NCBI GenBank assembly: GCA_036280655.1
Contig: DASUQI010000037.1
Coordinates: 8,735 to 72,734, forward strand
Length of the DNA: 64,000 nucleotides
Origin: Actinomycetota bacterium
GTDB taxonomy: Bacteria > Actinomycetota > UBA4738 > HRBIN12
Direction of reading: 5' to 3'
The position numbers were made by a program, and so were the translations under genes. Each line of letters opens with the position of its first letter. The stretch's first letter is position 1. The notes below the pieces were generated by a model, which was not told the origin of the DNA, did not search any database, and saw nothing but the letters and a program-made list of their open reading frames with translations. This document shows positions 1 through 64,000 of the stretch, one piece after another.

Positions 1-1586
1 GCCTTCACCGCGTCCGAGGGCGCACGGTCGACCGTCAGCCGTTCGATCTCCTCGGTCATCTGCAGCACCTCGTACAGCCCGATCCGGCCGCGGTAGCCGG
101 TGTTCGAGCAGGCCCCGCAGCCCGACGGCCGGAACAGCTCGCCGAGATCCGGGATCCGCGATCCCGCGTAGCCGGCCTCGAGCAGCTCGCCCGGATCGGG
201 TGCGTACGCCTTCTTGCACCTCTCGCAGAGCTTGCGGGCGAGCCGCTGCGCGACGATGCAGTCGATCGCAGATCCGACGAGGAACGTCTCGACCTCCATC
301 TCGATCAGGCGCGTGATCGCCGACGGGGCGTCGTTCGTGTGGAGCGAGGAAAGGACGAGGTGGCCGGTGAGGGCCGACTCCACCGCGATCATCGCCGTCT
401 CACGGTCGCGGATCTCACCGATCAGGATGATGTCGGGGTCGGCGCGAAGGATCGAGCGGAGGGCCGACGCGAACGTGAGCCCCGCCTTCGGGTTCACCTG
501 GATCTGGTTGACGCCCGGCAGCCGGTACTCGACCGGGTCCTCGACCGTCACGATGTGGCGGTCCGCCTGGTTCACGATGTTCAAGGTCGCGTACAGGGTG
601 GTGGACTTCCCCGATCCGGTCGGCCCGGTGACCAGGATCGCGCCGTACGGCTTCCGGAACGAGTCCTCGTAGCGGTCGAACGAGTCCGGCTGGAAGCCGA
701 GCTCGGACAGCTGGAGCATCGCGTTGCTCTTGTCCAGGATGCGGATCACGATCTTCTCCCCGTGCACCGTGGGCAGCGTCGCCAGCCGAAGATCAAGGCT
801 CCGGTTGTTCACGCGGAGCGACACGCGGCCGTCCTGGGGGACGCGCTTCTCGGCGATGTTGAGGTCGCCCATGACCTTGAGCCGGCTGATGAGGCCGCCC
901 TGGATGCTCTTCGGCGAGTGCATGACCTCGTGGAGCACGCCGTCCACGCGGAACCGGACCCGGACGTCCTTCTCCGTCGGCTCGATGTGCACGTCGGAGG
1001 CGCGGTCGGCGGCCGCCTGGGTCATGATCGCCTGGACGAGCTTGACGATCGGCGCGTCCTCGACCGCGGCCTCGACCTCCTGGAGCGAGACCTCCTCGTC
1101 GAGCGCCTCGGCGGCCTCGGAGGCGAGCGCCTCGACCTGATCCCCCATCCCGGAGAACTTGGCGATCGCCTGTTCCACGTCGTTCGCCGTGGCGACGACG
1201 GGACGGACCTCGCGACCCGTGATCGTGCGGATGTCGTCGAGCGCGTACACGTTCGCCGGGTCGGACATCGCGACGAGGAGCTTCCCGTCGTCCTCGCCGA
1301 TCGGCAGCGCGCGGTAGCGGCGGCAGAGCGCCTCGGGCAGCAGCGCCGTCGAGGCGGCGTCGATCCGATACTCGGTGAGGTCGACGAACTCGAGCCCCAC
1401 CTGCTCGGCGAGCGCGCGGACGAGGTCGCGTTCGCGGATGTACCCGAGGTCGATAAGCACCCGGCCGAGCGACTTGGGGGTGTTGCGGTGCTCCTCGAGC
1501 GCACGCTGAAGATGCTCCTCGGTGATCAGGCCCTGTTCGATCAGTATCTGACCCAGCTGCTTCGGCTTGCGCTGCGTCGTCATCAT
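1..1586 (-). CDS. pilB: Type IV pilus / type II secretion assembly ATPase (PilB/GspE family). The C-terminus runs past the window start.
   Basis: Minus-strand translation gives MMTTQRKPKQLGQILIEQGLITEEHL..., a Walker A motif LVTGPTGSGKSTT, and a C-terminal tetracysteine (CERCKK...CGACSNTGYRGR) typical of GspE/PilB. The ORF is absent from the track because it is truncated by the window edge. Confidence 0.85.
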   Translation of the reverse strand, partial: MMTTQRKPKQLGQILIEQGLITEEHLQRALEEHRNTPKSLGRVLIDLGYIRERDLVRALAEQVGLEFVDLTEYRIDAASTALLPEALCRRYRALPIGEDDGKLLVAMSDPANVYALDDIRTITGREVRPVVATANDVEQAIAKFSGMGDQVEALASEAAEALDEEVSLQEVEAAVEDAPIVKLVQAIMTQAAADRASDVHIEPTEKDVRVRFRVDGVLHEVMHSPKSIQGGLISRLKVMGDLNIAEKRVPQDGRVSLRVNNRSLDLRLATLPTVHGEKIVIRILDKSNAMLQLSELGFQPDSFDRYEDSFRKPYGAILVTGPTGSGKSTTLYATLNIVNQADRHIVTVEDPVEYRLPGVNQIQVNPKAGLTFASALRSILRADPDIILIGEIRDRETAMIAVESALTGHLVLSSLHTNDAPSAITRLIEMEVETFLVGSAIDCIVAQRLARKLCERCKKAYAPDPGELLEAGYAGSRIPDLGELFRPSGCGACSNTGYRGRIGLYEVLQMTEEIERLTVDRAPSDAVK

Positions 1587-1617
1587 GCCGAGCTACGCCC
1601 TTCGGTCCCAGGGTCGC

Positions 1618-2361
1618 CTAACCATCGGCACCCTCATCGGGGTCCTGTAGGAGCCGCCCGAACTCGCGCGCGAGGGAGAAGCGGTCGACGTCGCTCCGGT
1701 CGTCCGAGAGGTCCCACAGCCCGGCATCGAGCCTGGAGGGCTCCTCGGCCGACGGCTCGGGTGGTCCGGGCGGGGGCCCCTCCCCGGGGGACGGGGCACC
1801 GGTCGGTTCCCCGGTGGTCCCGTCGGCCGGATCCGCCGCTCCCGGGGCGATCGAGCCGAGCGCCTCTGTCGGCCGCCCGGTGCCTTCGCCCGCCGAGGCC
1901 GCGCGCACGGCGGCGGCGACCGCGGCCTCGTCTCCCGCGCCGTTGACGACGGGCTCCCCCGCGGGCCGGTCGGGGTGGAGCGGCGTCCGGCGCCTCGAGG
2001 ACGGGGCGGCGGGCACCACGGGTTCGTCGCCGGCCGGACGGTTGACCCGCGTCTCCTCGGCCGACAGCAGCAGCCGATCCATGTGGTCGATCACGAGCCC
2101 CGGCCGGGCGGCCGGGCCTGCGACGACGAACGCCGCGTACGGGCGACGGCGGACGTAGCACCAGGTCTCGGTCCCGAACTGCACGAAGCCGCGCTCCGGC
2201 TCCCCGACCGCGGCGAACCGGATCCACGCCGGGCGGACGCTCCCTTCGCCGTCGGGCAGGAACGAGCCGACGACCAGGCCGTCCCTGGAGAGGATGAGAC
2301 AGCCGCGGACGTCGCCGACCCCGGCCGCGAGCGTGGACGCGAGACCGCTGAGTTCGTCCAT
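1618..2361 (-). CDS. Roadblock/LC7 (MglB-like) domain protein with a proline-rich, low-complexity C-terminal tail.
   Basis: Internal ATG of ORF 1618..2583: MDELSGLASTLAAGVGDVRGCLILSRDGLVVGSF... (roadblock fold signature), followed by a PGPPEP-rich tail. The N-terminal 74 aa of the track ORF look like high-GC read-through. Confidence 0.6.
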   Translation of the reverse strand: MDELSGLASTLAAGVGDVRGCLILSRDGLVVGSFLPDGEGSVRPAWIRFAAVGEPERGFVQFGTETWCYVRRRPYAAFVVAGPAARPGLVIDHMDRLLLSAEETRVNRPAGDEPVVPAAPSSRRRTPLHPDRPAGEPVVNGAGDEAAVAAAVRAASAGEGTGRPTEALGSIAPGAADPADGTTGEPTGAPSPGEGPPPGPPEPSAEEPSRLDAGLWDLSDDRSDVDRFSLAREFGRLLQDPDEGADG

Positions 2362-2435
2362 CAAAGAGAGTGGGCTCCGACTGAACCATCGGGCCCGCCC
2401 GCGAACGTCTTGAGGACGACTGGGGGTTCGGCGGG

Positions 2436-3254
2436 TCAGGACCCCGAGCTCGAGCCTGGCTCGGCGAGCTCGGCGAGCGCCGCCGCCGACATCACGTCCA
2501 AGGGCGGCACGCGGCCGGTCCACAGCTCGAACGCGATCGCCCCCTGGTGCAGCAGGAGGCCGACGCCGCCGAACGCCGCGCACCCGGCGCGACGGGCCTC
2601 CGACAGGAGCGTCGTCGAGGCCGGCCGCGTGAGCAGATCCACGGCGAGGCCACCCGGGTCGAGCGGCGGGAGCGGCAACGGCTCCCCGCGGGCGCCGAGC
2701 GGCGTCGCGTTCACGACGAGGTTCGCCGGAACCCCGTTCGCGTCCTCGAACGCTACTCCCGACACCTTCGTCCCGAAGGGCTCCACTAGGAGTCCAACCC
2801 TTTCAGCGTGCTCCGGCCTGCGAACCGCCACCGTCAGCGCGGCGAGCCCCCGCCGCGCGAGCGCGAGCGAACAGGCGCGTGCGGCGCCGCCCGCCCCGAG
2901 CACGAGCGCCGTCCGCCCCGAGGGGTCGAACCCCGCGTCGACGTCGAGGAACCGATCGAATCCCGAGACGTCGGTGTTGTGGCCCGCGAGCCCCTCGGCG
3001 CCGACCACGATCGTGTTCACGGCCCGGAGAGCGCGCGCGTCCTCGGAGAGGTCGCCGATCAGGTCGGCGCACTCGGTCTTGTGGGGCATCGTGACGTTCG
3101 CGCCCGAGAACCCGAGCGCGGGCAGGCCGGCCAGCGCGGCCGCCACCTGCCCTGGGGGCACCGGGAATGGCACGTAGACCCAGTCCATCCCGAGCGCCTC
3201 GAACGCCGCGTTGTGGATCGCGGGCGAGAGGCTGTGCTCGACGGGCCAGCCCAT
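2436..3254 (-). CDS. aroE: Shikimate dehydrogenase.
   Basis: MGWPVEHSLSPAIHNAAFEALGMDW...NVTMPHK...LGAGGAARA motifs. Start is taken at the internal ATG (GTG one codon upstream is also possible). The upstream 30 aa of the track ORF would overlap the mltG stop. Confidence 0.85.
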   Translation of the reverse strand: MGWPVEHSLSPAIHNAAFEALGMDWVYVPFPVPPGQVAAALAGLPALGFSGANVTMPHKTECADLIGDLSEDARALRAVNTIVVGAEGLAGHNTDVSGFDRFLDVDAGFDPSGRTALVLGAGGAARACSLALARRGLAALTVAVRRPEHAERVGLLVEPFGTKVSGVAFEDANGVPANLVVNATPLGARGEPLPLPPLDPGGLAVDLLTRPASTTLLSEARRAGCAAFGGVGLLLHQGAIAFELWTGRVPPLDVMSAAALAELAEPGSSSGS

Positions 3255-3333
3255 CACGCCGACCGTGTGCGTGGACCCCGCGACCCTCCCGGGCCGGCCG
3301 GGGACCTCGGTCACCGTTCGGCCCGCCCGGGGC

Positions 3334-4401
3334 TCATTCGCCACACATGACGCGGTTGGCCTCGTGCTCGGCCGCGTTCAGGCCGAACTCGTGATGGCCG
3401 TCCTCGCCGCACAGCACGTAGAAGAGGAACTCCGTGTCGGCCGGAGCCAGCGCCGCTTCGAGCGACGCGCGGCCCGGGCTCGCGATCGGCGTCGGCGGCA
3501 GGCCGGGGTTGATCCTTGTGTTGTAGGGGCTGTCGAACTCGAGGTCCGAGAACGACAGCTGCCCGTCGGGCGTCGGGTCGTCGTACAGCAGCGTCGCGTC
3601 GATCCCGAGCGTCATCGGGATCGCGAGCCGGTTGTAGATCACCCCGGCGATCAGCGCGCGCTCCTCGTCGAGCGCGGCCTCCTTCTCGATCATCGAGGCG
3701 ATCACCACGACCTCGTAGGGCGTGACGCCGAGCTCCTCCGCGCTGTCCCACGGCAGGCCCTCGGCCTCGACCCCGAACTGGTCGAGCAGCTCCTGGATCA
3801 CGTCGCCGGGCCGGGTCTCGCCCTCGACGAACTCGTACGTCTCGGGGAACAGGAACCCCTCGGGGCTCTCGGCGTCCTTCGGCAGGTAGGGCGGGGCCGA
3901 CCAGTTCCCGGACCGGACCGCCTTCATGAACCGCTTCGCCGGGATCCCGAGGGACTCCTGCACGCGTTCGGCGATCTGGGTGAGCCGGTAGCCCTCGGGG
4001 ATCGTCAGCCGGACCGTCGAGACGGGTTCGGGCGGCGTCGTGAGCACCTCGAATGCCGCGTCCGGCGTCATGTTCGTCGTGAGCTCGAACGTCCCCGCGC
4101 GGAACTCGCCCTCGTCGCCGCTCCGCCGCAGGAGCCATTTCGACACGAGGCCGCACCGGACGACGCCCTGCTCGTGGAGCCCGTCGACGATCTCCGATCC
4201 GCTCTGTCCGTCACGGACCTCGAACGTGACGGGGTCCTGCGGTCCGGAGGCCTCCTGGCACCAGTCGTAGTACCGCGCCGACGCGATGCCGAGCCCCACG
4301 AGCGACAGCACCACGACGAGCGCGACCCAGCGGCCCCAGCGCGCGCTGCGTTCGACGCGACGACGTGGAGGGTTTTCCTGCCTGGGGGGAGCTTCCTGCA
4401 T
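3334..4401 (-). CDS. mltG: Endolytic murein transglycosylase MltG (YceG family).
   Basis: N-terminal transmembrane helix then a YceG-like domain (…GYRLTQIAERV…IASMIEKEA…VIYNRL…). It holds the conserved position between ruvX and aroE. Confidence 0.9.
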   Translation of the reverse strand: MQEAPPRQENPPRRRVERSARWGRWVALVVVLSLVGLGIASARYYDWCQEASGPQDPVTFEVRDGQSGSEIVDGLHEQGVVRCGLVSKWLLRRSGDEGEFRAGTFELTTNMTPDAAFEVLTTPPEPVSTVRLTIPEGYRLTQIAERVQESLGIPAKRFMKAVRSGNWSAPPYLPKDAESPEGFLFPETYEFVEGETRPGDVIQELLDQFGVEAEGLPWDSAEELGVTPYEVVVIASMIEKEAALDEERALIAGVIYNRLAIPMTLGIDATLLYDDPTPDGQLSFSDLEFDSPYNTRINPGLPPTPIASPGRASLEAALAPADTEFLFYVLCGEDGHHEFGLNAAEHEANRVMCGE

Positions 4402-4463
4402 CGGCTCGGCAGCATACCGGGCACCCGCGGAAAGGCCGGTTCGGAGCCGGTCAACGCGCGGCG

Positions 4464-4961
4464 TCAGACCGCGCGTTCGGCGTCGAGCCAGGCCTGCAGG
4501 ATCACCGTGGCGGCCGAACGGTCGACCGCGCGCCGGCGATCGCGGCCGGTGGCGCCGGCCTCGCGCAGTGAGCGTTCGGCCTCCGACGTCGAGAGGCGCT
4601 CGTCCTGCAGGACGACGGGGACGGGGACGACGGCGCGCAGGGCGTCCGCGAAGCGCTCGGCGTGGTGTGCCCGGTCCCCGCGCTCCCCCGACAGCAGGAG
4701 CGGGTGGCCGACGACGACCGCAGTGACGGTGTGCTGGTCGACGAGCGCGGCGATCGCCTTCAGGTCCGCCGGCGCGCCCGTGCGGACCGTGCCGAGCGGG
4801 ACCGCGAGTCGCCGATCGTCGTCCGAGATCGCGACGCCGATCCGCGCGTCGCCGAGGTCGAGCCCGAGGACCCGCCCCTCCCCCGGGGGGCTACCGCTCG
4901 CGCGTTCGCGCTCGCATCCGCGTGAGCGCCTTGAGCCCCCCGAGCCCCCCGCCTCAGTCAC
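4464..4961 (-). CDS. ruvX: Putative pre-16S rRNA nuclease / Holliday-junction resolvase-like protein YqgF (RuvX).
   Basis: GRVLGLDLGDARIGVAISD...AVVVGHP motifs. The GTG start overlaps the alaS stop (GTGACTGA, 8-nt overlap). The exact start is uncertain. Confidence 0.8.
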   Translation of the reverse strand: MTEAGGSGGSRRSRGCERERASGSPPGEGRVLGLDLGDARIGVAISDDDRRLAVPLGTVRTGAPADLKAIAALVDQHTVTAVVVGHPLLLSGERGDRAHHAERFADALRAVVPVPVVLQDERLSTSEAERSLREAGATGRDRRRAVDRSAATVILQAWLDAERAV

Positions 4962-7599
4962 CGTCGCGAAGGAGCTCCTCCAGGCGCGGCTCGATCGCCC
5001 TCAGGGCCTTCGCGAACGCCTCCCCCTTCGGGCCGCCGGAGAACGCGAGTCCGGGTTTGCCCCCAGCTCCCCCGCCCACGATCTTCGCGGCGGGGTCGAG
5101 CAGCGCGGGCGCGGTCACGCCCCGTGCCTGCAGGTTCGGCGACGCGGCGGCCACGAGCAGGGCCTTGCCGTCTTGCCCGGTCGCCAGGACGACGGCGGCG
5201 CCCTCCGGGTTCTCGAGGCGGTTCGCCACGTCCTGCGCCAGCGTCCGGAGCTCGTCGGCCGGCGCGTCGTGCTGCAGCGCGACGAGCCTCGCGCCTGCGA
5301 CCACGCCGGGGTCGCTCGCCAGCTGCTCGGCGAGGCCCCGTTGCTGCTCCCGGTCCTTGCGTCCCTGCTCCGCCTCGAGCTGCTTCACGCGTTCCACGTA
5401 GTGCCGCGCGCGCTCGAGGGCGCCCTTGGGATCCGTCCCGAGGGCCTCCGCCACCGCGCGCAGCAGGTCGCGCTCGAGGATGATCTCGCGGACCGCGTCC
5501 GGGCCGACCACCGCCTCGACCCTTCGCATCCCGGCGCCGATCGAGCCCTCGTGCAGGATGTGGACGGTCCCGACCTCGCCGCTGTGGTGCACGTGTGTGC
5601 CGCCGCAGAGCTCGACCGAGTAGTCGCCCACCTCGACCACGCGGACGAAGTCGCCGTACCTCTCGCCGAACAGCGCGATCGCGCCCTGGTTCCTCGCCTC
5701 GTCGAACGTCGTCTCGTAGATCGTGACCTGGTCGTCCGAGGACGTCTTGTCGTTCGCGATCCCCTCGGCCTCCTCGAGCGCGGTCCACCCGACCGGCGCG
5801 TGGTGCGGGAAGTCGAACCGCAGCCGCCCGGGACCCACGAGCGAACCCGCCTGCCGGGCGTGCTCGCCCAGCAGATGCTTCAGCGTCCAGTGGACGATGT
5901 GGGTCGCCGTGTGCGCCCGCGCGGTCGCCTCGCGTCGCCCCGCGTCGACCTCGCCGTGGACCTCCTCACCGGCGCGGAGCTCGCCCGACTCGACGACCCC
6001 GGTGTGCACGATCACGTCGCCGGGGCCGAACTGCGCGTCGAGGACGCGGACGGTCCCCGCTTCGCCGCGGACGAGCCCCTGGTCGCCGACCTGCCCTCCC
6101 GACTCGGCGTAGAACGGCGTGCGGTCCAGGACGAACCGCACCTCGTCCCCCTCCGAGACGACGTCCTTCCTCCCGTCGTCGCCGAGCAACGCCAGTACCC
6201 GCGCGTCCGACTCGGTCGAGCCGTATCCGACGAACTCCGATTTCCCCGACTCGGCCGCGACCGCCGCGAGCTCCTCGTCCGCGCGACCCTTCCGGGCGCT
6301 CCGCTTGGCCCGCTCGCGCTGTTCGGCCATGAGCGCCTCGAAGAGGTCCTCGTCGATCTCGAGGCCGGCGTCCTCGGCGAGCTCGCGCGTGAGCTCCTTC
6401 GGGAAGCCGAACGTGTCGTGCAGCTTGAACACGACGTCGCCCGGGATCCGCGAGCCCGGTTCGGAGCGCACGACCTCGGCGTCGAACAGCGCCATCCCCT
6501 GGCGGAGCGTGCCGGCGAACCGTTCCTCCTCCGACTCCGCCACCTGCTCGACGTACGCGCGGTTCTCCACGAGCTCGGGGTACGTAGCGCCGAACATCTC
6601 GACGACACGCCCGATGATCGGAGGCGTGACATCGTGCTCGATCCCGAGGCGTCCGGCGTGCAAGACGATCCGGCGCAGCATCCGGCGCAAGACGTACCCG
6701 CGGCCCTCGTTCGAAGGCTGGACACCGTCTGCGATGAGGAACGTCGTCGCGCGACCGTGCTCGGCCAGGATCTTCAACGACACGTCGTGGGCCGGATCGT
6801 GCCCGTGGGTCTTCCCGGAGAGCGACTCGCCGACCTCGAGCAGCGGCCGGAGCAGATCCGTCTCGAACACGTTCTCCGCACCCTGCAGCAGCATCGCCAC
6901 GCGCTCGAGCGAGGAGCCCGTGTCCACGTTCTTCGCGGGGAGCGATCCGACCACCTCGAGCCGGTCGTCGACCTGATCCTGGATGAAGACCAGGTTCCAG
7001 ATCTCCATGAACCGCTCCTCGTCGACGTCGGGACCGCCCTCCGGGCCGTACTTCGGACCGCGGTCGATGAAGATCTCGCTGCACGGCCCGCCGGGCCCGG
7101 CAGTATGCGTGTGCCAGTAGTTCGCCAACTCGCCCTCGCCATCGAGGAACCCACGCCGCACGATCCGATCCCGGGCGAGCCCGACACCATCGACCCAACC
7201 TGCGATCGCCTCGTCATCCTGCTCGAAGACGGTCACCCAGAGGAGGTCGTGGTCGATCCCCCACACCTCGGTCACGAGCTCGTGGGCCCAACGGATCGCG
7301 TCGGTCTTGAAGTAGTCCCCGAACGAGAAGTTGCCCAGCATCTCGAAGAAGGTCTCGTGTCGCGCATCGCGCCCCACGATCTCGATGTCCTTGGTCCGCA
7401 TCACCTTCTGGCAGGTCACGGCCCGAGGGTACGGCGGGTCCGCATGGCCCAGGAAGAACGGGATGAACTGGTTCATCCCGGCGTTCGTGAGCAGGAGCCC
7501 CGACTCGGGCGGGGGGATCAGCGATGAGGAGGGCACGACGCGGTGCTGGCGCTCCTCGAAGAAGCGCAGGAACGACGCGCGGATCTCTCGGCCTTCCAT
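4954..7599 (-). CDS. alaS: Alanine--tRNA ligase.
   Basis: 881 aa. MEGREIRASFLRFFEERQHRVVPSSSLIP..., class II motifs, the editing-domain HTATH motif, and a C-terminal DHHA1-like end. Confidence 0.95.
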   Translation of the reverse strand: MEGREIRASFLRFFEERQHRVVPSSSLIPPPESGLLLTNAGMNQFIPFFLGHADPPYPRAVTCQKVMRTKDIEIVGRDARHETFFEMLGNFSFGDYFKTDAIRWAHELVTEVWGIDHDLLWVTVFEQDDEAIAGWVDGVGLARDRIVRRGFLDGEGELANYWHTHTAGPGGPCSEIFIDRGPKYGPEGGPDVDEERFMEIWNLVFIQDQVDDRLEVVGSLPAKNVDTGSSLERVAMLLQGAENVFETDLLRPLLEVGESLSGKTHGHDPAHDVSLKILAEHGRATTFLIADGVQPSNEGRGYVLRRMLRRIVLHAGRLGIEHDVTPPIIGRVVEMFGATYPELVENRAYVEQVAESEEERFAGTLRQGMALFDAEVVRSEPGSRIPGDVVFKLHDTFGFPKELTRELAEDAGLEIDEDLFEALMAEQRERAKRSARKGRADEELAAVAAESGKSEFVGYGSTESDARVLALLGDDGRKDVVSEGDEVRFVLDRTPFYAESGGQVGDQGLVRGEAGTVRVLDAQFGPGDVIVHTGVVESGELRAGEEVHGEVDAGRREATARAHTATHIVHWTLKHLLGEHARQAGSLVGPGRLRFDFPHHAPVGWTALEEAEGIANDKTSSDDQVTIYETTFDEARNQGAIALFGERYGDFVRVVEVGDYSVELCGGTHVHHSGEVGTVHILHEGSIGAGMRRVEAVVGPDAVREIILERDLLRAVAEALGTDPKGALERARHYVERVKQLEAEQGRKDREQQRGLAEQLASDPGVVAGARLVALQHDAPADELRTLAQDVANRLENPEGAAVVLATGQDGKALLVAAASPNLQARGVTAPALLDPAAKIVGGGAGGKPGLAFSGGPKGEAFAKALRAIEPRLEELLRDGD

Positions 7600-7612
7600 C
7601 GGGAAGGCGAGT

Positions 7613-7873
7613 CTACCCGGCGGGTCCCGCCCGGCCGCTCACCGGCTCCTCCTCGGACGCCAGGAGCTCCGCCTCCTTGTCGCGCATCGCCTGCTTGCCC
7701 TCGGCGATCGACTCGGAGACCAGCTTCGCGAGGTCGAGCATCCCGCCGCGAGCCTCGCGGGCGATCCGGGCGGGCGCCACCTTCTCGCGCTGGCGGCGGA
7801 GGAAGCGCGCCGACATGATCGCGGTCACCGCCCCGGCGCCGAGGCCGAGGGCGAGCCAGAACAGCCGCCTCAC
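7613..7873 (-). CDS. Small membrane protein.
   Basis: 86 aa with an N-terminal hydrophobic helix (LFWLALGLGAGAVTAIM). It is 4-nt overlapped with the upstream gene, suggesting translational coupling. Confidence 0.5.
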   Translation of the reverse strand: MRRLFWLALGLGAGAVTAIMSARFLRRQREKVAPARIAREARGGMLDLAKLVSESIAEGKQAMRDKEAELLASEEEPVSGRAGPAG

Positions 7874-8256
7874 GCGCCGGCCTTGCCTCGGCCCTTGCCG
7901 CCGAAGCGACTCGACGCTTTCCGCAGCCCCGCGCCGACCGAGATGATCTTCACGAGCGGCCCCGACACGGCCTGCTCCACGAGGCCGGAGATCCGGCGGA
8001 ACCGTCCGACGATCTCATCGGCCACGACCAGCATCCCGTCGACCCGGTCGAGCTCGCGGTTCGTCCGCTCGACCGACCCCTTGACCTCGCGCAGTAGCGG
8101 AACGGTCTCCTCGCGCATCGCGTCGATGATCAGCTTCGTGCTCTCGAGCACGCGGAACGTGTTGATGAGCACGATGCACAGGAACAGCACGAGCAGTCCC
8201 CAGAAGGCCGAGAGGACGATGAGGGCGACGTCTCCTCCGTCGAGCGCTGCGATCAC
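7870..8256 (-). CDS. DUF948-like membrane protein (N-terminal transmembrane helix plus coiled coil).
   Basis: 128 aa: MIAALDGGDVALIVLSAFWGLLVLFLCIVLINTFRVLESTKLIIDAMREE... This resembles the small membrane proteins commonly found upstream of alaS in Actinobacteria. Confidence 0.55.
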   Translation of the reverse strand: MIAALDGGDVALIVLSAFWGLLVLFLCIVLINTFRVLESTKLIIDAMREETVPLLREVKGSVERTNRELDRVDGMLVVADEIVGRFRRISGLVEQAVSGPLVKIISVGAGLRKASSRFGGKGRGKAGA

Positions 8257-8290
8257 GGCGTGTGCCCTCCTTGCGGCTCGGGTCCGGGCA

Positions 8291-9574
8291 TCATACCGAC
8301 GGCGCCGATCCGGGGTTCTCCTCGGTCTCCTCGGTCTCCTCGGTCTCCTCGGTCTCCTCGCCTTCGCCCGACGGCTCGTAGTAGCGCTCGCCCTCGAACC
8401 GCGCCGGCCGGTACTGCTGCTCGACCACGTGCCCGGGGTAGTCGTGCGGGTACCGGTACTCCTTGCCGAAGCCGAGCTTCTTCAGCCCCGTGTGGCCGGA
8501 CGGCTCCTTCAGGTGGAGCGGCACGGGATCGGCCGAACGCGCGTCCTTGCTCGCCTTGCCGAGCGCGGCGACCACGCTGTTCGACTTCGGGGCCCGGGCG
8601 AGGTAGATCGCCGCCTCGGCGAGGTTCAGCTGCGCCTCGGGCAGCCCGACGTACTCCACCGCGTGGGCGGCGGCCACGGCGACGAGCAACGCCCGGGGGT
8701 CGGCGAGCCCGATGTCCTCGCTCGCGTGCACGACCATCCGCCGCGCGATGTAGCGGGGGTCCTCGCCCGCCTCGATCATCCGCGCGAGCCAGAACAGCGC
8801 CCCGTCAGGGTCCGAGCCGCGGATGCTCTTGATGAACGCCGAGATCACGTCGTAGTGCGCGTCGCCCTGCCGGTCGTACACGATCGCCTTCTGCTGTGCG
8901 GCGTCGGCCGCCCGCTCGAGCGTGACCGTGTCCTCTCCGGCCGAGCTTGCGGCGAGGACCGCCGCCTCGAGCCCGGTGAGCGCGATCCTCGCGTCGCCGC
9001 CGGCGATCTCCACGAGGTGGGCGAACGCCTCGTCCGACACCTCGACGCCCTGCTTGCCGAGCCCCCGGTCCTCGTCGGTGAGCGCGCGTTCGAGCAGGGT
9101 CCGCAGCTCCGCGTCGCGGAGCGGCTCGAGCTGCAGCAGGATGCAGCGCGAGAGCAGCGGCGTGACGAGCGAGAAGTACGGGTTCTCGGTCGTCGCGCCG
9201 AGCAGGGTCACGGTGCCCTCCTCGACGGCGGGGAGGAGCACATCCTGCTGCGCCTTCGACCAGCGATGCACCTCGTCCACGAACAGGACGGTCCGGAACA
9301 GCGCCCCCTTCGCCTGATCGATCACCTTGCGCGCGTCGGCGACCCCGGAGGACACGGCCGAGAGCTGCACGAGCTCGCCGCCGACCGCGTCCGCGAGCAG
9401 GTACGCGAGCGTGGTCTTTCCGGTCCCGGCCGGACCCCAGAGCACGATCGAGGGGAGGTGGCCGCCCTCGAGGAGCTGCGTGAGCGCCTTCCCCGGGCCG
9501 ATCAGATGCGCCTGGCCGACGAACTCGTCGAACGTCCTCGGCCGCAGTCGCGCCGCCAGGGGGACGTCGGCCAC
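8291..9574 (-). CDS. rarA: Replication-associated recombination protein A (AAA+ ATPase RarA/MgsA).
   Basis: LRPRTFDEFVGQ...GPAGTGKTTLA...FVDEVHRW plus a MgsA C-terminal domain. The tail ends EETEETEETEETEE. Confidence 0.9.
   Translation of the reverse strand: MADVPLAARLRPRTFDEFVGQAHLIGPGKALTQLLEGGHLPSIVLWGPAGTGKTTLAYLLADAVGGELVQLSAVSSGVADARKVIDQAKGALFRTVLFVDEVHRWSKAQQDVLLPAVEEGTVTLLGATTENPYFSLVTPLLSRCILLQLEPLRDAELRTLLERALTDEDRGLGKQGVEVSDEAFAHLVEIAGGDARIALTGLEAAVLAASSAGEDTVTLERAADAAQQKAIVYDRQGDAHYDVISAFIKSIRGSDPDGALFWLARMIEAGEDPRYIARRMVVHASEDIGLADPRALLVAVAAAHAVEYVGLPEAQLNLAEAAIYLARAPKSNSVVAALGKASKDARSADPVPLHLKEPSGHTGLKKLGFGKEYRYPHDYPGHVVEQQYRPARFEGERYYEPSGEGEETEETEETEETEENPGSAPSV
8318..8362. 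repeat. Tandem 9-bp repeat (ctcctcggt ×5) inside the rarA 3' end. It encodes (EET)n.
   Basis: The plus strand reads ctcctcggtctcctcggtctcctcggtctcctcggtctcctcg. On the minus strand this gives EETEETEETEETEE at the RarA C-terminus. Confidence 0.85.
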
Positions 9575-9580
9575 CGGACC

Positions 9581-9976
9581 TCAGTCCTTGTAGCGGATCA
9601 CACGGCGGGGGCGGATCCACAGGATCTCGCGCTCCTGCCCCGGGGTGTAGCTGTAACCGTGCCCGTCGTACCGGTGCGACAGCTCGTCGATGTGGCGCTC
9701 GGCACGCTCGCCGGTCTCGAACCGCACGACCGTCCCAGTGACCGAGATCCAGTCGTACGCGTCGCCGCCGTTCATGACCGAGACCGCGACCCGCGGGTTG
9801 GCCTCGCAGTTCCGGTGCTTCACGCGCCCCTTCGCCGTGTTGATCAGGACGTGACCGTCCTCGGCGTCGACCCAGGTGATCGTCGCGTGCGGCGACCCGT
9901 TCGGGCCGATCGTCACGAATGTCGCGTAGTTGGTCCCGGTCAGCATCTCGAGGTCCTTCTGCGTGAGCTCAACCAT
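9581..9976 (-). CDS. PPOX-class (pyridoxamine 5'-phosphate oxidase-like) F420-dependent family protein.
   Basis: 131 aa split-barrel: ...ATFVTIGPNGSPHATITWVDAEDGHVLINTAKGRVKHRN.... Confidence 0.7.
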   Translation of the reverse strand: MVELTQKDLEMLTGTNYATFVTIGPNGSPHATITWVDAEDGHVLINTAKGRVKHRNCEANPRVAVSVMNGGDAYDWISVTGTVVRFETGERAERHIDELSHRYDGHGYSYTPGQEREILWIRPRRVIRYKD

Positions 9977-11771
9977 CGGCCGCCGCTTCCTCCCCTCGCT
10001 CGGGCTTCTCCGGCTTCACGATCACCGCGAGGCCCAGCTCGCGGAGCTGCTCCCCCGACGCCGGCGCCGGGGCGCCGGTGAGGGGGTCGGCGCCGGACTG
10101 CGCCTTCGGGAACGCCGTCACGTCGCGGATCGTCTCCTTGCCCGCCATGAGCATGACGAGCCGGTCGATCCCCATCGCGATCCCCCCGTGGGGGGGAACG
10201 CCGTACCGGAACGCGTTCAGCAGGTGACCGAACTGCTCCTCGATCTCCTCGTCCGACAGCCCGAGCACCTCGAACACGCGGTGCTGCACGTCGGGGCGGT
10301 GGATCCGGATGCTCCCGCCGCCGACCTCATGGCCGTTCAGCACGAGGTCGTAGCCTCGCGACCTCGCGGTCTCCGGGTTCAGGTCGTCGGTGGCCGGCGC
10401 CGTGAACGGGTGGTGGGCCGAGACCCACTTGCCCTCGTCCTCGCTCCACTCGAACAGCGGCGGGTCGACGAGCCAGCAGAACCGCCACTCCCCCTCCGGG
10501 ACGAGGCCGAGCCGGTCGGCCATGAAGCGCCGCAGGCCGTCGAGCGCCACGTGGGTCCGGTCCGTCCGGTCCGCGACGATCAGGACGAGGTCGCCGGGTC
10601 CCGCGTCGGTGGCCTTCCGCACGCCCTCGATCTCGTCGGCGGACAGGTGCTTCTCGACCGGAGAGCGGATGCCGTCGTCCTCGAACGCGAACCAGACGAG
10701 CCCCGCCGCGCCGCGCGACTTCGCCACCTGCACGAGGTCATCGAGCTCCTTGCGCGAGAGCTCGGCGCCCCCCGGCGCGGCCAGCCCCTTCACGAGGCCG
10801 CCGTCCGAGAGCACCGACGCGAACGCGCGGAAGCCGGTGTCCGCGAAGATCTCGCCGAGCTCCACGAGCTCCATCCCGTACCGCAGGTCCGCCTTGTCGG
10901 TGCCGAACCGGGAGACCATCTCCTCGTACGTCATCCTCGGGAACGGGATGCCGACGTCGACGCCCTGCGTCTCGCGGACGACTCGCGCGTAGAGCGGTTC
11001 GATCACCGCGAACACGTCCTCCTGGTCGACGAACGACATCTCGACGTCGAGCTGCGTGAACTCGAAGCTGCGGTCGGCGCGCGGCTGCTCGTCGCGCAGG
11101 CATCGGACGATCTGGTAGTAGCGGTCCTGGCCCGCCACCATCAGGAGCTGCTTCAGCTGCTGCGGCGACTGCGGCAGCGCGTAGAACGTGCCCGGCCACA
11201 GGCGCGAGGGGACCATGAAGTCGCGGGCGCCCTCGGGCGTGCTCCGTCCGAGGATCGGCGTCTCGATCTCGAGGAACCCGCGCGCCTCCATCTCCTCCCG
11301 CACGATCCGGTTGATCGTGTGGCGGAGCGCGAGCACCTTCGTCATCTCGGGACGCCGCAGGTCGAGGTACCGGAAGCGGAGGCGCAGCTCCTCGGAGGCC
11401 TCGATCCGGTCCTCGATCACGAACGGCGGCGTCTCGGCCTCGGACAGGACCTCGAGCCCGGAGACCGCGACCTCTATCTCCCCCGTGGGAAGCTCGGGGT
11501 TCACGGTCCCCGCCGGGCGTTCGCGCACCTCGCCGGTGACGCGGACTACCGTCTCCGACCCCAGGTGTTGGGCGTCCGCGTGCGCCTCGGACGCCTTCTC
11601 CGGATGGAAGACGAGCTGCACGAGGCCCTGCCGGTCGCGAAGGTCGACGAACGTCACGCCGCCGTGATCGCGTCGGCGCCAGACCCAACCGCACAGCGTC
11701 ACCGGCGCGCCGACGTCGCTCGCGCGTAGGTCGCCGCACGCGTGCGTCCGCATCACCGTTCGAAGATTCAT
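9969..11771 (-). CDS. aspS: Aspartate--tRNA ligase.
   Basis: C-terminal 600 aa of track ORF 9969..13331: MNLRTVMRTHACGDL...FVDLRDRQG...class II motifs...GGGSIRIH. Start ATG at 11771 forms an ATGA overlap with the hisS stop (ATG at 11753 is an alternative). The upstream part of the 1120-aa track ORF is read-through in hisS antisense. Confidence 0.92.
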   Translation of the reverse strand: MNLRTVMRTHACGDLRASDVGAPVTLCGWVWRRRDHGGVTFVDLRDRQGLVQLVFHPEKASEAHADAQHLGSETVVRVTGEVRERPAGTVNPELPTGEIEVAVSGLEVLSEAETPPFVIEDRIEASEELRLRFRYLDLRRPEMTKVLALRHTINRIVREEMEARGFLEIETPILGRSTPEGARDFMVPSRLWPGTFYALPQSPQQLKQLLMVAGQDRYYQIVRCLRDEQPRADRSFEFTQLDVEMSFVDQEDVFAVIEPLYARVVRETQGVDVGIPFPRMTYEEMVSRFGTDKADLRYGMELVELGEIFADTGFRAFASVLSDGGLVKGLAAPGGAELSRKELDDLVQVAKSRGAAGLVWFAFEDDGIRSPVEKHLSADEIEGVRKATDAGPGDLVLIVADRTDRTHVALDGLRRFMADRLGLVPEGEWRFCWLVDPPLFEWSEDEGKWVSAHHPFTAPATDDLNPETARSRGYDLVLNGHEVGGGSIRIHRPDVQHRVFEVLGLSDEEIEEQFGHLLNAFRYGVPPHGGIAMGIDRLVMLMAGKETIRDVTAFPKAQSGADPLTGAPAPASGEQLRELGLAVIVKPEKPERGEEAAADG

Positions 11772-13042
11772 CGCTCCGCCGCCCAGTCGGTCCGGGACAG
11801 CCAGTTCACCACATCGTCGATCGGCACCTCGTCCTGCTCGCCGTCGGCCAGCCGACGCATCGTGGCCGCGCCCGCCGCGACCTCGCGTTCGCCGAGGATC
11901 ACCGCATAGGCGGCGCCCGACCGGTCGGCCATCTTCAGCTGCGCCTTCAGCGGTCGCTCCTCGTACGCCGACTCCGCAGGGATCCCGGCCGTCCGGAGGG
12001 CCTCGACGACGCGCGTTCCGACCGCCGCCGCCTCGGTCCCGATCGACACGACGAAGCACGCGACCGGTCGCACGCTCGGACGCTCTCCGCCCTCGGCGTC
12101 GAGCGCGACGAGCGTGCGGTCGAGGCCGAGGGCGAACCCCACGCCGGGCGTCGGCGGACCCCCGAGGACCTCCGCGAGCCCGTCGTACCGGCCGCCCCCG
12201 CACACCGTCGCCTGGGCCTGTGAGAGCGCGCCCGAGACGAACTCGAACGTGGTCCGCGTGTAGTAGTCGAGCCCGCGGACGAGGCGTGGGTCGTGCACGA
12301 ACGCGACCCCCAACGCGTCCAGCCCGTTGCGGACGGCGGCGAAGTGCTCCGCGCAAGGCTGGCACAGGTGATCCGAGATCACCGGCGCCTCCTGCACGAG
12401 CGGGGTCGGACCGTCCACCTTGCAGTCGAACACCCGGAGCGGGTTCGTTCGAAGCCGGACCCGGCAGTCTTCGTCGAGCTCGTCCCGGTGCGGCTCGAGG
12501 TGCGCGATCAGGAGCTCGCGATACGCGGGCCGGCACTCGCCGTCGCCGATCGAGTTCACGCGGAGCGCCAGGTCCGCGAGGCCGCGTCCGCGAAGGTACC
12601 GGTCCCCCACCGCGACGATCTCGACGTCCGCGGCCGGCCCGGCCACGCCGATCATCTCGATCCCGAACTGGCGGAACTCCCGGAGCCGCCCCGCCTGCGG
12701 TCGCCCGTGTCGGAACTGCGTCGCGACGTAGTACGCCTTGAACGGCGTCGGCAGCTCCTGCGCGTGCGCGAGGTACGCGCGAACCACGCTCGCGGTCTGC
12801 TCGGGCCGCAGTGTGAGCGAGCGGCCCCCCTTGTCCTCGAACGTGTACATCTCCTTCGTCACAACGTCGGAGGTCTCGCCCGACGTGCGTGCGAATAGCT
12901 CCGTGTGCTCGAACGTCGGCGTCTCCGCGTACCGGAACCCGTAGAGCCGCGCGATCCGGTGCGCGGCGTCGTACAGGCCGAGCATCGCCTCGGAGTCCGC
13001 TGGGAGGAGGTCGACCGTGCCGCGCGGCGGCTGCAGCTCCAC
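11768..13042 (-). CDS. hisS: Histidine--tRNA ligase.
   Basis: 424 aa: MELQPPRGTVDLLPADS...RYLRGRGL...GGGRYDGL... plus an anticodon-binding domain. Confidence 0.93.
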   Translation of the reverse strand: MELQPPRGTVDLLPADSEAMLGLYDAAHRIARLYGFRYAETPTFEHTELFARTSGETSDVVTKEMYTFEDKGGRSLTLRPEQTASVVRAYLAHAQELPTPFKAYYVATQFRHGRPQAGRLREFRQFGIEMIGVAGPAADVEIVAVGDRYLRGRGLADLALRVNSIGDGECRPAYRELLIAHLEPHRDELDEDCRVRLRTNPLRVFDCKVDGPTPLVQEAPVISDHLCQPCAEHFAAVRNGLDALGVAFVHDPRLVRGLDYYTRTTFEFVSGALSQAQATVCGGGRYDGLAEVLGGPPTPGVGFALGLDRTLVALDAEGGERPSVRPVACFVVSIGTEAAAVGTRVVEALRTAGIPAESAYEERPLKAQLKMADRSGAAYAVILGEREVAAGAATMRRLADGEQDEVPIDDVVNWLSRTDWAAER

Positions 13043-13044
13043 GC

Positions 13045-13662
13045 TCAGAGGTCCTGCAGGAACGGGTTCGTCGCGCGCTCGCGCTCGACGGTGGTCCGGG
13101 GACCGTGTCCGGGCAGCACGTCGAGGCCGTCGGGGAGCTCGAGGAACCGCCGGAGGCTCCGCTGCATCTCTGCCGGGTTCGAGTTCGGGAAGTCGCTGCG
13201 ACCCACCGAGCCGGCGAACACCACGTCGCCCGAGAGCACCCAGCCGTCGGTCCGGAACACGACGCTCCCCGGGGTGTGCCCGGGCGTGTGGAGCACCTCG
13301 ATCCGGAACCCGGCGAACGTGAGCACGTCACCGTCCGAGAGGGTCCGCACGTCCTTCACGGGCAGAGGCGGCACGTCGCGGCTCGCGCCCCACCCCCTCG
13401 GGTCGGTGAGCGCCTGGACGTCGGCCTCATGGATGTGGAATGGCAGGTCGTCGCCGCAGAACTCGTGGGCCGCCCCGACGTGGTCGAAGTGCCCGTGGGT
13501 GGCGAGCACGGCGACGGGACGCTTGCCTTCGCTCTCGAGCATCGCGTGCACCCGCTCCGGCGAGAAGCCGGGGTCGACGACCACGGCGTCGTCCGTGCCG
13601 TCGGCGGCGATCAGCCAGCAGTTGGTCTCGAACGAGTTGTCGGAGAAGACGTCGAGGTACAT
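13045..13662 (-). CDS. MBL-fold metallo-hydrolase (glyoxalase II-like).
   Basis: THGHFDHVGA motif (HxHxDH), ...HTPGHTPGS. Confidence 0.85.
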   Translation of the reverse strand: MYLDVFSDNSFETNCWLIAADGTDDAVVVDPGFSPERVHAMLESEGKRPVAVLATHGHFDHVGAAHEFCGDDLPFHIHEADVQALTDPRGWGASRDVPPLPVKDVRTLSDGDVLTFAGFRIEVLHTPGHTPGSVVFRTDGWVLSGDVVFAGSVGRSDFPNSNPAEMQRSLRRFLELPDGLDVLPGHGPRTTVERERATNPFLQDL

Positions 13663-13739
13663 GCGGGGCAGTCTATCCGCAGGCAGGCGAGGCCCAGCCC
13701 GGCGGGGCTCGTGTCGTCCCCGAGGGGTAGGCTCGCAGG

Positions 13740-14003
13740 GTGAAGGGCGACCGCGTGGAGATCGTCGTGGACTCGGGCGCCGGCGTGCTCACGTACGAGA
13801 TCGAGGCCACGAGGGCGGGGCGCCGCGTTGAGGTCAGCACCTCGCGCGGTGTGATCGAGGTCACCGAGGTCACCAGGAGCGGGGCGCCGGTCCGCAGCGG
13901 CCGGTTCATGGCCGAGCGGGTGGTGGCGCTCGTCGAGCACCCCGCGCCGCTCGTCGCCACGCGGGGCCGGCGGCCGGCGAGGAACCAGGCCCGCCTGCTC
14001 TGA
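13740..14003 (+). CDS. Hypothetical small protein (87 aa).
   Basis: GTG-start ORF in the only gap between the MBL and dtd genes. A GAGGGG motif lies about 15 nt upstream. Composition is reasonable, with no recognisable domain. Confidence 0.3.
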   Translation: MKGDRVEIVVDSGAGVLTYEIEATRAGRRVEVSTSRGVIEVTEVTRSGAPVRSGRFMAERVVALVEHPAPLVATRGRRPARNQARLL

Positions 14004-14021
14004 GCCGCCCGAGCAAGACGG

Positions 14022-14468
14022 TCAGAGCCCGGCCGCGTCGATCCAGAGCGTGACCGGGCCGTCGTTCACGAGCTCCACCCGCATGTGCTCGCGGAACGCA
14101 CCCCGCCTCACCGTCGCGCCCCGGCCCTCGAGCGTCTTCGCGAAGGCCTCGACCCGGTCCTCGGCGACCTCGGGCGGGGCGGCGCCGTCCCACGAGGGCC
14201 GGCGGCCCTTGCGCACGTCGCCGTAGAGCGTGAACTGCGGCACCACGAGGATCTCGCCGCCGACGTCGGAGAGCGAGCGGTTCATCTTGCCCTGCTCGTC
14301 CTCGAACACCCGCAGGTTGAAGACCTTCTCGGCCAGGCGGTCGTACTCCCCGAACGCGTCGTCCTTCCCTACGCCCACGAGGAGCAGGAGCCCGGGTCCG
14401 ATCTCGGCGACGAGCTCGTCGCGGACCCGGACCGAGGCGCGGGAGACCCGCTGGAGCAGGATCCTCAA
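14022..14468 (-). CDS. dtd: D-aminoacyl-tRNA deacylase.
   Basis: 148 aa: (M)RILLQRVSRASVRV...LLLLVGVGKDD...ILVVPQFTLYGD...GRRPSW. A TTG start overlaps the rel stop (TTGA). The rest of the 901-aa track ORF is an artefact. Confidence 0.85.
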   Translation of the reverse strand: MRILLQRVSRASVRVRDELVAEIGPGLLLLVGVGKDDAFGEYDRLAEKVFNLRVFEDEQGKMNRSLSDVGGEILVVPQFTLYGDVRKGRRPSWDGAAPPEVAEDRVEAFAKTLEGRGATVRRGAFREHMRVELVNDGPVTLWIDAAGL

Positions 14469-16723
14469 CGCGGCACGACGCGGAACGCGTCGTAGACGTT
14501 CTCGACCTTCTTCACCGCGCCCAGGATCTCGGCGAGGTGCGCGATGTCCGCGAGCTCGAACGTGAACCGCAGCATCGTCGTCCGGTCGCGCCCGACGGCG
14601 GAGGTGGCCGACAGGATGTTCACGTGGTGGTCCGAGAGCACGGTCGCCACGTCCGAAAGCAGCCGCGTCCGGTCGAGCGCCTCCACCTGGATCGCGACCA
14701 CGAACGAGGTGGGCTTGCCGGCGCGCCACGAGACATCGATCAGGCGCTCGGGCTGGCCGAGCAGCGACTTCGCGTTCGGGCAGTCGGTACGGTGGACGCT
14801 CACGCCCTGGCCGCGGGTCACGAACCCGAGGATCTGGTCGCCGGGCACCGGCGTGCAGCACCGGGCGAGCCGAACCCACACGTCGGCCGAGCCCGGGACC
14901 TCGACGCCCGAGGTGACGTCCGTCGTCGCCGACGGCTCGCCGAGCCGGACGGGGCGCGCGAGCGGCACCTCGGTGACGTCCTCCTCGGTGGTGCCCTGGA
15001 GCGACCGCGCGAGCCGGGCGACGATCGACTGCGGAGAGACGTGTCCCTCGCCGATCGCGACGTACATCGATTCCAGGCTCGGGAACTTCATCTCGTCCGC
15101 GAGCTGCTCGAGCGCCTCCTCGGTGGCCAGGCGCTTGAACGGGACGTTCTGCTTGCGCATCAACCGCTGGAGCTGCTCGCGCCCGTCCTCGAGCGCGTCC
15201 TCGCGGCGCTCGCGGCTGAACCACTGCCGGATCTTGTTGCGTGCCCGCGGCGTCTTCACCCACCGGAGCCAGTCGCGCGAGGGCCCCTCGCCCTGGGCCT
15301 TCGACGTCAGGACCTCGACGGTGTCGCCGGTGCGCAGCTCGTAGTCGAGCGGCACGAGCTTGCCGTTCACCTTGGCGCCGATCGTGCGGTGCCCCACCTC
15401 GGTGTGGATCGAGTACGCGAAGTCGACCGGCGTCGCGCCGGCCGGCAGGTTCAGCACATCGCCCTTCGGGGTGAAGCAGAAGACCTGGCCGCCGTACAGG
15501 TCGATCTTCAGGCCCTCCATGAACTCGCGCGGGTCGGCCATGTCCTTCAGCCACTCGAGCATCTGGCCGAGCCACGCCAGGTCGGCGGCCTCCTTCGCCT
15601 TCTTCCCGTCGCGTCCTTCCTTGTAGCGCCAGTGGGCCGCGATCCCGAACTCGGCCGTGCGGTGCATCTCCCGCGTGCGGATCTGCACCTCGATCGGCCG
15701 ACCCTGCGGACCGACCACGGTGGTGTGCAGCGACTGGTACATGTTGTTCTTGGGCATCGCGACGTAGTCCTTGAAGCGCCCGGGCACGGGCTTCCACAGG
15801 GAATGGACGGCGCCGAGCGCGGCGTAGACGTCGCGGACCGAGTCGACGAGGATGCGGACGCCGGCGAGGTCGTAGATCTCGTTGAACTCCTTGCCGCCGA
15901 TCACCATCTTCTCGTAGATCGAGTACAGATGCTTCGGGCGCCCGATCACCTCGGCCTTGACGCCTGACTCCCGCAGGCGCGTCTCGGCGGCGTCGAGCAC
16001 GGCGTCGACGTACTGCTGCCGTTCGCCGCGACGGCGTTCGACGAGGCTCGCGATCTCGCGGTACGGGCCGGGGTGCAGGGCCTTGAACGAGAGGTCCTCG
16101 AGCTCCCACTTCACCTGCTGGACCCCCAGGCGATGCGCGAGCGGCGCGTAGATCTCGAGCGTCGCCGTCGCGATCCGGCGCTGCTTGTCCGGCGGGAGCG
16201 CGGACAGCGTCCGCATGTTGTGGAGCCGGTCGGCGAGCTTGATCAGCAGGACGCGGATGTCGCCCGCCATCGCGACGATCATCTTGCGGACGTTCTCCGC
16301 CTGTTCGTGCTCCCGGCTGCGGAACGAGAGCGCGTCGAGCTTGGTGAGCCCGTCCACGATCCGCGCGACCTCCGGACCGAAGTCCGTCTCGAGATCGGCG
16401 ATCGTGACGTCGGTGTCCTCGACCGTGTCGTGAAGGAGCGCCGCCTCGAGCGTCGTGGTGTCGAGCCCGAGGTCCGCCAGGATCTGCGCGACGGCCAGGG
16501 GATGCTCGATGAAGTCCTCGCCCGACAGGCGCTTCTGCCCCTCGTGGTGCTCTGCGGCGAACCGGTAGGCCCGCTCGATCTCCTTGAGATCCGCCTTGGC
16601 GTTGTAGCCCTTGACCGTTCGGGTCAGCGCGTCGATCCCGTCGCGCGGCTCCGAGTCGCCGGGCCGCAGGCGCGCGAGCAGGCCCCCCCGTCGCTCGGTC
16701 TTGAGCTGCTCGGAGCCTTCCAC
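14465..16723 (-). CDS. rel: Bifunctional (p)ppGpp synthetase/hydrolase.
   Basis: HD domain (HPLAVAQILADLGLD...LLHDTVEDT), synthetase domain (…RFKDYVAMPKNNMYQSLHTTV…), TGS and ACT domains. Start is proposed at a GTG preceded by GGGGG (RBS-like) 58 nt after apt. The track start at 16828 would overlap apt. Confidence 0.92.
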   Translation of the reverse strand: MEGSEQLKTERRGGLLARLRPGDSEPRDGIDALTRTVKGYNAKADLKEIERAYRFAAEHHEGQKRLSGEDFIEHPLAVAQILADLGLDTTTLEAALLHDTVEDTDVTIADLETDFGPEVARIVDGLTKLDALSFRSREHEQAENVRKMIVAMAGDIRVLLIKLADRLHNMRTLSALPPDKQRRIATATLEIYAPLAHRLGVQQVKWELEDLSFKALHPGPYREIASLVERRRGERQQYVDAVLDAAETRLRESGVKAEVIGRPKHLYSIYEKMVIGGKEFNEIYDLAGVRILVDSVRDVYAALGAVHSLWKPVPGRFKDYVAMPKNNMYQSLHTTVVGPQGRPIEVQIRTREMHRTAEFGIAAHWRYKEGRDGKKAKEAADLAWLGQMLEWLKDMADPREFMEGLKIDLYGGQVFCFTPKGDVLNLPAGATPVDFAYSIHTEVGHRTIGAKVNGKLVPLDYELRTGDTVEVLTSKAQGEGPSRDWLRWVKTPRARNKIRQWFSRERREDALEDGREQLQRLMRKQNVPFKRLATEEALEQLADEMKFPSLESMYVAIGEGHVSPQSIVARLARSLQGTTEEDVTEVPLARPVRLGEPSATTDVTSGVEVPGSADVWVRLARCCTPVPGDQILGFVTRGQGVSVHRTDCPNAKSLLGQPERLIDVSWRAGKPTSFVVAIQVEALDRTRLLSDVATVLSDHHVNILSATSAVGRDRTTMLRFTFELADIAHLAEILGAVKKVENVYDAFRVVPR

Positions 16724-16781
16724 GCACTCACCCCCGTGGAGGCAGTGTACGCCGCGAGCGGCGCGGATCCGGCGCTCGGGT

Positions 16782-17303
16782 TCAGTACCGCAGCAGCGTG
16801 AACAGCTCGTACCCGTCGAGCTTGTCACGCCCGTTCAGGAACGCGAGCTCGATCAGGCAGGCGATGCCGACCACCTTGCCGCCGATACGTTCGACGAGCT
16901 CCGCGGTAGCCTTGGCGGTCCCGCCGGTCGCGAGCACGTCGTCGACGATCAGCACCCGCTCGCCGTGGGCGACCGCGTCGCGGTGGATCTCGAGCGTGGC
17001 GGTGCCGTACTCGAGCGCGTACTCGGCGGCCTCGGTCTCCCAGGGCAACTTGTCGACCTTGCGTACCGGGACGAACCCCGCGCCGAAGTGGTACGCGACC
17101 GGCGACGCGAGGATGAACCCGCGCGCCTCGATGCCCACCACCTTGTCGACGTTGCCGCGCCCGAAGTGCACCACGGTCAGGTCGATCACGGTCGAGAACG
17201 CGAGCTCGTCCGCGAGGAGCGGCGTGATGTCCTTGAAGACGATCCCCTCCTGAGGGAAGTCGGGCACGTCACGCACGAGCGCCTTCAGCTGGTCGAGCTC
17301 CAC
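16782..17303 (-). CDS. apt: Adenine phosphoribosyltransferase.
   Basis: 173 aa: ...VLIVDDVLATGGTAKA... PRTase motif. Confidence 0.9.
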   Translation of the reverse strand: MELDQLKALVRDVPDFPQEGIVFKDITPLLADELAFSTVIDLTVVHFGRGNVDKVVGIEARGFILASPVAYHFGAGFVPVRKVDKLPWETEAAEYALEYGTATLEIHRDAVAHGERVLIVDDVLATGGTAKATAELVERIGGKVVGIACLIELAFLNGRDKLDGYELFTLLRY

Positions 17304-17307
17304 GGGA

Positions 17308-18462
17308 TCACCTCCGCCGACGTTTGGCGGGCGGGCGCCGCTTGCTCTTGGGACGCGGCCTGGACGATGGGGTCCCGGAGCGTCTAGCCGCGGACGACGT
17401 GGCGGCCGTGGACGACGCCGCGGCTGCGAGCTCCTGCTGCACCACCTCCGGCTCCTCCTGCTCGGCGTCCCGGGTGGGGACCGCCCGCAGGCGCCGGGCG
17501 CTCGGGCGCCCCTCGAGCCGTGCCCGGAGCTGCTGGTAGCGCGGCTCGCGCTCCTTGAGGACCACGAGGATCGGCGTGGCCACGAAGATCGACGAGTACG
17601 CGCCGGTCACGACCCCGATCAGCATCGCGAACGCGAAGTCCTTGAGCGTCTGCCCGCCGAAGAGCAGCAGCGACAGGATCGGCAACACGACCACGAGCGA
17701 GGTGTTCACCGAACGCATCAGCACCTGGTTCATCGAGGCGTTCGCGACGGCCTCGTACGTGTCCTTGCCCAGTGCCGCGGTGGACTCGACGTTCTCCTTG
17801 ACCTTGTCGTAGATCACGACGGTGTCGTAGAGCGAGAACCCCAGGATCGTGAGGATCGCGATCACGGTAGCCGGCGAGACCTCCCGGCCGGTGAGCGCGT
17901 ACACCCCCGCCGTGATGATCACGTCGTGGACCATCGCGACCATCGCCCCGAGCGCCATCTTCCACTCGAACCGCAGCGTGATGTAGAGCGTGATCGTGAT
18001 CAGCACGATCAGGAGACCGATCAGCGCCTGCCGCGAGATCTGTTCGCCCCACGTGGGTCCCACGACCTGCGCGCTGATGTCGTCGGCGGGGATCCCCGCC
18101 TGTTCGGCCAGCGCGTCGAACAGCTGCGTCCGCTCCTCGGCCGACAGGTCGGTAAGCGCGGTCGTGCGGATCGAGACCCGGTCGGTGCCGGCGATCTGGA
18201 TCTCGGCGCTCTCCCGCGCGTACGGTTCGGACTCCAGGAGCCCGCGGATGTCCTCGACGCTCGCGCCGGTGGCGAGCCGGTACTCGATCAACGTTCCCCC
18301 CGTGAAGTCGATCGAGTAGTTCAGCCCCCGCCAGAACAACCCCAGCAGGCAGACGGCGATCACGACGCCCGAGACGATCGCCCACCGGCGGCGCTGCTGG
18401 ACGATGTGGAACTCCGGGTGCCGGTATCCGCGGAAGGTGTCGAGTGCGCGACGGAGGCTCAT
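17308..18462 (-). CDS. secF: Protein translocase subunit SecF (with a basic, Ser/Ala-rich C-terminal tail).
   Basis: 384 aa with a six-TM SecF core. 4-nt overlap with secD. Confidence 0.92.
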   Translation of the reverse strand: MSLRRALDTFRGYRHPEFHIVQQRRRWAIVSGVVIAVCLLGLFWRGLNYSIDFTGGTLIEYRLATGASVEDIRGLLESEPYARESAEIQIAGTDRVSIRTTALTDLSAEERTQLFDALAEQAGIPADDISAQVVGPTWGEQISRQALIGLLIVLITITLYITLRFEWKMALGAMVAMVHDVIITAGVYALTGREVSPATVIAILTILGFSLYDTVVIYDKVKENVESTAALGKDTYEAVANASMNQVLMRSVNTSLVVVLPILSLLLFGGQTLKDFAFAMLIGVVTGAYSSIFVATPILVVLKEREPRYQQLRARLEGRPSARRLRAVPTRDAEQEEPEVVQQELAAAASSTAATSSAARRSGTPSSRPRPKSKRRPPAKRRRR

Positions 18463-20465
18463 CCGGAGCCTCCGGCGATCGCGGGGGCCGGCTCGGGAGC
18501 GCTGGGCGAGACCTCGCGATCGGCGGCGAGCCCCGCCTTGACGCCGAACCAGCGCCAGTTCACGGCCCGGTCGCTCCGGACCAGGAGCGAGACGGCCGGC
18601 CGCTTGAAGAAGTACACGACGAACAGGTCGAGCAGGACCGACACCCCGAGAGTCAGCGCGAACCCTCGGACGGAGGAGATCGCCGTGAGGTAGAGCACGA
18701 GCGCCGCGATCGCGGTGACGAAGTCCGCCGCGACGATCGTCTTGAACGAGCGCTGGAAGCCCGGCCCCACCGCCGAGCGAGGCGACTTGCCGGCATGGAC
18801 CTCGTCCTTCAGCCGCTCGAAGAACACGATGTACGAGTCGGCGGTCACACCCAGCGAGATCACGAGGCCGGCGACGCCGGCGAGCGTCAGGTTGTAGCCG
18901 ATCGTCAGACCGGCGAGCGCCACGAGCGCGATCGCGAGGAAGCCCCAGATCGCCATCCCGACCCAGGCCACGATCGCGAGCACCCGGTAGTAGAAGAGGA
19001 GGTACAGGTAGAGCAGGATGAGGCCCGCCACGGCCGCGACGAGCCCCTGCTGGAGCGACTCGTCGCCGAGCGTCGGGCTCACCGTCTGCACCTGCTCGGT
19101 CGTGAGCGCCACCGGGAGGGCCCCTGCGTTCAGCTGGGTCGCGAGGTCCTTCGCGCGCGCTTCGGTGAAGCTGCCGGTGATCACGCCGACCCCGCCGGTG
19201 ATCGCGTTCTGCACCGTTGGTGCCGAGATCACCTCCTGGTCGACGACGATCGCGAGCTGGCGACCCTCCAGCCGCGTCGTCACGTCGGCGAACGTGTCCG
19301 CGCCCTCATCGGTCATGTCGAATTGGATCTGCCAGCCCTGGCCGACGGCCGCCCCTCCCCCCGTGTCGAAGATGGCGGTCGCGCGGTTGATCGCGTCGCC
19401 GGTGATCTCGACCGGGCCGAGCCGGTACTTCGTCTGGCCGTCGCGGTCCAGGAACACGACCTCCTCGCCGGCCAGCCGCTCGAACGAGCACTCGGCCGTC
19501 TCCCGCTCGGCCTCCGTCGAGCACGTGACGCCGGCGGCGTCGTACCCCGGCGTGGCCGGCGCGAGCACCTCGAGCACCTCGCGTTGCTCGAGCCGGGCCG
19601 TCTGGCCGATGACCTGCAGGAGGCGCTCCTGCCCCGTTTCCTGCAGGCGGGCCTCGGCGTCCTCCCGCGAGAGGAAGCAGCCGAGGTTCTCGCCCGCCGA
19701 GCTCAGCACGCAGTACTCCGCGTCCGACCGCTGGACGGTCAGCTCGGAGAGCAGCGCCTCCGCCTCCTCGGCCGTGGGGAAGCACGCGGGGCCGACGTCG
19801 CTCGACAGCGTCGCGTCACCCCTGCCCGTGACGCAGAAGGTCTGCGTCTCCTCCGTCTCGATCGCCGCGAGCTCGGTCTCGGCCTCGGCGCGCGTCGGGA
19901 AGCAGGGGCCCGCCCCGCCAAGCGCGTCGCCGGCGAAGCAGAACTCCCCCTCCTGCCGTTGGACCGAGAGGCCTTGGATCGCGGCGTCGGCCTCCTCCTG
20001 GGTCGGGAAGCAGAGGGGGTCGTCCGCGAACGGATCCCCCGCGAGGCAGACCGAGGTCACCACCGGACCGGAGGTGGCGTCGGCGAGCTGGGAGTCGGCC
20101 GCCTGCTCGCGGTCGAAGCACCCGTAGGTGACGTCCTCCGTATCGACGAGGCAGAACTGGGTCTTGTCGCGCTCCTCGATCGTCCCGCGGGCGAGCCCCG
20201 GGATCTGGACCTCGATCGTGTCGCCCGTGACGAACAGCAGGGGCTCGGCCGTGCCGAACGCGTCGATGCGGCCACGGATGTTCTCGAGCGCCTGGTCCAT
20301 CACGTCCTCGGGCGTCCCCTCGGGCGCCGAGAGGATCACCGAGATGCCGCCCTTCAGGTCGAGCCCCAGCACGGGCCGCGTCCCGGTGACGAGCAGGGCG
20401 ACGCCGGCGACGACGAGCACCAACACGAAGACGATCGACGTCCAGAGCGCGCGTGGCTTCTTCAT
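18459..20465 (-). CDS. secD: Protein translocase subunit SecD (668 aa, with an unusual Cys-rich repeat insertion in the periplasmic head).
   Basis: N-terminal TM helix, periplasmic P1 domain, C-terminal six-TM bundle (…GYNLTLAGVAGLVISLGVTADSYIVFFERLKDE…). Confidence 0.92.
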   Translation of the reverse strand: MKKPRALWTSIVFVLVLVVAGVALLVTGTRPVLGLDLKGGISVILSAPEGTPEDVMDQALENIRGRIDAFGTAEPLLFVTGDTIEVQIPGLARGTIEERDKTQFCLVDTEDVTYGCFDREQAADSQLADATSGPVVTSVCLAGDPFADDPLCFPTQEEADAAIQGLSVQRQEGEFCFAGDALGGAGPCFPTRAEAETELAAIETEETQTFCVTGRGDATLSSDVGPACFPTAEEAEALLSELTVQRSDAEYCVLSSAGENLGCFLSREDAEARLQETGQERLLQVIGQTARLEQREVLEVLAPATPGYDAAGVTCSTEAERETAECSFERLAGEEVVFLDRDGQTKYRLGPVEITGDAINRATAIFDTGGGAAVGQGWQIQFDMTDEGADTFADVTTRLEGRQLAIVVDQEVISAPTVQNAITGGVGVITGSFTEARAKDLATQLNAGALPVALTTEQVQTVSPTLGDESLQQGLVAAVAGLILLYLYLLFYYRVLAIVAWVGMAIWGFLAIALVALAGLTIGYNLTLAGVAGLVISLGVTADSYIVFFERLKDEVHAGKSPRSAVGPGFQRSFKTIVAADFVTAIAALVLYLTAISSVRGFALTLGVSVLLDLFVVYFFKRPAVSLLVRSDRAVNWRWFGVKAGLAADREVSPSAPEPAPAIAGGSG

Positions 20466-20475
20466 CGGCCGACCC

Positions 20476-21198
20476 TCATGCGAGCTCCGCGCCGTTGATG
20501 AGGAGCTTGAACCGGCAGTCGAGCACCTCGGCCGCGAGGCGGCACAGCTGCATGCGGCCGAGGAAGATCTCGAAGTACTCCATGACCTGGCTGATCTGGG
20601 TATCGATCGTGAGCTCGAGGCTCACGGTCTTGGCCGCGGAGTCCACGCGCAGGAACGACTGTTCGGCCGCGAAGTTCACGCGGTCGTGGATGTCGAACTC
20701 GATCTGCCCGGACTTGCGGACCCGGCTCCGGTGCACGTCGGACTTGTCGGCCAGGATCACGGCCGCCGAGACCGGCGACACCGCGTAGCCGTTGTCCTCC
20801 TCGTGGTTGGCGATCGCGGAGACGATCAGCGCGAGGTCGGCGGCCGGGACACGGTCCTTGAGCGACTGGTAGACCAGCACGGCGCCGGTCTGCCCGTGCG
20901 CGTACCGGCTGACCATGTTGCCGACGTCGTGGAGGTAGCCCGCCACGCACGCGAGGTTCGCCGTGTGCTCGTCGAACCCGGCACGCGTCAGGACGTTGTA
21001 CGCGATCCGCGCGGTGAGGTTGGCGTGTCGGAACCCGTGCTCCGTGTAGCCGAGCCCCTCCATCACGCGGTCGGCCGCGGTGATGAACGACGAGAGCTCG
21101 GGGTCGTCCTGGACGAGGTCGAGGGTGATGCCTTCGGGCTCGACCGTCGGTTCGACCGGCTCGATCGGGCGCGCGCCGGGCGCTGCTTCCGTGCTCAC
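20476..21198 (-). CDS. HD-domain phosphohydrolase family protein.
   Basis: Real part of track ORF 20476..21603: ...HGFRHANLTARIAYNV...YLHDVGN... (H..HD signature). The GTG start overlaps the yajC stop (GTGA). Confidence 0.72.
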   Translation of the reverse strand: MSTEAAPGARPIEPVEPTVEPEGITLDLVQDDPELSSFITAADRVMEGLGYTEHGFRHANLTARIAYNVLTRAGFDEHTANLACVAGYLHDVGNMVSRYAHGQTGAVLVYQSLKDRVPAADLALIVSAIANHEEDNGYAVSPVSAAVILADKSDVHRSRVRKSGQIEFDIHDRVNFAAEQSFLRVDSAAKTVSLELTIDTQISQVMEYFEIFLGRMQLCRLAAEVLDCRFKLLINGAELA

Positions 21199-21566
21199 GG
21201 TCCCCGGTCGACCCCTTCTTCGTCCTCGGCATCGCCGCTCTCGTCCTCGTCGTACTGCTCGTCCTCGACGAAGCGCTGCGCGATGCCCTGCCGGACCATC
21301 CTGACGCGGGTGCCGGGGGCGATCTCGACCGTGACGGTTCCCTCGTCGTCGTCGATCTCGACGATCGTGCCGTAGATGCCGCCCGTGGTCATGACCTCGT
21401 CTCCGACCTCCAGCGAGGCGAGCAGTGTCTGCTGGGCGCGCTGGCGGTTGCGCTGCGGCCGGATGAGCAGGAAGTAGAAGCCCACGATCATCAGGACCGG
21501 GAGCGCCAAGCCGATCAGCGAACCGCCGGCCTGCCCTCCCTCTTGGGCAAGGATCCCGAACACCAT
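21195..21566 (-). CDS. yajC: Preprotein translocase subunit YajC.
   Basis: 123 aa, a single TM helix, then ...LEVGDEVMTTGGIYGTIVEIDDDEGTVTVEIAPGTRVRM..., with an acidic tail. Confidence 0.85.
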   Translation of the reverse strand: MVFGILAQEGGQAGGSLIGLALPVLMIVGFYFLLIRPQRNRQRAQQTLLASLEVGDEVMTTGGIYGTIVEIDDDEGTVTVEIAPGTRVRMVRQGIAQRFVEDEQYDEDESGDAEDEEGVDRGP

Positions 21567-21642
21567 GGTTTGACGAGCCTCCTCGGGGATGACGAGGCAG
21601 CATACAGGCTACCGCTCGGTTCGCCGCAGGTAGCGGGCCGGT

Positions 21643-22674
21643 TCAGCCCAGCGGGAGCGCCCCCTCGCGGGCCACGCCGAGGTGCCGGTAGGCGCGCTCG
21701 GTGGCCAGGCGGCCCCGCGGGGTGCGCTGGAGGAACCCGAGCTGCAGCAGGTACGGCTCGACGACGTCCTCGACCGTGTCGGTCTCCTCCCCGACCGCGG
21801 CCGCCAGGGTGGACAGGCCGACCGGCCCGCCCCCGAACTTGCCCACGATCGTCGACAGGATCGCGAGGTCGAGCTTGTCCAGGCCTTCGTCGTCCACCTC
21901 GAACAGCTCGAGCCCGTCGCGGGCGACCTCGGCGGTGACATCGCCGTCGTGGCGGACCTCGGCGAAGTCCCGGACCCGCCGCAGGAGGCGGTTCGCCACC
22001 CGGGGCGTTCCCCGCGATCGACGGGCGATCTCCCCGGCCCCCTCGGCGTCCACGCTCACCGAGAGGATCCCGGCGGAGCGGTGCACGATCGCGCCGAGGT
22101 CCTCGACCGAGTAGTAGTCCAGGCGCGGGGAGAACCCGAACCGCTCGCGCAGCGGCAGCGTGATCCGGCCCGGCCGGGTGGTCGCGCCGACGAGCGTGAA
22201 CCGCGGCAGGTCGAGACGGATGCTCCGGGCGCTCGGGCCCTTGCCGAGCACGACGTCGAGCTTGAAGTCCTCGAGCGCCGGATACAGGACCTCCTCGACG
22301 GCGCGCGGCATCCGGTGGATCTCGTCGACGAACAGGACGTCGCCCTCCTCGAGGTTCGTGAGGATCGCCGCGAGGTCGCCCGGCCGGTCGAGCGCCGGGC
22401 CGGACGTCGGCTGGAACCCGACGCCGAGCTCGTTGGACACGATCCCGGCGAGCGTCGTCTTGCCGAGCCCGGGGGGACCTGAGAACAGGAGGTGGTCGAC
22501 CGTCTCGCCGCGGGCGCGGGCGCCGTCCACCAGCAGCGCCAGCTGCTCCTTGATCCGCTCCTGCCCGACGAACTCGTCGATCCGCCGCGGGCGGAGCGCG
22601 GCGTCGAACTCGCGCTCCTCCTCGGGCAACTCGGCGTCGACGATCCGCGGTTCGTCGGTCACGTCGCGCATCAC
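21643..22674 (-). CDS. ruvB: Holliday junction branch-migration helicase RuvB.
   Basis: [19 protein letters not shown]...[11 protein letters not shown]...FVDEIHR. Confidence 0.95.
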
Positions 22675-22693
22675 CCTACCCCCGTCCCGCTTC

Positions 22694-23266
22694 CTAGACC
22701 CCGCCCACCCGCTGCAGCGCCTCCCGCAGGAGGTCCTCGACGGAGCGGTCGCCGTTCGGCGCGAGGCCGTGCATCGCCTCGCTCGCCTCCTGCGGCGACA
22801 GGCCGAGCGCGAGCAGCGCCTCGCGGACGTCCGCGAGCGGACCGTCGACGATCACGATCTCGTCGCCGCCGAGCTTGTCCTTCAGGTCGAGCGCCACCCG
22901 CTGGGCGACCTTCTTGCCGACCCCGGGGACCATCGTGAGCGCCGCGACGTCGCCCGAGGAGACCGCGCGCCGCAGCGCGTCCGGCGTCATGACCGAGAGG
23001 AACGACAGCGCGACCTTCGGGCCGATGCCGTTCACCGTGACGAGGAGGTCGAACAGCTCGCGCTCGTCCGCGTTCGCGAACCCGTACAGGACCATCGCGT
23101 CGTCGCGGACGACCATCCGCGTGTACATGCGCGTCGGCCGTCCCACCGGCGGGAGCTTCGAGAGCACGGAAGCCGGGACGAGCGCCTCGTAGCCGACGCC
23201 GCCGACCGAGATCACAACGCGGCCGCCCGAGCGCTCGGCGACGTCGCCCTCGAGGAACGAGATCAC
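22694..23266 (-). CDS. ruvA: Holliday junction DNA helicase RuvA.
   Basis: [28 protein letters not shown]... plus HhH motifs ([18 protein letters not shown]). Confidence 0.9.
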
Positions 23267-23748
23267 GTGGCCGCCGCCTGCCTCAGCCGGGACTGGGTCA
23301 GGTGGCAGAGCGCGATCGCCACGGCGTCCACGGCATCCGGCTCGTCGGGGAGGTCGCGCAGGCCGTGGAAGCGTTCGAGCGCGTCGCGGACCTGTGCCTT
23401 GTTGGCGTTCCCCTGCCCGGTCACCGCCATCTTCACCTCGAGCGAGCCGTACTCCTCCACCCGCAGGCCCGCCTCGGCGGCGGCGAGGAGCGCCACCCCG
23501 CTCGCCCGCGCGACCCCCATCGCGCTCACGTGGTTCTTGTTCCAGGCGAGCCGCTCGATCGCGAGCGAAGCAGGCCCGTGCACGGCGATCGCGTCGCGGA
23601 CCGCCTCATAGAGGACCCGGAGGCGATCACTCTCGGGGAGGTCCGATGGGGTCCGAACCGTCTGGGCGGACAGCAGGACCGGGCTGCGGTCCTTCCGGCC
23701 GACCGCCCCCAGGCCGAGCGCGGAGACGCCCGGGTCGACCCCGAGCAC
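23263..23748 (-). CDS. ruvC: Crossover junction endodeoxyribonuclease RuvC.
   Basis: (M)LGVDPGVSALGLGAV... The GTG start at 23748 matches the usual RuvC N-terminus. The track ORF start at 23835 adds 29 atypical residues. 4-nt overlap with ruvA. Confidence 0.87.
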   Translation of the reverse strand: MLGVDPGVSALGLGAVGRKDRSPVLLSAQTVRTPSDLPESDRLRVLYEAVRDAIAVHGPASLAIERLAWNKNHVSAMGVARASGVALLAAAEAGLRVEEYGSLEVKMAVTGQGNANKAQVRDALERFHGLRDLPDEPDAVDAVAIALCHLTQSRLRQAAAT

Positions 23749-23821
23749 GCACGAATCGAACACCTGTTCAGTCTGTTCGATGCCCGAGGCCCGGTCAATC
23801 ACCCACAGGCACGTCCGGGTC

Positions 23822-25204
23822 TCACGCGACGCCATCGGTCAGCTCGACGAGTGAGCGCTTGACGCCCTCGGCGAGCTCGGGCAGCTCCGGGATCGCCTCG
23901 CCGTCCGCGCAAAGGCCGATCGCGATCCGCCCGCCGAACGAGATCGCGCTCACCCGGAGCGCGTGGTGCGGGGCGATCTCGGCGAGCGAGTAGACATCTC
24001 GGATCTGCCCTCCGGCGATGTACTGCGTGCCTGCGGGACCGCGCACGTTCGAGACGGAGAGCGCGAAGACGTGCGGATTCGACGCGATGCGGTGCGCGAG
24101 GCCGAACAGGTGCTTCGACACCTGACCGACGTCCGCGAAGACCGCGTAGAGCTGCTCGGCGTCGTGATCCTGCTTCCGCGCCCGCATCTGCTCGTTGACG
24201 GCTAGCACGCGCCGGGCTGCGTCGGCCTCCTGGACGGGGAGGTCGATGTTGACGAAGGAGTCCCGGTTCGGGACCGCGCCGGGCGCCTCCCCCTCCCGAT
24301 GCATGCTCACCGGCACCTGGACGCGCAGGCGCCCGATCGAGCCGTGGCGTTCCTCGAGCCATCGCCGCAGCCCGCCGGCGACCACGCCGAGCAGGAGGTC
24401 GTTGATCGTCACCCCCTCACCCAGGGCCTTCGAGGCGCGATGCACGGCGTCGAACGGATGGTCGACGAACGCGACCTGACGCCGTCGCCCGGCGGGCGCG
24501 TTCAGCGGCGACGTGTCACGTTCGGGAACCAGCTCGCGTCGGATCGCGCCCGGGGCGCCGCGGAGCTCCTCGAGGCTCTCCCGCAGGCGGCTGCGCGACG
24601 CGACCCGACGTCGGATCTTGTGAGCGGTGTCGCGGACCGCGTGGGCCCGGTCCGAGAGCGCGGCCGCGATCAGCTCGTTCGGCGCGGGCAACGGCTCGGC
24701 CGGGGGAAGGGGCGGGGGGTCGGGCTCGGGGTCGGTCGAGTCGCTCCACAGCAGCGCCGAACCGATCGCCATCGCCGCCTGCCCGTCGGCCATCGCATGG
24801 TGGATGCGCCAGAGCACGGCCCTGCCGCCGTCCGCGAGCGGCTCGACGACGTCGATCGACCACAGGGGCCGGTCGCGCGGCAGCCGTTCCGCCATCAGTC
24901 CGGCGACGATCTCGCGCAGCTCGCCGGCACCGACCGGGCCGGTGACGGGCACCTCGCGGACGTGGCGGCGAACGTCGAAGTTCGGGTCGTCCGCCCACAC
25001 CGGCGCGTCGAGGCGGTAGGGAGTGGTGACGATCCGCCGCCGGCAGCTCGGCGCGAGCGCGATGCGACGCGCGATCCGGTCACGGAGGAACTCGACGCCG
25101 TCGCCGGTGCGCTCGGCGACCACGACCTTGCACGTGTGGCCGACGATCGATCTGGACTCGAGCGCGAGGATGCGGGAGTCCTCGGGCGACAGTCGCTCCG
25201 CCAT
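23822..25204 (-). CDS. Wax ester synthase / diacylglycerol O-acyltransferase (WS/DGAT) family protein.
   Basis: 460 aa with the catalytic HHAMADG (HHxxxDG) motif. Confidence 0.85.
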   Translation of the reverse strand: MAERLSPEDSRILALESRSIVGHTCKVVVAERTGDGVEFLRDRIARRIALAPSCRRRIVTTPYRLDAPVWADDPNFDVRRHVREVPVTGPVGAGELREIVAGLMAERLPRDRPLWSIDVVEPLADGGRAVLWRIHHAMADGQAAMAIGSALLWSDSTDPEPDPPPLPPAEPLPAPNELIAAALSDRAHAVRDTAHKIRRRVASRSRLRESLEELRGAPGAIRRELVPERDTSPLNAPAGRRRQVAFVDHPFDAVHRASKALGEGVTINDLLLGVVAGGLRRWLEERHGSIGRLRVQVPVSMHREGEAPGAVPNRDSFVNIDLPVQEADAARRVLAVNEQMRARKQDHDAEQLYAVFADVGQVSKHLFGLAHRIASNPHVFALSVSNVRGPAGTQYIAGGQIRDVYSLAEIAPHHALRVSAISFGGRIAIGLCADGEAIPELPELAEGVKRSLVELTDGVA

Positions 25205-25252
25205 CGCGTTGGTTCTATCACGACGCCGAACGGCGCCGGCCGGAGCGTGCCG

Positions 25253-25588
25253 CTACCGCTTCGCGGGGAGCGAGCGCGCGTAGGTCGCGCCGAGCGTGAC
25301 CCACTTCGAGAGCTGTCGCTTCGTGCGCAGGTCCTCCGGCGCGACGCGGAGCCACCCCGCCATCTCCCGGCCCCGCATCTCCATCGGGCGAGCGCTCGTC
25401 GACGCGACGATCGAGTCGGACCGCTCCGGGTCGACTCGGACCAGGGCACCACCTTGGCCGCTCGCGGCGACGGCCATGTTGCCCCCGACCAGGAACGCGA
25501 GTCCCCCGAACATCTTCCGCTCGGTCACGCCACGCTCGCCGGTCAGGAGCTCCCGGATGCGGCCGGCCAGGGCCTCGTCGTACGCCAT
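25253..25588 (-). CDS. TfoX N-terminal domain family protein.
   Basis: 111 aa: MAYDEALAGRIRELL...KMFGGLAFLVGGNMAV.... Confidence 0.65.
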   Translation of the reverse strand: MAYDEALAGRIRELLTGERGVTERKMFGGLAFLVGGNMAVAASGQGGALVRVDPERSDSIVASTSARPMEMRGREMAGWLRVAPEDLRTKRQLSKWVTLGATYARSLPAKR

Positions 25589-25640
25589 GACGCGATGGTA
25601 CGCCCGGTGCGTCCGTGGCGTCCGAGTGGGGCGCTCGCGG

Positions 25641-26723
25641 CTAGGGCGTCCCCCAGTCGGGGCGCTCTGCCTGGACGCCGGGGGCGCCGGTCACCTTCCG
25701 AAGGCCGGTCCCGTCGGGTCGGATCATGAAGATCTGGCCCCGGTCCGCGCGCTGGAGGCTGAACACGATCCACTCCCCGTCGGGGGACCACGATGGTTCC
25801 AACGCGCCCTCGCCTGCTTCGAGCCGGAGCGGGATCTGATGGAGCTGGGAGCCGTCCGGACGCACGAGATACAACCGCCCGTACGGCCTCTGGAAGACGA
25901 TCCAGGCGCCGTCGGGCGACCATGCGTGGTCGTCGAACGCATAGCCCCACGGGGTGATCCGGACCGGGTCGGAGCCGTCGGCTCCCATCACGAACAGTGC
26001 CCCGGATCCCGTCGGGCTCACGCCCTGCTTCGTTCCGAAGAAGCTGAGTCGGGTGCCGTCGGGGGAATACCAGGGAGGTGCGACGGTGCCTCGGAGCAGC
26101 CGGACAAGCCCACCGCCGTCCGAGGCCCGGACCGAGTAGATCCCGTCGAGGTTGGGGTGACCGTCCTGGCCGAAGCCTTCCAGGGCGATCCGGGTCCCGT
26201 CGGGCGAAACGTCTCCGCATCCGAGGTTCAGGTCGGGGTTCTCGGTGGCGTCGAGGGGGCGAAGGTTCGATCCGTCGGGATCTACGACGGCTGGGCGCAG
26301 CGGCGCCGCCGGTCCCGCAGCGTCGTCGTTGGTGATCAGGATGCCGCTCCCGTCCGGGTACCAGACGGCGCAGGTGGTTTCGATGCCCAGATCGCGGACG
26401 GCGGTGCCGTCCGGACGCACCGTGAACCAGGCCGCGAGCCCCTCGGAGCTCGCGTCGGCGTAGAGGATGCGCCCGCCGGGGACGGCGGGGGCCGCCGGCT
26501 CTCCTCGACCGACCGGCGCGAACACCTTCCCCAGGAACACGATCGCCGCGACGGTGACGGCGGCGGCCACGAGCCCGGCCCCGATCCGGCGGTTCCGATG
26601 CTTCCGAGCGCGGATCCGCTCGAAGCGCGCGAAGGAGCCGCGGTCGGGCTGCGACGAGCCGAGGTGATCGACTTCACGGCGGAGATCGGCACCGGCGCGA
26701 CGGCCACGAGCGTCGAGCGTCAT
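25641..26723 (-). CDS. Putative anti-sigma factor: short cytoplasmic N-terminus, one TM helix, then a TolB-like (PD40) beta-propeller.
   Basis: The TM helix is IGAGLVAAAVTVAAIVFLG. Repeated SPDGTRIA / SPDGTRLSF / SPDGAWIVF / SPDGEWIVF blades follow. It sits directly downstream of an ECF sigma gene with a 4-nt overlap. Confidence 0.7.
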   Translation of the reverse strand: MTLDARGRRAGADLRREVDHLGSSQPDRGSFARFERIRARKHRNRRIGAGLVAAAVTVAAIVFLGKVFAPVGRGEPAAPAVPGGRILYADASSEGLAAWFTVRPDGTAVRDLGIETTCAVWYPDGSGILITNDDAAGPAAPLRPAVVDPDGSNLRPLDATENPDLNLGCGDVSPDGTRIALEGFGQDGHPNLDGIYSVRASDGGGLVRLLRGTVAPPWYSPDGTRLSFFGTKQGVSPTGSGALFVMGADGSDPVRITPWGYAFDDHAWSPDGAWIVFQRPYGRLYLVRPDGSQLHQIPLRLEAGEGALEPSWSPDGEWIVFSLQRADRGQIFMIRPDGTGLRKVTGAPGVQAERPDWGTP

Positions 26724-27349
26724 CCTTCCTCCTCCTCCGATCCCAGCCGGCGCGCGAGCGTCCGACGCCCGTCATGCAGCTGTCGTTTCACGGTCCCGGG
26801 CGTCACGTCGAGGATCTCGGCGACCTCGAGGACCGATCGATCCTCCAGGTAGTACAGCGTCAGGACCTGAGCCTGTCGTCGGGGAAGCGATCGGATCGCC
26901 GCCCAGAACTCCGGGTCCGCATCTGCGAGGTTCGGCAGGGCCTCCTCACGGCCGAACGCGATGCGCGCGAGGGCCTTCGCCTCGGCCGCGCGGCGCCGGA
27001 ACGACGACACGGAGAGGTTCGCCACGACGCGGCGCACCCAGGCTCCAGGCTTGTCGTACAGACCGATCCGGTCCCAGTCGCGATGGGCCGCCATGAACGC
27101 CTCCTGGGCCAGGTCCTCCGCCCCCCAGCGGGAACCGGACAGGGCATAGGCGAGGCCGACCACGCCCAGGTACTCCCGGGCGTAGAAATCCTCGAACGCC
27201 TCCGGCACCGGCCGGATCAGCGGTTCCGAACGTTCCAGCACGAGCCTGCTCCTCGCGGTGTGCTGCGGCCGCCGCACATCTTCGTACGTGAGGGTCACTC
27301 GCGCGAAGTCGTCCGGAGGTTGAATCGGAGGCTGACTGCTCGGGCGCAA
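26720..27349 (-). CDS. ECF (sigma-70 family, group 4) RNA polymerase sigma factor.
   Basis: Region 2 (…FEDFYAREYLGVVGLAYAL…AEDLAQEAFMAAHRDW…) and region 4 HTH (…QAQVLTLYYLEDRSVLEVAEILDVTPGTVKRQL…). The exact start is uncertain. Confidence 0.8.
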   Translation of the reverse strand: MRPSSQPPIQPPDDFARVTLTYEDVRRPQHTARSRLVLERSEPLIRPVPEAFEDFYAREYLGVVGLAYALSGSRWGAEDLAQEAFMAAHRDWDRIGLYDKPGAWVRRVVANLSVSSFRRRAAEAKALARIAFGREEALPNLADADPEFWAAIRSLPRRQAQVLTLYYLEDRSVLEVAEILDVTPGTVKRQLHDGRRTLARRLGSEEEEG

Positions 27350-27421
27350 CCCCTACGTGGGCGCATCCGGCCACCGGAGGAGCAGGCTCCGATGGCCGGA
27401 GTGCGCCGATCCGCTATGCCG

Positions 27422-28441
27422 TCAGGCAGGTGGCATCCCCCAGTCGGGCTGATGGTCGAAGCTCCCATCGGTGACCTGGAGCAGACCGCTGCCGTCCACG
27501 TTCACGATGGAGATGTTCGCTTCCCCGTCCGCGTTCGAGCGGGCGAACACGATCTGCGACCCGTCGGGCGACCACGCGGGATCGAAGCACCCGAACGAGT
27601 TCGGATCGGAGAAGGGGCCTCCACACGCCGGGGTGATCGGCAGCTCGTGTGCCGAGCTGCCGTCGGCGTTCACGACCCAGATCTCACTGTGGTCTTCGGA
27701 GGCGCTCGTCTCGAGCAAGATCTGGCTTCCGTCGGGCGACCACGCCCCGGCGGGCTCGACCTGGAGGTCCGGCGGCGACACCCGCTGCAGCCCGGATCCA
27801 TCGAGGTTGGTCACGAAGATTCCGGTGGCACCATCATCGGTCGATCGGAAGAACACGAGTCGCGTGCCGTCGGGCGAGTAGTCGCCGGGGATGTCTTCTC
27901 CTCTGGGATTCGTCGTGATCCTCTCGAGTCCACCTCCACCGGAGACACGGATCGAGTAGATGCCGTTCAGGCTCGGATCGCCCACGCCATAGCCCTCGCA
28001 GGCGATCCGCTCGCCGTCGGGAGACCATGCTCCGCCACAGAATGTCTCCAGCTTCCGTTCCGGCTGCGGCAGGGTGCGCACGATGGCACCGGTTTCGGGA
28101 TCCACGAAGTGCGCGGGCATCCCGTCGTCGCAGCAGTTGATCTGGATCTCGGTGCCGGATGGAGCCCAGAGGGGACCTTCCGATCGCCCCTCGAAGAACA
28201 GCTGCTCCTCGTCGCTCCCATCGGGGTTCACCGTGTACGTGATGGCCTCTCCCTCCTCGGGGTCACCGCGCACGAACGCGATCCGGCCGTCGACCGCGGA
28301 CGCATCCGTCTCCGTCGGCTGTGCCGATCGGTTGCCACCAGCGTCGGTCTCGCCGTCGCCGCAGGCGACGAGGACGAGCGAACCGAGGATCGATACGAGC
28401 GCTCCAATCCACCATCGTGTCAACGCACTGCCCTTCGTCAC
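27422..28441 (-). CDS. Beta-propeller lipoprotein (PD40/TolB-like repeats).
   Basis: GTG start preceded by AGGAGG at the right spacing: (M)TKGSALTRWWIGALVSILGSLVLVACG (lipobox LVAC). SPDG[ST] blades follow. The upstream 150 aa of the track ORF overlap yebC and are an artefact. Confidence 0.72.
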   Translation of the reverse strand: MTKGSALTRWWIGALVSILGSLVLVACGDGETDAGGNRSAQPTETDASAVDGRIAFVRGDPEEGEAITYTVNPDGSDEEQLFFEGRSEGPLWAPSGTEIQINCCDDGMPAHFVDPETGAIVRTLPQPERKLETFCGGAWSPDGERIACEGYGVGDPSLNGIYSIRVSGGGGLERITTNPRGEDIPGDYSPDGTRLVFFRSTDDGATGIFVTNLDGSGLQRVSPPDLQVEPAGAWSPDGSQILLETSASEDHSEIWVVNADGSSAHELPITPACGGPFSDPNSFGCFDPAWSPDGSQIVFARSNADGEANISIVNVDGSGLLQVTDGSFDHQPDWGMPPA

Positions 28442-28533
28442 GGCCGCCTCCTCCACAGAGTCGAGTCGAGGAATCACTCGCGCGGGCGGGGCTCGGGGTT
28501 GAGTCGTCGGCTGGGATCGGTGGATCGAGGTCC

Positions 28534-29286
28534 TCAGCCGAGCTCGGCCATCACCGATTCCGGGATGTCGAAGTTCGCGTAGACGTTCTGGACGTCGTCG
28601 AGCTCCTCGAGCGCCTCGAGCAGCGAGAGCACCTGGCGCGCCTGCCCGCCCTCGACCGGCACAGTGCTCTGCGGCAGCATCGTGAGCTCGGCCGAGAGCA
28701 TCGGGACCCCGGCCGCCTCGATCGCGTCGCGCACGGCCGTGAACGCCGAGGGATCCGTCGTGATCTCCCAGGTGCTCTCGGCGTCGTTCAGGTCCTCGGC
28801 GCCAGCCTCGAGCGCGATCTCGAGCAGCCGCTCCTCGTCGGGGGCCGCCGACTTCTCGAGCTGGATCGAGCCCTTGCGCGAGAACATCCACGCAGTGCTC
28901 CCGCCCTCGCCGAGGGTGCCGCCGTTGCGCGTGAAGGCGTGCCGCACGTCCTGGCTCGTCCGGTTGCGGTTGTCCGTGAGCGTCTCGACGAAGAGCGCCA
29001 CGCCGCCCTGACCGTAGCCCTCGTACGAGACCTCCTCGTACCTGGCGCCGCCCGCGAGCTCACCGGTCCCCCGCTTGATCGCTCGATCGATGTTGTCCGT
29101 CGGCACGGACGCGTCGCGCGCCTTCTCGACCGCGGACGCGAGCGTCATGTTCCCCTCGACGCTGCCGCCGCCCTCGCGAGCGGCCACCTCCACCGCTCGC
29201 AGCAGCTTCGCGAACAGGTTGCTGCGCCTGGCGTCCGCGGCGCCCTTCTTGCGCTTGATCGTCGACCACTTCGAGTGGCCGGACAT
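28534..29286 (-). CDS. yebC: YebC/PmpR-family transcriptional regulator.
   Basis: MSGHSKWSTIKRKKGAADARR.... Confidence 0.93.
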   Translation of the reverse strand: MSGHSKWSTIKRKKGAADARRSNLFAKLLRAVEVAAREGGGSVEGNMTLASAVEKARDASVPTDNIDRAIKRGTGELAGGARYEEVSYEGYGQGGVALFVETLTDNRNRTSQDVRHAFTRNGGTLGEGGSTAWMFSRKGSIQLEKSAAPDEERLLEIALEAGAEDLNDAESTWEITTDPSAFTAVRDAIEAAGVPMLSAELTMLPQSTVPVEGGQARQVLSLLEALEELDDVQNVYANFDIPESVMAELG

Positions 29287-29843
29287 CAGGCCTTCCCCAG
29301 CAGGTAGCCGTGGAGCCCGGTCTCGCCGACGAGCTCGGGGTGGAACGATGCGAGGAGCAGGTTCCCCTGCTCGAGGACGACGGGTCGCCCCTCGTGCGAC
29401 GCGAGTACCCGGACGCCCTCGCCGACGGCCTCCACGACCGGCGCGCGGATGAACACGCCCCGGACCGGATGCTCGATGCCGTCGACCTCGAGATCGGCCT
29501 CGAACGAGTCGACCTGGCGGCCGTAGGCGTTCCGCCGCACGGTCACTTCGACGAGTCCGAGCAGCGGCTCGCCGTCCTCGACCCGTTCGGCCATGACGAT
29601 CATCCCCGCGCAGGTGCCGAGGATCGGCATCCCCGCGTTCGCGCGCTCGACGATCGGCTCGACGAGCGCGGCGCTCCGAGCGAGCTTGGAGATCGTGGTC
29701 GACTCGCCACCGGGGATCGCGAGCACGTCGACGCCCGCGAGATCAGCGGGGACACGCACCTCCATCGGCGACGCGCCGAGGTCCGCGAACACGCGGGCGT
29801 GCTCCCGGAAGTCTCCCTGCAGCGCGAGGACGCCGGCCTTCAC
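29286..29843 (-). CDS. pdxT: Pyridoxal 5'-phosphate synthase glutaminase subunit PdxT.
   Basis: …GVLALQGDFREH…LAIPGGESTT…GTCAGMI…. Confidence 0.93.
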   Translation of the reverse strand: MKAGVLALQGDFREHARVFADLGASPMEVRVPADLAGVDVLAIPGGESTTISKLARSAALVEPIVERANAGMPILGTCAGMIVMAERVEDGEPLLGLVEVTVRRNAYGRQVDSFEADLEVDGIEHPVRGVFIRAPVVEAVGEGVRVLASHEGRPVVLEQGNLLLASFHPELVGETGLHGYLLGKA

Positions 29844-29849
29844 GCCGAC

Positions 29850-30737
29850 CTACCAGCCGCGGGTCTGGAGCAGACCCTCCTCGCCGAGCTCCTTGATGTC
29901 GAGCCCGTGCATCGGCTCGCCGAGGCCGCGCGAGACCTTCGCCAGGGCATCGGGGTCCTGGAAGTGGGTGGTCGCCTCGACGATCGCGCGGGCCCGAGGT
30001 GCGGGGTCCTCCGACTTGAAGATCCCCGAACCGACGAACACCCCGTCGACGCCGAGCTGCATCATGAGCGCAGCGTCGGCCGGGGTCGCGAGACCGCCGG
30101 CGGCGAAGTTCACGACCGGCAACCGGCCCTGCTCCGCGACCATCCGCACGAGGTCCACCGGCGCGCCGAGCTCCTTGGCCGCGGTCACGAACTGCTCGGG
30201 GCGCGCGGTCTGCAGTGCGCCGAGCTCTCGAAGGATCGTCCGCTGGTGGCGCACGGCCTCGACGACGTTGCCCGTGCCGGCCTCGCCCTTGGTCCGGATC
30301 ATCGCGGCGCCCTCGGCGATCCGCCGCAGCGCTTCGCCCAGGTTTCGGGCGCCACACACGAACGGGACCGTGAACGCCCACTTGTCGATGTGGTGCTCCT
30401 CGTCGGCGGGCGTGAGGACCTCGGACTCGTCGACGTAGTCGACGCCGAGGGCCTGGAGGATCTGCGCCTCGACGAAGTGACCGATCCGCGCCTTGGCCAT
30501 CACCGGGATCGAGACCGCGTTCATGATCTCCTCGACCTTGGTTGCGTCGGCCATGCGCGCGACGCCGCCCTCGGCACGGATGTCGGCGGGAACGCGTTCG
30601 AGCGCCATCACGGCGACGGCACCGGCGTCCTCCGCGATCTTGGCCTGGTCGGCCGTCGTGACGTCCATGATGACGCCGCCCTTGAGCATCTCGGCCAGGC
30701 CGGACTTCACCCGGAAGGTGCCTGTTTCGCGCTCCAC
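29850..30737 (-). CDS. pdxS: Pyridoxal 5'-phosphate synthase lyase subunit PdxS.
   Basis: …[24 protein letters not shown]…[36 protein letters not shown]…. Confidence 0.95.
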
Positions 30738-30815
30738 GGTCTCCTCCTCAGAACGAGGCTCGGTGCCTGCGACTGAGTGTACCGCCGGGCCTGGGGCCCT
30801 CCCGAGCCGCGATCT

Positions 30816-31913
30816 TCAGCGCGAGAACTCGACGGCAACCCAGGTCGGGAGCAGCTGGACCCAGGTCCGGCCGGGCGCGAGCGAGATCTCCTCCCCACCC
30901 TTGGCGACGAAGGTGGTCACCTCACCCATGCCCGAGCGCTCCCAGCGCCCCACTACCACCCGGCCGTCCCGGAGGACGTACGCACGTCCGGAACCCGTGA
31001 GCTGCACGTTCGGCGACGGGTTCCCCGCGGCGTCGACGATCTCGCTGTCGGTGACCTCCACGACCTGGATCACGACGTTGCTCGCCGACACCTGTTCGCC
31101 GCCGTCGAGCATGTGGGCCACGTCCCCGTGCGAGCGGAACCACGCGTGCTTGGCCGGCCGCCAGGTCCAGACGACGTCGGAGACCGAGGAGTACGGCAGG
31201 TGGACGGTATCCGCGCGACGGGACCTGCCCTCCCACGTCTCCGAGTACGAGAACAGCGCGTCGGGCGCGCCCCTCTGCTTGCCGCCCGCCTTGCGCAGCG
31301 TCTTCGTGGTCGAGTACAGGTCGTGCGGCGCCGAACGCGTGGGGTCGTGGGTATAGGCACCCGGGGCGACCCCGGTGTTCACGTCCACGAGGTCCTCCCT
31401 GGCGAGTTGTTCCATCACGCGGGGGTTGCCGCCCGAGAAGGCGAACACCGTCGGCCCCAACTGGCGGAGGTAGTCGGGATCGGTCGTGCGCACGCTTCGG
31501 ATCGGGCCGACGCGCTCGGAGTTGCCGCACTGGAAGATCGCGATGAACCGCGTGTAGCCGCCCTCGACCGGCTCCTCGACGACGACGTCCGCGTCGTTCA
31601 GCGATGCCTGCGGTCGCGCCTCGGGCGCGTTCTCCACCTTGACCGCGAGCGCCGGTCGGTCCGGGACGCGACGGCTCGCCATCACCTCGCCGGTGAGCGG
31701 ACACGTTGCCGGGGTCTCGACCTCGTCGGGTTCGGCCAGTCCGACGCTCACGAGCGTCTTCTGGACGAACGCCGGCGCCTGCTTGGGGAACAGCGTGAAG
31801 TACCCGAGCCCCGCCACGAGCGCGAGCGACGCGGTGATCGCGACGACCTTGCCTCGGCGCGACAGTCGCCCGCGACGGTGTCGGGCCGAACGTGGACGAT
31901 CGGTTTCGGGCAT
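30816..31913 (-). CDS. DUF3048-family secreted/membrane-anchored protein.
   Basis: 365 aa. An N-terminal signal/TM segment (VVAITASLALVAGLGYFTLF) is followed by a DUF3048-like core. The call rests on memory of that family. Confidence 0.65.
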   Translation of the reverse strand: MPETDRPRSARHRRGRLSRRGKVVAITASLALVAGLGYFTLFPKQAPAFVQKTLVSVGLAEPDEVETPATCPLTGEVMASRRVPDRPALAVKVENAPEARPQASLNDADVVVEEPVEGGYTRFIAIFQCGNSERVGPIRSVRTTDPDYLRQLGPTVFAFSGGNPRVMEQLAREDLVDVNTGVAPGAYTHDPTRSAPHDLYSTTKTLRKAGGKQRGAPDALFSYSETWEGRSRRADTVHLPYSSVSDVVWTWRPAKHAWFRSHGDVAHMLDGGEQVSASNVVIQVVEVTDSEIVDAAGNPSPNVQLTGSGRAYVLRDGRVVVGRWERSGMGEVTTFVAKGGEEISLAPGRTWVQLLPTWVAVEFSR

Positions 31914-32061
31914 CGCTGAACTCCTGGGATCGGGGTGGGTATGTCCGGGGCCTCCCGGCGCGATTCCGAGGTGCGGGCAAGCGGACGCCGATGCTACCCG
32001 CGGTCCTTGGCCGACTCAACGACCTTCGGTCAGTCCATCCCATCCACCGCCGGCCGCGGCC

Positions 32062-32970
32062 TCACATCTCCTCGAGTCGCCGGATGCGTTCGGCGATCGG
32101 CGGGTGGGTGCTGAACAGCTTCTCGAGCGGGCCCATCCCCTCGCCCTGGATCCGCGACGGCTGGTTCAGCCACAGGTGCGCCGTCGCGTTGTTCGCCGAG
32201 CGCATCGGGATCGCCGACGCGGCGCCGATCTTGCGGAGCGCGCTCGCGAGCCCCGGCGGGTAGCGGGTGAGCATCGCGCCCTGCGCGTCGGCGAGGAACT
32301 CGCGCTGCCTCGACACCGCGAGCCGGATGATCTGCCCGACGATCGGTGCGAGCACCAACAGGACGAGCCCGATCGCGAAGATGATCGCCTCGGCCCCGCC
32401 GCCGCTGCGGTCGCCGCCCCGTCGGCCGCGGAAGCCGCCCCACCACCACGAGCGCATGAAGAACTCGCTGATCAGCACGATGGCGCCGACGAGCGTCGCC
32501 ACGATCGTCCCGACCAGGATGTCCCGGTCGACGACGTGCGCGAGCTCGTGGCCGATCACGCCCTCGAGCTCGACCCGGTTCATCGTCTCGAGCAGCCCCT
32601 CGGTGACCGCGACCGACGAGTGCTCGGGGTTGCGGCCGGTCGCGAACGCGTTCGGCGCGCGCTCGGGGATCACGTAGACGCGGGGCTTGGGGATCCCAGC
32701 GGCGATCGAGAGCCCCTCGACGATGTTGTGCAGCCGCGGCTGCTCCTGCGGGGTGACCTGCTTGGCCCTCGTCGAGGCGAGCACGATCCGGTCGCCCGCG
32801 AAATACGAGGTGAACGAGAGCACGATCGCGAGCGCCACCGCGCCGACGAGGCCGTACGGTCCGCTCGCGTAGAGCAGCCCCAGGACGTAGCCCACCGCAC
32901 CCAGCAGGACGATCGCCCCGAAGATGAGCAGGAACGTCTTGCGCTTGTTCGCCGCGATCTGTTCGTACAC
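32062..32970 (-). CDS. htpX: Zinc metalloprotease HtpX (M48 family).
   Basis: HELAHV (HExxH) motif with four TM segments. Confidence 0.9.
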   Translation of the reverse strand: MYEQIAANKRKTFLLIFGAIVLLGAVGYVLGLLYASGPYGLVGAVALAIVLSFTSYFAGDRIVLASTRAKQVTPQEQPRLHNIVEGLSIAAGIPKPRVYVIPERAPNAFATGRNPEHSSVAVTEGLLETMNRVELEGVIGHELAHVVDRDILVGTIVATLVGAIVLISEFFMRSWWWGGFRGRRGGDRSGGGAEAIIFAIGLVLLVLAPIVGQIIRLAVSRQREFLADAQGAMLTRYPPGLASALRKIGAASAIPMRSANNATAHLWLNQPSRIQGEGMGPLEKLFSTHPPIAERIRRLEEM

Positions 32971-32973
32971 GCG

Positions 32974-33534
32974 CTAACCCGGGAAGTCGACCACCGACGG
33001 TCCGCGCGCCGGGTCCTCGATGTCGAAGAACTCGCGGTCCCGGAAGTCGAACACCTTCGCGACGAGGTTCGACGGGAACGAACCGATCAGCGTGTTCAAC
33101 CGCATCACCTGGTCGTTGTAGAACTGGCGCGCGTACGCGATCTTCGACTCGGTGCCGGTGAGCTCCTCCTGGAGCGCGAGGAAGTTCTCGTTCGCCTTCA
33201 GGTCCGGGTAGTTCTCCGCGACGGCGAGCAGCTGCCGCAGCCCGCGGGTGACCTGGTTCTCGGCCTGCGCCTGGTCCGGCACCGCGTTCGCATCCATCGC
33301 CCGCGCCCGGGCCTCGGTGACGTGCTCGAACAGCTCGCGCTCGTGGGTGGCATAGCCCTGGACCGTCTCGACGAGGTTCGGGATCAGGTCGTAGCGCCGG
33401 CGGAGCTGGACGTCGATCTGCGACCAGCCGTTGTCGACCCGGTTCCGCAGCGCGACCAGCCGGTTGTAGACGAGGATGCCCCCGATGAGCAGGAGGACGA
33501 CGACCACGATGACGATCCACAGCCACGCCGGCAC
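32974..33534 (-). CDS. lemA: LemA-family protein.
   Basis: N-terminal TM helix then the LemA core (…RRRYDLIPNLVETV…LAVAENYPDLKANENF…). Confidence 0.85.
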   Translation of the reverse strand: MPAWLWIVIVVVVLLLIGGILVYNRLVALRNRVDNGWSQIDVQLRRRYDLIPNLVETVQGYATHERELFEHVTEARARAMDANAVPDQAQAENQVTRGLRQLLAVAENYPDLKANENFLALQEELTGTESKIAYARQFYNDQVMRLNTLIGSFPSNLVAKVFDFRDREFFDIEDPARGPSVVDFPG

Positions 33535-33543
33535 GGCGGCATC

Positions 33544-34665
33544 CTATCCGGCCTCCGCGGACGAGCCGTCGGGCCCCGCCACCCGCTCGTAGACGGCTTC
33601 GAGCCGCGGCAGGACGGCGTCCCAAGAGTACGCGGCGGCGCGCGCCCGGCCGGCCTCGGCCAGCGACGACGCGAGCTCCGCGTCGCCCAGGACGCGGGCG
33701 AGCGCGTCGGCGAGGGCGGCGGGGTCGTTCGGCGGGACGAGGAGCCCCTCGACGCCGTCGCGGACGACCTCGCGGTACCCGTGGATGTCGGTGCAGACCA
33801 CCGGGACCCCGGCGGCCATCGCCTCCACGAGGACGATGCCGAAGCTCTCCTGTCCCACGGCGGGTGAGACGAACGCGTCCGCGACCGCATGGTAGGCGGG
33901 CAGCAGGTCGTGGGCCACGGTGCCGAGGTGCAGGACCCGCGGCCGGATCCGTTCGGGCAGTGACCGCAGCGCCTCCCGATCCCGGCCGTCCCCCACGACC
34001 ACCAGGTGGACATCATCGAGGTCGGCCGGCAGGCGCTCGAACGCGTCGAGCATCACGCGGAACCCCTTCTGGGGGTCGAGGCGGTTCACCCACAGGACCT
34101 TTCGGCCGGCGGGGAGCCCGTGCGCCGGCGCGCCCGGGTGCGCGAACCGACCGACGTCCACCCCGTTGGGCACGATCTCGACCGGCACGGGGATCACGCG
34201 GCGGAGGAACTCGGCGGCCGCGTCCGAGACCGCGATCCCGGCGTCGATCCGCCGCGAGACCCGCCGGAGCGCCGGGCCGGCGAGCTCCATCAGGCGCGAG
34301 CGGTCGAGGTAGGCGTGGAACGTCGCCACCACCGGTGCGCTCGCGGCGAGGGCCGCGAGCATCGACGTGCTGGGCGTAAGCGGCTCGTGCACGTGGACGA
34401 TCTCCGGGCCGAACGACCGCATCGCCGAGCGGACCCGCCGCCACGCGCCGGGCGAGAACGAGATCGGCGCCACGGTCCCGTTGTACGGGACCCGGACCGG
34501 ACGACCGACGATCCGGATCCATGGCTCGGGTGCCGGACCGCTCCCTGGCGCCACCACCCGCGTGTCGTGACCCCGGCGACGGAGTCCCTCGGCCAGCTGC
34601 CGCACGTGCACCTGGACGCCGCCGGGGGCTCCCCAGTCGTAGGGGCAGGCGAGCAGGACCTTCAC
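33544..34665 (-). CDS. GT4-family glycosyltransferase (phosphatidylinositol mannosyltransferase PimA-like).
   Basis: 373 aa with a GT-B fold and EX7E-type motif (…ESFGIVLVEAMAAGVPVV…). It sits next to PatA-like and PgsA1-like genes, as in the mycobacterial pgsA1-patA-pimA locus. Confidence 0.8.
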   Translation of the reverse strand: MKVLLACPYDWGAPGGVQVHVRQLAEGLRRRGHDTRVVAPGSGPAPEPWIRIVGRPVRVPYNGTVAPISFSPGAWRRVRSAMRSFGPEIVHVHEPLTPSTSMLAALAASAPVVATFHAYLDRSRLMELAGPALRRVSRRIDAGIAVSDAAAEFLRRVIPVPVEIVPNGVDVGRFAHPGAPAHGLPAGRKVLWVNRLDPQKGFRVMLDAFERLPADLDDVHLVVVGDGRDREALRSLPERIRPRVLHLGTVAHDLLPAYHAVADAFVSPAVGQESFGIVLVEAMAAGVPVVCTDIHGYREVVRDGVEGLLVPPNDPAALADALARVLGDAELASSLAEAGRARAAAYSWDAVLPRLEAVYERVAGPDGSSAEAG

Positions 34666-34687
34666 GGCGCCGCGGCGGTCGCGTCCG

Positions 34688-35671
34688 TCACCGACGCTCG
34701 GCGGCCGTCGCCTCGACCGTCGCAGTCGCGCCCGAGTCCTCCCACGCAGGCTGGAACATGTGCCAGTCCGTGGGGCGGGCGGCGATCGCTCGCTCGAAGC
34801 GTTCGGCCATGACCCGCGAGAGTTCGGCCACGTCGGTGCGGATGGTGCCGGTGCGTTCGATCTCGAGCGGCGCCTCGAAGCGGACCTCCCAGCCGCGGTC
34901 GAGCGTCGCGGTCGGTGCCGGCAGGATCGGCGCGCCGGAGGTGAGCGACAGCAGCGCCGGACCCGCCGGGACCTTGCGCGGCGCGCCGAACATCTCGACC
35001 TCGATGCCGCGCCCGGAGAGGTCGCGGTCGGCGACGAGCGCGACCATCCAGTTGTCGGCGAGGAGCTGCTTCAGCTGCGTTCCGACGTGCGCGTCCTTCT
35101 CGAGCCCGATCACCCGCATCCCGAGCTCCTCTCGGTGCCGGGTGAACAGCTCGTACAGGCGGGGGGGGCGGAGCTCCTCGGCGACCGCGGCGATCCGGTA
35201 GCCGTTCGCGCCGAACCAGTGCCCGCCGGCGTCCCAGTTCCCGAGGTGCGGCAGGACCGCGATGCATCCCTTCCCGGTCTCGAGCGCGCGGTCGACGTGC
35301 TCCACCCCGATCACCCTGATGCGCGCGTTGAACTCGTCCGTCGACATCCTCCGGATCCGGAAGGTGTCGAACCAGTACCGCGCGTATAGCTCGAATGCCT
35401 CCCGGGTCGCGAGCGCCACCCGTTCGTCCGCCGGGTCCATCCCCAGGACCCGGGCCTGGTTCGCTGCCACGGTCGCGCGGAGGTTCGGCAGCGAGCGGTA
35501 CGCGGTCCTCCCGAGCGCCTCGAACCCCCGCCTCCCGATCCGTTCGGGCAGGGCCATCGCCAGGCGCTCGAGCGAGCGGTAGCCCCAGTAGGCGGCGGAT
35601 TCTTTCGGCGTCTCGCCCCTCACGACCTCAGCACCGCTCCTCCTTGAACACCTGGCTGGCCCGAACGCCAC
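34688..35671 (-). CDS. Lysophospholipid (lauroyl/myristoyl) acyltransferase family protein (PatA/HtrB-like).
   Basis: 327 aa with an LPLAT signature (…AVLPHLGNWDAGG…). Confidence 0.78.
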   Translation of the reverse strand: MAFGPARCSRRSGAEVVRGETPKESAAYWGYRSLERLAMALPERIGRRGFEALGRTAYRSLPNLRATVAANQARVLGMDPADERVALATREAFELYARYWFDTFRIRRMSTDEFNARIRVIGVEHVDRALETGKGCIAVLPHLGNWDAGGHWFGANGYRIAAVAEELRPPRLYELFTRHREELGMRVIGLEKDAHVGTQLKQLLADNWMVALVADRDLSGRGIEVEMFGAPRKVPAGPALLSLTSGAPILPAPTATLDRGWEVRFEAPLEIERTGTIRTDVAELSRVMAERFERAIAARPTDWHMFQPAWEDSGATATVEATAAERR

Positions 35672-36155
35672 ACGCGAGCAGCATGAGCACCGCGACCACC
35701 CACACCGTCCATCGCCAGCCGGCGACCAGCCCGACCCCGACGAGCCCGTACCGAAGCACGGGAGTCACGATCCCCTCCTCGATCCCGTAGCCGAGCGACC
35801 CGCCGCGAGCCCGGATGTAGGAGGCGAGGAACCCTGCCGCGAGCGCCAGCAGCGCGCCGGCCGCGACCCACCCGTCGACCGTGCGGGTCACCCACGCGAG
35901 CGCGCCGAGCACGCAGCCGTCGAACAGCCGGTCGGCGAACGAGAGCAGGACGCGCCCGAGCCGATCGGCGGGACGCAACAGTATGCCCCCGGCGACGAGG
36001 GCGGCACCCGCGGCGAGCGCCGCCCACCCGGCCACCACCGGCTCCCGCGCGAGCAGGGCCCACGTGGACGCGCCGATCGCGAGTGCGGCGGCCATGCACA
36101 GGAGCGGCACCGCCGCGCGCTCGCCGACCTGCCCGCGCGCGCTCACCTCGACCAC
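35628..36155 (-). CDS. CDP-alcohol phosphatidyltransferase (phosphatidylinositol-phosphate synthase PgsA1-like). The N-terminus/start is uncertain.
   Basis: C-terminal motifs …FADRLFDGCVLGALAWV… and …SYIRARGGSLGYGIEEGIV… match mycobacterial PgsA1 from memory. The expected first half of the D-G-x2-A-R motif is not recognisable in this reading frame. Confidence 0.65.
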   Translation of the reverse strand: MVEVSARGQVGERAAVPLLCMAAALAIGASTWALLAREPVVAGWAALAAGAALVAGGILLRPADRLGRVLLSFADRLFDGCVLGALAWVTRTVDGWVAAGALLALAAGFLASYIRARGGSLGYGIEEGIVTPVLRYGLVGVGLVAGWRWTVWVVAVLMLLACGVRASQVFKEERC

Positions 36156-36250
36156 GCGCCGGACCCTACCACCGGGTCCCGCCGTGGCCGCAGGTCACCC
36201 GTGCCTGCCGCGCTAGACTCAGCGGTCCCCGGCCCGAACGGAGCCCCGAC

Positions 36251-38338
36251 GTGAAGACCTACGAAGCCTCGGACATCCGCAACGTCCTGCTGGTCGGCCA
36301 CGGCGGGGCCGGCAAGACGACGCTCCTGGAGGGGATGCTCTTCACGGCCGGCGCAACCACGCGCATGGGCACGGTCGAGGACGGCAGCACCGCGAGCGAC
36401 TTCGAACCCGAGGAGGTCAAGAAGGGCATCAGCGTCTCGCTCGCGATGGCCCCGATCGAGTGGAATGGCGTCAAGGTCAACGTATTGGACGCGCCGGGCT
36501 ACGCCGACTTCGTCGGCGACGTTCGATCGGCGATCCGGGCGGTCGACGCGGTCCTGCTGGTGGTCTCCGCGGTCGACGGCGTCGAGGTGCAGACCGAGGT
36601 GGCCTGGGAGCTCGCCGTCGAGGCCGGCCTGCCGCGGGCGATCCTGATCAACAAGCTCGACCGCGAGCGCGCGTCGTTCCAGACCACGCTCGACCAGCTC
36701 GTGCAGTCGTTCGGGACCCAGGTCGCGCCGCTCGAGCTGCCGCTCGGCGAGGAGCACGAGTTCGAGGGCGTGGCGGACCTGCTCTCCAGGAAGGCCTACC
36801 GCTACGGCTCGGGGCCGAAGGCCGAGGAGGGCGAGTGGCCCGACGACATCTCGGGCAAGGCCGATCCGTACCGGGAGAAGCTCATGGAGGCGGTGGCCGA
36901 GTCCGACGACGCGCTGATCGAGAAGTACCTCGAGGAGGGAGAGCTCTCCGAGGAAGAGGTCGTGCACGGCGTGAAGCGCGGATTCGCCTCCGCCACGATC
37001 GCGCCGGTGCTGTGCGCGGCGGCGGCCAAGCCGATCGGCGTCGACCGCGTGCTGCAGTTCATCGCCGACGAGTTCCCCTCCCCCGCCGACCGCGGCGCGG
37101 TCACCGTGGTCGGCAAGGACGGGGAGGAGCAGGAGCGGGCCTGCGATGCGAACGAGAAGCTCGCCGCGTACGTCTTCAAGACGGTGTCCGACCCCTACGT
37201 CGGGCACATCACGATGTTCCGCGTGTTCTCCGGCAAGATGCGGCCGGACGCCCCCGTGTACAACGCGACGAAGAACACGGAGGAGCGCGTCGGCCAGCTG
37301 TTCACGCTCCGCGGCAAGGAGCACGATACGGTCTCGGAAGTGCCGGCCGGCGACATCGCGGCCGTCGCCAAGCTCTCGCACACGACGACCGGCGACACGT
37401 TCTCGACGAAGGACGCCCCGGTGACGCTCCCGCCGGCCGAGATGCCGGAGCCGCTGCTCGCGTTCGCGATCGAGCCGAAGACCAAGGGCGACGAGGACAA
37501 GCTCTCGACGGCGCTCGCGCGCCTGCGTGAGGAGGACCCCACGCTGCGGATCGAGCGCTCCGACGAGACGCACCAGACCGTGATGTACGGGATGGGCGAG
37601 GCGCACCTCGACGTCCAGATCGAGCGGATGAAACGCAAGTTCGGCGTCGAGGTGGCGACGGCGCCGGCGAAGATCGCCTACCGCGAGACGATCCGCGGCC
37701 CCGGCAAGGGGCTCGGGCGGCACGTGAAGCAGACCGGCGGTCACGGCCAGTACGCGGTCTGCAACATCGAGGTCGAGCCGCTCCCGCGCGGCGAGGGGTT
37801 CGAGTACGTCGACAAGATCTTCGGCGGCGCGATCCCCAACCAGTTCATCGGCTCGGTCGAGAAAGGAATCGTGAAGACGATGTCCGGCGGCGTGATCAGC
37901 GGGAACCCGATGGTGGACATCCGGTGCACGCTCGTGGATGGCAAGTTCCACTCGGTGGACTCGTCCGACATGGCGTTCCAACTCGCTGGCTCGCTCGCGC
38001 TCAAGGACGCGGCACAGCAGGCGGGCGTTGTCCTGCTCGAGCCGATCGTCGAGGTCGAAGTGGTGGTGCCCGAGTCCCACACGGGCGACATCATGGGCGA
38101 CCTGAACTCCAAGCGCGCCAAGATCCAGGGCATGGAGTCGGCCGGCGCCGGCAAGCAGCGCGTGAAGGCCCTCGTGCCGCAGGCCGAGGTGGCGCGCTAC
38201 TCGATCGACCTGCGCTCCATGACCGGCGGGCGGGCGGCGTTCTCGATGAAGTTCTCGCACTACGAGGAGGTCCCGAGCCACCTCGCGGAGAAGGTCATCG
38301 CGGCGGCGCAGCAGGAGAAGGAAGAAGCGAAGAAGTAG
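36251..38338 (+). CDS. Elongation factor G-like GTPase (EF-G paralogue, FusA2-like).
   Basis: GTG start: VKTYEASDIRNVLLVGHGGAGKTTLLEGML… plus G-domain motifs (DAPGYADF, NKLD) and EF-G domains II-V. It is the only long plus-strand gene in a minus-strand backbone. Confidence 0.9.
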   Translation: MKTYEASDIRNVLLVGHGGAGKTTLLEGMLFTAGATTRMGTVEDGSTASDFEPEEVKKGISVSLAMAPIEWNGVKVNVLDAPGYADFVGDVRSAIRAVDAVLLVVSAVDGVEVQTEVAWELAVEAGLPRAILINKLDRERASFQTTLDQLVQSFGTQVAPLELPLGEEHEFEGVADLLSRKAYRYGSGPKAEEGEWPDDISGKADPYREKLMEAVAESDDALIEKYLEEGELSEEEVVHGVKRGFASATIAPVLCAAAAKPIGVDRVLQFIADEFPSPADRGAVTVVGKDGEEQERACDANEKLAAYVFKTVSDPYVGHITMFRVFSGKMRPDAPVYNATKNTEERVGQLFTLRGKEHDTVSEVPAGDIAAVAKLSHTTTGDTFSTKDAPVTLPPAEMPEPLLAFAIEPKTKGDEDKLSTALARLREEDPTLRIERSDETHQTVMYGMGEAHLDVQIERMKRKFGVEVATAPAKIAYRETIRGPGKGLGRHVKQTGGHGQYAVCNIEVEPLPRGEGFEYVDKIFGGAIPNQFIGSVEKGIVKTMSGGVISGNPMVDIRCTLVDGKFHSVDSSDMAFQLAGSLALKDAAQQAGVVLLEPIVEVEVVVPESHTGDIMGDLNSKRAKIQGMESAGAGKQRVKALVPQAEVARYSIDLRSMTGGRAAFSMKFSHYEEVPSHLAEKVIAAAQQEKEEAKK

Positions 38339-38428
38339 TCAATCTGATCAGCGCCGGCACTCACGGGGTCAGTGGCGGCTGCTCTGGGCTCCCAGGAATC
38401 GGCGTCGTGTCCGGCGCCGTCGGTGGAA

Positions 38429-38665
38429 TCAGCTTCTGTTACTGCGCGCGCGCATCCGGTCGACAAGCCCGGCCTTCCCAAAGGCGTTGAGTCCATAGTC
38501 GATCGCGACGAGGAGGATTGGCACCGAAAGGGCGAGCCACCATCCGATCCCAGAGCGCACGAGCCGAGAGATGAGCCAGCCTCCGATAAGGAGCGTCACA
38601 TCCAAGCCGATCGCTGCTCCCACTCGTTCCCTGCTCATTCGATCACCCACATCGCTCAGGGTCAT
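38429..38665 (-). CDS. Small two-TM membrane protein (78 aa).
   Basis: Two hydrophobic helices (LLIGGWLISRLV, WWLALSVPILLVAIDYGL). No strong RBS. Confidence 0.35.
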   Translation of the reverse strand: MTLSDVGDRMSRERVGAAIGLDVTLLIGGWLISRLVRSGIGWWLALSVPILLVAIDYGLNAFGKAGLVDRMRARSNRS

Positions 38666-38737
38666 GCAGACATGTGTTCGACCGAAGGTGCACAGGGCTT
38701 GATCAGCAGCCCCAGACTTCGGGGCTCAAGCATGCGC

Positions 38738-39562
38738 CTACGAAACGTCCGCGAGGAACCCCAGCACCACGCGGTCGAACTCGTCCGGCCGCCGCAAATT
38801 GATCACGTGATCCGTCTCGGGGATCCGGACGAGCCGGGCGTTCGGGATCCGTTCGGAGAGCGCCAAAGCGATCGGCTCCATCTCGGGCGGATCGTGATCG
38901 GCGGGCAGGACGAGCGTCGGCACCGAGATCTCTCCGAGCCGCTCGAACGCCGGCGGGTCGAGCCGCTCCTGCGCGCTCTCGTCCATCGTGAGCTCGTGCA
39001 GGTTGTCGAACGCGATGTCCCGGATCCTCCGTCCGCCCTCGTCGCCGGTGCCCAGCCGCGCCCACATCGTCGAGAGCCGGAGGTCCTGCGCCCGCTCGAG
39101 GTCGCCGGCCTCGACCGCCGCGTCGACCGGCGCGTCGTGCTCGGTCCACCACGCCTCCCAGTCGGCCTCCTGCTCCGGCGTCCCCTCGAAGCCGCTCGGG
39201 CCCGCTGCGGCGAGCACGAGCGCCGCGACCCGCTCCGGATGGACGATCGTGAAGTCGATCGCGGTCGCGCCGCCCATCGAGCAGCCGACGAGCGCCGCGC
39301 GTTCGATCCCGGCGTCGTCGAACACCGCGAGCAGGTCCCGCGCGTGCGAGTAGGGGACGCCGGGCTCCGGGCGGCTCGAGCGCCCGTACCCCCGCGCGTC
39401 GAGCCGGAGCACCCGGTATCGCTCGGCGAACGTGGCGAACTGCGGGTCCCACGTCCGCGAGTCCCAGAGCCCGGGGTGCAGGAAGACCACGGCGTCGCCG
39501 GAGCCCGCCTCCTCGACGTAGAGCCGGCCGCCCTCAACGTCGACGAACCGCGACCCCGTCAT
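38738..39562 (-). CDS. Alpha/beta hydrolase-fold protein.
   Basis: MTGSRFVDVEGGRLYVEEAGSGDAVVFLHPG…GCSMGG nucleophile elbow. The ATG start overlaps the HIT stop (ATGA). The upstream 158 aa of the track ORF are an artefact. Confidence 0.85.
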   Translation of the reverse strand: MTGSRFVDVEGGRLYVEEAGSGDAVVFLHPGLWDSRTWDPQFATFAERYRVLRLDARGYGRSSRPEPGVPYSHARDLLAVFDDAGIERAALVGCSMGGATAIDFTIVHPERVAALVLAAAGPSGFEGTPEQEADWEAWWTEHDAPVDAAVEAGDLERAQDLRLSTMWARLGTGDEGGRRIRDIAFDNLHELTMDESAQERLDPPAFERLGEISVPTLVLPADHDPPEMEPIALALSERIPNARLVRIPETDHVINLRRPDEFDRVVLGFLADVS

Positions 39563-40056
39563 CGCGCCTCCTCGAACCGCGGCCGCAACCGCGCGCCGGT
39601 CTCCTCGAGCAGCTCGGGCAGCACGCGCGTCTGACCGACGACCGGCATGAAGTTCGTGTCGCCGTTCCACCGCGGCACGACGTGCCAGTGCACGTGGCCG
39701 GGGATCCCCGCGCCCGCGACGCGACCCAGGTTCATCCCGAGGTTGTAGCCGTGCGGCTGCATCTCGTCGTCGAGCACCCGGATCGAACGCGCGACGAGCG
39801 CGTCGACCTCCGCGAGCTCCTCCGCCTCGAGCGCCCCGAACTCCCCGACGTGCCGGAACGGCGCCACCATCAGGTGCCCCGGGTTGTACGGGAACGAGTT
39901 CAGGATCACGAACGCGAGCTCGCCGCGCGAGAGGATCTTCGTCCGCTCGTCGTCGTCCTCGGCCGGCAGGTCGCAGAAGATGCAGCCTTCGTCGTCGGTC
40001 GCCCGCTTGGCGGCCTCGATGTACTCCATCCGCCACGGCGACCAGATGCGTTCCAC
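39559..40056 (-). CDS. HIT-family (histidine triad) hydrolase.
   Basis: …IWSPWRMEYI…CIFC… and the histidine triad GHVHWHVVPR. Start is taken as a GTG just after the thrS stop. The long N-terminal extension in the track ORF is antisense to thrS. Confidence 0.82.
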   Translation of the reverse strand: MERIWSPWRMEYIEAAKRATDDEGCIFCDLPAEDDDERTKILSRGELAFVILNSFPYNPGHLMVAPFRHVGEFGALEAEELAEVDALVARSIRVLDDEMQPHGYNLGMNLGRVAGAGIPGHVHWHVVPRWNGDTNFMPVVGQTRVLPELLEETGARLRPRFEEAR

Positions 40057-40061
40057 CTCCG

Positions 40062-41981
40062 TCAGAACACCGACTGGGTGAGCCGCCGGGTGCCCGCCTC
40101 CTCGACGAGCGCCGCGGCGAACGCGTCGAACGCCACGCCCTTGGTCTCGGTCCCCTCGCGTTCTCTGACCGTAAGCTCGCCCGACTCGATCTCCCGGTCG
40201 CCGATCACGAGCACGTAGGGCGCCTTCGCGACCTGCGCCGAGCGGACCTTCTTGCCCACGGTCTCGCCGCTCTCGTCGACAAACGGACGCAGGCCCGCCT
40301 CGCGGAGGCGCGCCGCGAGCCCGCGCGCATGCTCGACGTGCCGGTCCGCGACCGGGACGAGCCGGACCTGCTCCGGCGCGAGCCAGAGCGGGAACGCACC
40401 CGCGTAGTGCTCGATCAGGACCGCGGTGAACCGCTCGAGCGAGCCGAGGATCGCACGATGGATCATCACCGGCCGGTGGCGCTGGTTGTCCTCGCCCACG
40501 TACTCCATCTCGAACCGGTCCGGCAGGCCGAAGTCGCACTGCACGGTCGTGAGCTGCCACAGTCGCCCGATCGCGTCGCGGAAGTGGAAGTCGACCTTCG
40601 GGCCGTAGAACGATCCCTCGCCCTCGGCCACCCGGTACTCGAGCCCGCTCCGCTCGAGGGCGTCGCGGAGCGCGCCTGTCGCCCGCTCGGCCATCTCGGG
40701 GCTCACGATCGTGTCGCCCGGCAGGGTCGAAAGCTCGACCGCGGCATCGGTAAACCCGAACGTCGCGTGCACTGCCTGCGTGAACTCGAAGACGCGCAGG
40801 ATCTCGTCGACGAGCTGGTCGGGCGTGCAGACGATGTGGGCGTCGTCGATCGAGAGACCGCGGAGCCGGAGCAGGCCGTGGAGGGTCCCCACCCGCTCGT
40901 GCCGATACACCGCACCGAGCTCCGAGAGCCGCATCGGCAGATCACGGTAGGACCGCGTCTGCGACTTGTAGACGAGCACGTGGAACGGGCAGTTCATCGG
41001 CTTCGCGTAATAGTCGCCGGTCTCGGTCTGCATCGGCGGGTACATGTTCGCCCCGTACTTGTCGAGATGGCCGCTCGTCTCCCAGAGCACCGAGCGGGCG
41101 ATGTGCGGCGTCAGGACCAGGTCGTAGCCGCCGGCGACGTGGACCTCGCGCACGAAGTCCTCGAGCTGCCTCCGCAGGATCCCGCCCTTCGGGTGCCAGA
41201 TCCACAGGCCGGGGCCGAGCTCGTCCGGGCTCGAGAACAGGTCGAGCTCGCGGCCGAGCCGGCGGTGGTCGCGCTTCTCGGCCTCCTCGAGGCGCTGCAG
41301 GTACCCGTCGAGGTCGTCCTGCGTCGCCCATGCGGTGCCGTAGATCCTCGTCAGCATCGTGCGGGTCTCGTCGCCGCGCCAGTACGCGCCGGCGAGTTTG
41401 GTCAGCTTGAAGGCGCCGAGGCGGCCGGTCGACGGGACGTGCGGGCCGAGGCAGAGATCCGACCAGCCGCCGTTCCGGTACACGGTGACCGTCTCGCCGC
41501 CGCCGACCTCGCCCTCCTCGAGGGTCTCGACGATCTCACGCTTGTACGGCTGGTCGGCGAATCGCTCGAGCGCCTCCGCGCGCGAGAGTTCCTCGCGGAC
41601 GAACGGCTGGTCCGCGTCCACGAGCTCGCGCATCCGGTCCTCGATCTTCGGCAGGTCGGTCTCGGAGACCGGACCATGGAGCTCGAGGTCGTAGTAGAAG
41701 CCGTCCTCGACCGGCGGGCCGATCGCGTACCTCGCGCCCGGGAACAGGTCGCACACCGCCTGCGCCATCACGTGCGCCGCCGAGTGGCGCAGCACGTGGA
41801 GCCCGTCGGGGTCGTTCGGCAGGACCGGCGCGACCTCGCCGTCGCCGGACGGGACGAACGACAGGTCCACCAGGCGCCCTTCCGCCCGCGCGGCGATCGC
41901 CTCGGGCGGCAAGACGGAGCCGACCGGCTCCCCGTCGGGGAGCTCGGTCGTGGTGCCGTCGGCACGCGTGAGCTTCGGCAT
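40062..41981 (-). CDS. thrS: Threonine--tRNA ligase.
   Basis: MPKLTRADGTTTELPDGEPVG… (TGS domain), editing domain HxxxH, class II core, anticodon-binding domain. The 92 residues upstream in the track ORF are read-through. Confidence 0.95.
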   Translation of the reverse strand: MPKLTRADGTTTELPDGEPVGSVLPPEAIAARAEGRLVDLSFVPSGDGEVAPVLPNDPDGLHVLRHSAAHVMAQAVCDLFPGARYAIGPPVEDGFYYDLELHGPVSETDLPKIEDRMRELVDADQPFVREELSRAEALERFADQPYKREIVETLEEGEVGGGETVTVYRNGGWSDLCLGPHVPSTGRLGAFKLTKLAGAYWRGDETRTMLTRIYGTAWATQDDLDGYLQRLEEAEKRDHRRLGRELDLFSSPDELGPGLWIWHPKGGILRRQLEDFVREVHVAGGYDLVLTPHIARSVLWETSGHLDKYGANMYPPMQTETGDYYAKPMNCPFHVLVYKSQTRSYRDLPMRLSELGAVYRHERVGTLHGLLRLRGLSIDDAHIVCTPDQLVDEILRVFEFTQAVHATFGFTDAAVELSTLPGDTIVSPEMAERATGALRDALERSGLEYRVAEGEGSFYGPKVDFHFRDAIGRLWQLTTVQCDFGLPDRFEMEYVGEDNQRHRPVMIHRAILGSLERFTAVLIEHYAGAFPLWLAPEQVRLVPVADRHVEHARGLAARLREAGLRPFVDESGETVGKKVRSAQVAKAPYVLVIGDREIESGELTVREREGTETKGVAFDAFAAALVEEAGTRRLTQSVF

Positions 41982-42019
41982 CGGCGGCCATGATATCGGC
42001 CGCCCGGAGGCGGGCCGAC

Positions 42020-44554
42020 CTACTCGTACGAGATCGCGTTCAGCACGTTGAGCTTGGCCGCGCGCCGCGCCGGGAAGATCGCGAACACGACGCCGAGCAC
42101 GGCCGCGAACACGACGTAGAAGACGAGCTGCCCGCCCGGGATCCCGAGCTCGCTGAACCCCTCGGGCGCGAGCGCTTGCTGGAGCGCCACCCCGAACAGG
42201 ATGCCGATCACGACGCCGAGCACCGCGCCCATGATCGAGATGATCACGGCCTCCCATCGAACCATCGACCGCGTCTGCCGGCGCGTGAGCCCGACGGCCC
42301 GCAGCAGCCCGAGCTCACGGGTGCGTTCGTAGATCGAGAGGTAGAGCGTGTTCATCACGCCGAACAGCGCGATGATCACCGCGAACAGGAGCAGCGCCGT
42401 GACGAGGTTCAGCAGTTGGTTGAGGAAGTCCGCGTACATGTCGCGGAACGAGGCCTGGTCCTGCACGTCAATGTTCGGGTAGATCTCGAGCGCCGACTCG
42501 AGGTCCGACTGGACCGCGGCGATGTCGGCCCCCGGCTCGGCCTTGATGAGCACGAAGAGGTCGAGCACCTGCGCGACGTTCGCGTCGTAGGTCTCGAGCG
42601 ACGTCACCCAGTCGCCGACCAACCCGTTCTCCTCGTAGATCACCGCGACCTCGAGGTCCACCTCGCCGGTCGCGGGCCACTCGACCGTGACCGTGTCGCC
42701 GATCCCCCATCCCTCGTTCGCGGCGACGTCCTGGTGGACCGCGATCGTGTTCGGCGCCCCGAGGTCGCTGACCGAACCCTCGAGGACGCCCATCTCGGAG
42801 ACCGAGTCGAACGTCTCCGGATCGATCCCGGTCATGAACACGGTCCCGCCGTCCACCTTGGCCTCGGCCTGGCGGACCTCCGAGACCGTCTCGACGCCCC
42901 CCACCGTCCGCAGGTCCTCGGCGGCCGAGGTGCTGAAGCCGGTGAACGTCGGCGAGGTCAGGATGAAGTCCGCCTTCAACGTGCGCTCGAGGACGACCGT
43001 GGTCGAGGCCTTCGCCGAGGCGCCGAACACCGCGACGAACACGACGAGCCCGAGCCCGATCATGAGCGCCGAGGCGGTCGCGGCCGTCCGGCGCGGGTTC
43101 CGCATCGAGTTCTCTCGTCCGAGCTTCCCGGGCACCCCGGTGCGGCGGATCGGAAGCCCCAGGGTGCCCGCCATGGGCCGGGCGAACAGCGGCGTGAGCA
43201 TCGCCACGCCGACGAAGGTGAGTGCGACGCCGATGCCGACGAACTGCAACGCGTTGTCCGGCCGCCCGAACAGGCCGTACAGCAGTGGGAGCACGCCGAG
43301 CGCCAGGACGACGGCGCCCGAGACGATCCGGAACCGCAGCGAGCGGCCCGGACGGTCCTGCGCCTCGCGCAGGGCCTCGATCGGCGCGACGCGAGCCGCC
43401 CGGCGGGCCGGCACGAGGGCGGCCACCACCGTGACGATCGTCCCGACGAGGATCGAGACGATGAAGGTCCGGGGCAGGATCGCCGTTCCCGACGACGGGA
43501 TCACGAACCCGGCCGCATTCAGCGCGGACTGCAGCAGGAACGCGATCCCGATCCCGACGAGGACCCCGATCAGCGAGGACAGGATGCCGATCACCACGGC
43601 CTCGACCAGCACGGAGGTCATCACCTGGCGCCCGCTCGCACCGAGGGCACGGAACAGCGCGAGCTCCCGGGTCCGCTGCGCGACGATGATCGCGAACGTG
43701 TTGAAGATGATGAACGCGCCGACGAACAGTGCAACGAACGCGAACACGAGGAACGCGGTCCGAAGGAACCCGAGCCCCGTGCTGATCTGGTCCTGCGCCT
43801 CCGAGGTGACGGTCGCGGCGGTCACCGCCTCGGCGCCCGGGGGCAGGACCTCCGCGATCCGGCCTTGCAGCTCGATCCCGGAGACGCCCTCGTCGGCTAC
43901 GACGGATATCGAGTCGAGCTCGCCCTCCTTGCCGAGCAGCTGCTGCGCCGTCGGCAGGTCGAACAGCGCCCACGTGGCGCCGAATATGGACCCGCCGTCC
44001 CCGTAGCTCGCGATCCCCACGACGTCGAACTCACCGGGCGGGCCCTGGAACAGGATCCGTACCCGGTCGCCGACCGAGATGCCGGCGGTCTCGGCCGTGT
44101 CGGCGTCGATCACGACCTGGTCGGGACCCTGCGGCGGCGAGCCGCCCGGCTCGAGCGTGAACCCGTTCAGGTCGTTCCATCCGGAGGCCGCGGTCGGCGG
44201 CCCGAACGTCCCGATCACGTCCCCGGTCGTGGGGTCGACGATCTGCGCGTAGCCGAGGACGTCGCCGACGGCCCTCGCGACACCGGGGACGGCCTCCACC
44301 TCCTGCAGCACGGACTCGGGGATCGACTCGCGCTCATCGAGGCTGCTCGTCTGCGCGGTGAACGCGTTCTCGCTGCGGACGAGCACGTCGATCTGCGAAT
44401 ATGTGCTCTCGAACAGGTCGTTGAACGCCCGGGTCATCGTGTCGGTGAGCACGAACGTCCCCGCCATGAACCCGACCCCGAGCACCACCGACAGGCCGGT
44501 GAGCAGCAGCCGGACCTTCCTCGCGAGGAGGCTGCGGATCGCGGCGCGGAACAC
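42020..44554 (-). CDS. ABC transporter permease with two FtsX-like domains (MacB/YbbP-type, 844 aa).
   Basis: Two repeats, each an N-terminal TM helix, a large extracytoplasmic domain, then three TM helices. 4-nt overlap with the ATPase gene. Confidence 0.9.
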   Translation of the reverse strand: MFRAAIRSLLARKVRLLLTGLSVVLGVGFMAGTFVLTDTMTRAFNDLFESTYSQIDVLVRSENAFTAQTSSLDERESIPESVLQEVEAVPGVARAVGDVLGYAQIVDPTTGDVIGTFGPPTAASGWNDLNGFTLEPGGSPPQGPDQVVIDADTAETAGISVGDRVRILFQGPPGEFDVVGIASYGDGGSIFGATWALFDLPTAQQLLGKEGELDSISVVADEGVSGIELQGRIAEVLPPGAEAVTAATVTSEAQDQISTGLGFLRTAFLVFAFVALFVGAFIIFNTFAIIVAQRTRELALFRALGASGRQVMTSVLVEAVVIGILSSLIGVLVGIGIAFLLQSALNAAGFVIPSSGTAILPRTFIVSILVGTIVTVVAALVPARRAARVAPIEALREAQDRPGRSLRFRIVSGAVVLALGVLPLLYGLFGRPDNALQFVGIGVALTFVGVAMLTPLFARPMAGTLGLPIRRTGVPGKLGRENSMRNPRRTAATASALMIGLGLVVFVAVFGASAKASTTVVLERTLKADFILTSPTFTGFSTSAAEDLRTVGGVETVSEVRQAEAKVDGGTVFMTGIDPETFDSVSEMGVLEGSVSDLGAPNTIAVHQDVAANEGWGIGDTVTVEWPATGEVDLEVAVIYEENGLVGDWVTSLETYDANVAQVLDLFVLIKAEPGADIAAVQSDLESALEIYPNIDVQDQASFRDMYADFLNQLLNLVTALLLFAVIIALFGVMNTLYLSIYERTRELGLLRAVGLTRRQTRSMVRWEAVIISIMGAVLGVVIGILFGVALQQALAPEGFSELGIPGGQLVFYVVFAAVLGVVFAIFPARRAAKLNVLNAISYE

Positions 44555-44556
44555 GC

Positions 44557-45321
44557 TCAGCCCTCCAGCGACTTCAGGCGGTCGAGCACGCGTTCCGTCG
44601 TCGGCTCCAGCATCTCGTCCACGACCTTGCCGTCGCCGAGGAACACGATCCTGTCGGCGAAGCTCGCCGCCGACGCGTCGTGCGTCACCATCACGATCGT
44701 CTGATCGTGGTCCTTCACGGCCGCCCGGAGAAAGGCGAGGATCTCCTGCCCCGCCTTCGAGTCCAGGGTCCCGGTGGGCTCGTCGGCGAACACGATCTCG
44801 GGCTTGCTGACGAGGGCCCGCGCACTGGCGACCCGCTGCTGCTGTCCGCCCGACAGCTCCATCGGCCGGTGCGAGAGGCGGTCCCGGATCCCGGTCGTGT
44901 CGACCACCTGATCGAACCAGGCCTGGTCCGGGTCCTCCCCCGCGATGTCGAGCGGGAGCGTGATGTTCTCCCGGGCAGTGAGCGTGGGCACGAGGTTGTA
45001 GGCCTGGAAGACGAAGCCGACCTTCTGCCGGCGCAGGAGCGTGAGGGCCTTCTCCGAGAGCATCGTGAGGTCCACGTCGCCGATGAAGACCTGGCCGGAC
45101 GTCGGGGTGTCGAGGCCGGCCATGCAGTGCAGGAGGGTCGACTTGCCGGACCCCGACGGCCCCATGATCGCGGTGAACCTCGCGCGCTCGAAATCGACCG
45201 AGACGTCGTCGAGCGCCCGGACGGCTGCGTCACCCTCGCCGTAGACCTTGCTGAGCCCGACGGCGCGCGCCGCGATCCCGGTCCGAGCCTCGGGCGGCGC
45301 GATCTCGTTGGTTGCGGACAT
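44557..45321 (-). CDS. ABC transporter ATP-binding protein (MacB/LolD-like).
   Basis: Walker [11 protein letters not shown]-loop, signature LSGGQQQRV, Walker [13 protein letters not shown]. Confidence 0.93.
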
Positions 45322-45358
45322 CTGCTCTCCCCTCGGACGGCATCGTGCTGCGGCCGGG

Positions 45359-45430
45359 TGGGCGCGGCAGGTTTTGAACCTGCGACCTCTCGCGTGTGAG
45401 GCGAGCGCTCTCCCGCTGAGCTACGCGCCC
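45359..45430 (-). tRNA. tRNA-Val (anticodon CAC).
   Basis: Reverse complement: GGGCGCGTAGCTCAGCGGGAGAGCGCTCGCCTCACACGCGAGAGGTCGCAGGTTCAAAACCTGCCGCGCCCA. It has a 7-bp acceptor stem, an anticodon stem CTCGC/GCGAG with loop CU-CAC-AC, and a GGTTCAAAACC T-arm. Confidence 0.8.
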
Positions 45431-45665
45431 GGAGTTCGACAGGGTAGCAACCGAGGCTGGGGGCGACCGGATGGTAGCCCCCCGAATAGGAGACGGCGGC
45501 GCGTGCCCGCGTCGCGCCGCCGTCCATCGCCGAGCGTCGTAGCTCGGACGTCTTGGTTCGAACTATGCACCGGCGCGGGCGACCGACGCAAGCCCGGATT
45601 TCGTCAACCCATTGCGCCGGAGCGCATCCCGACCCTCAGAGCCAGCAACAGGCAGGCTGTCGACC

Positions 45666-46106
45666 TCAGGCGTAAGGGCGACCCGACGGCTCGGGGCGGG
45701 GCGCCCTCGGGTCGTCGGCGATGCCCCCCGGGACGAACAGCTCCGCGCGTGTGGTCAGCCCCCAGATGATGAGGACGTCCAGCGCGATGATCAGCGTGGA
45801 CCCGAGCGGATGCGCGCCGAGCGAGGCGAACGAGATGATCACCGAGGCGCCCGCGAGGAAGATCCCGAGCGTCCGCCCGGACGTGGCGCGCCCGACGATC
45901 AGGTACGCGGCGCCGATCTGGAGGATGCCGAGGACGAGCCAGATCCAGCCCCACACCTGGAGGTTCTCGTACAGGAGCGAGCTCTCGTCGAAGTACTCCT
46001 TCTTGAAGATCGCGGCCATCCCGTGGATCGCGTTGAGGAACCCCACGAGCGTGAACAGCACCGCGGCGAAGCTGACGATCCCGCTGCTCGGTGTCCGGCT
46101 CGACAT
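45666..46106 (-). CDS. Hypothetical four-TM membrane protein.
   Basis: 146 aa with four clear hydrophobic helices. No recognisable catalytic motif. Confidence 0.5.
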   Translation of the reverse strand: MSSRTPSSGIVSFAAVLFTLVGFLNAIHGMAAIFKKEYFDESSLLYENLQVWGWIWLVLGILQIGAAYLIVGRATSGRTLGIFLAGASVIISFASLGAHPLGSTLIIALDVLIIWGLTTRAELFVPGGIADDPRAPRPEPSGRPYA

Positions 46107-46151
46107 CGTTGCCCTCCTCGCTCGCGTCGTGGCGGTTCTACCACGGGCGGG

Positions 46152-46511
46152 TCAGCCCTCGCCGACGACCGTTCGCAGCGCCGCGTCGAACGAGTCCTCG
46201 AACGCGACCACGTCCCGGGCACCGGCCATCGTGAGGACGCCGCGGACCCGCGACCCCTCCGGGGCCACCACGGCGAGCCGCTGCTCGCGCCAGCGGAGGC
46301 GTTCGGCCATCTCGCCCAGCATGCGGATGCCGGCGCTGTCCAGGTAACTCACACCCGTCAGGTCGACGACCATCCCCGCGGCGGTGTTCGGGACCGCGTC
46401 GAGCATGGAACGCTCGAGCGTCGCCGCGTTCGACAGGTCGATCTCGCCGGTGACGCGGGCCACGACCGCGCCGTCCTGCTCCTCCACGGCGAGGTCGGCG
46501 AGCCGGCTCAC
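46152..46511 (-). CDS. STAS-domain anti-sigma-factor antagonist (RsbV/SpoIIAA-like).
   Basis: …VVARVTGEIDLSNAATLERSML…VVDLTGVSYLDSAGIRMLGE…. The GTG start overlaps the upstream gene's stop (GTGA). Confidence 0.78.
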   Translation of the reverse strand: MSRLADLAVEEQDGAVVARVTGEIDLSNAATLERSMLDAVPNTAAGMVVDLTGVSYLDSAGIRMLGEMAERLRWREQRLAVVAPEGSRVRGVLTMAGARDVVAFEDSFDAALRTVVGEG

Positions 46512-49165
46512 GGAGCGACCTTCGTTCGGACCGGTCGACGCATCCGAACCTCCGTGCCCGAGCCGCCCCGGTCGATCTCGACCGATCCCATGCATGCCTC
46601 GATCACGGAAAGGCCTCGCCCACCGCGACCGCGGGGAGCCCGCCAGCGGCCTCGGTCGCGGACGACGACATGGACCTCGTCGTTCGAGATCGCCGCTTCC
46701 AGCTCGACCCAGGCCTTCGACGGACCGTACGCGTGACGGATGCTGTTCGCGGCCGCCTCCGAGGAGGCGAGCACCACGTCGCCCTGCACGTCGGCGGGGA
46801 CGCCGGCCGCGTCGAGCCAGCGCGCGAGGCGTCGACGCATCTCCGACAGCGCGTCGGGCTCAGCGGGGATCCTCAGGCGGAGGTCGCCGGGGGGCGTGGG
46901 CGTGAGGCAGACGGCGAGCAGGGCGATGTCGTCCGAGACGTCGCCCGACACCATCGCCCCCAGGATCCGGTCGCACAGCTCTTCCGGATCGGCGTCGCGG
47001 TTGGCCTCGGCCGCCGCGATCAGCCGTCGCAGGCCCTCGTCGATCGCGAGGTCGTGCCGGTCGATCAGCCCGTCCGTGTAGAGGAGCACCATCTCGCCCG
47101 TCTCGAGCGACGCGGTCGAGGCGCCGAACCTCGCGTGCGGCCCGAAACCGAGCGGCGGGGCGAGCTCCATGTCGAGCAGTCGAGCCCCGCCCGGGCCGAG
47201 CGCGATCGGCGGCGGGTGCCCCGCGCTCACGATCGTGGCGGCGCGGGCCCCGACGTCGAGCGCGACGAGCAGGATCGTGGCCATCTCGTCCTCGGCGACC
47301 TCGTGCATCAAGGCGTCCGTGCGCTCCGCGACCACGGTCGGCGAGTGCCCCTCGAGTGCGTACGCGCGCACGGCCGTCCGCAGCTGCCCCATCAGACTCG
47401 CGGCATCGAGCCCGTGGCCGGCGACGTCGCCGATCACCAGGACGACCCGCTCGCCCCCGAGCGCGATCACGTCGTACCAGTCGCCCCCGGCCGCGACGCC
47501 GAGCTCCGCCGGCATGTACCGGGCCGCGATGAGCACGCCGTCCATCTCCGGGAACGACGACGGGAGCAACGAACGCTGGAGGGTGTCGGCGATCCGGTGC
47601 TCGCGTTCGAACTCGTGGCGTTCGGTCACGTCCTGCACGGTGCCGAACATCCGCACGGGCGTCCCGTCGTCGGCGAGCGAGAACCGCGCCCTCGCGTGGA
47701 GGTGCTTCGTCCGTCCGTCGGGCAGCTCGATCCGGTAATCCACGTCCGGCACGTCGGCGCGGCGCTGCTCGAGCGCGACCTCGGTGGTGCGGCGGATGCG
47801 TGCCCGGTCCGCCTCCGCGACGAATCCGATCGCCTTGTCGAACGTCACCGGGAACGCGCCGGGCTCGACGCCGTGGATCCGGAACATCTCCTCCGACCAC
47901 GACACCTCTCCGCTCGCGAGGTCCCATTCCCACGCCCCGATCCCCGCCACCTCGTGGGCTTCGGCGAGTTGCCGTTCGCTGCGGCGGAGCTTGGACTCGG
48001 CTTCCCGTCGCTCGGCGATCTGCGCGGCGAGCCGCTGGTTCGCGTCGGAGAGCTCCGTCGTCCGTCGTTGCACGCGGGCCTCGAGGTCCGCCGCGCCGCG
48101 TTCGAGGGCCTCCCGCGACCGGGCGCGCTCGGAGACGAGCGCGGCGAGGAAGAACGCGGTGAACGCGACGGTGGCGTTGAAGCCCAGGAGGGTGATCATC
48201 CGGTCGACGAGGTCAGTACCTTGGAATGGTCCCCGGTCCCCGACCGCCGCCCAGGTCGCCGCGCTGGAGACCAGCAGTGCGGCCGGCGCCGCCCCCGACT
48301 GCTCGAAGCGCCACGACGCCCAGCCGACGAACGGCAGCGCGACGAAGAGCAACGAGACGTCGGCCGTCACGGCGAACAGCGCGACGCCCGCGAGGACCGC
48401 GAGCACGACGAACAGCTCCAGCAGTTCGAGCCGGCGGGGCGGAAGGTAGCGGTGGTGGGCTCGGTTCCACGCCACCAGGAGGAACGGCGCGACCACCAGA
48501 ACCCCCATCGAGTCGCCCGCCCACCACACGGACCACGAGGTCCAGAACTCGCCCGATGCGAGCTGATCGGACAAGACGAGCGACGCCGCCCCGATCGTCG
48601 CGCTCAGGAGCATGCTCGAGAGCGCCGCGAACAGGAGCACGACGACGTCGCGGGGCCGGTCGAGCTCGGTCCGGAACCGGGCGCGCCGGAGGATCCACAC
48701 GGTGAGCAGCGGGGCGAGCGTGTTCCCGACCGCAGTGATGACGGCCGCGAACGGCGACTCTGTGATCGGGAGGTTGACGGCCAGAGCGCCGATCGCGATG
48801 CCCGGCCACCACCGGGTGCCGAAGAGCAGCAGCACGGCCACCGCGATACCCGTCGGCGGCCAGAGCGGCGTGATGTTCTCCTCGACGAGCGCGAGGCGGA
48901 GGCTGAAGAAGGCCGCCAGCCCGTAGACGCCCGCGAGCAGCGCGAAGCCCCCGATGGTTCTGAGGGTGCGGCGTCGCGTGTCGTCCTCGGGGCGCACGTT
49001 CCCCGCCGTGCCGTTTCCCCTGTTCGCGTCCACGGTGGCGCCACCATGCCCCAGAACGGCCCGGTGCGCCAACCCTCGCGCGGCCTCACGCCTCCGATGC
49101 GGTTCAGATCGGGACGATCGTCCCGAGGCCGAACGGCGCACCGCCCGACGGTAGGCTGAGGCCAT
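46508..49165 (-). CDS. Multidomain signalling protein: MASE1 membrane sensor, coiled coil, PAS, PP2C (SpoIIE-like) phosphatase, HATPase_c (RsbW-like kinase).
   Basis: MASE1 helices (…ITPLWPPTGIAVAVLLLFG…). PAS (…GIGAWEWDLASGEVSWSEEMFRIHG…). PP2C (…GGDWYDVIALGGERVVLVIGDVAGHGLDAA…LLYTDGL…). HATPase (…EAAANSIRHAY…VHVVVRDRGRW…). The N-terminal start is approximate. Confidence 0.83.
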   Translation of the reverse strand: MASAYRRAVRRSASGRSSRSEPHRRREAARGLAHRAVLGHGGATVDANRGNGTAGNVRPEDDTRRRTLRTIGGFALLAGVYGLAAFFSLRLALVEENITPLWPPTGIAVAVLLLFGTRWWPGIAIGALAVNLPITESPFAAVITAVGNTLAPLLTVWILRRARFRTELDRPRDVVVLLFAALSSMLLSATIGAASLVLSDQLASGEFWTSWSVWWAGDSMGVLVVAPFLLVAWNRAHHRYLPPRRLELLELFVVLAVLAGVALFAVTADVSLLFVALPFVGWASWRFEQSGAAPAALLVSSAATWAAVGDRGPFQGTDLVDRMITLLGFNATVAFTAFFLAALVSERARSREALERGAADLEARVQRRTTELSDANQRLAAQIAERREAESKLRRSERQLAEAHEVAGIGAWEWDLASGEVSWSEEMFRIHGVEPGAFPVTFDKAIGFVAEADRARIRRTTEVALEQRRADVPDVDYRIELPDGRTKHLHARARFSLADDGTPVRMFGTVQDVTERHEFEREHRIADTLQRSLLPSSFPEMDGVLIAARYMPAELGVAAGGDWYDVIALGGERVVLVIGDVAGHGLDAASLMGQLRTAVRAYALEGHSPTVVAERTDALMHEVAEDEMATILLVALDVGARAATIVSAGHPPPIALGPGGARLLDMELAPPLGFGPHARFGASTASLETGEMVLLYTDGLIDRHDLAIDEGLRRLIAAAEANRDADPEELCDRILGAMVSGDVSDDIALLAVCLTPTPPGDLRLRIPAEPDALSEMRRRLARWLDAAGVPADVQGDVVLASSEAAANSIRHAYGPSKAWVELEAAISNDEVHVVVRDRGRWRAPRGRGGRGLSVIEACMGSVEIDRGGSGTEVRMRRPVRTKVAP

Positions 49166-49217
49166 CGAGGCGCCGAGGAGGAACCCATCGACCGACGGGA
49201 CGAGCTCATCCGTGCCG

Positions 49218-50307
49218 GCGTGGAGGTCGCCTCCGAGCACGACCTCTCGGCGATCCTTCGGCGAATCGTCGAGCTCGCGTCCAGCTGACCGACGCGCGGT
49301 ACGGCGCGCTCGGCGTCCTCGGTGCCAACGGCGGGCTGTCGGATTTCATCAGCACCGGCGTGACCGACGAGCAGCGCGCCGCGATCGGCGATCCCCCGCA
49401 CGGCCGGGGGATCCTCGGACTGCTCGTCAGCGAGGCGCGGCCACTGCGCCTGCGCAATATCGCCGATCATCCGAGCTCCGTCGGGTTCCCGCCGAACCAC
49501 CCGCCGATGCGGTCGTTCCTCGGCGCTCCGGTGAGCGCCCGGGGCAGCGTCTTCGGCAACATCTACCTCACCGACAAGCAGGGGGCGGTCGAGTTCGACG
49601 AGGGCGACGAGGAGACCCTGGTCGTGCTGGCGACGCAAGCCGGCGTCGCGATCGAGAACGTCCGACTGCTGGAGGAGACGGAGAGCGCGCAGGAGCGGCT
49701 CCGGGAACTGTCCGTCCTCGAGGACCGGGAGCGGATCGCGCGGGAGTTGCACGACGGCGTGATCCAGTCGCTGTTCGCCGCCGGCATGAGCCTCCAGGGA
49801 GCGGCCGCGATGACGGCGACGCCAACCTCGGCGGGCCGGATCGAAGGCGTGGTCACGGACCTCGACCGGACGATCGGCGATCTCCGCAACTACATCTTCG
49901 GGCTCCGGCCGGGTCCGCTCGCCGACCGCGAGCTCGACCGGGCACTGCGCGACCTCGCGGAGGACTTCCAGGAGCGGACCGGGATCGTGACCGTCGTCGA
50001 GGTGCAGCCGGCGACCGCCGCCGCGATCTCTGCCGAGGCGGGCGACGTGCTCCAGATCGTCCGCGAGGCGCTCTCCAACGTCGGGCGTCACTCCGGGGCG
50101 GAGACGTGCCGGCTCGTGCTCCGGCAGGCGAACGGGATCGCCACGCTCGAGGTCGACGACGACGGCGCGGGCTTCGGTTCGGCGTCAGTGGAAGGCAGCG
50201 GCCTCCCCAACCTCCGTGCACGCGCCGAGCGCATCGGCGCGACGCTCGCGATCGACAGCTCGGGCAACGGGACCACCGTGCGCCTCGAGATCCCCCTTCT
50301 GCGCTGA
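49218..50307 (+). pseudogene. Sensor histidine kinase (GAF + HisKA_3 + HATPase_c, DevS/NarL-partner type) with an apparent frameshift.
   Basis: Frame A encodes …EVASEHDLSAILRRIVELASS* and frame B continues LTDARYGALGVLGANGGLSDFI… (GAF), then …ERIARELHDGVIQSLF… (HisKA_3) and …GSGLPNLRARAERIGATL… (HATPase). One base seems to be missing near 49276 (agc[c]tgacc). Confidence 0.7.
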
Positions 50308-50349
50308 CCGGAAGCCCCGTCCCCGGCGGGACCAGGAGCCCTCCTCCAT

Positions 50350-50860
50350 GTGGCCCCGGTCCGGGACGATCGACGCGTGTTCGTCCGGTACTTCGTCGAG
50401 CTGCCGCTGGCGCACGAGATCGTGGCCGAGCGCCTGGAGGCCGACCCGCAGTCGTGGCTCCCGCCGATCGCCGGATCCACGAGCGAAGACGGCGAGGCCC
50501 TGCTCGCCGAGGTCGGCTTCGGCGAGCGGCCGCGCATCGCGCGACGCGTGGTCGTCGAGACCGGGACCGTCGCCCACCTCGGCGGGACCACGGTCCTGCC
50601 CTTCACCTGGATTGCCTCGAGCGGCGCGGCGCTCTTCCCGCGGCTCGCGGCCGACCTCGAGGTCGCGCCGATCCTGCCGACGCGGACATAGCTCGCGATC
50701 AGCGCGGTGTACGAGCCACCCCTCGGCCTCGTGGGCCGGGCGGCCGACCGCGCGCTCCTGCACCGGGTCGCCGAGGCGACCTTCAAGGACTTCCTCGAGC
50801 GGGTCGCGACCCGGCTCGCCGAACGCGCCGGCGACGAACGGCCGGCGTCCGTGTCTGGGT
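50350..50860 (+). pseudogene. Hypothetical protein interrupted by an in-frame TAG.
   Basis: 113-aa ORF …LEVAPILPTRT, then TAG (about 50689-50691), then the same frame continues for 55 well-formed codons (LAISAVYEPPLGLVGRAADRALLHRVAEATFKDFLERV…) to a stop at 50858-50860. Confidence 0.45.
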
Positions 50861-50863
50861 AGC

Positions 50864-51535
50864 ATGGCGACGATGACGAAGGCGCCGCCGCTCCGCGTGA
50901 TGCTCGTCGACGACCACGAGGTCGTGCGGGACGGCATCCGCGCGATGCTCGAACCCGAGGAGGACGTCGTCGTCACGGCCGAGGCCGGAACGGTCCGCGA
51001 GGCCGTGGACGAGGCCTCGCGCACCCGTCCGGACGTGATCGTGATGGACGTGCGGCTCGCGGACGGCAGCGGGATCGAGGCAACGCGCGAGATCCGCGCG
51101 ATGCTGCCCGAAACGCGCGTGCTGATGCTGACGTCGTTCGCCGACGACGAGGCCCTGTTCCTCGATCATGGCCGGCGCGTCGGGGTACGTGCTCAAGCAG
51201 GTCCGCTCTGGCGAGCTGCTCCGGGCGATCAAGCAGGTGGGCGACGGCCGCTCGCTCCTGGATCCCGAGGTCACCGGCTCGGTCCTCGAGCGTCTGCGGA
51301 AGGGCAAGCACCTCCTGAAGGACGAGCGGCTCGCCAGGCTGTCTCCACAGGAGGAGCGAATCCTCAACATGGTCGCGGAGGGCCGGACGAACAAGGAGAT
51401 CGGCGACGAGCTCGGCCTGGCCGAGACCGTCAAGAACTACGTCTCGAGCATCCGTCTAAGCTCGACGTCGCGAGACGAGCCGAGGCGGCCGCTTATCTGG
51501 CAAGGCACACGACCACGCCGGGCTCGGTCGAGTAG
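50864..51535 (+). pseudogene. NarL/FixJ-family response regulator (REC + LuxR HTH) with two compensating frameshifts.
   Basis: Frame 1: MATMTKAPPLRVMLVDDHEVVRDGIRAM…DVIVMDVRLADGSG…LMLTSFADDEALF. Frame 2 (about 51169-51458): MAGASGYVLKQ…LSPQEERILNMVAEGRTNKEIGDELGLAETVKNYVSSI. Then back to frame 1: …SKLDVARRAEAAAYLARH*. Confidence 0.75.
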
Positions 51536-51579
51536 CCGGCAGAGCGTTCTCCGCGATCGCCTTCGTATGCTCGGTTGTC

Positions 51580-52248
51580 GTGTCGAGACTCGCCAATGTT
51601 GCGGTTCCCTGCTCTGTTGCCGTCCTCCTGCTCGCGGCCTGCACGGGCGAGGACGCGACGGGACCCGCCGCGTCCGGTTCCGATCGCTCCTCGGCATCAC
51701 CATCGCCGACGCCGTCCCCCTCGGAAGGGTCCTCGCGGAGGGGCACCAGCCCGATCTTCACCACCGCCAACGAGTTCGTCCTGGCGCCAGAGGACACGCC
51801 GTACCCGTACACCAGGCCGATCTCGCCGCGGACGCGGACCCCCCTCGACGGGACGTACCTGCGGATCCTCACGATCGAGGACGTGGACGGCCTGCTGCCG
51901 TTCCGGTGCCTGCGATGTCCCCCCTTCTTCCTGAACGCCGGCGTGAGCACGATCGCCTTCCACAGGGGCAGCTACTGGCTGAACCACCAGCTCTCGGGGT
52001 TCAAGTCGCTCGGGATGTATACGGTCGAACGGAACCGGGTCACGTTCTTCAACGACCCGTGGTGTCCGCAGGACCGGGGCACCTACCGGTGGGACGTCCG
52101 CGATGGCGCGCTCTTCTTCGAGCCGGTCTCCGGCACGTGCGTCTACGAGGAGGCGCGGGCCAAGGACCTCACGAAGAGCCCCTGGACGAAGATCAAGCCC
52201 TGCGTCTACCTGATCGAGCACCTCTGGCCCGGCCCGATCGCCTGCTGA
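51580..52248 (+). CDS. Cys-rich lipoprotein (hypothetical).
   Basis: Signal peptide with lipobox (VAVLLLAAC), a Pro/Ser-rich linker, and eight Cys in the mature domain. Confidence 0.6.
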   Translation: MSRLANVAVPCSVAVLLLAACTGEDATGPAASGSDRSSASPSPTPSPSEGSSRRGTSPIFTTANEFVLAPEDTPYPYTRPISPRTRTPLDGTYLRILTIEDVDGLLPFRCLRCPPFFLNAGVSTIAFHRGSYWLNHQLSGFKSLGMYTVERNRVTFFNDPWCPQDRGTYRWDVRDGALFFEPVSGTCVYEEARAKDLTKSPWTKIKPCVYLIEHLWPGPIAC

Positions 52249-52393
52249 GGGCCAGCTCGGGCGACACACTGCGGATCCGTTGCCGGCGGGAGGCGTAACA
52301 CGTCGCCAGAGCGAGCGGCGCGGCCCACGGAGACCTCCACCGTTCACCTAGAGTTCATCGGTCGATGACGCGATCCGAACCCGACCCGATGCC

Positions 52394-52894
52394 GTGAAGG
52401 AAGCGGCTCCCATCCTTCGAGGGCTGACCGTCGAGGACGCCGCAGCATGTGACGCGATCGTCGCCGGCCTGCCGTATCACTTCGGGAACGAGCGCGGCGT
52501 CGCCGCGTGCGCGGAGGCCGTTCGTAGCCAGGAAGGGTTCGTCGCGGCGATCGACGAGCGGGTCGTCGGCTTCCTCACGTTCGAGGCTCACTCGGCCGAG
52601 AGCGTTGAGATCACGTGGATGGCCGTGCACGCCGAGCATCGTCGGCGTGGCATCGGACGTTCGATGATCGAGCACGCATCCGCCAACCTGGCCGCGCGGG
52701 GCGTCCGGTTCGTCTCCGTCCTCACGCTTGGACCCTCCGTCCCTGAGGACGTCCCGGACGGGTACGACGGAACCCGGCGCTTCTATCGAGCGGTTGGGTT
52801 CACGCCCTTGCGCGAGCTGGATCTGCGCTCCTGGGACGACGAGTCGGCGCTGCTCCTGGTCCGCGCACTCGGTCCGAGCCACACGATCGAGTGA
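52394..52894 (+). CDS. GNAT-family N-acetyltransferase.
   Basis: …WMAVHAEHRRRGIGRSMIEHA… acetyl-CoA binding motif (R/Q-x-x-G-x-G/A). Confidence 0.8.
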   Translation: MKEAAPILRGLTVEDAAACDAIVAGLPYHFGNERGVAACAEAVRSQEGFVAAIDERVVGFLTFEAHSAESVEITWMAVHAEHRRRGIGRSMIEHASANLAARGVRFVSVLTLGPSVPEDVPDGYDGTRRFYRAVGFTPLRELDLRSWDDESALLLVRALGPSHTIE

Positions 52895-53412
52895 TCGATC
52901 GGTTGCGTAGATCATGGACAGCCGGTCGTGTTCCCTTGGCTCGACGGACAGGAGCCTTAGGTACCGCCGATCGGTCACGCTTCCGAACAGAGGCTTCCCT
53001 CCACCAAGGAGCACGGGGTTCACGATGAGCCGGATGTCATCGATCAACCCGATGTTGATCATGCTAGAGACGAGCAGCGCTCCTCCAACCACGTAGATGT
53101 TCTTGCCGGAGTGCTCTTTCAGCTTCCGGATCTCTCGAGGTCCGGCGCGACGCGTGAGTTACTCCACGCAACATCCATCGGCTTGCGAGAGACGACGATG
53201 TGGGGCCTCCTGGACGCCCACGTCGCATATTCGATCTCCTTGGGCGTCGCCGGCTTCCCGCTCAAAGGCAGCGAGGCTTCGGGGTCTTCCAAGACCGCCG
53301 TCCAGTACTCCTCCCAGCCCGGATGGAAGGACCGGTGGGTTGGCGAAGCATCCTCGCGATGCCGGGCGGATCTGAGCTTGCCCTCTGGCAAGCGAAGCGC
53401 TGACGAGGGCAT
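52895..53412 (-). pseudogene. Dihydrofolate reductase-family (RibD_C-like) gene fragmented by a frameshift.
   Basis: The N-terminal part is in ORF 53119..53412 (…GWEEYWTAV…IVVSRKP…). The C-terminal part is at the start of ORF 52355..53092 (MVGGALLVSSMINIGLIDDIRLIVNPVLLGGGKPLF…YATDR) in another frame. An intact paralogue is at 62302..62907. Confidence 0.5.
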
Positions 53413-53419
53413 CGTCGCG

Positions 53420-53464
53420 TGGTGGGCGCTAGAGGAATTGAACCTCTGACCTCTTCCGCGTCAA
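53420..53464 (-). repeat. 45-bp partial copy of the tRNA-Val(GAC) 3' half (island attR-type direct repeat).
   Basis: tggtgggcgctagaggaattgaacctctgacctcttccgcgtcaa is identical to 60288..60332, the 3' end through the anticodon loop of the intact tRNA. Confidence 0.85.
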
Positions 53465-53667
53465 AGAACGAACAGGCAACGCTGTGACCAGCGCTCTCGC
53501 AGTTCAGTGGCCGTTGGAGGAGCCACAGATGTACCGCTGGGTACAGCCTGGTCCCGTCGGCTCCTGACCAGATATTGACCGACAGTCCCTCGCTCGATCG
53601 GATGGCTCCTGAGCGGGCACATCATTCCCGGGTCACAGGAGACGCGAAGTGTTCCTCCACCGTCCGA

Positions 53668-54147
53668 CTAGCCTCGTAGGGCGGCGAGGCGAGGCGAGAG
53701 CATTCCAAAGAGCGTCGAAACCAGCTGCATACCGTTAAGGATGATCGCCAGCATCGCCAACGTGCGACCGAGACGGTCCGAGGCTCGGACCTCACCCCAG
53801 ATCGCGAAGATCAGCCCGACGGCATATCCCGCCGGCATGAGGATCAGCCCGGCCGCCCCGGAAGGGACCGGGGCAATCCATCCCCAGAACCATCCCAGGA
53901 GGAGCGAGGCCCAAACTATCGGTGGGACTGCCGGACGCCTGTCCGTCTCGGAGGGTTTGAAAGGAGCGGGAACGCGCTCGGAGGTCGGCAGAACGCCGTT
54001 CGGTCCCCACACATCGCCCAACCGCGAGGCCCCGACCGGCGCCCTTGGCGCAGCCCACGCGGGAGCCTCGGCGGGATTCTTGTGGCATGTGGGACAGACG
54101 GTCGCCTCGTCCCGCAGTTCCTCGGCGCAGTGCGGACACACCTTCAC
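53668..54147 (-). CDS. Zinc-ribbon (CPHC…CPTC) N-terminal domain protein with C-terminal TM helices.
   Basis: MKVCPHCAEELRDEATVCPTCHK…, then a Pro-rich linker and two or three hydrophobic helices. Confidence 0.5.
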   Translation of the reverse strand: MKVCPHCAEELRDEATVCPTCHKNPAEAPAWAAPRAPVGASRLGDVWGPNGVLPTSERVPAPFKPSETDRRPAVPPIVWASLLLGWFWGWIAPVPSGAAGLILMPAGYAVGLIFAIWGEVRASDRLGRTLAMLAIILNGMQLVSTLFGMLSPRLAALRG

Positions 54148-54204
54148 GCTGATTGTTTCGGCACGCGGTCGCGGTTGCCTTACGGAAGGGTCCGCCGCCG
54201 GCGG

Positions 54205-54783
54205 TTAGGCCGGCTCGCCGATGAAGCGACGGTAGCGGTCGCGGCACTCAACTGCCGGCTCGCCAGATCGGAACAGGAATGAGACGGGCGAGAGCTCGCC
54301 GCTTCTGTCGTGGCGCTTCAACACCACGGCGTACCGCTCCTCCTGGGAAGTCTCTAACTCGCGGATTGGGTCGATCAGCGCGTCGGCCACCTCGAGACCG
54401 TCTTCGTCGACGATCACGGCATGCGTGATGCTCTCGCGGGGGAGGCGTGCGAATTCGGCCTCGGGATCGTGGTTCCAGTTATCGAGCAGCACGAAGTCCT
54501 GAGCCGTAACCGCGACCAGAATCGAGCGGAACTCTCCGTCGACCCGAGCGAGGCCCGAGAAGAACGTGGCCTCCGATGCAATCGCTCGGAGTTTCTCGGT
54601 CCGACGCATAGCCGCCTCATGGCGGAGGGCCTCATCCTCCGTGAGGGATGCCATCGCCGCGCGGGCGTCATCGAGCTCGAGGTCGTGCAGGCCACCCCAA
54701 ATCACGTACGCGACGCCGGCACGTCTCGCACCTGGGAGAACATTGCCCAAGGCTGACCCGATCGCCTCAATCGCGTCGCTCAT
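54205..54783 (-). CDS. Hypothetical protein (192 aa).
   Basis: Long ORF with island-type codon usage. No recognisable motif. Confidence 0.4.
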   Translation of the reverse strand: MSDAIEAIGSALGNVLPGARRAGVAYVIWGGLHDLELDDARAAMASLTEDEALRHEAAMRRTEKLRAIASEATFFSGLARVDGEFRSILVAVTAQDFVLLDNWNHDPEAEFARLPRESITHAVIVDEDGLEVADALIDPIRELETSQEERYAVVLKRHDRSGELSPVSFLFRSGEPAVECRDRYRRFIGEPA

Positions 54784-55216
54784 GCGTCCCCTTCATGCGG
54801 ACCTGCCTTGCGCCTATCGGAAATCATCGGCTGAGCCCCCTCCCGGCATGAATAGGCGCGTGGTCAACGACGTCCATCGTGCTTCGTTACCAAGCCGGGT
54901 GTCGCAGCTTGCGCCCGATTGAGCTGATCCACGGCTACGGGAGCGGCACCTGAGCGACTGCGAGGAGGACAGGACACGGCGGGCCGTCCTGATCGGGATG
55001 CTACGGGAGATGGATGCCGAGAGTTGGCGGCTACTCCCCGTCTGACCGCACCCAACGAGCAACCGTGTCGGCCAACCCCTTCGTCGGCCACCATGTCACC
55101 ATGAACAGTCGACCGGTTGAGAACCTGCCGATGACCCACCATCCGAAGTGCTTACCGCGTCGGAAGGTGGCGTTGCGGTTACTCATGGGCCTCCTTCGGG
55201 TCGCCTAGGATCGCGA

Positions 55217-55684
55217 TCAGATCGCCGACGACTTCATCGAGCGGTCGGCTTGCATCCAGTTCATGCGTGCAGCCCTTCTGAGGAGCGGCTCGACCTCAGC
55301 GAGGTCCGCCAAGATCATCGCTCGTTCCGACGGAGTTCTCCCGTTGGTGTTCGTCGTTCTGCGTGCAACCCGGTCAAGGATCACGTCAGCAGGGGCGCTG
55401 AGCAGGACGACCGCGTCGAAGCGATCGCAGAACTTCGACTGGTTCCACACGCACCCTTCAACGAAGAGCGAGCGACCATCATCGGAGTCCAGTAGCTCGG
55501 TGATCTTCTCCTCGACCCAGAGCCACTCCCCGAGGTGCAACTCGTCTGAGGGCTCAAGATACGCGCGATACTCGCTCCAGCCCGGATCATCGGTGTCTAC
55601 GACGCGATAACCGCGACGGGCAAGCTCGGCGAGCGCCGACGACTTGCCGGTTCCCGACATACCAGTCACCAAGACCCTCGACAC
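55217..55684 (-). CDS. P-loop NTPase (AAA_33 / small kinase-like).
   Basis: MSRVLVTGMSGTGKSSALAELARRGYRVVDTDD… Walker A at the N-terminus. Confidence 0.68.
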   Translation of the reverse strand: MSRVLVTGMSGTGKSSALAELARRGYRVVDTDDPGWSEYRAYLEPSDELHLGEWLWVEEKITELLDSDDGRSLFVEGCVWNQSKFCDRFDAVVLLSAPADVILDRVARRTTNTNGRTPSERAMILADLAEVEPLLRRAARMNWMQADRSMKSSAI

Positions 55685-55813
55685 AGTGGAACGCTACCGA
55701 GTGTCAAGCGGCGGCGTCGCGGGCGCGGCCTCCGCCCCAAAGTCAGCGGCGGGATGGGCGCGTGAAGTCGGTCACGCTTCGGGAACGTACATCTGACGGG
55801 ACGTCAAGGCGCC

Positions 55814-56260
55814 TCAGGCAGTCAGGACGGGATCAGGTCGCCGCCTATCACCGCTGCCACTTGGGGTTGCGGCGAGTTGATTCGTCGTCGCCACCAACCA
55901 GTTGGTACCAACCACCGACGGGGTGTGACGCGCCGCCTCCCCGAGGTTTGTCGGTCGAGCGACGCCCTTCCATACATGAAGCGTCACCGTGGCTGACCCG
56001 ACCTCACACAGTGCGGCGTCGTGGTCCGCCGAAATCTGCAAGTCGATTGGGTAGACACGCGAGCATCCGATGCCGTGTGCGTCGATATCCCCTGCCAGAG
56101 CCTGGGTCGAGGAGTAGGAGGGAGCCGTCTCATCCCGGTCACCGGGCGCGAGACCCAGGGCGACAATGACCACGAGGCCAACCGCCACACCCACGACGCG
56201 CCTGACCATCCCGCCCAAAGGATGGCACCCAGCTAACTCTTCGTGCTGGCCGCGTGACAC
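55814..56260 (-). CDS. Hypothetical secreted/membrane protein.
   Basis: Internal start MVRRVVGVAVGLVVIVALGLAP is signal-peptide-like. No other motif. Confidence 0.38.
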   Translation of the reverse strand: MSRGQHEELAGCHPLGGMVRRVVGVAVGLVVIVALGLAPGDRDETAPSYSSTQALAGDIDAHGIGCSRVYPIDLQISADHDAALCEVGSATVTLHVWKGVARPTNLGEAARHTPSVVGTNWLVATTNQLAATPSGSGDRRRPDPVLTA

Positions 56261-57150
56261 CGGTCACGCGTCCGTACATGTTGTCGCACCGGGCTGCTAC
56301 GGCCTGAGCTACCCAGGGCCGTGTCGGACCCCAGCGCTACCTGTCGATTCTCGGCGTGACAGGGGGACTAGCGATGCGATGCCCGCGGGGCTCAGAACGC
56401 CGAAACGTCCGACGAGTCAGGCGGATCCGCGTGAGACACCCGCGCTAGGAGTCGTCCTCAATCAGGAGCGCCGGACCTGCAGCATCCTCCATGTTCGGCG
56501 GGATGGCATCCAACTGTGCGTACAGATGAGTTGCTGATCGACTGCGAGGAGGACCGAGTCGTCCGGGCGGTGCTGATCGGGATGCTGCTGGAGGGCGATA
56601 GGCCGCCGTCCCTAGGGCCGCCCGGGACTTCAACGCACCTCGGGGACGGTCAAAGGAGTGAAGCGGTCAAGCGCCGGGACTAGCGACCCTATGGAGCCAC
56701 CCCCAGCCCGAGCTCTTGACACGCTCAACGACCTCGCTCACATGATCTACAACCAACGCCTACCCCGCGGATCGAGGAAGTAGTTCAGGGCCGCGCTCAA
56801 ATTGAGTCCCGGTTGTCCTCCGCGAACGCGGTTCCCGTCTCGCGGAGGCGCCTTGAATCCTCCCTGACCGACACCGCAGCCTCGCGCACGGCGACGGCTT
56901 CTTCGCGAAGGTTGGCCAACCGCGCCCGGAGACGCGCTGCAGACTCGCGGAGACTGGCAACCGATTCCACGGCCGCTCCTCTCGAACAGGTCGAAAGGGC
57001 GACCGGTTAGGCGTGCGCCAACCGTCCAGACGACGTTACGAGCACCGTGTCACACTGCGAGCGACTGACGCAAGGCGTCTCGTGAGAGTAGCCCCCGACG
57101 CGTTCCCATCCTGAGAGGGAGGGGTAGGGCCAAGGGCGTTAGCGCGGATC

Positions 57151-57339
57151 CTAGCCACCTCGGGTCCGGGGGGGCTCGCTGGCGAGGTGACCATACGCCT
57201 CAGCGAGATGGAGGATCACCCTTGCAATCTCCTCGTTCTCCGCCTGGGCCGTGAGCGTTGTGATCTTCTTGGCGATCTCCTGGCGGGCCGTCGCTGCCGC
57301 AGCTGCGGCCCTGATCTGAGCGTCGGTATGCGACGTCAT
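57151..57339 (-). CDS. Hypothetical small helical protein (62 aa).
   Basis: Ala-rich with a helical pattern. Weak evidence. Confidence 0.25.
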   Translation of the reverse strand: MTSHTDAQIRAAAAAATARQEIAKKITTLTAQAENEEIARVILHLAEAYGHLASEPPRTRGG

Positions 57340-57519
57340 TTTGGTATCACCCCCGCGACTAGATGCTACTCGTCCACGTACGCAACCCGCCAGACGCAGG
57401 CTCGTCTGCTACTGGGGCGCGAGACGCGGCAGTGGTTCAGTGACCAGCTCATCCAACCGTGTTCCTGTTAGAGTCCTCCGGTAGCATTTCCGGCTCGGTT
57501 CGCATCGAGCGACCGTCCG

Positions 57520-57756
57520 ATGGCCATCGCTCCTCTGTCGTCGGCCCTTGTTCCCTACGGATCGACGAACAGGAGGGAGCACGATGGCCACCGCTCTCCG
57601 CGAGTTGGATTGGCGTTTTTCTGCCCGATCTGTGGGATTCCCCTCGAACGGTTCGACTTCGACAAGGCTTCCGAGGATTACTCCTGCCCGTTCTGCTGCT
57701 CGCAGCAGCGACCCTCACGGGTTGCGGCTCGCGCCGGGTGGGAGAACCCGGATTAG
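57520..57756 (+). CDS. Small zinc-ribbon protein (CPICG…CPFCC).
   Basis: 78 aa. Two CxxC pairs spaced for a zinc ribbon. Confidence 0.35.
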   Translation: MAIAPLSSALVPYGSTNRREHDGHRSPRVGLAFFCPICGIPLERFDFDKASEDYSCPFCCSQQRPSRVAARAGWENPD

Positions 57757-57951
57757 GTGGCGCATCGGATGAGCACGCACATCTACGGTTCACCACTGAA
57801 GGAAGGACAGGTCGAGACGTATCCTGAGAAACGAACGTGCTCGGAGGAAGGGTGCTCGACCCGACTCTCCATCTACAACCCGTCGAAGCAGTTCTGTTGG
57901 CTCCACGAATGGGTCGGTCCGCGACGTGGCGACTCACCTACTCGGTCATAG
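57757..57951 (+). CDS. Small Cys/His-rich protein (64 aa).
   Basis: …CSEEGCSTRLSIYNPSKQFCWLHEW… a zinc-finger-like C-x4-C…C-x2-H arrangement. Its start abuts the stop of the previous ORF. Confidence 0.35.
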   Translation: MAHRMSTHIYGSPLKEGQVETYPEKRTCSEEGCSTRLSIYNPSKQFCWLHEWVGPRRGDSPTRS

Positions 57952-58651
57952 GGACCCTGTGTCCGCGGAAGGACTCTCGCCGAAGAGCGTTAGAGCACCT
58001 GTAGGCCAGCTCAATTCACTCTGTTCATGTGGCCACTCGGAGTTCGTTCATTAGCGACCGCCGAGGACGTCCCTGCCTCTTCAACAGATGTCCCTGCCAG
58101 CGGCTCTGTCCCATCCACAAGGTGCTTATGCCAGCGGCGCGATCGCACGCAGTGTGATCGAGTGCGAGGACCGAGTCGTCCGGGCGGTGTTGGTCGGGAT
58201 GCTGCGGGGGACCGACCGTTAAGAGCGGATACGCTCTTCTATCTCAGCCAGAGATTCAGGGTGAAGCGGCCCCCACAGTCTCGTTTACTCGGAGTCATCA
58301 AAATGCGTGATCGGTGACCCTTCCACTTACGGCTGGAACGTCATCAGCGACCTTCCGGGCTGGACACCTACAAGGTCCGCGACTGCCGCCGAACTCTCGT
58401 CTCCCGGCCTCCCCTGACGACCCCTCACCCGTCACAACGGGGCCGACCTCCACCGGGCCAACCTCGACGGGACGAACCGCGACAGGTCCAACCTCGACGG
58501 GGCCGACCGCGACAGGGAGCACGTAGCACGACCTTCCCTGCCCCCTTGGGTCATCACCTCGAGCAGCCGCTCCTGATCGACGCCGAGGAGGCCGGACGCT
58601 CCGGGCGGTTCTGGTCGAGATGCTGCGGGATGACGGAGCGGGAGTAGCGAC

Positions 58652-58984
58652 CTAACCCCGAGGGTCGGTTCGAGTGGCTACCTCCGCAGGCGTCCCCTCC
58701 CGTTTGGCCACGAGGACGAATCGGTCGTTCTCCTCAACGACTGCCTCGACGTCCTGAATGACATGCTCGTGGACAACACAGAACTGGCGAGGGTCGTTCC
58801 GGACCCGCTCGTACTCGTCCTTCATCACCGCAATAACCTCGTCGCACCTCTCGTATCCGCACTCGCAGGCGATGTGCATGAACGAGCTGTCGGGAAGGGA
58901 TTCGCGGGTCTGGTCGATCTGTTCGTTGATCCCCCTCGCAACCGCCTCGTTCTTCGCGATCCGTTCCTCCCTGAAGCCCATCAC
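58652..58984 (-). CDS. Small CxCG-motif protein, paralogue 1.
   Basis: 110 aa: …HIACECGYERCDEVIAVMKDEYERVRNDPRQFCVVHEHV…. It is paralogous to 59438..59770. Confidence 0.5.
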   Translation of the reverse strand: MMGFREERIAKNEAVARGINEQIDQTRESLPDSSFMHIACECGYERCDEVIAVMKDEYERVRNDPRQFCVVHEHVIQDVEAVVEENDRFVLVAKREGTPAEVATRTDPRG

Positions 58985-59210
58985 GGTTCTCCCAACTCTT
59001 TCCTGGGTGCCAACCCAACGGATACCCGAAGTCGCGTGCCGGGAACCCCGAGCTGCTCATCGACCGCGAGGAGGGACCGGACGCTGCGGGCGGTGCTGGT
59101 CGGGATGCTGCGGGAAGCGGTCCGCTAGGCTGCCAGGCGGTCGATCTCGAACCACACAGTCTTACGTCCCTCGAGGGAGCGCCCCCAGCGGTCGGCCAAC
59201 TTATCCACGA

Positions 59211-59480
59211 CTACCAAGCCGAGTGGGGTCGATCCTTGTGCCCGTCCAAGTTGAGCCGGTCGAAGGTGAACCAAGGCCCACCGTCTACGACCGTCACGCG
59301 GATCACGGCGTCCCTCGCCTCGAGCTGCAGACCGATCTGGCCGTCTGCCTCAGGGCCGCCATGTCGAGCCGCGTTGTCGACGATCTCGGAGACCATCAGG
59401 ACGACCTCGTCGGAGCGGGCGGCCGGGAGCCGGTCGCTCACGAAATCCGCCGTGATCTTGCGGGCAATCCCCGGAGCGGT
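59211..59480 (-). CDS. RsbW-like anti-sigma factor / Ser-protein kinase (HATPase_c). Start is approximate.
   Basis: …VVLMVSEIVDNAARHG…IRVTVVDGGPWF…. The N-terminal part of the track ORF overlaps the neighbouring gene in another frame. Confidence 0.62.
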   Translation of the reverse strand, partial: TAPGIARKITADFVSDRLPAARSDEVVLMVSEIVDNAARHGGPEADGQIGLQLEARDAVIRVTVVDGGPWFTFDRLNLDGHKDRPHSAW

Positions 59481-59770
59481 CTGCTCATAAGGCAGCCGGT
59501 GCTCCACATCATGACGCTGATCACCGAGTCGATCTCCGGGTTCTCGTGATCGAGTGCGAGCGCGAAGCGGGTGGCCTCGCTCCGGATACCCTCGTACTCC
59601 GCTCGGGTGAGTCGGATCGGATCGGAGCATCGCACGTCTCCGCACTCACAGAGGTACGTGTCCATCGCACGCTCGAGCCCCTCACGACCGTCGGTGTCGT
59701 CCTCCGTCCACTCGTTCATCTCGCGGAAGATCGTCTGGTTGATGGCCTCCTGAGCTCGATAGTCAGCCAT
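59438..59770 (-). CDS. Small CxCG-motif protein, paralogue 2.
   Basis: Internal start MADYRAQEAINQTIFREMNEW…YLCECGDVRCSDPIRLTRAEYEGIRSEATRFALALDHE… shares the CECG-x2-RC…EYE…HE pattern with 58652..58984. Confidence 0.5.
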   Translation of the reverse strand: MADYRAQEAINQTIFREMNEWTEDDTDGREGLERAMDTYLCECGDVRCSDPIRLTRAEYEGIRSEATRFALALDHENPEIDSVISVMMWSTGCLMSRPLRGLPARSRRIS

Positions 59771-60113
59771 CGGGATGCCCGTCGAGGTCGGCCGATGAGC
59801 GCGACGAACCAGGAGCACGCTGCGTGAAGCGGGCGAGGAGCCGCACCCCTTCTCGCTCATCGACGACGTACTCGGTCGCGGTCACCTGGAGGATCTTCCT
59901 GAGCTGGTCGCTCGCGCCAATCAGGGCCAGGCGATGTCCGTTGTCCTTCGCACGGCGCTGTGCGTTCAAGAACGTGCGCAGCCCCGTGGAATCGACGAAG
60001 GTCAGGTCTCGAAGATCGAGGAGCACCCCCCCGACGTCGTCCTGCTCGACCCGCGTCAGGTGCTGTTCGAGCGTCGGAGCGGTTGCTAGGTCGAGTTCGC
60101 CCCAAAGGGCCAA
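59763..60113 (-). CDS. STAS-domain anti-sigma-factor antagonist (RsbV-like).
   Basis: …GGVLLDLRDLTFVDSTGLRTFLNAQRRA…HRLALIGASDQLRKIL…. Confidence 0.72.
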   Translation of the reverse strand: MALWGELDLATAPTLEQHLTRVEQDDVGGVLLDLRDLTFVDSTGLRTFLNAQRRAKDNGHRLALIGASDQLRKILQVTATEYVVDEREGVRLLARFTQRAPGSSRSSADLDGHPDG

Positions 60114-60287
60114 TCGGACGACCTCGTTCCTGCGGTCGTCATAGGATGTCGAACAAGGAGCGGGACGGGACCCCCATGTTGGCTCCCCTCTGCGTGTCGG
60201 CGCTCTCTCGCCGATCGGGTGGTGAACCAGAAGTTGGGGTTCCCACGCGCCAGACCGTGGGTCCGGGTCCGGCGCGAACAGTCTACC

Positions 60288-60362
60288 TGGTGGGCGCTAG
60301 AGGAATTGAACCTCTGACCTCTTCCGCGTCAAGGAAGCGCTCTACCCCTGAGCTAAGCGCCC
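60288..60362 (-). tRNA. tRNA-Val (anticodon GAC), with CCA encoded. This is the island integration target.
   Basis: Reverse complement: GGGCGCTTAGCTCAGGGGTAGAGCGCTTCCTTGACGCGGAAGAGGTCAGAGGTTCAATTCCTCTAGCGCCCACCA. The anticodon stem is CTTCC/GGAAG with loop UU-GAC-GC. Confidence 0.88.
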
Positions 60363-60389
60363 GAGATCCGGCATCGTACCGCCGGGCCG

Positions 60390-60460
60390 AGGCGGGGACC
60401 GGAATTGAACCGGTGTAGAGGGTTTTGCAGACCCTTGCCTAACCACTCGGCCACCCCGCC
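60390..60460 (-). tRNA. tRNA-Cys (anticodon GCA).
   Basis: Reverse complement: GGCGGGGTGGCCGAGTGGTTAAGGCAAGGGTCTGCAAAACCCTCTACACCGGTTCAATTCCGGTCCCCGCCT. It has a 7-bp acceptor stem, U8, an anticodon stem AGGGT/ACCCT with loop CU-GCA-AA, and U73 discriminator. Confidence 0.85.
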
Positions 60461-60524
60461 GTGCGCGGCAGGTGCCGCGGCAGGAAAGTGTAGCGGCCCC
60501 TGCCACTGATGGGCCGGGCTCAGG

Positions 60525-61331
60525 TCATGCCCCGAAGAACCGTTCGAGCTCGGGGGCCAGCACCTTCGCGTCGACCATGTGCCACTGCCCCTCGAGGATG
60601 GCCCGCTCCGCGTTCGGGACCGCAGCCGCGATCTCCTCTGCCGCTCGGCCGAAGAAGTCGACCGGCACCTCTCCCATGTAGTTCGGGTCTGGTGCGACAT
60701 CGCCGGTGACCACGAGCGTGGGCTGCTTGATCGTGGCCAGCCGCTCCCCCGGGGGCGGTCCGTCCCCGATGCACGCCGCGTCGTAGGCGAGCGTGTGCGC
60801 CAGCGCCACAGCTCCCGCCCAGTGCTCGGACGCCTTCGCCCCCTCGATGATCTCGTCGCTGGTACCGACCATCCGCATGAACAGCTCGACCGCCTCGCTC
60901 CGTTGGCCGGCCGCGAGCGCAGCAGTCAGCTCCTCGACGTAGGTTCGCCACGCCTTCTGGAAGACCTCATCCGTCTGGTACGGCACCTCGTACACGGCGA
61001 GCCGGTCCGCGGCAACGCCCGCCGCTGCGGCCTCAAGCACGAGGGCGCCGCCGGAGGAGACGCCGTACAGGTGCGCCGACCCGCCGGCCTCGGCGATCAG
61101 CGCGGCGATGTCCTCGATCTCGCGCTCGAGCGCGTAGGGCTGCGTGTCACTGCTCTCGGACCTGCCGCGTCGGTCGTAGTTGTACGTGGTGAACGAGCTC
61201 GCCAGCTCGGCGGAGAGCGGGGCGTTCTCCGACCGGTCGACGAGGCCTCCGCCCACGAGGATGACGGCGGGCCCGCTCCCCTGAGGTTCGAACGCGATCG
61301 ACGTCCCGTCCTTCGAGATCACCCGGTCCAT
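60525..61331 (-). CDS. Alpha/beta hydrolase-fold protein.
   Basis: Internal start MDRVISKDGTSIAFEPQGSGPAVILVGG…HLYGVSSGG (GxSxG). The N-terminal 58 aa of the track ORF are low-complexity read-through. Confidence 0.8.
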   Translation of the reverse strand: MDRVISKDGTSIAFEPQGSGPAVILVGGGLVDRSENAPLSAELASSFTTYNYDRRGRSESSDTQPYALEREIEDIAALIAEAGGSAHLYGVSSGGALVLEAAAAGVAADRLAVYEVPYQTDEVFQKAWRTYVEELTAALAAGQRSEAVELFMRMVGTSDEIIEGAKASEHWAGAVALAHTLAYDAACIGDGPPPGERLATIKQPTLVVTGDVAPDPNYMGEVPVDFFGRAAEEIAAAVPNAERAILEGQWHMVDAKVLAPELERFFGA

Positions 61332-61365
61332 GTCGGTACCCTCCTCTTCGAACACCAGCTCCCGG

Positions 61366-61890
61366 TCAGCGCAGCGACCGCGCGACCTGCTCGAGCTTGG
61401 CCCATCCCTCCTGCATACCCGTTTCCATGCCCGACTCCATGATGGCGTCCCGGACGTCCTTGCTCGGGCACTCCACGAGCAATGAGAGCGTCGTGCGCCC
61501 ATCAACCTCGTCGAAGGTCGCCGTGTTGATCGTGCCCTCCTCCTCGCCCGGCGGGTACGTGTCGCCCTCGAGCGGCTCCGACGCGCCTTCGTAGACCTCC
61601 GTGAACACGAGCCGCTCCGCGGTCACGATCTCGCGGAACTCCCCGTGGAAGGCGACCTCGAACCCGTCGTGGTCCTGGTGCACGTACCGCCACACTCCGC
61701 CGACCCTCAGATCGACCTCGACCAGCGTGGTGATACCCCGCTCGCCGCTCCACCACCGCTTGATGAGCTGTGGCGTGGTCCACGCCTGGTAGACGAGCTC
61801 CTTCGGCGCGTCGAACTCCCGGGAGATCAGGATCTGCCGATCGGTCGGGAGCGTGATCGTCGCCATCTGACTACTCGCCATCGCCGCCAT
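61366..61890 (-). CDS. SRPBCC-superfamily protein (AHSA1/Aha1-like).
   Basis: …ISREFDAPKELVYQAWTTPQLIKRWW…. The ArsR + SRPBCC gene pairing is typical. Confidence 0.78.
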   Translation of the reverse strand: MAAMASSQMATITLPTDRQILISREFDAPKELVYQAWTTPQLIKRWWSGERGITTLVEVDLRVGGVWRYVHQDHDGFEVAFHGEFREIVTAERLVFTEVYEGASEPLEGDTYPPGEEEGTINTATFDEVDGRTTLSLLVECPSKDVRDAIMESGMETGMQEGWAKLEQVARSLR

Positions 61891-62227
61891 CGCCTTCCTC
61901 CTTCCGTTGCAGGTCCTCGAGGACCGCGTCCATCCGGTCGAACCGCTCCGACCACGTCCGCTCGTAGTCCTTCACCCAGTCGTGGATGGGCTTGAGGGCG
62001 TGGCCGTTCAATCGATACAGCCTCCTGCGTCCGTCCTCGCGCACGTCGACTGCCCCCACCTCTCGCAGCACGCGCAGATGCTTGGACACGAGCGGCTGCG
62101 CGAGCCCCAGCTCGCGGACCAGGTCGTTCACCGGCCGCTCCCCCTCGACGAGCTCGTCGAGGATCTGCCGCCGCCGGGGTTCGGCCACCGCGTTGAACGC
62201 GTCCGCCGTCGTCGCCGCTCGTGCCAT
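61871..62227 (-). CDS. ArsR/SmtB-family metalloregulator-type transcriptional repressor.
   Basis: Winged HTH …RRQILDELVEGERPVNDLVRELGLAQPLVSKHLRVLREVGAV…. Start is taken at MARAA, because the 12 upstream codons of the track ORF lie in the AT-rich promoter patch. Confidence 0.83.
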   Translation of the reverse strand: MARAATTADAFNAVAEPRRRQILDELVEGERPVNDLVRELGLAQPLVSKHLRVLREVGAVDVREDGRRRLYRLNGHALKPIHDWVKDYERTWSERFDRMDAVLEDLQRKEEGDGGDGE

Positions 62228-62301
62228 GGCCAAGAAATATATACCGATATCGACATATGTCAACTGAGAACCAAGACCTCGGCTGTTTCAGTGTCCGGCT
62301 G
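62228..62301. promoter_or_regulatory. AT-rich intergenic patch with short palindromes (GATATC, CATATG). Probably the arsR promoter/operator.
   Basis: …ccaagaaatatataccgatatcgacatatgtcaactgag… is about 35% GC inside a 70% GC genome, immediately upstream of the ArsR start. Confidence 0.45.
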
Positions 62302-62907
62302 CTAGCCGAACGAGCCCGTGACGATCTCGCCGGCGGGCTCGTACGTGGCGATCAGCACGCCGGTCGTCGAGACCCTGCTGTCGACGAGCTTCAGCGCGCC
62401 CGGGAGGGTGCCCTCCGCGAACAGGCGCTTACCCGACCCGATCACCACGGGGAAGACCATCAGGCGGAATCGGTCGACGAGTTCGTGGGCGAGGAGCGTC
62501 TGGGTCAGGTTCGCGCTGCCGTGCACCTGCAGCTCGGGCCCGTCCTCTTCCTTCAGCTTCGCAAGCCCCTCCGCCGCGTCGCCCTCGATCAGGACGGAGT
62601 TGCTCCACCCGAGCGTGGGCCGGCCTCGGGACGCGACGTACTTCGTGGCCTCGTTGAACACCTTGCCGCCGGCCTCCTCCGGCGCGGTCGGCCAGTAGGC
62701 GGCGAAGATGTCGTAGGTCCTGCGCCCGAGCACCATCGCGAACGGCGTGCTCGTCGCCTCGGCCATGTAGCTGTCCACCACGTCGTCCCAGAGGTTGACG
62801 GACCACCCTCCGAGCGCGAATCCGGTCTCGGCATCCTCGTCCGGCCCGCCAGGCGCCTGCATCACCCCGTCGAGGGTCAGGAACGTGCTGACGATCAGCT
62901 CTCGCAT
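62302..62907 (-). CDS. Dihydrofolate reductase-family protein (RibD C-terminal domain-like).
   Basis: MRELIVSTFLTLDGVMQAPGG…LGRRTYDIFAAYWP…VHGSANLTQTLLAHELVDRFRLMVFPVVIGSGKRLF…. Confidence 0.85.
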   Translation of the reverse strand: MRELIVSTFLTLDGVMQAPGGPDEDAETGFALGGWSVNLWDDVVDSYMAEATSTPFAMVLGRRTYDIFAAYWPTAPEEAGGKVFNEATKYVASRGRPTLGWSNSVLIEGDAAEGLAKLKEEDGPELQVHGSANLTQTLLAHELVDRFRLMVFPVVIGSGKRLFAEGTLPGALKLVDSRVSTTGVLIATYEPAGEIVTGSFG

Positions 62908-62937
62908 CGTCGCTCCTTCGGATTGTGGGACCCGGAG

Positions 62938-63330
62938 CTACCGCTCGGCGGGCTGGAAGATCTCCACCGCGTTGCCTGCGGGATCCTCGACCAGGATCTG
63001 CTTGCCTCCGGGGCCGGTCACGATGTCGTTACGGAACCTCAGCCCGGCGGCGCGGAGCCGTTCGACCTCCTTCGAGATGTCGTCGACCACGAACTCGATC
63101 CGGTTCCAGCCGCCCGGTTCGGGCTTGCGACCGTCCGGCATGGGTCGCCCGGCCGAGCTCTGCGGGCCGCTGAGCAGAAGACGGAGGGGACCACGGGTGA
63201 CGTCGGCGAACGCAGGAGCGGCGTTCGTGCCGAGTTCGAAGCCGAAGTGTTTCGTGTAGAAGTCGACGGCGGCATCAACGTCGTCGACCATGTACCGGAC
63301 GTTCACGGTGTCTGAGGGGATCCGGCTCAC
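62938..63330 (-). CDS. VOC-family (glyoxalase/bleomycin-resistance fold) protein.
   Basis: 130 aa with a βαβββ pair pattern: …VDDVDAAVDFYTKHFGFEL… …NRIEFVVDDISKEVERLRAAG…. Confidence 0.83.
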   Translation of the reverse strand: MSRIPSDTVNVRYMVDDVDAAVDFYTKHFGFELGTNAAPAFADVTRGPLRLLLSGPQSSAGRPMPDGRKPEPGGWNRIEFVVDDISKEVERLRAAGLRFRNDIVTGPGGKQILVEDPAGNAVEIFQPAER

Positions 63331-63420
63331 CTCCCTGATCGCGCGCGGATGAGGCCCATCCTTGGGGCTCTGCCCCGGACCGCCCCGGGCGAAACATCGC
63401 GCGGCACCTCTGGACGGTCG

Positions 63421-63993
63421 CTATCCGGCCGAGGCGGCGAACAGCTCCCACTCCCCCGGGACACCGCGGAGCCCGACGGCGCCGAGCGGAGTGAACGCGA
63501 GGTCGGTTCCCGTCACGAGGTCCCGGACGGTTCGCGTGACGACGACCTCACGCTCGCCCGCCTCACCGAGTGCCCGGGCGGCGATGTGCACGCCGATCCC
63601 TCCAACGTCCTCGTCGCGGATCTCGATCTCGCCCGTGTGGATCGCCGAGCGGATCGCGAGCCCGAGGTCCCCGCACGCGGCGGTGAACCCGAATGCACAC
63701 CGGAGCGCTCGGGTCGGCGCGTCGAAGGTCGCCAGGATGCCGTCGCCGGTGGACTTCACGAAGCGTCCACGGAACCGTTCCACTTCCTCCCGCCCGATGC
63801 GATCGTGGCGATCCAGGAGCCGCCTCCATCGCTGGTCACCCAGGTCGGCAGCCTGCTCCGTGGATCGAACGATGTCCGTGAACAGGACGGTCGCGAGGAC
63901 GCGATCCGCGTCCTGTGCCGCCTGCCACGACTGCATCTGCTCCTGGGTCCAAGCGAACGCCTCTACGTATCTGCTCGCCGGAGCCCGGTCCAC
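63421..63993 (-). CDS. Class III adenylate/guanylate cyclase catalytic-domain protein.
   Basis: …ATVLFTDIVRSTEQAADLGD…VKSTGDGILATFD…IRSAIHTGEIEI… (CHD signature). Confidence 0.8.
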   Translation of the reverse strand: MDRAPASRYVEAFAWTQEQMQSWQAAQDADRVLATVLFTDIVRSTEQAADLGDQRWRRLLDRHDRIGREEVERFRGRFVKSTGDGILATFDAPTRALRCAFGFTAACGDLGLAIRSAIHTGEIEIRDEDVGGIGVHIAARALGEAGEREVVVTRTVRDLVTGTDLAFTPLGAVGLRGVPGEWELFAASAG

Positions 63994-64000
63994 CGGCTGG

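Follow-up and report, generated by a model that had tools for sequence, protein, structure and literature searches.

The window analysed here, a 64,000-nt stretch of an Actinomycetota genome, holds several dispersed copies of a short sequence inside one small tRNA island, which raises the question of what this sequence is and what its recurrence there means. The trade in small accessory genes among uncultured soil Actinomycetota is largely unknown, and a recurring sequence with a 60-nt core provides a handle on it.

A profile search recovered the five dispersed, same-orientation copies reported in a first-pass annotation, all on the + strand and at essentially the coordinates first reported. 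A 25-nt core pattern, with three mismatches or fewer allowed, matched exactly five times in the 64 kb and on the + strand only; the same pattern gave 0 matches in 100 shuffles, and the chance expectation is 0. Start-to-start distances between copies 1 to 5 are 1584, 1617, 421 and 485 nt. Within the 60-nt core, pairwise identity between the copies is 73-85%, so that the similarity first described stands while its figure of 80-90% was slightly too high; identity to the family consensus is 82-90%. The window copies are closer to that consensus than to each other, and so arrived separately.

All five copies are 3' fragments of a small gene, here called the anchor gene. Copy 1 (54946-55044, profile match 54946-55014, profile nt 164-231) is in frame, reads LSDCEEDRTRRAVLIGMLREMDAESWRLLPV up to a stop codon, and has 82% identity to the family core consensus. 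Copy 2 (56527-56602, profile match 56527-56599, profile nt 159-234) is 90% identical to the family consensus and in frame, with the normal stop gone; metagenome contigs of this island break within it, at 56566. Copy 3 (58154-58225, profile match 58154-58218, profile nt 167-240) has lost 3 nt in frame and stops at the family position. Copy 4 (58569-58640, profile match 58569-58634, profile nt 162-233) is frameshifted by a 1-nt deletion. Copy 5 (59021-59129, profile nt 134-238) is the longest fragment, matched at 59048-59122 in the first profile and extended by the full-gene profile; a 1-nt insertion shifts its frame, and its stop is at the family position. The frames thus agree with the earlier description, three copies being in frame (copy 3 with its 3-nt deletion) and two broken by 1-nt indels.

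All of the copies lie between the 49-nt direct repeats of the island and nothing else in the window matches, in keeping with the earlier statement that the repeat is confined to the island. The island (53469-60287, about 6.8-6.9 kb) has the layout of a tRNA island, with an intact tRNA-Val(GAC) gene (60288-60362, - strand) bounding one side and a direct repeat of the 3' part of this gene bounding the other. The distal att repeat (53420-53468, - strand) copies the 3' 49 nt of the tRNA gene (60288-60336, the proximal att repeat) with 98% identity. Island GC content is 62-66%, compared with 67-74% in the flanks. No integrase gene was found in the window's island; STAS and HATPase genes adjoin the tRNA-Val gene, where an integrase would be expected. 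One public contig (L201) contains the junction of a circular or tandem form of the same island; this junction has a single Logan contig as its sole source and is possibly an assembly artefact. Another contig (L197) contains the integrated form. Arrays of anchor-gene copies often lie within tRNA-flanked islands: tRNA-fragment repeats flank arrays in six other loci, and in one related locus, L203, a truncated integrase lies between the array and tRNA-Pro. The best reading is that the window array rides in an island integrated at tRNA-Val and that the island itself is mobile.

The repeat corresponds to the terminal ~60-95 nt of a 78-aa gene, and its core to codons 56-75 (...LIDCEEDRTLRAVLVGMLRE), after which a variable tail runs through the stop codon. 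A full-length protein with this ending, the existence of which had been posed as a check, is found elsewhere as a widespread gene family. Soil Actinomycetota are rich in this gene, which forms 5215 clusters at 90% identity, and carriers include MAGs labelled Rubrobacter, Solirubrobacterales and Terrimesophilobacter as well as many Microflora Danica 'Actinomycetes' bins. It had no match in Pfam, NCBIfam, PHROG, PADLOC or PDB, and no published description of this particular family was found. The anchor is a real gene: its conservation is codon-periodic, with variation mostly at codon position 3, its AlphaFold model is a confident five-helix bundle (pLDDT 89), and a TAGCCT hexamer, which we take to be the -10 box of a leaderless mRNA, is conserved 6 nt upstream of the ATG.

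Among 278 profile matches the start position is bimodal, with 121 full-length matches and 104 starting at profile nt 130-180, nearly all of the latter being fragments that continue to the gene end. The match end falls at nt 230-249 in 215 of the 278. Fragments of the 5' part number about 20 and are outnumbered ~5:1 by 3' fragments, almost all of which end at the gene stop. This 3' excess and fixed 3' boundary match what integration into the 3' end of the gene would give; random decay would leave no such pattern. Ninety-seven distinct 3' fragments went into an alignment. Fragments are relaxed at nt 142-165, and from about nt 170 they are conserved like functional genes and with the same codon periodicity, a pattern to be expected of a core and tail that pass repeatedly through functional genes. 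The sequence of the repeat is ~90% conserved.

Arrays of the anchor gene are common. Same-orientation arrays of full-length genes and many 3' fragments were found in ~110 related loci, and in ~60 loci the copies number 2-9 and nearly always point the same way. The gene is multicopy and island-borne, with several arrays per genome. Many related arrays consist of a full-length copy followed by 3' fragments, and some hold several full-length copies; the full-gene profile found none in the window. The spacers between copies have a median length of 675 bp and usually contain one to three genes. Spacers within one array are unrelated (only two of 253 spacer-spacer similarities are intra-locus). The same spacer is found in other arrays beside different neighbours, with homology spanning repeat to repeat, in comparison loci that are mostly short metagenome contigs, where repeats can produce chimeric assemblies. 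These shared cassettes include C1 (L023, L118, L126 and L144), C4 (L007, L137 and L154), C8 (L023, L141 and L179), the pair C2-C3 (L045 and L144) and C22 (the window and L165). The tail after the core goes with the downstream cassette and nt ~138-165 go with the upstream cassette; cassette linkage changes sides inside the core.

The window contains four cassettes. The first, between copies 1 and 2 (55045-56526, - strand), contains a 51-aa ORF together with an AAA_18 P-loop kinase-like gene at 55217-55684, and encodes a predicted protein of 148 aa at 55814-56260; public contigs L197-L200 have the same gene order. The second, between copies 2 and 3 (56603-58153), has small ORFs at 56797-56970 (-), 57151-57339 (-), 57520-57756 (+) and 57757-57951 (+), for which no family matches were found. 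The cassette between copies 3 and 4 (58226-58568, + strand) is short and includes a decayed 15-nt-periodic stretch at 58437-58526, which had no Pfam match and which we read as a pentapeptide-repeat remnant. The last, between copies 4 and 5 (58641-59020, - strand), has a single 110-aa ORF (58652-58984). This cassette recurs in the unrelated soil contig L165 (2779-3234) with 80% identity over 342 nt, and its counterpart there is likewise bordered by 3' fragments.

We conclude that the repeats are probably att-like crossover sites, with the 3' end of the anchor gene as the place where small cassettes accrete or through which they are exchanged (a probability of roughly 70%). Each small module would carry one anchor-gene-end segment, and recombination within the conserved core would insert, excise or swap modules, each event giving a same-orientation copy of the gene end at every module border. 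Where a full-length gene is present its 3' end would be restored by the event, and repeated events would produce arrays. The window would then represent a five-copy array from which the full-length gene was lost or in which it was never there. The repeats would act as the crossover substrate, and modules would move as units. The earlier proposal that the copies are decaying duplicates of a gene's 3' end, left as recombination scars that bound modules, holds insofar as they are the 3' end of a real 78-aa gene and the borders of shuffled modules in many genomes. They are not local duplicates of one island gene, as the copies are nearer to the consensus than to their neighbours and the full-length gene is missing from the window.

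The exchange enzyme may be an unlinked site-specific recombinase, to which we assign slightly less than even odds. No recurrent recombinase was found within the available 4-10 kb flanks of related loci, where Phage_integrase and rve each account for two of 134 neighbouring ORFs. Somewhat less probable is exchange by the host homologous-recombination or gene-conversion machinery, acting on ~60 nt of near-identity. In readable pairs of similar cassettes the apparent exchange point is at ~nt 150 (C15) vs nt 208 or later (C2), and such differing points fit homologous recombination better than a single fixed crossover. An unlikely extension is that the arrays form a dedicated gene-capture platform of soil Actinomycetota, a functional analogue of the integron, with the anchor 3' end as universal attachment site and with one-gene cassettes excised as circles and re-inserted either by a putative recombinase encoded elsewhere or with assistance from the anchor protein.

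Among alternatives to the crossover-site reading, the one that survives best is that each array is a set of tandem paralogues from a small multicopy gene undergoing pseudogenisation, the 3' fragments being deletion leftovers with no role in DNA movement. Much of the family is decaying, since disruptions affect 37% of its 'full-length' DNA copies; in addition, 22% of fragments are frameshifted in the core, 5' and internal fragments occur, and some breakpoints lie inside spacers, away from the repeats (L160 vs L161). However, decay would not be expected to favour 3' fragments that reach the stop, and the fragment cores are conserved like intact genes, unlike unconstrained relics. Identical cassettes beside different neighbours, with homology stopping at the repeats, and window copies that are not mutual closest relatives also argue against this alternative, which we consider improbable.

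Much less credible still is that the fragments are translated, either as a shared C-terminal module of many small proteins or as independent micro-proteins. The frame is intact in three of the window's five copies, codon periodicity is kept in fragment cores, and a few ORFs pass through the motif into longer products (e.g., 334 aa in L148). Yet upstream open frames are mostly 20-60 codons with no conserved start, the core frameshifts noted above interrupt more than a fifth of fragments, and a fragment spans no more of the five-helix bundle than helix 5 and the end of helix 4. The real cassette ORFs are distinct from the repeats and occur on both strands, with orientation unbiased relative to the repeat (38 antisense, 37 sense).

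A structured non-coding element (sRNA, riboswitch, terminator or attC-like folded single-stranded DNA) whose coding appearance is incidental is also very improbable. Its position at cassette borders is like that of attC, and a core palindrome (CCGGA-CGC-TCCGG) pairs in 84.6% of cells vs 83.3% in shuffles, a score reached by four of 500 shuffles and marginal in that relatedness alone can give such a value. But there was no Rfam match, the fold energies of single copies match those of shuffled sequences on either strand (z -1.3 to +2.1), and the multiple alignment and covariance analysis suggested at first pass gave neither structure nor covariation (RNAalifold on 140 copies, -0.01 kcal/mol). 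Variation is concentrated at codon position 3, a divergent subfamily retains the amino-acid pattern LIDLEEDKAARAVVFGLLREMER through many nucleotide changes, and the copies have no terminator-like or promoter-like sites. The structured element proposed earlier is accordingly abandoned as a folded element, and kept as a functional analogy with attC as a cassette-boundary recombination site.

A CRISPR array (short identical repeats with regular 25-50 nt spacers) was correctly dismissed at the outset, given the spacing of 421-1617 nt and the 73-85% identity, and a REP- or MITE-type repeat is rejected because the window's other 57 kb contains 0 copies and copies elsewhere are clustered, co-oriented and not palindromic.

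The 60-nt sequence marks the borders of hundreds of small cassettes and is carried by many lineages, and the anchor gene has thousands of variants without annotation. The conserved core could act as a PCR or read-mining anchor for the cassette pool, comparable to attC primers for integrons, and both the anchor protein and the missing recombinase offer concrete targets. If exchange is purely homologous, the arrays would be a clear natural case of a short conserved gene segment kept as a portable recombination site. If the arrays are a gene-capture platform, the thousands of metagenome variants would represent a large untapped pool of mobile accessory genes, in a phylum without integrons.

Complete integrons are reported to be absent from Actinobacteria (PMC4889954). 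The arrays resemble integrons in their compact, mostly single-gene cassettes with a repeated element at every border, and in that the cassettes of one array are unrelated to each other while other arrays share them in a different order. In integrons IntI is adjacent, whereas the arrays here lack IntI and no integrase of any type adjoins them; attC is conserved in structure, as a hairpin, whereas here the sequence is conserved without folding. Integron cassette ORFs are co-oriented from a common promoter, whereas the ORFs here are unbiased, with window genes on both strands, and unlike attC the repeat is derived from a protein-coding gene. Without a linked recombinase, biased ORF orientation or a hairpin, the array is therefore not an integron.

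In the Tycheposon islands of Prochlorococcus, successive integrations at tRNA genes push older elements inward, with scattered partial att copies and integrase-less remnants (bioRxiv 10.1101/2020.12.28.424599). The outer tRNA-Val gene of the window and its 49-nt repeat are of this kind. Tycheposons, however, have partial tRNAs as internal repeats and encode tyrosine recombinases, whereas here protein-gene fragments are nested inside a tRNA-bounded island.

Orphan toxin/immunity modules downstream of CDI/Rhs loci also consist of co-oriented fragments from the conserved portion of a single gene, each followed by variable DNA, and are thought to permit swapping by homologous recombination. There a variable toxin domain is joined in frame to the fragment, whereas here the fragment ends at a stop and is followed by variable DNA made up of separate genes on both strands.

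The first-pass view that nothing in this class had been described was too strong. SCC/SCCmec elements at rlmH (orfX) and the ssrA genomic islands of Dehalococcoides, whose tandem modules are bordered by repeats of the target gene 3' end (PMC3146451), likewise have the target 3' end directly repeated at each border. Their repeats are 15-20 bp, compared with a 60-nt core within 70-100 nt of homology here, and their modules are 5-60 kb and often have a serine recombinase (Ccr, DsiB), whereas the modules here are far shorter and none is linked to one; no recurrent candidate for a cognate recombinase, which some modules carry in tandem accretion, was found within the available 4-10 kb flanks. Their targets are single-copy housekeeping genes, whereas the anchor gene is multicopy and island-borne. 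As in SCC elements and ssrA islands, mutually unrelated modules are stacked beside the target, incoming DNA would restore the target 3' end, and some modules are recombinase-less ('cis-mobilizable elements', accretion). The arrays share with the tandem-accretion class (SCC-like, ssrA-GI-like, CIME) co-oriented repeats of the target 3' end at every module border.

A repeat search of the island region brought out one prominent family of five direct copies, which a profile search placed on the + strand at 54946-55014, 56527-56599, 58154-58218, 58569-58634 and 59048-59122 (copies 1 to 5; the start of copy 5 moves to 59021 with a longer profile), with start-to-start spacings of 1584, 1617, 421 and 485 nt. 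Across the 64-kb window, a 25-nt core pattern allowing up to three mismatches matches these five places and no others, always on the + strand, and has no match in 100 shuffles, confirming that the five-copy direct repeat reported by the first-pass annotation is real. Its description of the reading frame, intact in three copies and broken by indels in two, was also accurate: copies 1 and 2 keep the frame, copy 3 carries an in-frame 3-nt deletion, and a single nucleotide is deleted in copy 4 and inserted in copy 5. Pairwise identity among the copies is 73-85% over the 60-nt core. Each is nearer to the family consensus than to the others, which indicates that they arrived with their cassettes (the DNA between successive copies) and not by local duplication.

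All five copies lie in the 6.8-kb stretch between two 49-nt direct repeats (53420-53468 and 60288-60336, 98% identical) that correspond to the 3' part of tRNA-Val(GAC) (60288-60362, - strand). GC content is 62-66% between the 49-nt copies versus 67-74% outside. The integration site, tRNA-Val(GAC), is directly adjoined by tRNA-Cys (60389-60460), and a second tRNA-Val (CAC) is located 15 kb upstream (45357-45430). Rfam identified only the two tRNAs in the island, which has no integrase. Recognizable island genes encode a zinc-ribbon membrane protein, an AAA_18 kinase-like protein, a STAS anti-sigma antagonist and a truncated HATPase_c_2 protein; the other ORFs are small and have no family match. 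A viral-contig scan, tblastn against phages and plasmids, PHROGs and PADLOC were all empty; the element is not recognizably phage, plasmid or defence. The HATPase_c_2 anti-sigma-factor kinase gene (59125-59645, - strand), which adjoins the STAS gene, is broken into two ORFs that overlap (59211-59645 and 59125-59274), matches profile positions 11-88 of 127 only, and is probably a frameshifted pseudogene. In the shortest cassette, five tandem 15-nt units in one frame (58437-58526, + strand) encode A/N-L-D-G-type pentapeptide repeats; they have no Pfam match and look like the decayed remnant of a pentapeptide-repeat gene.

The repeats are the end of a gene. When 185,579 species genomes were scanned with a degenerate pattern, at least 114 stretches matched, and about 30 of the matches listed extend on both sides of the pattern. 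These extended matches are all in MAGs of Actinomycetota, comprising many Microflora Danica 'Actinomycetes' bins and MAGs labelled Solirubrobacterales, Rubrobacter and Terrimesophilobacter. In these extended matches the motif forms the C-terminus of a small ORF, the 78-aa anchor gene, with consensus protein MRPDELERRLRERLDALGPAPRAELLHVLMLPDFERADRIGEFWGYPESRAFAELLIDCEEDRTLRAVLVGMLREADR, and the window repeats correspond to its last ~25 codons, i.e., the end of helix 4 plus helix 5. Clustering at 90% yielded 5215 relatives, all 'hypothetical', 78-130 aa long and 80-93% identical; at 50% there are 2984 representatives, all short, many of them chimeric ORFs with only part of the domain. No match to the protein was found in Pfam, NCBIfam, PADLOC, PHROGs or PDB sequences, nor on known plasmids or phages. 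Full-length copies show codon-periodic conservation (identity of 0.91/0.94/0.73 at positions 1/2/3 in the 5' part) and a common upstream motif, CGACGGCGTAGCCTCCGGCC-ATG (e.g., 4046-4070 in L137 and 219-243 in L123, two of the related loci from public genomes and metagenomes that carry L numbers here), and we conclude that the anchor is a real gene. The TAGCCT hexamer of this motif lies 6 nt before the ATG and resembles an actinobacterial -10 box of a leaderless mRNA. A divergent subfamily, ending in ...LIDLEEDKAARAVVFGLLREMER, differs at many nucleotides with the amino-acid pattern kept, and shares arrays with the main type (L183 5421-5606, L007 7848-7925, L095 1663-1744, L135 1058-1138 and L012 4928-5008).

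A whole-gene profile identified 278 copies in ~110 loci. Their start positions along the profile are bimodal, with 121 full-length copies and 104 starting at nt 130-180, while the match ends at nt 230-249 in 215 of the 278; 5' fragments number only ~20. Identity between the consensus and 97 distinct 3' fragments is 0.8-0.98 at nt 166-225, intermediate at nt 138-165 and at background farther upstream. Core variation in the fragments sits at third codon positions, and their core identities by codon position (0.905/0.935/0.808) compare with 0.933/0.953/0.827 for full genes; the core is equally well conserved in both. Among fragments with homology from nt 158 or earlier, relaxed constraint is confined to nt 142-165, and from ~nt 170 they are indistinguishable from intact genes. 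The fragments are not translated units, since 22% are frameshifted in the core and the open frames upstream of them are short and lack conserved starts. Decay is common among full-length copies too (28 of 75 disrupted).

Repeat copies form same-orientation arrays of 2-9 with irregular spacing, and one 1.03-Mb MAG contig holds three separate arrays. The 160 spacers have a median length of 675 bp (interquartile range 355-1165 bp) and are tightly packed with ORFs on either strand (38 antisense, 37 sense). Within a locus the spacers bear no relation to each other: of 253 spacer similarities, only 2 linked spacers of the same locus, and both were short motif matches. The same spacer recurs in other loci with different neighbours, the homology spanning from repeat to repeat. 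Cassette C1 (~265 bp, one 77-aa ORF with two TM segments) occurs in four different contexts (L023, L118, L126 and L144/L153/L155), and C4 (~270 bp; L007, L137, L154) and C8 (~520-570 bp; L023, L141, L179) in three loci each. C2 and C3 (~355 bp each) are found behind different cassettes in L045 and L144; C10 (~262 bp) occurs in L118 and L131, and C15 (~1025 bp) in L126 and L185. The window itself contributes a cassette at 58641-59020 (110-aa ORF), which is also present between two 3' fragments in L165 at 80% identity; genes of the same family as this ORF adjoin repeats in five further loci, facing either way. Some rearrangements do not end at a repeat, as L160 and L161 diverge inside a spacer.

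Two island paralogues of 110-140 aa (58652-58984 and 59438-59860, - strand) have a common ...CECG..C...YE.VR...RF... pattern; their unannotated family also recurs immediately beside repeats in five other arrays (loci L107, L165, L175 and L183), in both orientations. A second conserved motif of ~35 nt, GCGCAnCGGGAGCCCGCGCCGCACGGCGAGCCGGCGGTC(TAG), is co-oriented with the anchor gene in related loci (e.g., L154 3395-3435, L115 19473-19497, L157 2988-3012, L141 2178-2202; 12 exact 25-mers in 201 loci) and is absent from the window. Some copies of it immediately follow a repeat, some immediately precede the next one and others lie inside a spacer.

A tRNA is present in 11 of 45 loci; six of these resemble the window in having the array bracketed by a partial tRNA copy, and in L183 and L202 a tRNA-Val lies just beyond the array. 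Arrays lying between a tRNA gene and a 37-49-nt partial copy of it were observed in L003, L010, L045, L055, L137, L183 and L202 (Glu, Gly, Gln, Asp, Met, Val), with no intact integrase in these islands. The two partial tRNA copies in each of L003 and L010 suggest stacked islands.

Public contigs contain the window's island in two forms, integrated (L197, which includes chromosomal flank) and junction. In the junction form, L201 (Logan, SRR7186550), position 53469 is linked to 60287 via a single 49-nt tRNA-Val att copy, as from an excised circle or head-to-tail tandem, and this single short contig, spanning a 45-nt exact repeat, could be an assembly chimera. L201 matches window positions 53420-55397, 60075-60336 and 59035-59086; the segment missing from it, 59087-60074, is delimited by a breakpoint within repeat 5 (...GGACCGGACGCTG|GCTAGG...) and by another where the STAS gene starts. 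Island contigs from more than 20 independent sequencing runs (including L198-L200 and L206-L209) stop at the same base, 56566, inside repeat 2, as expected if this repeat has many contexts in those communities. The element systematically breaks short-read assemblies; the exact 192-aa island protein is recorded in 49 blocks of the contig collection, solely on contigs shorter than 5 kb. A search of public contigs for single-cassette variants of the island returned collinear contigs that merely break at repeat 2, L201 being the only one that differs.

Serial insertion into the 3' end of the anchor gene, in which the repeats would act as gene-end att-like sites, fits five features taken together: fragments stop at a fixed 3' boundary (the stop codon), 3' fragments outnumber 5' ones, copies share an orientation, modules are unrelated and cassettes assort independently. 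The first-pass annotation's proposal that the copies are recombination scars of a gene 3' end bounding modules was essentially right. Comparison of cassettes shared between contexts links the tail that follows the core to the downstream cassette and nt ~138-165 to the upstream one. Pooled mismatch profiles cross inside the core; one clean pair suggests an exchange point at ~nt 150 and another suggests nt 208 or later. An apparent crossover step at nt ~190 did not survive the removal of truncated fragments, and we therefore place the exchange only within the core. Crossover may be the work of an unlinked site-specific enzyme, as the fixed 3' boundary and compact cassettes favour, or of homologous recombination/gene conversion acting on the conserved core, as the variable apparent exchange points, missing enzyme and sharp homogenized core favour. 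Clustering all ORFs of the loci revealed no recurrent neighbour gene, and a Pfam census of 134 neighbouring ORFs no recurrent recombinase (Phage_integrase 2, rve 2). An apparently conserved neighbouring 'kinase' cluster in 56 loci proved to be an artefact of single linkage, composed of antisense ORFs across the anchor gene. Three 20-kb contexts contain ordinary accessory genes, one with a truncated integrase between the array and tRNA-Pro.

A folded RNA or DNA element, the structured non-coding alternative raised by the first-pass annotation, is not supported by Rfam (no match at the copies), by folds of the window copies on both strands, which are no better than shuffled (z -1.3 to +2.1), or by covariance analysis of the kind it had suggested, in which RNAalifold on 140 distinct copies from many genomes found neither a consensus structure (-0.01 kcal/mol) nor covariation. 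The 13-nt core palindrome, CCGGA-CGC-TCCGG, is paired in 84.6% of cells versus 83.3% in shuffles, a marginal difference attainable by relatedness alone that we do not count as evidence. No promoter-like or terminator-like sites coincide with the repeat copies.

No publications on the anchor family or its arrays were found in open-access text. The arrays resemble integrons in their behaviour, but three defining features, IntI, a folded attC and co-oriented ORFs, were looked for and not found here; complete integrons are reported to be absent from Actinobacteria (PMC4889954). SCC elements and Dehalococcoides ssrA islands are known precedents for serial insertion at a gene 3' end, and accretion there also moves modules that lack a recombinase (PMC3146451); tycheposons, tRNA islands built by successive integration, are a further precedent. 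The arrays differ in scale, with mostly single-gene cassettes of a few hundred bp, and in having a long 60-nt coding core, no linked recombinase and an anchor gene that is itself multicopy and island-borne. We conclude that there is a substantial chance that the arrays are a dedicated cassette system of their own.
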